Below, one piece after another: positions 1 to 43,362 of a DNA stretch of 43,362 bases. The notes beneath the pieces were generated by a model. That model was not told where the DNA came from, ran no database searches, and worked only from the letters and a program-made list of their open reading frames with translations. This DNA comes from Corallochytrium limacisporum Hawaii (Eukaryota; Protista; Pluriformea). The stretch is taken from assembly GCA_002811645.1 (NCBI GenBank), contig PDIP01000005.1:405766-449127 (forward strand), written 5' to 3'. Both the position numbers and the translations under genes were made by a program. Each line of letters begins with the position of its first letter. Position 1 is the stretch's first letter.

Positions 1-1379
1 TGTACGACTACGATGTGTTCAATGTCAAGCCAAAGTCAAAATAGTCCTTTTTTGAGAGTAGCAGGGACTCTTCGTTTGAATCAGCTATTGAAATATTTTT
101 TTATGATTGTTAAAAAGAGCAAAATATAATGAAATAGAATGGAATCAATATAAGTTATTATACAATCAAGATTAAAAAAGATCCTCGGGAGTCAAGTTTT
201 TCGGAGTTTTGACCCTAACATACCAGACAGAGGGTGGTACTGAAAACCCTCGGCCATTTAGTCGGCAATTCTTTAGGGAGGAAGGCAGCGGAGCGCGGGG
301 TTCAGGGACCACCGCGCGGCAGTGTTTTTCATAGTGGAGGAACGGGGGTCCTGTTTTGGTGGTGCGATCCAACCGGGGAAAGGGAAGGAAGGGAAGGGAA
401 GGGAAGGGGGGGGCGTGGGAGATTGGGCATAAGGAATGAACTGACTGTTTCACTATGGGCCGGTGCGGGAGAAACGAGGGGAAGGGGTGTGTGTGTGTGT
501 GTATAGACGAGGAAGAAGGATGTGTTATGGTTTTTCTTCTTTTTTGTTTTTTTGCTTTTTGTCTTGTTGATCCACATAAAGGGGAGGGGGGTTGGGGGGT
601 TGGACAAAATGTTTCAACCGACCCTTCACAGTTGTGTGTGGCAAGGGCGACCAGCGCCCGCAACAGCAAGACAACAACACGTACCGAGTCGTATAGCTAA
701 TGTACTCGCTTTGGGATGGGGTGGAGGACACCTGGCCGTCCCAGTGTCCCCCGCTCTTGTCCTTCCCTTTGCGGCCAATTTTATTGGTTCGGTGGCACGG
801 GCAGAGTGACCGAGAGAGAGTTTTTTACTGGTGCTCAAGACACGCACACGCACACGCACACGCGCAGCAAACGAGGGGGCCGCATATCAATAGGCGTGAA
901 AAAGAGGGTTAGGGGCTATTAGTCAGTCAGCCCGAAGGCGTGAAGTGCGTGCACTGCCGTTTTGGTGTGTGTTGTGTATGTAGATGGAAGTGTAGGTCTA
1001 TATATCACATGATTTGCCGCAAACTTTGTCCTACTCCAAGTTCAAAAACACCCAAGGAAACCCATCGAAGCCACACCACACAGTTGCTTCCAACACACCT
1101 CCAAGCAAAGCCGTCAGTGTCCCCCCCCCCTGGGGTTCTCACTCGTGGTACATTCACTATGGGCCCCCGGGGGACCGACACAACACACTGGCGGTGGAAA
1201 ACCTATTCGGCCCTGGGGTGGGTTCTCCATGCTTTACGCAGCACTCGCCGCACTGTGATCGGGATCGATAGGTTTGATTCATTATTCACAGGAATATGAT
1301 CCGGAAAGCCGGTACATTCACTATGGAGCCAGTGGCGGAGAGGCGAGTCTGTACCCAGGCGGGGGGGAGGCAGGGGGGT

Positions 1380-1631
1380 NNNNNNNNNNNNNNNNNNNNN
1401 NNNNNNNNNNNNNNNNNNNNNNNNNNNNNNNNNNNNNNNNNNNNNNNNNNNNNNNNNNNNNNNNNNNNNNNNNNNNNNNNNNNNNNNNNNNNNNNNNNNN
1501 NNNNNNNNNNNNNNNNNNNNNNNNNNNNNNNNNNNNNNNNNNNNNNNNNNNNNNNNNNNNNNNNNNNNNNNNNNNNNNNNNNNNNNNNNNNNNNNNNNNN
1601 NNNNNNNNNNNNNNNNNNNNNNNNNNNNNNN
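1380..1631. other. Assembly gap
   Basis: Run of N. Confidence 1.
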
Positions 1632-2670
1632 NTGGGGGGGGGGTTGAACGAGCGATAAGCCGGAGGCAAAATACTGCGGCACACTGGCTACGTGGACAGT
1701 GAGGACTGTTCTGCTCTCCACATGGAGGTCAGCAAGTCAAACGACCGGGTGCCTACCGCACAGCACGTCGCCACCAACATCTGGACAAAGGAAAGACAAG
1801 TGTGTGATCAATGTGCTCTGGTTTCGGACGCGCTCCGGACCGGGGAACGGAAACTCTTGGGCTTTTACCGCCCGATTGTCTACCCATCCATGGGCCATCA
1901 TCATAATCATCATCTTGGTCTTCAGTCATTCTCTGTTTTTGTGCTTTCATTCGATTAGTATGGGAGAGGATGCGAAGACCGCCACAGATTGCCATCGTTT
2001 CGAAGCCATCAGGGAAGAATGCGGAGATGTTTGGAAACCGATCCTCGGAATCCTGGAACCCTTGACGTCACCCAATGTGTGGTGTGACGATACTCAAAGA
2101 GAAAATGATTTCGAGACGAGCACGACGCAGGCCCAAGCGATTTTGCTGTGCGCAGTGTGCCGCTGGCATTTGCCAACATCGTTATACTTGCGGGGGTGCA
2201 CACATTCCACGGCCCCGGCCCGGTAGCATCGCTGTGCCCCCAAGACAAATCAAAGTGGAATCTTCCATTCGGTGTCAAGAGAGAAAGATGATAGATGGCG
2301 GTGCACTCTCTGGGCATGGTACCGGCATCCAAGGGCAACCACGAATCACAAAGACCAACATCGGACATGCCTGACCAATATTCTCCAGAAGTCAACGACA
2401 CGCCCCTACAGAATAATGATTTCAGGAGGAACGGTACGGAAGGAAAGGGGGGGGGGCCGACCGGAGAAGAGGGTTGGTGGGATATTCCTCCGGGATCCCT
2501 GGGGGGAAACCCCGTCGAAAAAAGTACCACCAGCAAAACGAGAACTACTGCGCAGAGTAATAAAAAGAAATACTGAAAAATATTAATGATGTTACGGTGT
2601 GATTGGACCCCAGTTGTCATGGACCATGATCAGAAACCTCGAATGTGCCAAATCAATCCTCTCCTCGCGA

Positions 2671-5600
2671 TTACGACGGCAAATGTGGCGAGTTCAACTT
2701 GTCCACATCCGGGCTCGGGGTGCGGCCCATCTTGGCGGCACCATTGAAGAAGCTACCATTGGCATTGGGCGTGCCTTCGAAGAACGAATCCTCCAGTTCG
2801 GACATCTCCCCGGAAGCGGCCGTGTTGCTGCGGCGTGTCCGCGGGCCAGAGATGGATGAATTCCGGCTCAACGACTCCTTGGGAAACACGGATAGTGAAT
2901 TGCGTTGGCTGTCCGTGCCGCTGCCTGTATCGCGCGGTGACGGCAAGAGCGTTTCGTTGTTCTGGGGATCCAGGAGTACCAGCGAATTCCGGCCAGATCT
3001 GTTCGGCGCCACGCGGAACTCCATACTTCGTCTCCAGGATATCCGCCGCAGGTTTTTGACGTCAAGGCCAGACTCATTGTGCACGGTGGAACTGACACTC
3101 TGCAGCAGAGACGGACCCGGACTCGTGGTCGCGGTAGTTCCAACGACAGTGGCCCGTGGACTGTTCGCTGGGGAATTGGCTGCGTGGACCAGTTGTTGTA
3201 ATGCTGCTGCGGCCGCCGCCATCGGGGGCTGCGTCGACGACGCCGGGATCGACCGGCGCCGGCCAGGACCGTGCACACCGCCCGGCGTCGTCGGTGCGTG
3301 GACGTCAGCCATGGTCGCCGGTGACCCTGGTTGCGCGCGTTTACTGGACGGCATGCCGTCTGCACCGGGCGGCTGCATCGCACTGATGAAGTCCGGATAG
3401 CCACTGCCCGCTGCCGCTGCCAGGAAGCTGCCGGCATCCACAAACGGCTGTTTGCCCCGTAGGGTCTCTTCGCGGACCTGTACAACGATGCGCGCAACCG
3501 CCGAGTGGCGATCCATGAGCTCTTCCATCCGCCGGCGGTGGGCGTTGAACATGGACCGGTCACGGGCACCGGAGCCGTCCGAGAGGTGGTTCCAACGGGT
3601 CTGCAAATGTGGCAGAATGGTATCAATCTTGGACTGCTCCTTGATGAGCAGGTCACCCAGCTCCTTGACCTGCGTAGCCAGGGAAGAGACATCGCTCGGG
3701 TCGAGGCGGACGCGTCGGGCTGTGGAGTCAACGTACATTTCCCGCAGGAGCTTGATGGTACTGTCCAGGCGGGCATCAAGGCTTTGGAAGACACGGTGGA
3801 ACACCGGTGCAAATGCAGTGAACGTGATCGAGCGGGTGGCACGGTCCATGGACTCGGAGCTGCCACGCCGGTCGACGGCAGAACTGCTGCCTTCACTGGT
3901 CTCTGCGCTTTCGGCCCCGTGGGCCGACTTGCCGTCCCGCGTGGCCGTGGATTCTTCCTTTTTCTTGCTCTCTGATGACAGATTCAGGCCAGCGACATCG
4001 TCTCGCAGGAGCTTCAACACCTCGTCAAGGTTGGGCAACTCCTCGGGATGGGCTTGCAGCATGCTGCCGGGAGCATTGCTGAATGCACCAGTCGACTGTA
4101 CCGAAGCCTGCGTGGCCAACGTGGTGAGCAATGACGGTCTGTACACACCAAAGATCTTGGCATACTGGCCCAGGGTATCCATCTTCAGTGAGGTCGAGGC
4201 CATTGGGAACGCTTCGAACGGAATGGACCCGGCCAACTGCACACGTTCCCGGACCAATTCAGACAGATCCAGGAGCCGGTACGTGTCACTCGTGCTCATG
4301 AAACGCAGGGCCAGGACGACGGCAGTCCTCAATCGCGGCAAAATACTGAGGAGCTGTTCCTCCTGATTCTGCAGCACGGCCTCGCGATCACCGAATTCGT
4401 GGGCGACCATGTCGTGAAGGGCCTGTTTGCGAGCCTTGAGGTCGGATAGAAGGCGTTCATACACGCTGTCAATTTCCTGCTCTGCCTCCTCGGCAGAGTC
4501 TTTCAATTCCCGCTTGGCCTTGGAGAGCAGCATGAGCAATTCCTCAGCCGCACCAGCACGGTGTGAGGCATTGTCAATGTCGTGGTTGATCTGTTCGGTG
4601 ACGTGACTAACCGCTGTGTCCAGATCCATGCAGCGCATGGTATGCTGGCGGTGCTCTCCATCCAAGAAACACGTCACGCACATCATCACGCCGTGTTCAC
4701 TGCAGTAAATCTCATACGGCTTCCCGTGCATTTGACAGAAACTCACAGTCTCGCCCATTCCCCCCTCCACGCCGCGAAATTCCAACCCTCCCAGGACACC
4801 AGAAGTGCTCATTCCGGCGGAGGATCCAACGCTCTCCGTCAGACTAACGTTACTCTTGAGTGAGACCGACGACAGCCTCTTCTGCGGCTCCTTCTTGTCC
4901 TTTTCAAAGTGGTTGGTGTAGCCACTGCTGGTAGTGTTGTTGTAGTTATTGTTGTTGTTGTTGGTGTTGTTGTTGTTGTTATTGCTGCTGCTGGTGAGAT
5001 TTCCCTTCCGGAGTTTGTGAAGCATCATAGTTTCTCGCAAGGCTGCCGAATCGATGGAAGTCATGCTTACACTTGTCAAGATACCCATGGGCTGCACATT
5101 GTGGGTCTGGAACAGCCGTGCAGCATGGGTTGCAGTCTTACAGTCTGCACACATGCGCGCATCGCAGGTCGTGCAGTACAATACCGCGTCCCGTTCACCA
5201 CAGTTGACACATGGTACCTTTGGCAGAGTGATGGCACTGGTTGCTTCAGTGCTGGGCTTGCGGCCAGCGTCGGAGCCCCCTACCGTGTCCAACAGCACCA
5301 CAGGGCTATCCACACTGCCTTCCAGCCCGTCTAATGAGCGGTGCAGCAAGTGTTTGTTGTTGTTATTCAAACGCCCCAAAATAAGTTCCTCCAGTAGCCA
5401 ATCCTGCCTCACTAGTGTCCTATCGCCGGAGCGCGTGTTCGATCGTACACCGCACATTGGACATTCTACATCCTCGTCGTCCACCAGGCATTGCTCTAAA
5501 TGCTTCAGACACATCGTGTGCGCACAGTCCAGGAGGATGGGCTTCTCCAGTGTCTCGTGGCACATGTCACACTTCATCAGGGTGGCATCGTCCAAGGACG

Positions 5601-6795
5601 TTTCGTGGATGGACGCCCTGCGGTTGGCCAGACGCACTCCAGTGGGAATGGTTATGGCACCACCGCCGCCACCGCCGCCACTGCCGCTCTCATTGGAATG
5701 GGTAGCTTCCACCGCGTCGCGCACATCATCCTGCGAAGAGTACCCGGGGCCAGCACTGGCACCGACAAACGGACCGAGTGCCTCCGCCTCACTGCTCCGA
5801 ATCCGCTGCGGGAATGGTTCGTAGGCGGGGAGCTCGGACCCTGTGGCCGAGTTATTCTGACCAATGTAACTCACATCGCCTGCGCTCTGCACCGAAGTGT
5901 TCCGGATAATTGCATCCCCGGAGCCCACCTTTGGTCCACCGACGTAGCTGCCTCCCAAGGGCCCTCCCACGTTGTTCGCAGACGGAGGGCTGTTGTTGTC
6001 GTTCTGTTTTGATGCTGACGAGCTGGCTCGATTATTTAGGCCAATGTATGACTGACTGGCCTCAGTTTGCCCCGTTGATCCACCTACGGGACGACCCCCG
6101 GGGGTGAAGCGCGGTCTTGTGTTCTCACCGTCCGGGTCCTGCAGGTCTGCAGCGCTCTTTGAGTACGGATGCCCGCGGCGCAGGTCAAAAGGACTCACAC
6201 CGTCCTCGGCCGCTTTCTGTGTGCTCTGCTGGTGCTGCGTGTTGCCGAAAGGACTACCGTTCTGAAAAACATCCTGGCTCTTGTGGCGTTGGTGCGACTG
6301 GATGTTTGTCTTCCGCGGAGGCGGTCCGGCCGATCCGTTGGTGGGCGTCGGTGGCGGCACAGATCCAAAGGAGGGCATGCCCACATAACCTCCGACATCG
6401 GACGATGGTCCTGAGCTGTGCTGGTGTCTACTGTCGGCGAATATTCCATTCTTGCTATCAAAGCCAGCCGCGGAATTGTCGTCGTCCCCTTTCGATCTGA
6501 ACATGGCCCGGCCTGCGGACTTTGACTCGTCCGGATCGGACGCTGTTGTTTTTACGCTGCGCTCACCAACACTGACCCGACGGGCATGGAAGACCTGCTT
6601 CTCCTTATTTTCTTTTTGCGCGATACTGTCACTGCTACCTGACGTGTTTGCGGCCGACTTATGGTCACCGTTGACGGGCAGCCCTTCGTTGGACTGTTCT
6701 CGAGATATTTCCCGAATATTTTCTAATGACTGTCCCGGGGGTTGGTTGAAAAGACGCGAACGTCTCTTCCCCGAGTTCATTCTAAGGAATGGCAT
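2671..6795 (-). CDS. RNF207: RNF207-like RING / B-box / B-box-like / coiled-coil (TRIM-type) E3 ubiquitin ligase, 1374 aa
   Basis: Single ORF. RING CDMC..CAHTMCLKH..CPMC (~5453-5572); B-box CVNC..YCTTCDARMCADCKTATHAARLFQTH (~5096-5212); second B-box-like CQMHGKPY..CVTCF..CMDLDTA (~4615-4740); coiled coil ending ILPRLRTAVVLALRFMS..LLDL. A C-terminal helical block (~3470-3830) resembles the RNF207 C-terminal homologous region. Termini are long and low-complexity. The TRIM-type architecture is firm; the RNF207 orthology is by eye. Confidence 0.8.
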   Translation of the reverse strand: MPFLRMNSGKRRSRLFNQPPGQSLENIREISREQSNEGLPVNGDHKSAANTSGSSDSIAQKENKEKQVFHARRVSVGERSVKTTASDPDESKSAGRAMFRSKGDDDNSAAGFDSKNGIFADSRHQHSSGPSSDVGGYVGMPSFGSVPPPTPTNGSAGPPPRKTNIQSHQRHKSQDVFQNGSPFGNTQHQQSTQKAAEDGVSPFDLRRGHPYSKSAADLQDPDGENTRPRFTPGGRPVGGSTGQTEASQSYIGLNNRASSSASKQNDNNSPPSANNVGGPLGGSYVGGPKVGSGDAIIRNTSVQSAGDVSYIGQNNSATGSELPAYEPFPQRIRSSEAEALGPFVGASAGPGYSSQDDVRDAVEATHSNESGSGGGGGGGAITIPTGVRLANRRASIHETSLDDATLMKCDMCHETLEKPILLDCAHTMCLKHLEQCLVDDEDVECPMCGVRSNTRSGDRTLVRQDWLLEELILGRLNNNNKHLLHRSLDGLEGSVDSPVVLLDTVGGSDAGRKPSTEATSAITLPKVPCVNCGERDAVLYCTTCDARMCADCKTATHAARLFQTHNVQPMGILTSVSMTSIDSAALRETMMLHKLRKGNLTSSSNNNNNNTNNNNNNYNNTTSSGYTNHFEKDKKEPQKRLSSVSLKSNVSLTESVGSSAGMSTSGVLGGLEFRGVEGGMGETVSFCQMHGKPYEIYCSEHGVMMCVTCFLDGEHRQHTMRCMDLDTAVSHVTEQINHDIDNASHRAGAAEELLMLLSKAKRELKDSAEEAEQEIDSVYERLLSDLKARKQALHDMVAHEFGDREAVLQNQEEQLLSILPRLRTAVVLALRFMSTSDTYRLLDLSELVRERVQLAGSIPFEAFPMASTSLKMDTLGQYAKIFGVYRPSLLTTLATQASVQSTGAFSNAPGSMLQAHPEELPNLDEVLKLLRDDVAGLNLSSESKKKEESTATRDGKSAHGAESAETSEGSSSAVDRRGSSESMDRATRSITFTAFAPVFHRVFQSLDARLDSTIKLLREMYVDSTARRVRLDPSDVSSLATQVKELGDLLIKEQSKIDTILPHLQTRWNHLSDGSGARDRSMFNAHRRRMEELMDRHSAVARIVVQVREETLRGKQPFVDAGSFLAAAAGSGYPDFISAMQPPGADGMPSSKRAQPGSPATMADVHAPTTPGGVHGPGRRRSIPASSTQPPMAAAAAALQQLVHAANSPANSPRATVVGTTATTSPGPSLLQSVSSTVHNESGLDVKNLRRISWRRSMEFRVAPNRSGRNSLVLLDPQNNETLLPSPRDTGSGTDSQRNSLSVFPKESLSRNSSISGPRTRRSNTAASGEMSELEDSFFEGTPNANGSFFNGAAKMGRTPSPDVDKLNSPHLPS
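4935..4982. repeat. Imperfect (GTT)n trinucleotide tract encoding poly-Asn in the RNF207-like CDS
   Basis: gtgttgttgtagttattgttgttgttgttggtgttgttgttgttgtta; protein NNNNNNTNNNNNNYNN. Confidence 0.9.
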
Positions 6796-8119
6796 TTTAA
6801 AGATTTTACTGAGTGCCTATATGATGGTCATACTTTTGCTGCACCCCTGGCTCAAAATGTTTACTTCATAATCTACAGGGTAGGGTCTTCATCCGATGAC
6901 CATTTGCACACCTAGCTCGTTCCAATTCTCTTGAGCCGTCTCTGACCTGTAAAATGCTGTGCCTGGGCTGCACTTGCCTTCGCGAAATACCAAATCTCTA
7001 TCAATCTTGCGAGTATTTTATCTCCGAGTACGAACCCGTCTACACGGTTCGGGATTCACTTTACCTTAATTTGGAAAAATTGCTATTTCACTGCCAATAT
7101 CACTGATTTCAGTGTCCATGCTCTTATACCAAGTTTCGAATGCAACCAACGTCACGTCCACGTCAATACCACTCACGGAACCAAGGACCGATGGAATAGT
7201 CCAAACAACGACAACAAAGCCGTGGCGGACACCGTGCTCCAATCAAAGACGAGACTCCGCCGCCAATGACACAATCCCGAAGCCCGCTCGGCAAACCGTA
7301 AAAAGAAGAAAAAAAAGAGAAAACTGAAAAAGGAATAAAGGCCGCGAGTGAGGAGCGAAAGAATGGGAGGAGGGGAGCCGTAGAATGCGGTATAAAATGT
7401 ACCGTGGCAGGGCCAAGGAGGGAGGGGAGGAGGTATCGAACGGCAATGGGAGCGCGACCACCCACCCCTCCCCTCCCCAAGGACCGATGCGCCCGAGAAA
7501 TTTTGCAATGAGAGAGAAGAAAAGAATGGAAATTGAAGGAACCGCTGCGCTCCGCCAAGGTAAAAGAGAAAGTTTTCCGTAGGGCGCAACAGCTCCCGGT
7601 AGTGAAAGTGCGTGCCTTTGCAACATTTCCTTCCCGAAGACTCCCTCATTTAGTTTTTTCCACGCACGTACACGCACACCACACCGTCAAATACAACCGC
7701 ACCGCCGGGCGCGGGGTCTCTCGCTCTCGCTCTGGCCACTCCGCAGTACTTTCTCTATGGGTGCTGCGCCCCCCCCCCCTCGGGTTTGGCCCACCTGGCC
7801 TGGAGAAGAAGAAAACCGGGAAAACCACGGGGCTTTTCTCTCTGTCTCTCTCGCCCTCTCTCTCGCTCGCTCTCTCTCCCACCCGGGAATGTGCGGTCGG
7901 CGGATCGGGGGATTATTTTTTTTTCTGGGCGGCGGTTTTTGCGGCCCGAGCAATTAAGGAAAAAAAGGAGAGAGAGAGAGAGACAGAGCGAGAGGGAAGG
8001 GAGGGACTGGTACTGTACGACCTCTCTCCTTTTTTCTTTTCTTTTTCTTTTGGCTGTCTTTTTTTTTTTGCTCTGCAAATTCCGTTCGGGTCCGCGGCGT
8101 GTTTGTGTGTGAGGTACGG

Positions 8120-8504
8120 CTCTCTCTGTCTCTCTCTCGCTCTCTCGCTCTCTCTCTCTCTCTCTCTCCCTCTTTCTCTCGCTCCCTCTCTCACTCTCAC
8201 TCTCATTCTCCGGGGGCGGGGAAGGCGGCGGCAAGGGACGGGACGGGAGGGAGGGAGAACCCCGGGGAAGAGAGAAGGAGGGGTGGGGTGGGGCTTCAAG
8301 CGTGCGTGGTTTACACACTCTCTCGCTCTCAGTTGCTCTCTCCACTCTCCCAACCACCACCCGGCCCCCCCAAAAGAGCCGGGGCGAAGGTACTACACAC
8401 ACCGGAACCAAGCGCCGCGGAAGGACAAAGGACTACCCACCCAACCCGGCACTTTTACACACGAGAACGGAGGAGCGTGTGGCAAAGGCGAGAGAGACAC
8501 TCAC

Positions 8505-8538
<34 letters not shown>

Positions 8539-8590
8539 CGGCGCGTCTCTCTGAGCTTTGATGACCGTCCGTCACACACACACACACTCT

Positions 8591-8636
<46 letters not shown>

Positions 8637-8663
8637 GCTCCTCTCCTCACACACACACACTCT

Positions 8664-8719
<56 letters not shown>

Positions 8720-8841
8720 GCTCCTCTCCTCATTTCCTCTCTCTCCCTCCCGGCTCCCCAATGAACCGCCACCTAACACGCTGAATACTTGAGCATAGAG
8801 GCTGCTCGGCCCGTTACTCGCTCTCTCCCCCCCCTCCTCCC

Positions 8842-8873
<32 letters not shown>

Positions 8874-8896
8874 CGCACACACACACACACACACAC
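8120..8896. repeat. Microsatellite cluster: (CT)n, (GA)n/(GACA)n and (CA)n, with a duplicated (CA)n-(CT)n-gctgttgctcctctcctca unit
   Basis: Directly visible; the compound unit recurs at ~8573-8649 and ~8648-8732 and the cluster ends shortly before the gap at 8926. Confidence 0.95.
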
Positions 8897-8925
8897 AACT
8901 GCCATATCTCTAACTTGCCCCACCC

Positions 8926-9704
8926 NNNNNNNNNNNNNNNNNNNNNNNNNNNNNNNNNNNNNNNNNNNNNNNNNNNNNNNNNNNNNNNNNNNNNNNNNNN
9001 NNNNNNNNNNNNNNNNNNNNNNNNNNNNNNNNNNNNNNNNNNNNNNNNNNNNNNNNNNNNNNNNNNNNNNNNNNNNNNNNNNNNNNNNNNNNNNNNNNNN
9101 NNNNNNNNNNNNNNNNNNNNNNNNNNNNNNNNNNNNNNNNNNNNNNNNNNNNNNNNNNNNNNNNNNNNNNNNNNNNNNNNNNNNNNNNNNNNNNNNNNNN
9201 NNNNNNNNNNNNNNNNNNNNNNNNNNNNNNNNNNNNNNNNNNNNNNNNNNNNNNNNNNNNNNNNNNNNNNNNNNNNNNNNNNNNNNNNNNNNNNNNNNNN
9301 NNNNNNNNNNNNNNNNNNNNNNNNNNNNNNNNNNNNNNNNNNNNNNNNNNNNNNNNNNNNNNNNNNNNNNNNNNNNNNNNNNNNNNNNNNNNNNNNNNNN
9401 NNNNNNNNNNNNNNNNNNNNNNNNNNNNNNNNNNNNNNNNNNNNNNNNNNNNNNNNNNNNNNNNNNNNNNNNNNNNNNNNNNNNNNNNNNNNNNNNNNNN
9501 NNNNNNNNNNNNNNNNNNNNNNNNNNNNNNNNNNNNNNNNNNNNNNNNNNNNNNNNNNNNNNNNNNNNNNNNNNNNNNNNNNNNNNNNNNNNNNNNNNNN
9601 NNNNNNNNNNNNNNNNNNNNNNNNNNNNNNNNNNNNNNNNNNNNNNNNNNNNNNNNNNNNNNNNNNNNNNNNNNNNNNNNNNNNNNNNNNNNNNNNNNNN
9701 NNNN
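8926..9704. other. Assembly gap
   Basis: Run of N. Confidence 1.
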
Positions 9705-10105
9705 CAAAATCGTAACCCGACCCCTGCCCCCCCCTTCTCCTTCCATACCCCCCAGGCGCAGGAACAGGCGCCGTGTGTGTGTGTGTGTTTTTTTTTGCTT
9801 CGTTCTCTTTTCTATTTTCTGCCTTTTGGCTCACACACACACGCCAAATCAAATAATAAAGAAAAGGGAAAAAAACCGACGATTCATTTTCTCCCCCCTC
9901 CCTCCCCCCTTCCCTCGGCGGGGTCCCTCCGCTTTCGCCTATCATTTCGTACCGGAACGTGCTTTGATACACCGTCCCTCTCCCTTTCGCGTCCGTGGGG
10001 GGATGAGGGGGGAGGAGGAATGTGGGTGGGGGGGGACGGAGTAGGACGCAGATGATGAGTGGTGCGTGTGTGTGTGTGCATTGGAGCCTGGTTGGCGTAC
10101 GCGGG

Positions 10106-10127
10106 CGAGAGAGAGAGAGAGAGAGAG

Positions 10128-10162
<35 letters not shown>

Positions 10163-10222
10163 ATGCGTGTGTGTATGTGTATGTGTGTGTATGTGAGTGA
10201 GTGAGTGAGTGAATGAGTGAGA
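10106..10222. repeat. Compound microsatellite (GA)n(GT)n(GTGA)n
   Basis: Directly visible. Confidence 0.95.
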
Positions 10223-10554
10223 GCATGTCCATGGGAGGCCGATTGGGGACCCCAAATCGGGGCCAAATGGGACCATCACATTGCCACTGCAGTCCTGCAG
10301 ATTAGGTCGATGGATTTTTTTTTCATGTTTGTGTGAAATGATGACGAGGACGATGGCGCATGGTCAACGGATGATGGTGGCGTAGAAAGGATACGTTCCA
10401 GGCGTGGTTGACCAGTTGCCTTTGGTTGGCTCTCAAATAGTGTAGGAATTTCATTGTGTTTGTTATGGAGGAAGTTTGGTATAGGAAAGTAGGCAGTTCT
10501 TAACAAAAAACTTAGGATTTGGTTGTTATGAATAAGGTGAAGCGGGGTTCGGAC

Positions 10555-10616
10555 GATGATGATGTCCATGACCACCCCGGATGATGACGATGATGTCCAT
10601 AGTCACTCCGGATGAT
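10555..10616. repeat. 31-bp imperfect tandem duplication just downstream of the CCCH gene stop codon
   Basis: gatgatgatgtccatgaccaccccggatgat / gacgatgatgtccatagtcactccggatgat. Confidence 0.85.
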
Positions 10617-10666
10617 TATATGGACCCAAATCATGATGAAGTCTGCAAAGCGCACTTATCATGGCT

Positions 10667-13600
10667 TCAGAACATGCTAGTACGACGAGAGCCGTAGCCA
10701 CCGCCATCAACGGCACCGGTACCGCCAGCATTGTAGTCGCCCCGGTGAGTCTGAGCTTCGCCAGCGGCAGCAGCGTAGCCGTAGTTGTTGTATCCACCGT
10801 GACCGCCATTGCCACCGCGACCTCCGCCGCGTGACACGGCACCAGCGTATGCACCAGGACCGATGCTGGCACGAGCAGAATACGGTGCCGAGCCTTGGTC
10901 ACCGCCTTCGTAGGCAGCACCGCTGAAGTGGGCCTGGTTGACTGGAATGGGCATGGAATGGCGCGGCATAGGGTTGCCACCGGAGTTGCCGCCGGTCTCT
11001 CCAGCGCCGCCTGCTCCGTCAACACCACCCTTGCCATCCCCGGCAGAGGCTGGCGTCTTCTTAATGTAGCGACGAGCCTTCCATTCCTTGCGCTTCTGAT
11101 CGATCAAGCGTAATTCCTCCTCGCCGTGGGCAAACGCGCAGTTCTGCTTCTTGGCACACTCCCCGCCCATGTTGCGGCACAGGGAGGATTTGTAGCTGGG
11201 ATTCGAGTCAAACACATCATCCCAAGTGTGCAGGAACGCGCATTTCTGGCGGCGGCATTGGGTGCCTTCGAAAAGTGACTGACACGGCGGGGTGAGGGGC
11301 TTCTTGACCTCACCGTTTAGCAAACCCTTAAAACCAGGTGGTACGGCACCCCCGCTGATGGATGCGCGGTGGTGCATACGACCGCCCTGGCCACCGCTCG
11401 GGTCGTGCTGTGGCGGGATGCCGGAAGCGTATGACACGGACATGGCACGCGGGTGGTGGTGGCCACCGTGGGCAAATGAAGCCTGGTCGTAGCCCGCGTA
11501 TTCCCCACCGGCGACGGACTGTCGAGTGGGGGCACCCATGTTCGGTGCCATGGACCAACCGTCATCCATGCCTGCCTGGGCATTGTCGGTGCCCGGGCTG
11601 TGAGCAGGAGCAGCGTTGGAGTAGCGGAATGGGGGTTGTCCGGGGAACTCGTCCTCCTCCTCCACAGTCGCCGCCTGGTTTTCACCACCGCGGTTGCTGA
11701 GCGGGCGCTCGCTAATACTTCCGTTGCCGTTGCTTGCAGCTGTTGCCGCGGCACCTCCTGCAGCCACAGCTGCATAGCCGCCGCCGGAGTTGTAGCGGCC
11801 CATAGATCCGGGACCACCACTGCTGTTGCTGCCACTGTTGCGCACTCCAGTATCATCACTGGCCGCATCGCTCTGGCCACTCAACGGCCGCCCGTCACGC
11901 ACAGACGCGGGCATGTTTTCCCAAACGTTGCGGGCCTGATTAGAACCCAGAGAGGCACTCAACTCGCCCTCAGTGACGTTTGCATCGGCCATTGGCTTGG
12001 TGCCACCTTCAACAATCTCCACACCAAGCTCATTGGGGCTGATGGAAGCGAGCACCTTGTACATGAGAGGCATAGTCTGCAGTAGAGGCAAGACACAGCC
12101 AAATAGATTGGACACGGTGAACAGAACATTCTCTTGCGCAGAGTGGTTTCGGAGATCTGGGTTGCAGAAAAAGTCGTTGTGGTCACGCATGCTCTCCAGT
12201 TTCAGCACGCACCACTGTACTGCGGCTCGGGAATTGGCGTCGGGGCACTTGGCAGGCACCCCCTTCAGTGGGTGTAGCAGGTCATTCAATGTGGCCCCAA
12301 TGCCATTCACACTCTCCACCCCCCACAATTCGCTCATTACCACGCGCAGCACGTCGTGTACTAGCTCAGCAGCACGGATGTACATGTCCGCGGCACGATT
12401 GTACTTTTCTTCCATCTGGGCTTGCTGCTGTTGCTGCTGACCAGGTTCCTGGCTTTCGCTGCCACGGCCGGGCGTACTGGGCGTAGCGGCAGAGGTGTTG
12501 TCACCGGAAGCAGTCTTGCTGGCGGTGGCACTGTCTTCTTTACCTTCCACGGACGGCACGGTTGCGTCATCCTTGGGTGCCTCTGCTGAGCTCGGGGAGT
12601 CGGCAGTGGCAGAGGTGGGGTTGGCGTTGGGCCCCTCCTGATCCGGTGTCTCCGGCTCTACATCTGTGCCATTGCCCGAGGTGGACGTGGTGTTCCTGCG
12701 GCTGCCCATGACACGACCACCGTGGGGTTGCGCTGTGGGAAGCCGGCGGTGGGCCATGAATCGTCGTGCGTCGCGGGTGAAGCGCGCCATCTTCTGCTTC
12801 AGAACTTCCTGGGCGGCTGGGTTCTCAGCCAGGCACTGGGACCATACGCCGGCGGCCGTGTACTCGAGGCTGCTCAGTCGGCGCTCCAGGTAGTCTGTGT
12901 ACGGCTGTTCAGGATTCGGTTGATGTACACCACCGGCACTCTTACCACCGTTGCCACCGGGAGGTCCAGAGAAGGATTGAGAGATACGTCCACCCTGCTG
13001 CTGTTGCTGCTGGGCAGCGGCTGCGGCAGCCATGGCGTCTCCACCGGGGTAGAAAGCGGGAGCGTTGCGGTTCATATAGACACCAGCGGGCGAACCGCCC
13101 TGCTGGCCGTAGGGTATCTGCTGCGGACCGGTCTGACCGCCTTTGTTCGGACCGGGTCCGTAGTGGGGGTAGCCACCCTGGGCCTGCATGTGCTTCTGTG
13201 CCTGTTGCTGGCCCGGGTAGTGGTGCTGCATGGCACCGCTGACACTAGCACGGTGGCGGTATCCACCGCCCACCGGACCAGCACCGCCGGGCATGCGTTG
13301 TTGGTTCTGCTTACCACCAGCCCCATTGCCGCCGCTGTTGACAGGTGGCTGTTGCATCATCACGGCCGATTCCATGGCGTACTGATGGTACGCACCCTGC
13401 TCACCGTCGATGGAACTGCGGCTCAGCGCTTCGGTCACCACCGACGTAGCTGTGGCAGCAGCAGCGGCGGCCGCATGGTCCAAATCATCAGCTTCCATTC
13501 CCGTCTTTCCATAAGGGAACAGATTACCATATCCAGGAGGAGGTCCACCGAGGGCACCACTACCCGGTGCGCCCGGGGGACTCCAGTCGACACCCGTTGC

Positions 13601-13699
13601 AACATGGCTAATGCTTTGCGATCGCAAGCGACCTAGTGAACTTGATACGCTGTCATTGTTATTGCGGTCCATTTTCCAGGGGCCGCTGTTCTCAGCCAT
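10667..13699 (-). CDS. Tandem CCCH zinc-finger RNA-binding protein with Gly/Gln/Tyr-rich low-complexity termini and an RGG box, 1010 aa
   Basis: Single ORF. Fingers CQSLFEGTQCRRQKCAFLH and YKSSLCRNMGGECAKKQNCAFAHGEEELR (~11107-11285) carry a TIS11/Unkempt/Roquin-like YKxxLC lead-in and FAHxxEEL tail. SRGGGRGG lies near the C-terminus. Confidence 0.85.
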   Translation of the reverse strand: MAENSGPWKMDRNNNDSVSSSLGRLRSQSISHVATGVDWSPPGAPGSGALGGPPPGYGNLFPYGKTGMEADDLDHAAAAAAATATSVVTEALSRSSIDGEQGAYHQYAMESAVMMQQPPVNSGGNGAGGKQNQQRMPGGAGPVGGGYRHRASVSGAMQHHYPGQQQAQKHMQAQGGYPHYGPGPNKGGQTGPQQIPYGQQGGSPAGVYMNRNAPAFYPGGDAMAAAAAAQQQQQQGGRISQSFSGPPGGNGGKSAGGVHQPNPEQPYTDYLERRLSSLEYTAAGVWSQCLAENPAAQEVLKQKMARFTRDARRFMAHRRLPTAQPHGGRVMGSRRNTTSTSGNGTDVEPETPDQEGPNANPTSATADSPSSAEAPKDDATVPSVEGKEDSATASKTASGDNTSAATPSTPGRGSESQEPGQQQQQQAQMEEKYNRAADMYIRAAELVHDVLRVVMSELWGVESVNGIGATLNDLLHPLKGVPAKCPDANSRAAVQWCVLKLESMRDHNDFFCNPDLRNHSAQENVLFTVSNLFGCVLPLLQTMPLMYKVLASISPNELGVEIVEGGTKPMADANVTEGELSASLGSNQARNVWENMPASVRDGRPLSGQSDAASDDTGVRNSGSNSSGGPGSMGRYNSGGGYAAVAAGGAAATAASNGNGSISERPLSNRGGENQAATVEEEDEFPGQPPFRYSNAAPAHSPGTDNAQAGMDDGWSMAPNMGAPTRQSVAGGEYAGYDQASFAHGGHHHPRAMSVSYASGIPPQHDPSGGQGGRMHHRASISGGAVPPGFKGLLNGEVKKPLTPPCQSLFEGTQCRRQKCAFLHTWDDVFDSNPSYKSSLCRNMGGECAKKQNCAFAHGEEELRLIDQKRKEWKARRYIKKTPASAGDGKGGVDGAGGAGETGGNSGGNPMPRHSMPIPVNQAHFSGAAYEGGDQGSAPYSARASIGPGAYAGAVSRGGGRGGNGGHGGYNNYGYAAAAGEAQTHRGDYNAGGTGAVDGGGYGSRRTSMF

Positions 13700-15837
13700 G
13701 ACTATTGTTCTTCAAAGATTGCTTATCTTGCTTGCTTAATTTGAGTTACTGGTGCTTTAAGAGGTGTGTTGCACTATTTTGCTTAACGTTCATTAGTTAC
13801 AGTTCCTTTAGTGGACTAGTTTCGTTATCCAATTCTTCAAATTCTTAATTTCTTCTTCTTTAGGAAATATTTGTCCTCCAAAGGCTATGACATCCCAGCT
13901 GTTGATACTCTCAATTTGGTCGATTTCCAATCGTTGTCCTATACCGTTATGCCAACAATTACGACTTGAGTTTACCGCAGCGAAGAACCTTCTCTTTCGA
14001 GCTTTAGATTTTTTTCTTTATGACCTTTTTATGCAGTCAGCGCAATTGATCGCACCGACGCTGGAACAAAGTCCGAAGAACTAAAGATATCTAGTTCTTT
14101 TCTTTAAGGGCTTAGAGGCAAACATCGTCATCAATGTGTGTGAAGCCGTTTCATCTCATTTCAAATAACCGATCTAAATATGAGATCAGGGGAAACAGTA
14201 GTTTGTAAAGGCACACAGATAGGACAATATTTGAGGTACATTCTGTCTGACCTTTGATGGCCACATCAGCACTCGTCTGTTGGCACGTCCGTGTGCAAAG
14301 GCATCTGCGTACAACGCGAACTTCCGGACTAAAACCCAGGGGACAACGCAAACAGGCCTCCGCTCCTCGATCGCGACCCCCAAACCACACTCAGCGGTAG
14401 CACGCAGGCTGGCCAGCCCAGTAGTCAAGTCACCCAAGAAAACATACCAGCCACGCAGCTTCCTTTCACAGCAAGCACCCAACCTCCCGTCGCCTTCCCG
14501 GGGTCGGCCCCCCCCCCTCCTTCTCCTCCACCACCGCTTGTCTCCCCTGCTTCCCCCGAGAAAGAAAGTGTGAGACTACCGCGCGTTGGTAGATTTACAA
14601 GGGACGAAACACCCCCCCCCTCCCCTCTTCTCCTCTCTCCTTCCCCTCCGTCGCCTCGTCCTCCTCCTCCTTGTCTCCCTCCCCCCTCTTCGCGGGAGAG
14701 TGGGGCGAGAGCGTAGGATTGTGGGGGGGGGTGGGGAGGAGACGGAGGGGCTCCTCTCCCTCATCACCACCTTTTTTCTCTGTGCGTGTGTGTGAGCATA
14801 CCCAACCAACCTGCCCCCCTCCCCCCTCCTCTGGTGCCCGCGGGAGGAGGCTCGCTGTTCTTCCGAGCGGGGCGTTGGTCACTGGGCCCATTGAATCACT
14901 GAGACCCAAATAGCCACCCACGTCATGGTATATTCACTATACCCAGACGACCAGTGAGTGGTGAGCACTTGGGAAACAGAGTGGCGGCAGAGGGCAGTGG
15001 GGCCGTTTCGGCTTTGTCGCTTTCTCTCTCTCTCTCTCTCTCTCTTTGTGTATGTACCGTCGTTCTTTCGATGTTTTGGCCTTTAATTCTTCGGTTTCTT
15101 ACGATTGGCGCGCGCCCGTCTCAGTTGTGTGTGGGTGTGTGGACGATGTGCAGTCTGTCCGTGCGCGTGGGTATCGGAGTGCAGTACAAAACATACTAAC
15201 AGAAGGAGAGGACGTCTGCCCTTTTGCAACGTCGGGTTGGCGAAATCTCCAAACTTCTCGCTCTCTGAGGCCCTCCGAATGACACACAATGATTGCAAAG
15301 CTTTTTGATCCCACATTTGCGGTGCTATTCGCTTCGATTTTTAATGTCCACTTTCTTCCTTCGCCAGCTCTTCCTCTCCTTTCGATGGTAATTTTCTGAA
15401 ATCTCTCTCTTAGCTCTCTCGCTGTTCTTCTCCCCCTCTCGCGTCTCTTGGTCTCTGGCTCTCATTTCTCTCTGCGCCCCGGCCTCTCTGCTTTTTCCCG
15501 GTACTAACGATGACGCTACGGTGCCGTCAGTAATGGGCGGTCGGGTCTGTGGTCCTTGGTTGGAGGTGTTTTCTTGTGGATTGTTGTCGTTTACGTCTGC
15601 GCTCGCTATCTTACTCCTCTATGTCGTTTCACCAAAGGACCATGACGGCAAATGAATAATGAATATACTAACAATTATGTGCATGTAGGGCCTACCTTTG
15701 CTATCTTTCCTCCATCAGCCGGCCTTAGGCCATGCAAAAGATGTTGCAGATCGCGACCCCGGTCTGACCCTCCGTCATTCTCATATAAATTGTATCAAAG
15801 AATTCATAGCGAGTGATTCATACGACACGGGTTGGTG

Positions 15838-15841
<4 letters not shown>

Positions 15842-15900
<59 letters not shown>

Positions 15901-15956
15901 NNNNNNNNNNNNNNNNNNNNNNNNNNNNNNNNNNNNNNNNNNNNNNNNNNNNNNNN

Positions 15957-16017
<61 letters not shown>
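15842..16017. repeat. (GT)n microsatellite spanning an assembly gap
   Basis: Pure GT on both sides of Ns at 15901-15956. Confidence 0.97.
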
Positions 16018-16020
<3 letters not shown>

Positions 16021-17417
16021 GTAGACAAACCGGGCAAAGCGCCAAGAGACCTGTCCATTCGTCCCTTTTGAATGTACTGGCCCAGATCCCGGGTGGAGAA
16101 CACGGTCCAGGGAATATCCGCCCGCCGGGGGGATTGGGGGGTAGAGAGCGCACGCACAACGAAGTGAAAAAAACGCCAGACTCTGGAAGTTTAACGAAGA
16201 AATCAGACCATCCTTGGTCGCATTTACACTATCATCATCCCTTATCACTCCGGCATGCAAATAGGAAACATAGAAATGGAATTAAGCAGGCTGTTTATGA
16301 TGCCGGCACCATGTCCATTGACAGTACACAGACACTGCCACAAGCAAAACAGACAGATGGCGCCGGCCCGCTTGGACCGCTGACCTGGTCGGCTCCACCT
16401 TTGTGTGATGGACGATCGTTGGTATCATTGCGGAGGAGCGGGTTGGAAAGAGAAAAAAGAAAGGAAGAAAAGGTTAGGTCAAAGTGTCCAACCTGAGCAG
16501 GGCTAAAGCCATACCCTGCCGGGTCTGCAATTGTGCCCTCACGCTTAAGTTAACTTTTCCTTTACGTTCTCATTTTCGTTTTGTTTTGTTTTCGCGGGGT
16601 TGTTTCAGCGGTCTTTCTAATTCTCCTGTTTTCGGTGATGGAGCCATTCGATAATGCTCGACCGGCGGAAAAATGAAAAAAAAAGACAAGACCTTTGCTC
16701 TAGAACCCCACAGCGGGAGAGGACGATCGCCCCCCCCGGGGGGGGGAAGAGGAAGGTTCCAATTCTTCTTTGCGGGCCGAAAGTGGTAGATAAAGTAAAG
16801 AAATATGGCCCCAAGGTTGGTCAGTGTGATATTTTAAAGTAACGGTGACCTGAACCATTTGCTCGGTTCATTGTTTTGCCCGCTCGGCACCCTTGCTTAG
16901 CGAGAGTGAAACGACCTGTACCAAAAACCCTGAACATCCGAAAGAATGCGATGATCATCTCACGCAGTCTCGCAGAACACGCACAAGGAGGCACACTGAC
17001 GTTCTCCCCCGGGGAAGGGGGGGGTCGCGAACTGGGTAGAAAATTGTCCTGGCATGTTGCCATCCCTGGCAAGTTTGAGGTCGTTGTATGAGGTCCCTGG
17101 GTTTCGGGAGGTCTTACTTTTTTCTTTCCGTTCACTTTGCCCGCCCTCCCCATGTTTCTCAATGATTCTCCGATGACACGGGCGGTTCACCTGCAAAAGG
17201 CTTTGACATACAGCTCACACTCTAAGGAGCCGGTTGCATCAGCACGCACACACAACCCAATAATAACGCAATGGATGCTCTCATGCCGGACCCAACGAGG
17301 GGGGGGGGTTTGGTTGGTGCAGGGGTTAAGGAGTAGGCTTGGAACGCGAAACTAGCGGAAACGGGTCCGGTACACAGAGTAGGGGTTTCCCACTTCATCC
17401 CACTCCCTTCGTGCCAC

Positions 17418-17447
17418 TGGCTTGGTGCGGCAGCGAGACAGACAGGC

Positions 17448-17510
<63 letters not shown>

Positions 17511-17575
17511 NNNNNNNNNNNNNNNNNNNTCTCTCTCTCTCTCTCTGGCTTGGTGCGGCAGCGAGACAGACAGGC

Positions 17576-17633
<58 letters not shown>

Positions 17634-17647
17634 TGTGTGTGTGTGTG
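17418..17647. repeat. Duplicated tggcttggtgcggcagcgagacagacaggcagaca-(GA)n unit flanking a gap
   Basis: Identical ~35-bp leader at 17418 and 17546, each followed by (GA)n; Ns at 17511-17529. Confidence 0.9.
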
Positions 17648-18358
17648 GTGTGTTGTGCCTTTTTGCTGATCTCTCTCCCGCCTCTGAAATCTGTTCCCGA
17701 TCTCTGTCCGCCCCAACCATGTGGGGATGGAGAGTTGGTACACTTGGTATACGAATTCGCTTAGCCAAGCCTTTTTTCGCTCTCTGTCTGTGTCAGCCTT
17801 CTGTTCCTTTTGCTGGCTACCTTTGCCTCTTGGAAAAGGGGGTGGTTCACCCAGTACCCAGTATTCCATGCAATTTCTATATACAAATCTCCCTTGTGAG
17901 TGTTTTCGACGGGACCATCTGTGCAATATTTGGGCCCCCATGTAATCTATTGAACTGATTGAATATTTTATAGAATATCGAGTGTGAGTGCATTGCGTGG
18001 GGGGGTGGTAGGGCTGTCTGCGGGGCTTCTGGAGTGCGGGTCTCATGCGGGTGGGTGCGCGTTGGAGGTGTCAGTAAGGCCGGAGTCAACGCTGCCTTGA
18101 GATGATTATCAGAGCAATAAATCCGATCTGTGTACTCACTATGATGCTATTTCAGAAAGAACAATTAATTCACTTGTAGTTCGGCCTTCTGTGCGAGAGA
18201 CTTGTTAGAGGACCCGACATCCTTCGTTTGGGAAAGAGGTCAACTGAACGGCAGCGCAGTACAGTCCCAAAAGCGTGCCAAGCATGCAGTTCGGAGTGCA
18301 TATAAAAAAACACCGAATCACAAATTTTAGTTTAACCAAGAATTATATATAGAACACC

Positions 18359-21085
18359 ATGGGTAAGAAGGTTAAGACAGGAAAGGCCCGTAGGGACAAG
18401 TACTATCACTTGGCCAAGGAACAAGGATTTCGTGCTCGTTCAGCCTTCAAACTGATCCAGCTTAACAAGAAATTTGGCTTCCTGGAGGATATTGGGGGCA
18501 GAAAACCGAGCATTGCCATTGATCTTTGTGCGGCCCCGGGTGGTTGGATGCAAGTATGTGCAAGGCAAATGCCCGCCAAGTCTCTCATTGTGGGTGTGGA
18601 TCTTGATCCGATCAAACCCATTCCAGGCGCCATTGGGTTCCAGGGAGATATTACCACAGAAAAATGCCGCAAAGACTTGCAAGGGTACTTGAAGAATAGT
18701 AAGGCTGATGTAGTATTGCACGACGGTGCCCCCAATGTTGGTACCGCCTGGAACCAGGACGCATACGACCAGGCAGATCTGACGCTTAAGGCCTTGGCGC
18801 TGGCGGTTGAATTCTTGCGTAAGGGAGGTACATTCGTGACCAAGGTTTTCCGCTCAAAGGATTATAATAGTCTGCTATGGGTTTTCAAGAATCTTTTCCG
18901 CAAAGTGCACGGTACCAAGCCGTCCAGTAGTCGTAATGTGTCGGCCGAGATTTTTGTTGTCTGCGAGGATTTCATTGCGCCCGATAAGATCGATCCCCGA
19001 ATGTTAGATAGCCGTTCCGTCTTCGAAGACATCAGCGCGCTGAAACCAGCAAAAAATGTAATGCAACAGGAGGAGAAGTCGCATGGCAAAAAGCCCCAAG
19101 CTCAAGGTTACAGTGACAACCTGCCCATTTCCGGTTTCCTGGGCACTCCCGTATCTGTCTTTGTGAACAGCGCGGATCCCATTGGTATCCTCGGCGAATA
19201 CAATGCCTTCACCTGGGATAATGACGTGGAGAGTAAACTGTTTGCAAAGCACAATGCCACCACATCGGAAGTCCGGGCGCTCACGGAAGATTTGAAAGTT
19301 CTGGGTAAGAAGGACTTCAAGACGCTTCTAAAGTGGCGGGACGCGATGCGCGTGTTCATGTCGTCGGTCAATGATGAAGACGGTGAAGATTCAGACAATG
19401 ATGATAGGAAGACCTCTGCCCCGAATGGCCATGCTGTTGATGACAATGGTGAGGAGGACCAAGATGATGATGAGATGGATTTGGACGACGACAACGTCGT
19501 GGACCAGGTGCTTGAGGAAGCGGAGGCAGAGCTTGCCCGTAAGGAAAAGGCCAAACGCCGCAAGGAGTACAAGGCTCGCCTGAAACGCGAGGAACGCGAA
19601 GCGCTGAAGATGGGAGTCCATGAGGATCTAACCTACGAAGAGAACGGCCCGGATGAGGCGCTCTTCAGCAGCAGTGCCATCGAAGCGGCGCAGCGCAAAG
19701 CAGAACGGGAGGGCAAGAAGCAGACCTATGGAGAGCAGCAGAAGGCGAAACGTCTGCTGAAAAGTGCATACGAGGCCGCTGCAGACGGTCAGCTGGGCAA
19801 TGAGAGCGACGAAGGTGGTGCTCTCATCGACGACGAAGAAAAACAACCGGTGGAGGACGAACCGTATGTTTTTGACAGCGACAATCCAGACTCCGCCCGT
19901 GCGGAGTACGAGGACGACATGGAGCAACAGCTGGAGGAAATGTATAATCAGTACGCGGAGAGGCGCCGTGGCAAACAGGTGGCCCTGGTTGCCGAAGCCC
20001 GCCGGCAGGAAGAAGAAAAGCGCAACAAACTCATCAACATCATAAAAGGCAAGAAAGATCGCAAGGGAACCGATCCTCTGTTGGAAGGTATGTTGCTGGA
20101 CGACGATCTGGCTGATGCTGTCGACGGTGGCAACGAGGACGCAGAAATTCTGAAGATGGCTCAGAAATTTGGCTTTGTGCAGAAAGGTGACTTGCGTGCC
20201 ACCGGTGTCGAGGACACCAGTGAAATGCCGATGACCAATGGTGATGCCAAAAAGGGTAAGATTAACGTTGGGTCGAAGCAGAATGGCGGAGGGTACGACT
20301 CTGATGACACCGACTCCTCCGACGACGAGGACAGCGCTGATGAAGACAGTGACAACGATTCAGAGGACGCCATGGAAATGGCTGCCCGCGGTCTGAATGT
20401 TAACGGCGAGAACAATGGTGCGAAGGATAGTAAAATTACCGATGACGCTGAGTTTGAGGAAGTAAAGTACGAAGATCCCGAGGCTGCGAACCGCAGCTAT
20501 GTGGTCGACGCCGGCTCCTTCGCCATGGGGAAGAAGCTGGCTCAGCGAAAGAAAAAGGACGACGTTATCGACGAATACTTCAACCGCTACGCCTTTGCGG
20601 ACGATCCGGATGCACTTCCCAACTGGTTCGTGGACGATGAGAACAAGCACAACAAGCCTCAAATCCCTGTGACCAAGGAGGAAATGCAGGAATACCGCCG
20701 TCGCATGCGTGAACTGGACGCCCGACCCATCAAGAAAATTGCGGAAGCTAAGGCGCGCAAGAAAATGAAAAACGCGCGCAAGCTCGCCCGCGCTCAGAAG
20801 CGCGCACAGGCCATCACTGACTCAAAGGATATGAGCGAGGGTGAGAAGGCCAAGCGCATCGAGAGCTTGTATAAGACGGCAATGAAAGCGTCCAAGAAGG
20901 AGAAGCCTGAGGTCAAGCTTGTGGTTGCCAAGCGTGGTCTAAAGGGCCGTGGTGCACCTGGCAAGCGCAAAGGAGTCAAGATCAAAATGGTAGACAAGCG
21001 TATGAAGAAGGAATCGAGAGCCATGAAGCGGATCGAGAAACGCGGATCATCCAAGAAGCCGAAAGCGGGCAGTCGAAAGCGTTAG
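18359..21085 (+). CDS. SPB1: Pre-rRNA 2'-O-ribose methyltransferase Spb1/FTSJ3, 908 aa
   Basis: N-terminus MGKK..GKARRDKYYHLAKEQGFRARSAFKL; SAM motif DLCAAPGGW; VLHDGAPNVG; FVTKVFRSKDY; SSRNVSAEIFVVC. Spb1_C region FNRYAF..LPNWFVDDENKHNKP..ARPIKKIAEAKARKK. Confidence 0.97.
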   Translation: MGKKVKTGKARRDKYYHLAKEQGFRARSAFKLIQLNKKFGFLEDIGGRKPSIAIDLCAAPGGWMQVCARQMPAKSLIVGVDLDPIKPIPGAIGFQGDITTEKCRKDLQGYLKNSKADVVLHDGAPNVGTAWNQDAYDQADLTLKALALAVEFLRKGGTFVTKVFRSKDYNSLLWVFKNLFRKVHGTKPSSSRNVSAEIFVVCEDFIAPDKIDPRMLDSRSVFEDISALKPAKNVMQQEEKSHGKKPQAQGYSDNLPISGFLGTPVSVFVNSADPIGILGEYNAFTWDNDVESKLFAKHNATTSEVRALTEDLKVLGKKDFKTLLKWRDAMRVFMSSVNDEDGEDSDNDDRKTSAPNGHAVDDNGEEDQDDDEMDLDDDNVVDQVLEEAEAELARKEKAKRRKEYKARLKREEREALKMGVHEDLTYEENGPDEALFSSSAIEAAQRKAEREGKKQTYGEQQKAKRLLKSAYEAAADGQLGNESDEGGALIDDEEKQPVEDEPYVFDSDNPDSARAEYEDDMEQQLEEMYNQYAERRRGKQVALVAEARRQEEEKRNKLINIIKGKKDRKGTDPLLEGMLLDDDLADAVDGGNEDAEILKMAQKFGFVQKGDLRATGVEDTSEMPMTNGDAKKGKINVGSKQNGGGYDSDDTDSSDDEDSADEDSDNDSEDAMEMAARGLNVNGENNGAKDSKITDDAEFEEVKYEDPEAANRSYVVDAGSFAMGKKLAQRKKKDDVIDEYFNRYAFADDPDALPNWFVDDENKHNKPQIPVTKEEMQEYRRRMRELDARPIKKIAEAKARKKMKNARKLARAQKRAQAITDSKDMSEGEKAKRIESLYKTAMKASKKEKPEVKLVVAKRGLKGRGAPGKRKGVKIKMVDKRMKKESRAMKRIEKRGSSKKPKAGSRKR

Positions 21086-21247
21086 CCTCGGTGTCACAGC
21101 TGGGAAAGAAATATAGTCACATTGATTCCGCATTGTTCCACTATTTGTTGTTCTGTTAAGTGTATTCTTTAAAGATTTGGTAGCCATTGAGCATGATTGG
21201 TTGGGCTGTCATGCCTGCTCGTCGTGGGCTCCGTGCCTTCATCTTTA

Positions 21248-24200
21248 TCAGCCGGCTTTGGACTCCCCCTCAGCCCTTTCCACGGCGGCCAGCTCCTGGA
21301 GCCGCTGTTGTTCCGCGGCAATCAGACTCCGTGCTCGCTCGCGACCAATCAGACTGTCCTTCTTGCGATGCCAGCGGGACTCCTTGTGAACAGTCATTGC
21401 GTAGTGGTCGTCGCGCTGCACGGACATGGGTTCCCCACGCTCGGCCAGACGCAGGCCTTCCATGCGTTTCAGACTATTAAGCATGAAGCGCTCAATCGCC
21501 TCCGGGGAACGGTGTAGTGGGAATGCATGACATAGGTCACGCAGGACGGAGTGCATTTGACGCTGACCAAGACCCTGGTACAGGAACCACAGGATGTTGC
21601 CCATAGCATCGTAGGGGTATGTAGACGGTGCTGGGGTCCCCATGGCACCCGCAGTGGTCATGTCGGACTCGGTCAGTTCATCAACGATGGCATTAGAATT
21701 GTCGAGCATGATCTCCTCCTCAATATCCGTGGGCTCACAGTGTTTGGACACCTTCTTGGACTTTTCCCCACGGACCACCATGAGCATGCTGGTCTGCATC
21801 AGGGAATCCACAACTTCGGTCAGATTTAGGACCCGCAACCATTCCAGCGCAGGTCGCTCTCTGGCGCCCTCTGGCAGATCCAAGAGACCACTGCGGACCT
21901 GCGTGAAGAGCGCGACAAGGTCCTGTGACGGCAGCTTGCCCATCCGGCGTGTAATCGTCTTTGACAGCGTTCTGTTGGTGGCACGGTGAAGATCACAGCA
22001 GGCGAACAGCTGACCGGCAGCCTGACGGGGATCGAGGACGTCGTCCGCTCTTAAAACGGCTGAAGCAGGCGGTGCGGTGGTGGGAGACAGTGCTAGTGTC
22101 GGTGGCTGACTGGCCACACCGGTCGCGTGGCGTTCGACAATGTTTGCCGTCAGAGTGGCCAGACGGTTTCGAATTGAACGCTCCGCTCGACGCTGGGCAG
22201 GTGAGATCACGTTGCCTTTGAGTCGCTTACGATAGATCAGACGTTGCGCAATAGCAATGGCCATGTCCAGGTCTCCAAGGGACAGGCAGAGATCGTAGAC
22301 CTCCAGAGCCTCCTCGACACGCCAACCGCTAATGTAGTTGTCCGGGTCAGAGCGCATACGTAGCTCCTCTGAAGAAAGAGACCCGGACGCAAGGACGACA
22401 AGGTGAGTATTGGTGGTCAGATCCCGTGTCAGAGCACGACTTAGGCTGTGATCGGTGTCATTGGTTGTTACAAAGCCACATACTTTGGCATCGAGAAGCC
22501 CGGGCATGCGATTGCAGACCATTGCACGTATCAGAGTCATACACACGGCCTGATGTTCCTCGGACAGGGACGGTTGAGTGATCGCCAGACGAATAGTACG
22601 AAACAGACTGGTCCAGTCCTTCAACAGCCATACAGAATTAGCCGTGTCACCGTCCAGACAAAGGGTCCCGAAAATTACGGACAGGTCGTTGAGAATGGAT
22701 TGGCCTGGCCGTCCTTTCGCAATTTCGCTCTTGCTGTTGATGGAGAACAATTCGGCTAGTAGGCTACTGACAAACTTTTCTGCGCTCGCCTGGTCCCCAG
22801 CGATGCCATCATGGATGCCGTCATAAGATTCCAGGACTTGGCGCAGTTGGGAAATGACCTCGTTCTTGTCCTCTTCGTCTCCTTTCTTGATGTATCCGTC
22901 AATGTACCACGTCGCGCCTAAGGTGGCCATTACCTCTGGATCCCGGTTCAGCGCTCCCGGTGGGCCCGTACCTGTACCGTGCTCCTCCTCCATATGGTGA
23001 TACGCCGCAAACAGATCCTGGGCCGCCTCCACCTTGCCACGGCGGTTCAATGAGCGGAGACGCGCGGCCAGCAGACGGCGGTGATTGTTCTGTACAGTAC
23101 GCTCATTGACCTGAGGCGGCAACAAGTGTCCGGGCTGTAGGTACTCACCCATCTGGGAACCAATTGTGTCCAGCTTCGGGTGGTGTTCCAGCAGTCGCAA
23201 CCACCGGCTAATGGTCGGCTGAAGCCAGTAGTGACCTTTTCGGTTAGACTGCGCCAACTTCACGGCCAATTCTCCGATCGCACCGTTCTCCTCCATTTGG
23301 ATGCTACCATTGTTTTCCATCCGAAGTGCCAGTAAATTGATTGTCTGCTTGATCAAAATTTCGTAGGCATCAGATGGCAACTTGCGCTCATCGATGTTTG
23401 CCATGGTATCAATCAACGTTTCCATATCACGTGGTGAGAACCGATCATCCCTCATCAAGATACCATGCACCAGTGCTGTCATACCTGGCGGAGATATCGG
23501 CGAATGACTCAGAGCTACACACCGCTTCAGGCATTCTGTGGTGTGCTGAACATCACCAATGGCGCTGAATGCCTCCACACCACGGCGATGCATTTCTGGG
23601 AAGAGAAGCTTCTGGTTCGCGAGCACTTCCTCAGCGGACTGCAGCGTTTCCAACTGGGCCCAATAGTGCTTTACTGCGGTCTCGTTGGACCGCATGGCAG
23701 CACTTGTGAGCAATCGCAGGTAAGTCGTAAACTGCTTTTCCTGGGAGGCCTGCAGGGAGGCCACTGGTTTGTAAATACCACCGATGGTGCGGGACATGGA
23801 TTTTGATCCCATCTGCGGACCTCCGTCGTGGTGGAGGACGATGCCATGCATGTTCGCCAAGGCGAAGTCCATAATGAGAGCGGCATCCGCATCTTTAGTC
23901 ACAGTAAAGTGATCATGGATACGATGAAGGCTGGATGGCACCACCGCCGCCGGTTGCGTATACAATTCAGGACGCAACGTTGGGTAAAATGAGATGTTTT
24001 CTCCGTTCAGCACAGCCTGTGCAAGGGGGTGGGGTTTGAGTGCATGATAGAAGAGTGTCGTTCTCCGAACCTGGTCAATCATCATCTCGTTCAAGTCCAT
24101 CAATCGTTCACTATCCAGTGAACTTGAAGCTGGCGGAATATACAATTGAAAGTTGGGGAACCAACGCAAGCTATCAGTGCGCCGCTTCTGTGAATCACGA

Positions 24201-26623
24201 GTTTGAAACTCCTTTGTGCGAGACACCTGTCTACGCAATTCCACCTTGAACACCACCGGATCCGGCACCTTGATGTTCTCATCAACTACGGCAGCAGGCT
24301 GTGTAGTGACGAAGTGAGTAGCCGGAGGGGGCAACTTGGACTCCAGGGTTGAAGCACTTGGAGCTGGACTTGTTGTTTCAGTCCCTGTGATGATCTTGGT
24401 GTTTCCGTTGGTCTCGCACTCTTGACGATCTGGCAGTGGATGCACTTTCGAAGCCACACCCCCAGTCTGGGCAGGAGCGGCGGCCTCGGACGACATTGGC
24501 ACTGCCTCGGGAATGCGTGCTGCCTTTTCGGAGAACCTTGTTACGGCTGGCAAGTCCGTCTCGTAGCCTTTGTGGATATGTCTCGGCACTGCCACTGTCT
24601 CCATAGCGTTGGCTGTCTCTGCAGAAGTTTGCTTTGCCTCAGACTGTTCATAGCTCTTAAACATTCCTGTACTCTCCAGATCCTGCCACAGGGCTCGTCC
24701 GGCCTCAGTCTTGGAACAGACCTTCCTTATCACTTCTTCAGTTCTACTGACTGGGATTAAATTCTGCGCAGTGGCGATCTCTAAAGCCTTTCTGATGGCT
24801 TGAAAGTCTTTGTAGTCCACCAATCGGTTGAACAGCTTACCGATCAAAGAAGGCGCATATCCCATATTTACATTGCGACATTCAATCAAGCAATTCAGTG
24901 CTTCCCTCCACAGTCCCGTTGCCGTCAACGCTGTGAACAAAATCTCTACAGTTTCCTTTGTGTAAGACCGAGTGCTACTCATGTGGAAGAGATGTTGCGC
25001 CTTTATCAGATCCCATGCTTTCCGCATACCTTCGGTGTCCTTCATTTTCTGGAAAGCGATAGCTGCAACCTGATGGGCGTTACCGTGGATAGGTTCCTCA
25101 GTGTCGACTGCCATTTGGTACAAATCCAATGCCTGCGGATACAGACCTAGTTTAACGTAGCCGCTCATCATAGGTGCCAAAATACCATGGGTATAGTACC
25201 AACCCCTTTTTTCGATGAAGGACCCTATGCCATCCAATGCTGGTCGATCACGGAAATGCATGGCTCGCTTAATGGCCCGGTGTAAATATCGCATGACCCG
25301 GTCATCTTCCGGCAATGCGTCTCGCTTGTAAAGTCCCATGGTTGGATTCTCAAGTCTTGGTCCTGACTCGACTTCACTGTATAGCCACTGGATGGCATGG
25401 TCAAAGTGTCCAGACTCTGTGAACGAAAAGAGTAGTCGACTCCGCACCTGCGGTTCTATGTTGGGTACCTTTTCCTTGATCTCCAGGTATTCTTTCCACA
25501 TCTTGTGTGGGTCTTGGGTGTGCGCGATGGCAGTCACCAGCAGATCAAGGCTACTGGCCGTTGGGGTTTGGCAATCATCCAGTAGACAATCAAAGAGGTA
25601 ACGACTAACATCTGGACGAGGTGGGTCATATGCAACCACGATACGCAGCAAATGATCATAGTGTTTGCGCTGCAGCTTTTGTCCATTGTTTCGCAAAAAA
25701 TCCAGAGTACTCAAACCGTCACCAACTTGCTGGAGATCGAAAAGACTACGCGTCAGAGCCATGAAAGTTTTTGTGTTCATGGTTTCCGGATTCTGTTCAA
25801 CTTGTTCAATGAGAGCCTTCTTCACCTTTTGCACAGATGGAATATCCCGATTGAGGGTGTACATTTTGAGCAATGACCACCAAGTCTGCTGCATGGGTTG
25901 ACACCTCTGGTTCATCATTTCGTAGAGGACTCGTTCACTATTTTCATTGTCCAAGCATTCCGTGTAAGCCCACAGCAGCCGATGGTAGTAATGAGCGTTC
26001 ACAACGAAATCTCCTTCCGTGACCGCGCTTTCAATAACTTTCACTAGTTCTAATCGCTTGTGCTTCCTGAAATACAGTTGGTTCTCTGCCAGCAGAGTCA
26101 ATGCGAAGTGGTACGCGCTCGGGTAGAAAGTGGGAGCGTTAGCCAGGTCATTCTTGATGACCCGCTCAGCAGTGTCCTGTCTCCGTTCACGGAGCGCCTT
26201 TTCAAGCTGTAGAATGATTTCCCGTTCACCTTTCTGTTCCTGGAACTTTAAAATGCGTGACCATTTCTTGAACTCACTCTGCAGATTCCGATACACTTGG
26301 TCTGTTAGTTGGTGGTCCACTTCGTCTTCCATTTCAATATCTTTTAATGGATCGAGCTGTGCTCTTGGTGCTCCACTAAATTCGTCTATGTTTTCACCCA
26401 TTCCATTTGCTCCTGAAGGCGCAGCTCGCTGAGCTGGCCTCGACCGTGTGGGAGGCGGCCGTGGTGATGGCGCACTAGAGGACTCCAACGAGGGCAGCCG
26501 GTGGATGCTACCCCTTGCTGGTGTCTCATTACTAATTAGGCGAACTCCAGTCCAACGGGTTCCAGATCGAGTGCCTCCATACCAAACGGTCCTTCCCAAG
26601 GACCGACCCAGGGAACTAAACAT
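21248..26623 (-). CDS. Large pentatricopeptide-repeat (PPR)-like protein, probably mitochondrial RNA-binding, 1791 aa
   Basis: Single 5.4-kb ORF. The first ~30 aa are Arg/Ser/Thr-rich and acid-free (presequence-like). Roughly 35-aa helical repeats include YYHRLLWAYTECLDNENSERVLYEMMNQRCQPMQQ, TFMALTRSLFDLQQVGDGLSTLDFLRNNGQKLQRK and ILAPMMSGYVKLGLYPQALDLYQMAVDTEEPIHGN. Confidence 0.75.
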   Translation of the reverse strand: MFSSLGRSLGRTVWYGGTRSGTRWTGVRLISNETPARGSIHRLPSLESSSAPSPRPPPTRSRPAQRAAPSGANGMGENIDEFSGAPRAQLDPLKDIEMEDEVDHQLTDQVYRNLQSEFKKWSRILKFQEQKGEREIILQLEKALRERRQDTAERVIKNDLANAPTFYPSAYHFALTLLAENQLYFRKHKRLELVKVIESAVTEGDFVVNAHYYHRLLWAYTECLDNENSERVLYEMMNQRCQPMQQTWWSLLKMYTLNRDIPSVQKVKKALIEQVEQNPETMNTKTFMALTRSLFDLQQVGDGLSTLDFLRNNGQKLQRKHYDHLLRIVVAYDPPRPDVSRYLFDCLLDDCQTPTASSLDLLVTAIAHTQDPHKMWKEYLEIKEKVPNIEPQVRSRLLFSFTESGHFDHAIQWLYSEVESGPRLENPTMGLYKRDALPEDDRVMRYLHRAIKRAMHFRDRPALDGIGSFIEKRGWYYTHGILAPMMSGYVKLGLYPQALDLYQMAVDTEEPIHGNAHQVAAIAFQKMKDTEGMRKAWDLIKAQHLFHMSSTRSYTKETVEILFTALTATGLWREALNCLIECRNVNMGYAPSLIGKLFNRLVDYKDFQAIRKALEIATAQNLIPVSRTEEVIRKVCSKTEAGRALWQDLESTGMFKSYEQSEAKQTSAETANAMETVAVPRHIHKGYETDLPAVTRFSEKAARIPEAVPMSSEAAAPAQTGGVASKVHPLPDRQECETNGNTKIITGTETTSPAPSASTLESKLPPPATHFVTTQPAAVVDENIKVPDPVVFKVELRRQVSRTKEFQTRDSQKRRTDSLRWFPNFQLYIPPASSSLDSERLMDLNEMMIDQVRRTTLFYHALKPHPLAQAVLNGENISFYPTLRPELYTQPAAVVPSSLHRIHDHFTVTKDADAALIMDFALANMHGIVLHHDGGPQMGSKSMSRTIGGIYKPVASLQASQEKQFTTYLRLLTSAAMRSNETAVKHYWAQLETLQSAEEVLANQKLLFPEMHRRGVEAFSAIGDVQHTTECLKRCVALSHSPISPPGMTALVHGILMRDDRFSPRDMETLIDTMANIDERKLPSDAYEILIKQTINLLALRMENNGSIQMEENGAIGELAVKLAQSNRKGHYWLQPTISRWLRLLEHHPKLDTIGSQMGEYLQPGHLLPPQVNERTVQNNHRRLLAARLRSLNRRGKVEAAQDLFAAYHHMEEEHGTGTGPPGALNRDPEVMATLGATWYIDGYIKKGDEEDKNEVISQLRQVLESYDGIHDGIAGDQASAEKFVSSLLAELFSINSKSEIAKGRPGQSILNDLSVIFGTLCLDGDTANSVWLLKDWTSLFRTIRLAITQPSLSEEHQAVCMTLIRAMVCNRMPGLLDAKVCGFVTTNDTDHSLSRALTRDLTTNTHLVVLASGSLSSEELRMRSDPDNYISGWRVEEALEVYDLCLSLGDLDMAIAIAQRLIYRKRLKGNVISPAQRRAERSIRNRLATLTANIVERHATGVASQPPTLALSPTTAPPASAVLRADDVLDPRQAAGQLFACCDLHRATNRTLSKTITRRMGKLPSQDLVALFTQVRSGLLDLPEGARERPALEWLRVLNLTEVVDSLMQTSMLMVVRGEKSKKVSKHCEPTDIEEEIMLDNSNAIVDELTESDMTTAGAMGTPAPSTYPYDAMGNILWFLYQGLGQRQMHSVLRDLCHAFPLHRSPEAIERFMLNSLKRMEGLRLAERGEPMSVQRDDHYAMTVHKESRWHRKKDSLIGRERARSLIAAEQQRLQELAAVERAEGESKAG

Positions 26624-29169
26624 TTGTCTCCTTATCCAAGGTCAACAAACATAGTCAGATTTGTTCCTCTCACATCTTAGCCATGTCCTCACTCAAGATA
26701 ACGTCACTGTTATGATCCCTCTATACGCCACAATGAGACCGCTAAAGGGACACGGTATATGCGAACCGGAATACTTGTTGGTGGAGTATGCGTACCAACG
26801 TGTGTTTTGAAATAGCCAGTCCGGCCCTCTACGTGTGCACTGCTAGTGTATCCCCGCCACCCCTTGAGTGGTTTTGACCCCTCTTGAGTAGAAGGTCAAA
26901 AATGGGACAGCGGCCCAAGCAATACGTGAAGGAATCACTGGTGCTCGAAACGGGAGTCTATTTTATTTATTTTGTACCATTGGTAAATCTTGCCCACCTC
27001 CCCGCTTTCCAGAAAGCGAGTTCCAATGGTACTAAGACATTTTCCCATATCGAGAACGATGACGGTGGATAGGGTGGAGCACCAAAGTAGAGCTCACATG
27101 TGGGCCATTGGGGAGGGGGGGGCGCGATCGCCTCTCAATATACGGAAATCTTGTAAAAAGAGGGGAAGTACCAGTACATTAGCATGACACAGCTTCACGG
27201 TGAGGTCCCGGGCAGAGTATGTTTGATGTGCAAATAGCTGCGAAATTTCGGATCTAGTACTGCGAGCGGCCCGTATGTACGGTCCAGGAGTCTAACCATC
27301 TTGGGTTACCGGTGGGTTGCAAAGCTAACAAAGCGAACCGAGAGATTTGGAAAACCTAAGCCGAGAATCGGACATCGTGTATACTGGATTGTTAACTTCC
27401 ACTTACGTCCGGGATTCGGGATTCTAGTGTGTTGAATGAAAGTTACATGTGCTAGGTTGCATTCTATTTCGTAGATTCTCGCGTGCCGGTAGACTCCGGC
27501 ATGGGTGTAATTCCCACAAAACCCCTGCAATGAGCATACAATTGAATGGGTGCTTGTCTCTGACACAACCGCGACCGAACCTACCCATTTTAGCATGTTT
27601 GTGTGCACACGGTTACCAAGTAAAACTTCTGATCACTTTGCAGAAGTCTGACAGAGAGTTAAAGAGGGGAGAGTGACGATGACAAAGCCCACAGCAGCGA
27701 GCGGAGAAGCCGATCCTCCCCCGAAGCTGCTGGTGCCCCCGGCAGCACTAGTAACCTGACCTTTGGTGGTGTGCTAATGCATATATTCATGTTCTTCGGG
27801 GATGAGACACTGTATACGTCACGGTCTTCGTGGTGCGGGCTACAAGGGGCTTACATTCGTATTGGCACTAATCAAGAAATTTTGCACTATCAGTGAAGTG
27901 TGCACTATTCCTGGCGAGTTTGTGCTGCTGGTATTGTATGGTAGTTCTGCTTTCTTGTTATGGACCGCATGCAAAAGATTAGGAGAAGTAGCATGTTGCT
28001 CGAATGCGAACCACATGCAATGATAGTTCCGACGATATTGCGGACTGGCAAGCTTCATTCTATTCAAATATTAAGACTTCGGGGTTAATATCCGGTCCAC
28101 GAGCTTATTCACGGCCTCGCTGGCAATGCTTCAAGGCAAATAGTTCGAAAGGCAAGACGGGTAACTTTAAACGGTGTCCCCACCGTCATGCGTACGCTGT
28201 ATCGCATGAACTCACCTCGTCCAGAATGAACACCGAGGGGTGGGCACTGGAACGCGAGTAGAAAACCCGGCCACTGGACACGTTCTTTTTGTTTTGTTAG
28301 ACGAAGAGAGACCACCAAAACAGATTAATAAATTTTCATCGGCTCCACGCACACATCAGAAGGGGGTTTCGCCCCGTCTGAAAGAACTTCGATTACGAAC
28401 GATCTTTGCAGGTAGGTGGTAGTGTTTGATTGCCATTTGGCGCAGGTGCAGGACGTTGAGGAGGAGATGCAGCATGTGGCAATAGAAACATTGGATCACC
28501 CAGCGGTCGGTCCGGACGTTTCCCAAGTTATTCGTTTCTCTCCTGTTGGTGAGACCGTTGTTCTCTTTGTCACAGAAATCCTACTCGACATCGGCACAGA
28601 TCCAAAATAGTCATACGTTTCCGGGAGTTCCAGAGCACATGCGCATCAAGTCTCGGACAGACCAAAGAGGCACCTCACACAGCATTATGACGAGGGAGTA
28701 CATGTGGCCCTCGGGGCAAATGCGGTTGGATCGGACCGGGTCAGACAGGCAATTGGCGCACCTCTACGGCATATCCGACACCAAGAATATATAGCAAAGG
28801 TTCGACACCTTCGTTCTGAATCGAGAGAATATTCGTTGTTGTGTAAGAGAAACGAAAGCATCGGTCAGAGGTCTGGGGACCTCTACGTGGCCACTCGTCT
28901 ATTTTGACACAAGCCGTCGGCGCATGGCATATTGCTCAACGAGTTTCTTGTTGAATATATCCCGACATGCTTCAAACATGATCACCTGCCCCTGGAGATG
29001 CAAATCTTCGGGTCTCCATGTCGTCCGCAATGCTCTCACCAAATTCTGATTTGTTCGCTCACCCCCACCTCCCTTTACTTGCCTCTCCTCTCCCCCCTTT
29101 TTCCCGTATTACGCCCGGGCGAATTTGGCCAAGGGGCAAGCCCCTCCCACTCTTTCCCTCGTCCCCCCC

Positions 29170-29430
29170 NNNNNNNNNNNNNNNNNNNNNNNNNNNNNNN
29201 NNNNNNNNNNNNNNNNNNNNNNNNNNNNNNNNNNNNNNNNNNNNNNNNNNNNNNNNNNNNNNNNNNNNNNNNNNNNNNNNNNNNNNNNNNNNNNNNNNNN
29301 NNNNNNNNNNNNNNNNNNNNNNNNNNNNNNNNNNNNNNNNNNNNNNNNNNNNNNNNNNNNNNNNNNNNNNNNNNNNNNNNNNNNNNNNNNNNNNNNNNNN
29401 NNNNNNNNNNNNNNNNNNNNNNNNNNNNNN
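29170..29430. other. Assembly gap flanked by poly-C
   Basis: Run of N. Confidence 1.
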
Positions 29431-29828
29431 CCCCCCCCCCCCTTCCCCACCCCGGGCGGGTCTCCTCCTGTCGCTCCGCCTTCTTTCCCATCCCGGAAAC
29501 GAGCGTATGATACGACCCCGCTCCGGTCGGGTAATCCTGGTTGGGCCACACGCTTGCAGTTGAGGCACTGCCCAGTAGTAATTGTACTGAAGGGATCCAA
29601 CCTGTCTTTGGACTCTTTTTTCATAGCCTCCCTCGCCTCCTCCACTCCCTGCCCTTCCCACCTCTCTGTCTACCCCGCTTGGCTGCTCTGCAGCCCCCTT
29701 CCCTGCATGGTTAGGGCTTGCCGCCCACACGAACGATGGGCCGAGAGCGAGGGAGGGAAGAAGAGTTTGGGAGAAATGGCAGCAAAGTGGAAAGAACATT
29801 AAGAGCCGAAGGGAGAACCCCCCCCCCC

Positions 29829-29885
29829 NNNNNNNNNNNNNNNNNNNNNNNNNNNNNNNNNNNNNNNNNNNNNNNNNNNNNNNNN
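29829..29885. other. Assembly gap flanked by poly-C
   Basis: Run of N. Confidence 1.
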
Positions 29886-30584
29886 CCCCCCCAACCTTTG
29901 CCACGATTGGCTCCTCTTCTCTCTCTCTCCCTCTCTCGCTCTGCCGTGTCCACCACGGACTGAGACCCCACCTGGTGGTGCCAGAACCCAACCAAAAAGA
30001 AAAGTCTTGGAGCAGAAAACGAGTAAATTCCATCAAAGGACCAAGAAAGTTTAAGCAAGGCCAAAAATACTTTTCTAATTTTTTTCTGTTTCGGTTGAGG
30101 GGGGGGGCATGGAGAGTCAGCTCAACGGTTTTTTTTGGTTGGGGCCAAAAATACCCAAGTTTTTCTAAACATCTGCTGATGTAAAACCGTCCCTCCGCAT
30201 TTTGTCATCATCGCGGCCGTTTGACATATTGAGCGAGTATCGAGACGTTAATTCCTAGCAATTCGCACCACCACCACACACACTGGCGGCTGGCAGCCCA
30301 CAATTGTGGCCGAGGTAACGGAATGGTCGGCCATGCCATGCCACGGGGTGCACCGGCATCACGTAAAGGTACCCCAAGGGCGACGATGGCGCAAGGCGAG
30401 AGCTGAAGGTGGGTACTCCGTACACACAGGCACTGCCTTCTTTCCGTGATAATCTCTCATTTCTCACTTCAAACTTGCCACAGCGCGTCCGGACTCCTTT
30501 CCCTGGACAAGAGTGAGGGATTCCGTCAGAACCGTGCCGCGTCTCGCCCTCCTTTCACGTTCACACTTTTTATCGCTTCTCATT

Positions 30585-30817
30585 NNNNNNNNNNNNNNNN
30601 NNNNNNNNNNNNNNNNNNNNNNNNNNNNNNNNNNNNNNNNNNNNNNNNNNNNNNNNNNNNNNNNNNNNNNNNNNNNNNNNNNNNNNNNNNNNNNNNNNNN
30701 NNNNNNNNNNNNNNNNNNNNNNNNNNNNNNNNNNNNNNNNNNNNNNNNNNNNNNNNNNNNNNNNNNNNNNNNNNNNNNNNNNNNNNNNNNNNNNNNNNNN
30801 NNNNNNNNNNNNNNNNN
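30585..30817. other. Assembly gap
   Basis: Run of N. Confidence 1.
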
Positions 30818-32778
30818 TTTGGTACGGAGGTGACATGCCGAGCAAACGTGCCAACGAAAATGGCGTGTGGCGACGACTGTGTCGAATGCTCCCGGCTGTA
30901 GCAGTCAATGGTAGAGCAACTTCTCACTATATAAAATGTACTAGAAATTTATCAATCTAAGATAGCACCAGCCTTAAATCAATCACCAGAGGGAGGACAC
31001 AGTTTTCCATGGAACCGACCTAATGAAACAGAGGTTGCCCCCTTCCCCGCCTCCTTAGGTTTCCTTACGAAAAGCATGGCGTGAACCTTCACGGGCGACT
31101 GCTCTGGGGTTTTTGTGCACCGGAATTCACCCACCACCACACTCAAAAACTCAGCTTTTTGAAACCAGAACCCCCCCCCCGGGGGGGAGGACCCCGGGGA
31201 GGGGAGAGGAAGGAGGCGGAGGAGGACCTCGTCGAGGTCCGGACATCTCCCCTTCTCTTTTTTCGTTTGGCCCAGGGGAAGTAAGCCCCAATCCGCCCCC
31301 CCCTTCCCTCTCCTCTCCCTTTCCTTCGCGATAGGCAGGGAGACGGTTCTTAGTCGAGCCGACGCCGGAAATCGGGCAAGAAATGAAAGTTTACCGCGGG
31401 AAATGGGAAAAACCTACGGGAGCGAACATGTGGAGTGCACATGCCATCCAAATGGGTTGTTGCTTGTTTGGTGCCATCCGAGTCGGGTAGGTCTGTCCGA
31501 GTGAAGGGGAAAAGGGGAAACTGGCGAACTCTTTTCTAAAACAAAATGGACTGCAACCGAAGGAAGAGTAAGGGGAAGGCCTGGGTTGTGGAACCATTGG
31601 CGGTGGAACAAGGTTTAGGATTTCACAGGACCGATGGACGTTGAAGATATCAGCAAGCCCTGATCTCTGAAGGCAGAAGAAAGATCCTTCCCTTCCCTTT
31701 CCCTCCCAAACCAAATCCCCACCCCTCGACCCCGGTGGTGAGGGGGCCGGGGAGACTTCATATTTTCGATTCCCACTCTATCTTGCGTTGGCAGCGGCAC
31801 CCCGCAAAAACACAGACAGAGTCTAAATAAAACGGAGGTTGGCGATGGGCGCGAGTGACAAGAAAGTCCGAGAACTGAGCAAGGTACACGCCGAAGAGAA
31901 TTGGGTGTTTAATACTTAATGTATGGACTATTTCTGGGGATATGTGAATTCTTTGGCTCCCCGATTTCCTTACCGCGCTACATTGTCTTGCTTCCTGTGC
32001 CGAAACGAGAACCGGGCTGTCGCACTGCTGCGGGGTGGCGATGTTTATCATTGCGTGTCTTTTGCTAACTTTTTAGAGGGGGAAAACTATAGGCGCTGGT
32101 GAAAGTGAGACCGGTGTGCAGAGCCCCGCAGGCGGTGGGGAAGTGCTGCTGGTGGACAATCAGGCAGGCCTGCGTCACCGTCGTCCGTCTCTCTCAGACT
32201 CTCGCTGTCTTCGGGATTACGCACCACTCTTCTCACACTCGCATGCGCGCACGGGAAAACAGATAGGCACGGTTTCATCGGTTGATGTGCTGAAACTTCT
32301 CTCCGTTAGATTTTCATGAACGCAATAGATAGATTGTCAAGAACACTGGGAGGCGCAGTCCCGTTCAACTATGTGATCAATGATTCGCTGTGTGTCAACG
32401 AGTTATTTGAAGGTCACAATCTAAATACGTATGGGGGAATGGGAGCCTAGTGTATGATTGTCTCCACAGGACTGTTCAAGAAGACAAGGGTTGTTGACAA
32501 ACTTTAACAGTGCGCGCACTTATTTTGGCAGACACACCGTGGTCGAGGAGAGCGTATAGAATTGTCCTGTCCACCTGACGTGCGGGAAAATGTACCAGCC
32601 ATATTGTACACAGAGAGAGAAAGAGTAAGACATAGTGCAAGGAAAGATGAAAGGACATGGCGTAATTACGGAATACGGTAAAGAAAAGGAGTTCTGATAA
32701 AACGTCGTGAAGTAAAGAAAGAGGTGCTCAAGTGGGTTAAGGATGTGACATCCCAGCCTCAGGAGATACAAACTGAAA

Positions 32779-35700
32779 ATGAAAATGGAAAACTATCTGG
32801 CAGAAGGTTTGCCCCAGATGGTGGCTGCATTCTGCAGTGATACATCGCTGCAGCACACTGTGACCAGAAGTGAAATTGATAGCGCAAAGGGGCAGCCCGC
32901 GCTCACGGCACTAACAGCAAGTTTGTTTGGGTGTACCGAGTACGAGGTGCTGTGGCAGTTTGGTGAATTCTGGGTGGAGAATATGTATCGCGGACCCATT
33001 CGCCACGGCGTCAAGGAACTACCCAAACGGCGAGTACAGTCTCTGGCTACTGCATTGACCGTGCTTCTGCATGTACATTCGTCAATTCATGAACGACGTG
33101 GAGACTCCGGTCAGTTTTCTTTGCCCACCTTGGAAGTATCGCGCACTTCAGCCGTATCCACGGCGGGGGAACACAGTCTGGAGCTAGTGGTGCGTGAGAT
33201 TGATGCGGAGATGCTGCCATTTATGGAGGGCATTGTACGTGGTACTGCCCGATTGGTTGGCTACGATACCGACCATGTCACGGTCGACACTGTGCCCAAC
33301 GCTGAAGAAACCGACAGTTTCATCATGACAGTGTTACTGGTGAAGGGTGACGACGAGGATACTGTACCCCACATGAGCGTCCGAGAAAGTCTGCCTCCGA
33401 TTGCACTCGATCAGAACTTCGTTGATCGGGTGTTTCCGTTCCATTTCATTCTTGGAAGCAACCTGGAAATTGTGCAGATTGGAAGCTTCCTCCACAACGT
33501 ATGCCAACACATCAAGGTCGGTGACGACTTCCGGAAGCATCTGTGGCTGAAAAGCCCCCAAATTGACTCTGCTTCATTAGGCCTCGATGTCTTTGAAATT
33601 CACAAGAACCGCACCTTCGTGTTTGAGGTCATGGGCATCGTGTTGTCGGGACAAATAACACTGATTCAGAACGGGACACTTGCTCTGTTCATGGGCAGTC
33701 CGGACCCTGATAGCCTGAGGGATTATATGAGGCTACGGCATACATACCGTGTGAACAACGGAATATACGACGCAGCAATAACAGGTGGTGACAACGCCGA
33801 GGAGAGCGGCGGTGAAGAGCGGGGATCTGACTCGAGCACTCTATACAGACTCGAAAACATGAGCTTCTTCAGGATGCCCCCCTTGAGCCGGAAACCTATA
33901 CTTCATCAGGCCACTGCGGTGGAGCCCAAGCATGGGTCAATAGCTACAGAGACTAGCGCCACTGCCAAACCGTATTCACAGGCCACCCGGAGCACCGCCA
34001 TGGCCGCTGCGGTACCTAAATTCAATGGCAAGCGCCATGTGCATGACGATGAAGGTACGGATACCGAGAGTGCGGAGTCTGTGGTTGATTCTGACTCCCC
34101 GATATCCATGCTACCCACTGCTACGGAACTGTCCAATTGCCAGGACATTGTAGACGAGGCGATGGCGTTGTGCAACAACCAACAGGGATCACCCATCACC
34201 ATAACCCGCACCAGCTCCGATTCTGCTGCCAAGCAATTGGAAACTGCGGATGACGACAAACCTAGGAATCCGATTCCTCTGACCAACTACAGCAACTCCA
34301 CTGTGGACCTGCGGCCACCGATCCAGAAAATACGAGATCGCCTGTCAGCCATTGCAACTGAAGTGGAGGACGAGAGGATCCGAGCACAGTTGGATATTGT
34401 CATGGCTGAACTCACGCATAATGACGATGTGTACCTGCCCATCCTGCAAGTACAGCGAGCCAAGGATGGCAAGTCCCTTACTGTCAGCTCCGCCACTCCC
34501 GAAGGTCTGGTGCCATCACAGCCCTCCTTCGACAATGGCACACAGGGTAATGTCGCCGATGTTGGGGAGCTGAATGAGTACATGAAGTCGTTCTTCCCAC
34601 CCACCCTTCCCGACAGTGCAACTGTGGAGGGTGCTAGGGAGGGACGCCGAGAGTCGGTGGTCAGCCTGGGCGTCACTTCAGTGACATCTGGCCATTCTGA
34701 TGACGAAATGGAAGAGTTCAACGGAAAGCGGCTATGGAGTAAAGCTCCCGTCGAGCGCAGTGATAGTCTGGGTCTGTCCCAGTCCAATGGTGCTGGTACC
34801 GAGACGGATACCATTGAAGTTGCAAGCCCCGTGACTGTGAGTAGCAGCAGCCCAGTGGGTTCCTCTCTCTCTTTACCCCAGCATTCTGGGTTCCTGACTA
34901 TCCTGACCCCAGAGCATAAGGAGGAGGGCGCTCAGATCGTGTATAGCCCGGTGTGGACTCAATATTTCTGCACAATGACCGCAGATTCCACCCTGCACAT
35001 CTACGTATCCGAAGGAGGTGGAGATGAGGGCGTTTCAGAAGTTGCCGCTTTCGGGGAGAACGAAGATGAGGAACGCTACGGGAAGCTAACCGATATCAAG
35101 ATGAAGCAATTTTCTCTTCAGCGCCTGGCCATCAAAGATGGTGTCTTCTGTATTGAAATGGTCAATACTAACAGTCCGGAGGGCACTGGCTCCCTGTTTC
35201 TGGCTGCCCGCAAACCCAATCGGACTCTCCGCTGGTACCGGGTCATAGGTCGTATCTGTAGTGCCCTATCCGGTGGACGTCACAAGTGTGTGCGCCAGCC
35301 AGTGCCGCGTATGCTGGGTGCCGATCTGTCCAAGGTATTTGTTCCGACCTCAATGGCCCGCATCGAAGGGCGCCGCAGTCCGTTTGCCCGCTGTCGGCGT
35401 ACTACTGACAATGTGGCTAATGTATCCCTACACTTTAGCACAATGTTGCTGGAAGAGCGCCGTGAGCGTGGGCTGAGCACTACGGAAGACGGTGAGGATG
35501 GAGAAATTGAGGACGGCATGGTTGAGTCGGAAGGCAGCGATAAGAACTGTGCACAAGATGTCATGCGTGCCTCCGATATCAATCGGCTGGACTTTGACCT
35601 TTGGACTCTTAGTGAAGTGCTCTGCCAATATCCGTTACAGTACCTGACCATGCAGTGCATACAGGCCTACGACTTGTGCAACAAGTTGAAGATCAACGAG

Positions 35701-35949
35701 CGCAGCATGCTGAACTTTCTGTTTGTGATCGAGAGCGGATACCGCGCTTCCAATCCTTACCACAATTCGATTCACGCAGCCGACGTGGTACAGACCATGT
35801 TCTACTTCCTGCGTACCCTCAAACTGGACCAGCACTTCAACGACGAGGATATACTTGCCTCCCTACTGGCTGCTGCCGTGCACGACTATGGCCACCCCGG
35901 TGTGAACAACGCATACCTCGTAGCTTTTGAGGATGACCTGGCGCTGTGC

Positions 35950-35981
<32 letters not shown>

Positions 35982-36594
35982 CGTGTCCAAGGCCCTCACC
36001 ATCTTGAAGCAGCCCGATTGTGATGTTTTTGCAAACTTTAGCGAGCAGCAATTCAAGCGCATTCGCCTGCTCATGATTGAGATGATCTTGAACACGGATA
36101 TGGCCTATCATTTCGAGCTCATGGGCAAGTTCAGCGGAGTCAGTACCACTCTGAGTGAACCTAACCTACCCGCCAAAGACCACCAGGCGTCACTGCGTCT
36201 GATCATGTCCATGGCATTGCATTGTGCTGACGTATCTAATCCGGCCAAACCGGAGTCCCTGTACGTGGAATGGGCGTACCGTGTCATGGAAGAGTTTTTC
36301 CGCCAGGGTGAGAGCGAGCTTGCCAATGGCCTGCCCATCTCTCCGTTCTATGAGCGTGCCACCAAGAACATTCCCAAATGCCAGACTGGTTTCATCAATT
36401 TCATTGTCAAACCACTCTTTGAGCTCTTTGCCAAGTTCCTTCCGGGACTTCACGATGAGTGTTTGCCGAATCTGGAGGACAGCCTGCAGATGTGGGCCCG
36501 TAAGGAATTGCCGGAGGCCAAGTGGTACCGCGGCATGGTGGCCCACGACACACGTGAGAAGGACGAGGCCGCAGTAAATGAGGAAAGCGCCTAA
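32779..36594 (+). CDS. Class I 3',5'-cyclic nucleotide phosphodiesterase fused to N-terminal H-NOX-like + H-NOBA(PAS) domains and a PH-like domain, 1271 aa
   Basis: PDE motifs YHNSIHAADV, HDYGHPGVNN, YNDKSVLENMH, LNTDMAYH, HCADVSNPAK, MEEFFRQG and KCQTGFINFIV (~35570-36510). H-NOBA motifs VFPFHFILGSNLEIVQIG..LSGQI..LFMGSP (~33400-33740). H-NOX-like aa 3-187. PH-like SGFLTI..WTQYFCTM..TLHIY..LFLAA..RWYRVI (~34885-35262). The true start may be Met3 (32785). Confidence 0.93.
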
Positions 36595-37164
36595 TGCGCG
36601 GCCTCTGGCGTAGTAGGTATGTCTGGAGAACCACTTCACGAAGGAAAGTGGCTCAGCAATGTCAAGGTGAGCCACTGGTGCAATGGTTGTCACAAGCAGA
36701 CACACAACAAAACACACCACCAGTCGAAAACGCAGTCAAATATCGCTTTGACAAGTAATCTTCAATTAGATGTCTCTATACATGTTTATGTACTGTACCG
36801 GTTCGCCTCTTCTGGAGGAGTGCTTTGGCAACCTTCGGTCGCGCCGCACAAATTGCGCCACTCTCCCCGCTCATGTGTCTTCGCCTTGACACTGTCACCG
36901 TACCCCGGCCCCCCCCCCACCCCGGGGGGCCGGGAGGGGACAGGGGGGCCTCCCGCAACAGCCGGCTCCAGATGGTTCTGCAGTCTGTGTGGCATGCGTT
37001 TGGGCCACTAAGCTCGGTGGGTAAAGGTGGTATTAACAACAGGTGTGTGTGTGGCTGTGCATGACGAAGAGTACATTAGATCGGGATGAAACAAAACGAT
37101 TGAGGACAACCGGGCAACGAAATAGTAGTACAATCGTTAAAGCCTACAATAAAGAATTTATGTT

Positions 37165-37683
37165 ATGGTAGAGAACAGAGTGAAAGCAGCCGCTGATGCC
37201 TACCGTCAGGAGGTCAGCCAAAGCATCCGCGACTATGAGGTCTTCATTGAAGAGAAACTCAAACCAGAACTACAACAAATGTACGAACTTCGAGATACTG
37301 TGTATGCTAAAATTACACAGCATTTGAACCTGCGCAGGGATGTGCAGAGAATCAGAAATCTACGCAAGGACCACGGGCAGAAGGACCTGCGCACACGGAT
37401 ACCCCTCGAGGCCGCAGATTTCATGGTGAATGCGTATATACCGGATACTGAATATATCTATATAAAGGTGGGCTACGGTTTCCATGTCCAGTTCAGTCTC
37501 GACGAGGCTGAGGTGTACATCACAAGAAAAATAGAGCACCTGGAATCCCAAGCGGACGAAATTACCAAGGATCTCGCCAAGGTCAAGGCCAATATTCGGG
37601 TGATGCTGGGGCACCTGGACGATTTGATGACGCAGGCCCAGGTCACCGGTGTTGGAAGTGCAAATGCTCCAGTGCCATCATGA
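37165..37683 (+). CDS. UXT: Prefoldin alpha-like protein UXT, 172 aa
   Basis: Coiled coil-beta hairpin-coiled coil layout. YEVFIEEKLKPEL..RDTVY and FMVNAYIPDTEYIYIKVGYGFHVQFSLDEA..KVKANIRVML match the UXT pattern. Confidence 0.9.
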   Translation: MVENRVKAAADAYRQEVSQSIRDYEVFIEEKLKPELQQMYELRDTVYAKITQHLNLRRDVQRIRNLRKDHGQKDLRTRIPLEAADFMVNAYIPDTEYIYIKVGYGFHVQFSLDEAEVYITRKIEHLESQADEITKDLAKVKANIRVMLGHLDDLMTQAQVTGVGSANAPVPS

Positions 37684-37799
37684 CACTGACCGGGTCATAC
37701 TATACAGATACATATCGCCACACAACTTTCGGATAGTAATCATGTTCAGATTTCTTTAATGTATATCTAGTTTTTGGTACTATGTCCCATAAATTTCCC

Positions 37800-38756
37800 T
37801 TATCTATCGGTTTCTTTCTTCTTTTCTGTTCGACTACCATCGAAACAAGAAATAACGCGCACACTAAAGCGTGTAAACCAATTAGGTTTCTTTCTCTGAG
37901 CCCGAGACTTCCGATTGCCTCTACCGTTCGCCCCTGAACCAATGACCCCACTGCCACCAGCATATTCCTCGTAGAATATCTGATACGCAAGCTGACGTTG
38001 GTATTCTTCTGCTCTAAAGAGGTCGGCATGGTCTGTGAGATCGATGGTGATCAAACCTGCCTCGAACTCTTCGAAGCGATGCTGCGCTGGGCACTCCGGG
38101 AAGGCACCCTGGACGACGAAAACTGTGCATTTATCTATCTCCATCTGTCGCAAGTACATCTCCATGTACGTCCTCTGCATGGGCACCGGATGCCATTCGC
38201 GTGAGTCTAACCGAAACCATTGATGTCCGAAGCGACGCAGAGAGAGCCAGTGATGCCCACAATGCACGATATACCCCATGGCAGATGACGGACTCACACG
38301 GGTTGTGAGCTGAGCTGTTGATTTGATCGGAATCATTTCCAGACTAAAGATACTCAGTGCCTTCTGTAATACCTGTGAACTGAAATTGCCACCGTCATCG
38401 AAATTTCTTGCGAAAGAACGGGAAGGAAGATGCTTTCTCTTTCGCCTTCTTCTGCGTTTCGTTTCCTCACTATCCGATCCTGCTTCCTCATTATCTAACT
38501 TCGCTTTCCCAGCATCTGACTTCGCTTTCCCATCATCTGACTTCGCTTTCCCATCATTTGATCTTGTTTTCTCAGTGCGCCGAGGCCCGTCTAGTAGGGC
38601 CTCCTCTGCCCGATCCAACTCCTCCGCGATTGTTGCAAGCTCGAAGGCTGTAAAGTAGTCCAATTGTAGCAGATTATTGAGACAATGCTGGGCACAGAGC
38701 CCTCCCTTTTGCCTTTCATGGTATACAAACGTTGAGTAGTGGATAGGCCCAGCCAT
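37800..38756 (-). CDS. ATXN3: Ataxin-3-like Josephin-domain deubiquitinase, 318 aa
   Basis: VYHERQKGGLCAQHCLNNLLQ (catalytic Cys21), NFDDGGNFSSQVLQKAL, HHWLSLRRFGHQWFRLDS (catalytic His and Asp), VFVVQGAFPEC. Confidence 0.9.
   Translation of the reverse strand: MAGPIHYSTFVYHERQKGGLCAQHCLNNLLQLDYFTAFELATIAEELDRAEEALLDGPRRTEKTRSNDGKAKSDDGKAKSDAGKAKLDNEEAGSDSEETKRRRRRKRKHLPSRSFARNFDDGGNFSSQVLQKALSIFSLEMIPIKSTAQLTTRVSPSSAMGYIVHCGHHWLSLRRFGHQWFRLDSREWHPVPMQRTYMEMYLRQMEIDKCTVFVVQGAFPECPAQHRFEEFEAGLITIDLTDHADLFRAEEYQRQLAYQIFYEEYAGGSGVIGSGANGRGNRKSRAQRKKPNWFTRFSVRVISCFDGSRTEKKKETDR
38498..38560. repeat. 21-bp coding tandem repeat x3 inside the Josephin gene
   Basis: acttcgctttcccagcatctg / acttcgctttcccatcatctg / acttcgctttcccatcatttg, encoding 7-aa units SNDGKAK-SDDGKAK-SDAGKAK on the minus strand. 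Confidence 0.95.
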
Positions 38757-39929
38757 ATTGTTAAGATGTGTGTCTAGCGGACTGCGCCTTAGCCGATTCT
38801 ATGTTGCATCTTTTGGGTCTATTTTGCCCGCAGCGGCAATATTTCTTTAAGGTGTAATTTTTTATGCCTATGTAAATTTTCAATAAATAACGCCATTGTT
38901 GAGCAGTGGACATGAAGTAACTATTCTGATGTAGCACGATAGTCTTTGTGCTAAGCGGCACTGTTCACATCAGATACTGTCATTTGGGACGTCTGAAAAG
39001 GCAAGAAAAAAAAGCCAGTCCTGCCCCTGGCCCCCCCCTTCCCCAAACTGACTGATACACACCCCTTATCCTCCCATTTATGTATTACGTTCTGGAGAAC
39101 TCCACGGGCCCGCAGGCCGAAAACGAGGGTGCAACCGCCCAAAATGGTTCCGCGGGGACGGGAAGAAATTTACTTTCAACCGCACACAACCCCGCACGAC
39201 GTGACGTGCTCTAGTAGGGTGAGGGGAGACATTGCCCTGGTCTCCCTCAAGGGGGTGTACCCAGGGCACGAAAAGCAGAGGGACAGCTAGTGGTGCACTA
39301 CGGCTGTGGGAAGAGGGGCGGGTGTTTTGGCACTCCGAAGGGGGAAATATTAGTGGATTCTTATTCCTTGATTCAGTATTTATTTGAAATTTTGGCCCCC
39401 GTCCCCGCGCCCCGGGGAGGCCCTGGAGAGGGGGGGGGGCGGGAGGAGAGTGGGTGTGCTCCTATGCCCGAGCGGTCGCCAAGGGGAAGGGGCTTGGGGA
39501 GGGGGCCTCTCTTGATTGAGGCCTTCTTCCTTCATCGGGTGGTGAGGAAGGGCAAGGAGGCTGGGATAGCGCTTATGGAGTGATGACTCTATAGTACGAT
39601 CAATGGACAATGCTATTCACTATGTAGAATGATTGTAGATGGATGCACGTCGATGCTCCTCATCCTGTCGTACGATGCAGATTCTTGTGTAAGGGGTCTC
39701 ACAGACGAGAATCCAAGGCGTTCGCGCGTTCGCCATCGGCATATTGAGCATTCTCGATTGAAGTACCCAACACCCAAGCCACCCATCATCACCGGTGAGA
39801 CGCCGTCAGTACTGTACCATATCCTAAGGCAAGTCATGGATGACTATTTTTAGCATCATGTGCAAATTACACAGCGGCGCTTGTGGAGGTGATTGCGATG
39901 GTGGGCTTCTCAGGGCTCCTCTCGAGCAA

Positions 39930-40255
39930 ACCACATCCTCTTCAGTCGAGCGAATGTGACGGATGCGTACACATGCACAATTCAAGGGAAACGGATGGGG
40001 CGACTGGGGAAGCAATTACAAGGATCGTGTACTGTGTGAAACAATGCCAAACAAAGGTACGAAGCCGGCCACTGCATTTATCATGTATAATCCGATTTGC
40101 CTATTCGTTCGTTGCGACAGCTAACAACAGCTTGCGAAGAAGTCCCATCGGAGAGCCTCTGTGACCGCAGGAGGAACACAAAGTTGAGGAGAAGGAATAT
40201 GGCACCTAACCCTGACTTTGGCTGCTTGTTGCAATTTCCGGAGTACTGGCAAACC
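39930..40255 (+). pseudogene. Possible decayed dual-specificity phosphatase fragment
   Basis: KLRRRNMAPNPDFGCLLQF (40181-40237) resembles the DUSP C-terminal motif KxRRxxIxPNxxFxGQLLQF. The upstream CQ/KG..ATAFIMY only loosely recalls HCxxGxSRSATxxxAY and needs frameshifts and stops. Confidence 0.25.
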
Positions 40256-43050
40256 CAGCTGGGCCCATAGGTCTGTAGCAATAGCAGCAGGGTGCATGCA
40301 TCCATCCTCCATCATCTCTCCCCGGTCATGGATACCACTGGACTGCTGGTACGATGGTAGTACCTAGGTGGTATCTTATCGCATCCTCATTTCGTCATCA
40401 TTGGCACCCAAGTACATCTCATTAAGCAGCGCAGTACAGGTCATCGGCCGAAGACCTACCTACCTTGGCTTGATATATTGCTGTTTATTCTGTTGCAAAG
40501 GACGCGAGCATCTAATTTAAGATGGGAGTGAAATTGGAAGTCAGTGGATGCGAAGCTAGTGCAAGATTGCTGCCTTGTGGAACGGAGCATGTTGCCCCAC
40601 ATCCTGACCATGATGTCAAAGTAAGCAGTTGGTACTGTAGGGAAGGTCTGGGGCAACAAATGTTACTACACCGGTCTCATATCCTTCCAAATGTGTTGTA
40701 TACGGAATGTTGTTATATGTATGGGCCTGTCTCGTATTGTATTCGAACACGGACAGTGTCGTCCTGGCTCTACTGAGGACACTGTTAGTTGCTTGCTGGT
40801 ATCTGCGGTTGAGAAGGGAGACAAGCGGGAGAAACATACATAAACTTCCGTCAGAACCTCATCCTTCATCACCAAGGACAAATCTGATACGTAGATGGGG
40901 TTACCTTGAGGGTCATAACTTTTACCGGTGCACACCGTGCATAGTAGCGAATATTAGTTCACTCTGCTGACGCTACGTGCCACTCCTTCTGTATCTGCTA
41001 CATATCGTTCGCGTCTCCAAAGTGCCGCTGCTAAGGGCATACTTGACCTCAAACTGTAAATCAGAAAGTGTTGTCTCTGTTGTTGCTGTTGTTGTGGTTG
41101 TGTCTATGTGAAATCATCAACGCGGAACGGCATGGCAGCCTCATAGTGAAGACATTGATAGGGACGTGCTTCATGTAGTCTCAGATCTTTTGAAGTTGGG
41201 TCTGTTCGTCTCCGGTGGTCTTGGAGAACACTGGAAAGGAGGGCTGCATGTTCTTTTCTCTCCGTCCCAGACAGGAAGCTGGCCATAGATTGGATATTGC
41301 GCCGTTCCATTGACAAACTGCTTGTTGAACCGCTTGTTCCTCTATGCACAAGTAGAAAAAGCCATCACTGAATGTGCGTCGTAAGGAGTTGCCAAAAATA
41401 CATTTCCATTGTAATGACGGCTGCGTGGGGGTAGGGCACGGAATACACATCTCACTGAGTTGCACGTCTCTGTGCCATAGTAATTGCTGAGAAGCACGGG
41501 CAAGTTGTCCATCCATTGGTGATCTATTGACATAGAGATATTGATGGATGATGGCTGGGCCCATATTATATCTGAACGTTGTCTACGGAGCTGCTAGCCA
41601 TCATGAATATCTCACTAGTCGCACACACGAGCATGGCCTGCGTTGTGTAAGAAAGCATAAATCACTCCTGCTTAGCCAGCTGGTGTGCATGTCCAAGCCT
41701 AAGGGTGAAGAGCTGCCCTTTGATTGGATCTGTGCCAAGGCGAATGTCAGATACGTAGGGGACCTTGACATCACTATTTCTCTGACAATAGTAAATGTGT
41801 GAGAAAATTTTCTTTTCTCTGGGTGAATTTTTTGTTTCCTTCCCGGAGTTCCCCGCTCCCCCCCCCCTTGTCGATGGGATTGAAAACTTCAGTGGGAGGA
41901 GAGTATCCCCACTGACAATTTCATTTCCATATCTCTCCACCCCTTGCAGCGATGGAGATTTGCTACTATCTCTTATACCGCCGCTCCATTGTCCGTGCTG
42001 TTTGAATGACCGAAGAATGACGCGGGGCACTGCTTGTCCAGCTGATAACGACCGCACAGTGAGAAGACTCAACACAGGGCTGGTGGTGTAGGATAGGGCA
42101 ATATCGTCCTCACAGACACATAGCACACATAGCACAGACCACTTGTCCACTTGCCAGCTGCAGAGTGAAGGCCTGGTTGGCCTGCAGTGGTTTGGCAATC
42201 AGGTTCAGCATGATTAGGAGAGTGAGGGGGAGTGACGGACGCGGGGTACGCATGTGGGGTCCTCGTGTACATCCATGGCTCGGCGATGGATGTCAGAGCT
42301 CACAGTACTGGTAACAGACAGAGAGCATCCACTCAGTGCCAAGCTTTATGATTTCCCTGTGGCCTAAGCCCGATCTCTCGAAACAAAGTATCGGTATCGA
42401 ACGATTCATTTTCTCCCAGTCTCGCGGCGTACAAGAACGCGGAGGATCCTTCTGGCTTGTGCCCTAACATCGCGCCCCGGGGGGGGGGAGTCTGGGGGTT
42501 GAGGGGGGTTCGGGAGAGACGATTCGACATTCACCCCTAGCGACCGTTGAAGCGAAGAATCTATCTCAGTGTACTACCATGGAGAAATGAGGGGGAGGGA
42601 GAGGGGGGGTTTGGTGGTGAGCGCATCCCCGACGCAAGAGCCAAAAACTTCGGTGGGGGACGCAAGAAGGCAGCTGACTGGTGACCCTCCCCAGCAACGG
42701 ATTACAGGGAACAATTCTGCCGACCACACGCGCATACCTCTATGGCACATATACGCGAATATTAGGGGCAATTCCGGAACTTAATATACCGTAAAATTGG
42801 GCATCCTCTGAACGCCCTATACTAATTCCAAACCAGGCAGTGTTGGATACCACCAGATATCATCGGTTGCGTCTCCGTTGGCACCAATGAGAGGCACGGA
42901 GGGGCGATCGACAAAAGATTCCGGGCGGTGTTCACCAACCCAAGCCTACGAACCGTACGCGACATGCAGCCGACGACATGGGCCATCCACAATTCATCCA
43001 CTCATCAAACCTCAATGTACTTGCTCCGACTTCATGTGCTTGTCTGTCCG

Positions 43051-43086
43051 TATGTGTCTGTGTGTGTCTGTGTGTGTCTGTGTGTG
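43051..43086. repeat. (TGTGTGTCTG)n degenerate GT microsatellite
   Basis: tatgtgtctgtgtgtgtctgtgtgtgtctgtgtgtg. Confidence 0.8.
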
Positions 43087-43362
43087 ATGGACATCCAGTT
43101 GAAATCATCTCAGTTGTCCTCGCTTCTCGACTTGTGTTTTGGCGAGTTGCTTCCCTGTATTCACCAAGACAGTGGGAAATCCGATCTAATTCATTTCAAT
43201 TACTCCCGCGGTTCCCCTTCGATGCCATCTCCCGTTTTCTCGATTCCAACTGGCAGGAAGGCTGACTTAGACAGGCCCAAGAGTTTATATACTATCCTCT
43301 GCGTCGAAATATTGCTCCAAATCACATTTAATCAACCGGAATAAGGAGGGAGGGAGAAATTC

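What the first reader, a model, noticed from the sequence alone, without database searches (positions are those of the whole stretch)
32779..36594. Soluble-guanylate-cyclase sensor module (H-NOX + H-NOBA/PAS) wired to a phosphodiesterase instead of a cyclase
Seen: one uninterrupted ORF with H-NOX-like aa 3-187 (EVLWQFGEFW, LLHVH, LPTLEV, FMEGIVRGTAR), an H-NOBA PAS domain (FPFHFIL..IVQIG..LSGQI..LFMGSP), a linker, a PH-like domain and a complete class I PDE catalytic domain. Established: in eukaryotes the H-NOX + H-NOBA pair is the hallmark N-terminus of NO-activated soluble guanylate cyclase, which makes cGMP, and none of the 11 mammalian PDE families carries it. Sensor-PDE fusions do exist in unicellular holozoans (choanoflagellate rhodopsin-PDE). 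Inference: this is a sign-inverted version of sGC signalling, in which a gas/heme/redox input, or PAS-mediated pairing with an sGC subunit, controls cyclic-nucleotide destruction. I do not know of a characterised protein with this architecture but cannot verify novelty.
Basis: partly seen in the sequence, partly recalled or inferred. Interest (0 to 1): 0.92.

Follow-up and report, generated by a model that had tools for sequence, protein, structure and literature searches.

The report
H-NOX–PAS–PH cAMP phosphodiesterase family
Single-celled relatives of animals share an old, apparently undescribed enzyme that joins the sensor half of the animal nitric-oxide receptor to a cAMP-destroying enzyme; whether the sensor still binds heme or a gas is open and easy to test.

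Summary
The gene is real: one intronless ORF (1271 aa), covered end to end by single contigs from two probable RNA runs, and under purifying selection between strains. The genome is probably Corallochytrium limacisporum.

All four domains are confirmed (H-NOX, HNOBA-type PAS, PH, class I PDE). The same architecture occurs in Amoebidium, Ichthyophonus, Creolimax, Chromosphaera and the filasterean Pigoraptor. Their catalytic domains form one clade (100/99), so this is an old holozoan PDE family. I found no description of it in the held literature.

The 'sign-inverted sGC' reading is only partly supported:
- The active site carries the cAMP signature, not cGMP.
- The sGC coiled-coil transducer is missing.
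- No NOS and no sGC partner were found in the genome.
- The H-NOX keeps the proximal His, Pro, Trp and Gly hinge in 6/6 orthologs but has lost YxSxR in 6/6.

Best reading: a cAMP PDE whose degenerate H-NOX pocket binds a His-ligated ligand, most likely loosely held heme (about 45%). A ligand-free pseudo-H-NOX is the main rival. Scan notes on this came only from this window.

The parts
32440..36790 (+). Probable transcript extent (about 340 nt 5' leader, intronless CDS, 80-200 nt 3' end); strand taken from the ORF, not from reads
   Evidence: contigs of two probable RNA runs, 32465-36790 and 32440-36674; no coverage upstream of 32440
32779..36594 (+). ORF, 1271 aa (1269 aa from the likely start Met3 at 32785)
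   Evidence: strain differences 15 synonymous / 6 nonsynonymous, pN/pS 0.12
32785..33348 (+). Degenerate beta-type H-NOX domain (aa 3-190), no N-terminal extension
33076..33078 (+). His100 = sGC beta1 His105 (proximal heme ligand), invariant in 6/6; with Gly62, Trp65, Pro116 and Gly151 (beta1 G71, F74, P118, G148)
33190..33204 (+). Position of the YxSxR propionate clamp, here V138/E140/D142: lost
33394..33714 (+). HNOBA-type PAS domain (aa 206-312); no coiled coil follows
   Evidence: HNOBA model matched only up to position 141 of 216 or less in all six members
34300..34446 (+). Conserved two-helix element (aa 508-556) ending in DVYxP, shared with membrane-anchored PDEs of amoebozoa, Pigoraptor and a zoosporic fungus (Paraphysoderma)
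   Evidence: no Pfam or PDB hit
34558..34599 (+). Short conserved helix ELxxYMxxFF (aa 594-607)
34645..34656 (+). PKA-type site RRES (aa 623-626); [RK]RxS sites are enriched across the family's linkers
   Evidence: 18 observed, 3.3 expected
34873..35277 (+). Divergent PH domain (aa 699-833)
35566..36513 (+). Class I PDE catalytic domain (aa 930-1245): metal ligands H999, H1035, D1036, D1151; catalytic H995; invariant Q1202; cAMP signature N1154/Y994/D1002/P1155 and Y1162

Best explanation
A soluble, probably dimeric, cAMP-preferring class I phosphodiesterase of a family that dates back to an early holozoan ancestor. It arose once, when an sGC-type H-NOX-PAS module (without its coiled coil) and a PH domain were joined to a PDE that carries a two-helix regulatory element. 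SHOWN: architecture, family, intact active site, expression, purifying selection. INFERRED from motifs: cAMP preference (about 0.8), PAS-mediated dimerisation, PH-mediated membrane targeting, PKA feedback through linker RRxS sites. INFERRED and untested: the H-NOX pocket still holds a His100-ligated ligand, most likely heme b held loosely because the propionate clamp is gone. That would make it a sensor of heme availability or redox state, possibly of NO/CO but not O2. Occupancy would change activity by docking of the module on the helix pair or catalytic dimer, not through an sGC-type coiled-coil lever.
For: Six orthologs share the domain order, and their catalytic domains form a clade at 100/99. 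Only 6 of 144 ungapped H-NOX columns are invariant at 24% mean identity, and five of them are the functional H-NOX residues G71, F/W74, H105, P118 and G148 (roles of the His and Gly hinge in PMC8196705). The domain starts at the H-NOX Met1 register in the window protein and in 4 orthologs, so it lacks the alpha-type extension that blocks the pocket (PMC8196705). No distal Tyr at the beta1-145 position. The cAMP 'asparagine region' is complete. [RK]RxS sites: 18 observed, 3.3 expected. The genome encodes ferrochelatase and a PKA regulatory subunit-like protein.
Against: YxSxR is lost in 6/6, and the Arg becomes Asp/Glu in 4/6, which would repel a propionate. Moth sGC alpha lacks YxSxR and does not bind heme (PMC8196705). 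The window protein's alphaB-alphaC region is shortened and poorly modelled (pLDDT under 50 at aa 19-37). No domain-domain contact was shown. The shuffle test for PKA sites ignores local composition.
Confidence: 0.45

Rival explanations
1. Pseudo-H-NOX: the module binds no cofactor and serves for dimerisation, scaffolding or autoinhibition, like the sGC alpha H-NOX; regulation comes from PKA sites and the PH domain.
For: YxSxR lost in all six, with charge reversal in four; precedent in sGC alpha (PMC8196705); no coiled-coil transducer; H-NOX identity among orthologs only 17-34%.
Against: A buried polar His, the Trp and the Pro stay invariant across three lineages while nearly everything else changes; no pocket-blocking N-terminal extension.
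Confidence: 0.33
2. The pocket binds a non-heme ligand (another tetrapyrrole, a lipid or small aromatic, or a metal ion through His100).
For: His kept while the propionate clamp is lost. The model also matches V4R/TRAPP-type ligand-binding folds at lower Z (PoxR 8.1, DmpR 8.0), so the fold can take other ligands.
Against: No conserved new polar ligand set was seen; the invariant residues are exactly the heme-related ones.
Confidence: 0.1
3. One reading: a canonical NO/CO/O2-gated enzyme that destroys cGMP, the mirror image of sGC.
For: The module is closest to sGC beta1. The genome has two rhodopsin-cyclase fusions, receptor-type cyclases and a PKG-like kinase.
Against: cAMP-type pocket; no YxSxR, no coiled coil, no NOS found; no distal Tyr for O2.
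Confidence: 0.08
4. The PAS domain pairs with an sGC subunit and couples cyclase and PDE.
For: HNOBA PAS domains dimerise in sGC and in the Nostoc kinase (title of 2p04).
Against: No second H-NOX or HNOBA-PAS in the genome; the cyclases examined have other N-termini. The assembly is only about 83% BUSCO-complete if it is Corallochytrium (PMC5560861).
Confidence: 0.03
5. Assembly or annotation artefact.
For: None found.
Confidence: 0.01

Closest known systems
Soluble guanylate cyclase beta1 (H-NOX-PAS-coiled coil-cyclase)
   Same: H-NOX followed by HNOBA PAS, colinear over beta1 1-331 (E 9e-28); His105, Pro118 and Gly hinge kept; no N-terminal extension.
   Different: No YxSxR, no coiled coil, no cyclase; the output is a PDE; PH domain added; no partner subunit or NOS found in the genome.
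sGC alpha pseudo-H-NOX
   Same: Degenerate heme motifs; moth alpha also lacks YxSxR (PMC8196705).
   Different: Alpha has an N-terminal extension that fills the pocket, and human alpha lacks the His; this family has no extension and keeps the His.
cAMP-specific class I PDEs (PDE4, PDE7, PDE8) and the membrane-anchored helix-pair PDEs of amoebozoa, Pigoraptor and zoosporic fungi
   Same: Best PDB hits are PDE4D (E 2e-69); cAMP signature; two-helix element shared with the membrane PDEs. A likeness of that element to PDE8 is from my memory and was not confirmed by a tool.
   Different: Forms its own clade, apart from PDE4, PDE1 and the membrane PDEs; no UCR1/2 Pfam hit, no REC, no transmembrane helices; H-NOX-PAS and PH are not found in mammalian PDEs (own knowledge).
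Choanoflagellate rhodopsin-PDE
   Same: Sensor fused directly to a class I PDE in a unicellular holozoan (bioRxiv 10.1101/2022.02.14.480389).
   Different: Membrane light sensor described as acting on cGMP; unrelated sensor fold.
Bacterial H-NOX / heme-PAS control of c-di-GMP enzymes; HNOBA-GGDEF-EAL fusions
   Same: Heme-gas modules acting on cyclic-dinucleotide turnover (PMC8196705 section 4.1 for H-NOX with diguanylate cyclases; HNOBA-GGDEF-EAL protein P0003).
   Different: EAL enzymes, not class I PDE; c-di-GMP; H-NOX usually a separate protein.

Membership tests
Class I cyclic nucleotide PDE | PDEase_I domain with metal-binding His/Asp set, invariant Gln and P-clamp Phe | tested here: met
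Class I cyclic nucleotide PDE | Hydrolyses cAMP and/or cGMP | not testable with these tools
   needs an enzyme assay
cAMP-specific PDEs | Asn/Tyr/Asp/Pro 'asparagine region' (PMC5617230 S4 Fig) | tested here: met
   N1154, Y994, D1002, P1155; kept in all orthologs where sequenced
PDE4 | Groups with PDE4 in the catalytic-domain tree; UCR domain | tested here: not met
PDE8 | REC + PAS + PDE8-type N-terminal element | tested here: inconclusive
   no REC or PDE8A_N hit; no PDE8 sequence was in the tree; helix-pair likeness not confirmed
H-NOX domain (fold) | Helical distal subdomain plus four-stranded proximal sheet; homology to HNOB | tested here: met
   (two orthologs over the Pfam HNOB cut-off)
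Heme-binding H-NOX | Proximal His on alphaF, conserved Pro, glycine hinge | tested here: met
   H100, P116, G62, G151 invariant in 6/6
Heme-binding H-NOX | YxSxR propionate-binding motif | tested here: not met
   V138/E140/D142; absent in 6/6, Tyr alone kept in two
Heme-binding H-NOX | Binds heme b and NO/CO | not testable with these tools
   needs spectroscopy
O2-binding H-NOX | Distal Tyr at the beta1-145 position | tested here: not met
   F/M/V/M/V/I in the six
Soluble guanylate cyclase | Coiled coil and class III cyclase after the PAS domain | tested here: not met
PH domain | Seven-strand sandwich plus C-terminal helix with Trp | tested here: met
   weak by sequence alone

The most novel reading that the evidence does not exclude
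A eukaryotic class I phosphodiesterase directly gated by heme and NO/CO through an H-NOX that binds heme without YxSxR. It would route gas or heme signals into cAMP, have been present in early holozoans, and have been lost in choanoflagellates and animals, which kept the sGC wiring instead.
Probability: 0.25. Interest if true: 0.9.

Novelty: new variant of a known kind. Interest (0 to 1): 0.7.

Why it matters
It adds an apparently undescribed PDE family to the toolkit of the unicellular ancestors of animals. It shows that the sGC sensor module was reused on other outputs in eukaryotes (PDE here, RasGAP in an amoebozoan), and that at least one holozoan seems to keep the module without sGC or NOS. 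It makes two questions directly testable: can an H-NOX bind heme and signal without YxSxR, and can it signal without the coiled coil? If ligand-gated, it would be a single-chain heme/gas-controlled cAMP eraser, of interest for the evolution of NO signalling and as a tool.

Tried and rejected
Word-indexed homolog searches with the N-terminal module found only the query; orthologs came from the exhaustive search and from a search on the C-terminal half.

PAS-only trees are unresolved: the window PAS falls among bacterial PAS domains without support, and family monophyly is not rejected (p-AU 0.28). The donor of the module (sGC or bacterial) cannot be named.

The weak own-genome HNOB hit is FANCD2. 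The second HNOBA hit is the helix before a receptor cyclase.

The helix pair has no Pfam, PDB or PDE4-UCR match. Metagenome scans gave no relative with the module. ESM Atlas gave only sub-threshold HNOB leads and no cluster with this architecture. NCBIfam was blank.

Ten literature searches found no description; the original HNOB/HNOBA paper was not held. Absence from Capsaspora, Sphaeroforma, choanoflagellates and animals is not shown: one search scored 8000 candidates and listed 120.

Full report
**Observation.** The ORF at 32779-36594 (+) encodes 1271 aa. Pfam finds PDEase_I at aa 994-1226 (E 2.5e-84) and the PAS part of HNOBA at aa 210-264 (E 1.4e-8), but neither HNOB nor PH. Against solved structures, aa 1-330 hit the Nostoc kinase PAS and human sGC alpha1, and the catalytic domain hits PDE4D best.

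**Source.** The genome is 24,109,830 bases in 286 contigs with long intronless ORFs. This fits Corallochytrium limacisporum (24.1 Mb, PMC5560861). The identification is an inference.

**Reality of the gene.** Two probable RNA runs each give one contig over the whole ORF (32465-36790 and 32440-36674). They show no joints or indels and no coverage upstream of 32440. A DNA run, possibly the assembly's source, spans the region in one piece. One RNA run looks like a second strain: its 21 coding differences are 15 synonymous and 6 nonsynonymous, pN/pS 0.12, p 3e-6.

**A family.** The exhaustive search with aa 1-330 returned an Amoebidium parasiticum protein with HNOBA, PH and PDEase_I. Searching with its C-terminal half returned four more: Ichthyophonus hoferi (gene model run together with an ABC transporter), Creolimax fragrantissima, Chromosphaera perkinsii, and Pigoraptor chileana (C-terminally partial). 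The last two pass the Pfam HNOB cut-off (E 1.9e-12 and 8.6e-8), and all five pass PH.

On the catalytic domain alone the six form a clade at 100/99, apart from PDE4, PDE1 and a membrane-anchored PDE group. PDE8 and PDE9 were not in the tree, and the window protein is a long branch. The species cover Corallochytrea, both ichthyosporean orders and Filasterea (groups as in PMC8061703 and PMC5560861). One fusion in an early holozoan is therefore the simplest reading. Loss in choanoflagellates and animals is suggested by the searches but not shown.

**H-NOX.** A profile of the five orthologs scores the window protein at 37 bits, against at most 5.2 for shuffles. The six-member profile aligns to human sGC beta1 1-331 at E 9e-28. 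The AF2 model from these six rows (mean pLDDT 65) matches Nostoc H-NOX at Z 14.3 (rmsd 3.6, 169 aligned) and the Nostoc PAS at Z 15.9 (rmsd 1.7, 99 aligned).

Of 144 ungapped columns only L58, G62, W65, H100, P116 and G151 are invariant. The last five map to beta1 G71, F74, H105, P118 and G148, and a canonical bacterial H-NOX has the same five. The YxSxR positions read V138/E140/D142 here. The motif is absent in all six, and the Arg is acidic in four. There is no distal Tyr, so O2 binding is unlikely (criterion in bioRxiv 10.1101/2022.02.14.480389).

The domain begins at the H-NOX Met1 register, unlike sGC alpha, whose extension fills the pocket. But moth alpha shows that loss of YxSxR goes with a non-heme domain (PMC8196705). 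The N-terminus itself contacts the heme propionates in sGC (PMC3212528), so its kept register is mild support for an occupied pocket. Heme binding is therefore open.

**Between sensor and enzyme.** The HNOBA model is matched only in its PAS part in all six. What follows is a 95-207 aa, Pro-containing, disorder-type linker, so the coiled coil whose straightening activates sGC (PMC8196705) is missing. A conserved two-helix element (aa 508-556) and a short helix (aa 594-607) follow. The two-helix element is shared with membrane-anchored PDEs, where by my reading of the sequences it sits just after a predicted coiled coil. It is thus a plausible regulatory input point (inference).

The PH domain is divergent here but folds as PH (Z 12.6, rmsd 2.3, 100 aligned). 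[RK]RxS sites are enriched in the regulatory regions (18 against 3.3 expected). Four of six orthologs have one at the H-NOX/PAS junction.

**Catalytic domain.** All metal ligands, Q1202 and F1205 are present, as is the Asn/Tyr/Asp/Pro set reported only for cAMP-specific PDEs (PMC5617230 S4 Fig), plus the PDE4-like Y1162.

**Genome context.** No NO synthase was found, and no second H-NOX or HNOBA-PAS. Six PDE genes with long open frames were found. The cyclases examined include two rhodopsin fusions and two receptor types but no sGC. Ferrochelatase, a PKA-R-like protein and a PKG-like kinase are present. The assembly is incomplete (83% BUSCO if Corallochytrium), so absences are provisional. The neighbours (a prefoldin-family gene, Josephin, Spb1) are unrelated.

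**Mechanism.** Shown: an intact, expressed, conserved H-NOX-PAS-helix pair-PH-PDE. Inferred: cAMP hydrolysis (0.8), dimerisation through PAS, membrane targeting through PH, and PKA feedback. Most likely for the sensor (0.45): a His100-ligated, loosely held heme reporting heme availability, redox state or NO/CO by direct docking.

**Novelty.** Each domain is known, and sensor-PDE fusions are a known kind. This combination and family were not found in ten full-text searches of the held library, which lacks most subscription journals. I rate it a new variant of a known kind, interest 0.7, and 0.9 if ligand gating is shown.

**Earlier scan notes.** The notes near this place are from this same window. 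I had reached the His/YxSxR reading and spotted the helix pair before reading them. The cAMP, PH and PKA-site points were tested here afterwards. The scan had not recorded this architecture on other DNA (that look-up covers this genome only).

Noticed in passing
P0019; L067:1-7052: Balamuthia mandrillaris has two tandem genes with HNOB + HNOBA + RasGAP; P0032 adds an N-terminal hemerythrin to an HNOB + HNOBA protein with a RasGAP-looking tail (no Pfam hit for that tail). A second eukaryotic rewiring of the sGC sensor module; P0019 keeps the proximal His.
   Followed up: partly
L033:2939-4477 and L039:3056-4948 (G000 C57, C173): Two microbial rhodopsin-nucleotidyl cyclase fusions in this genome (513 and 631 aa).
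   Followed up: partly
L032:2147-3496 (G000 C43): A 450-aa class I PDE with a hydrophobic N-terminus (signal-peptide-like), sister to the L029 PDE in the tree; also noted by the scan as s1-576886.
   Followed up: partly
L028:2895-5243 (G000 C17): PDE with a weak response-regulator receiver hit (RegA/PDE8-type architecture).
   Followed up: no
P0049, P0051-P0059, P0065: A membrane-anchored PDE group (hydrophobic helices, coiled coil, helix pair, PDE) in amoebozoa, Pigoraptor and Paraphysoderma; the N-terminal part has no Pfam hit in the members scanned.
   Followed up: partly
P0045: The Ichthyophonus gene model joins the ortholog to an ABC transporter that starts with a mitochondrial-type leader; probably two genes merged by the annotation.
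   Followed up: no
L037:2987-7219 (G000 C184): Fungal-type adenylate cyclase (RA, LRR, PP2C, cyclase) in this holozoan genome; L040 is a Cache-domain cyclase and L034 a cNMP-binding double cyclase.
   Followed up: no
window 32440-32778: The 5' leader of about 340 nt holds several upstream ATGs; six strain differences lie in it.
   Followed up: no
window 37165-37683, 37800-38756, 18359-21085, 2671-6795: Neighbours: prefoldin-family subunit, Josephin, Spb1 methyltransferase, RING/B-box protein; seven N-gaps in the window, none in the gene.
   Followed up: no
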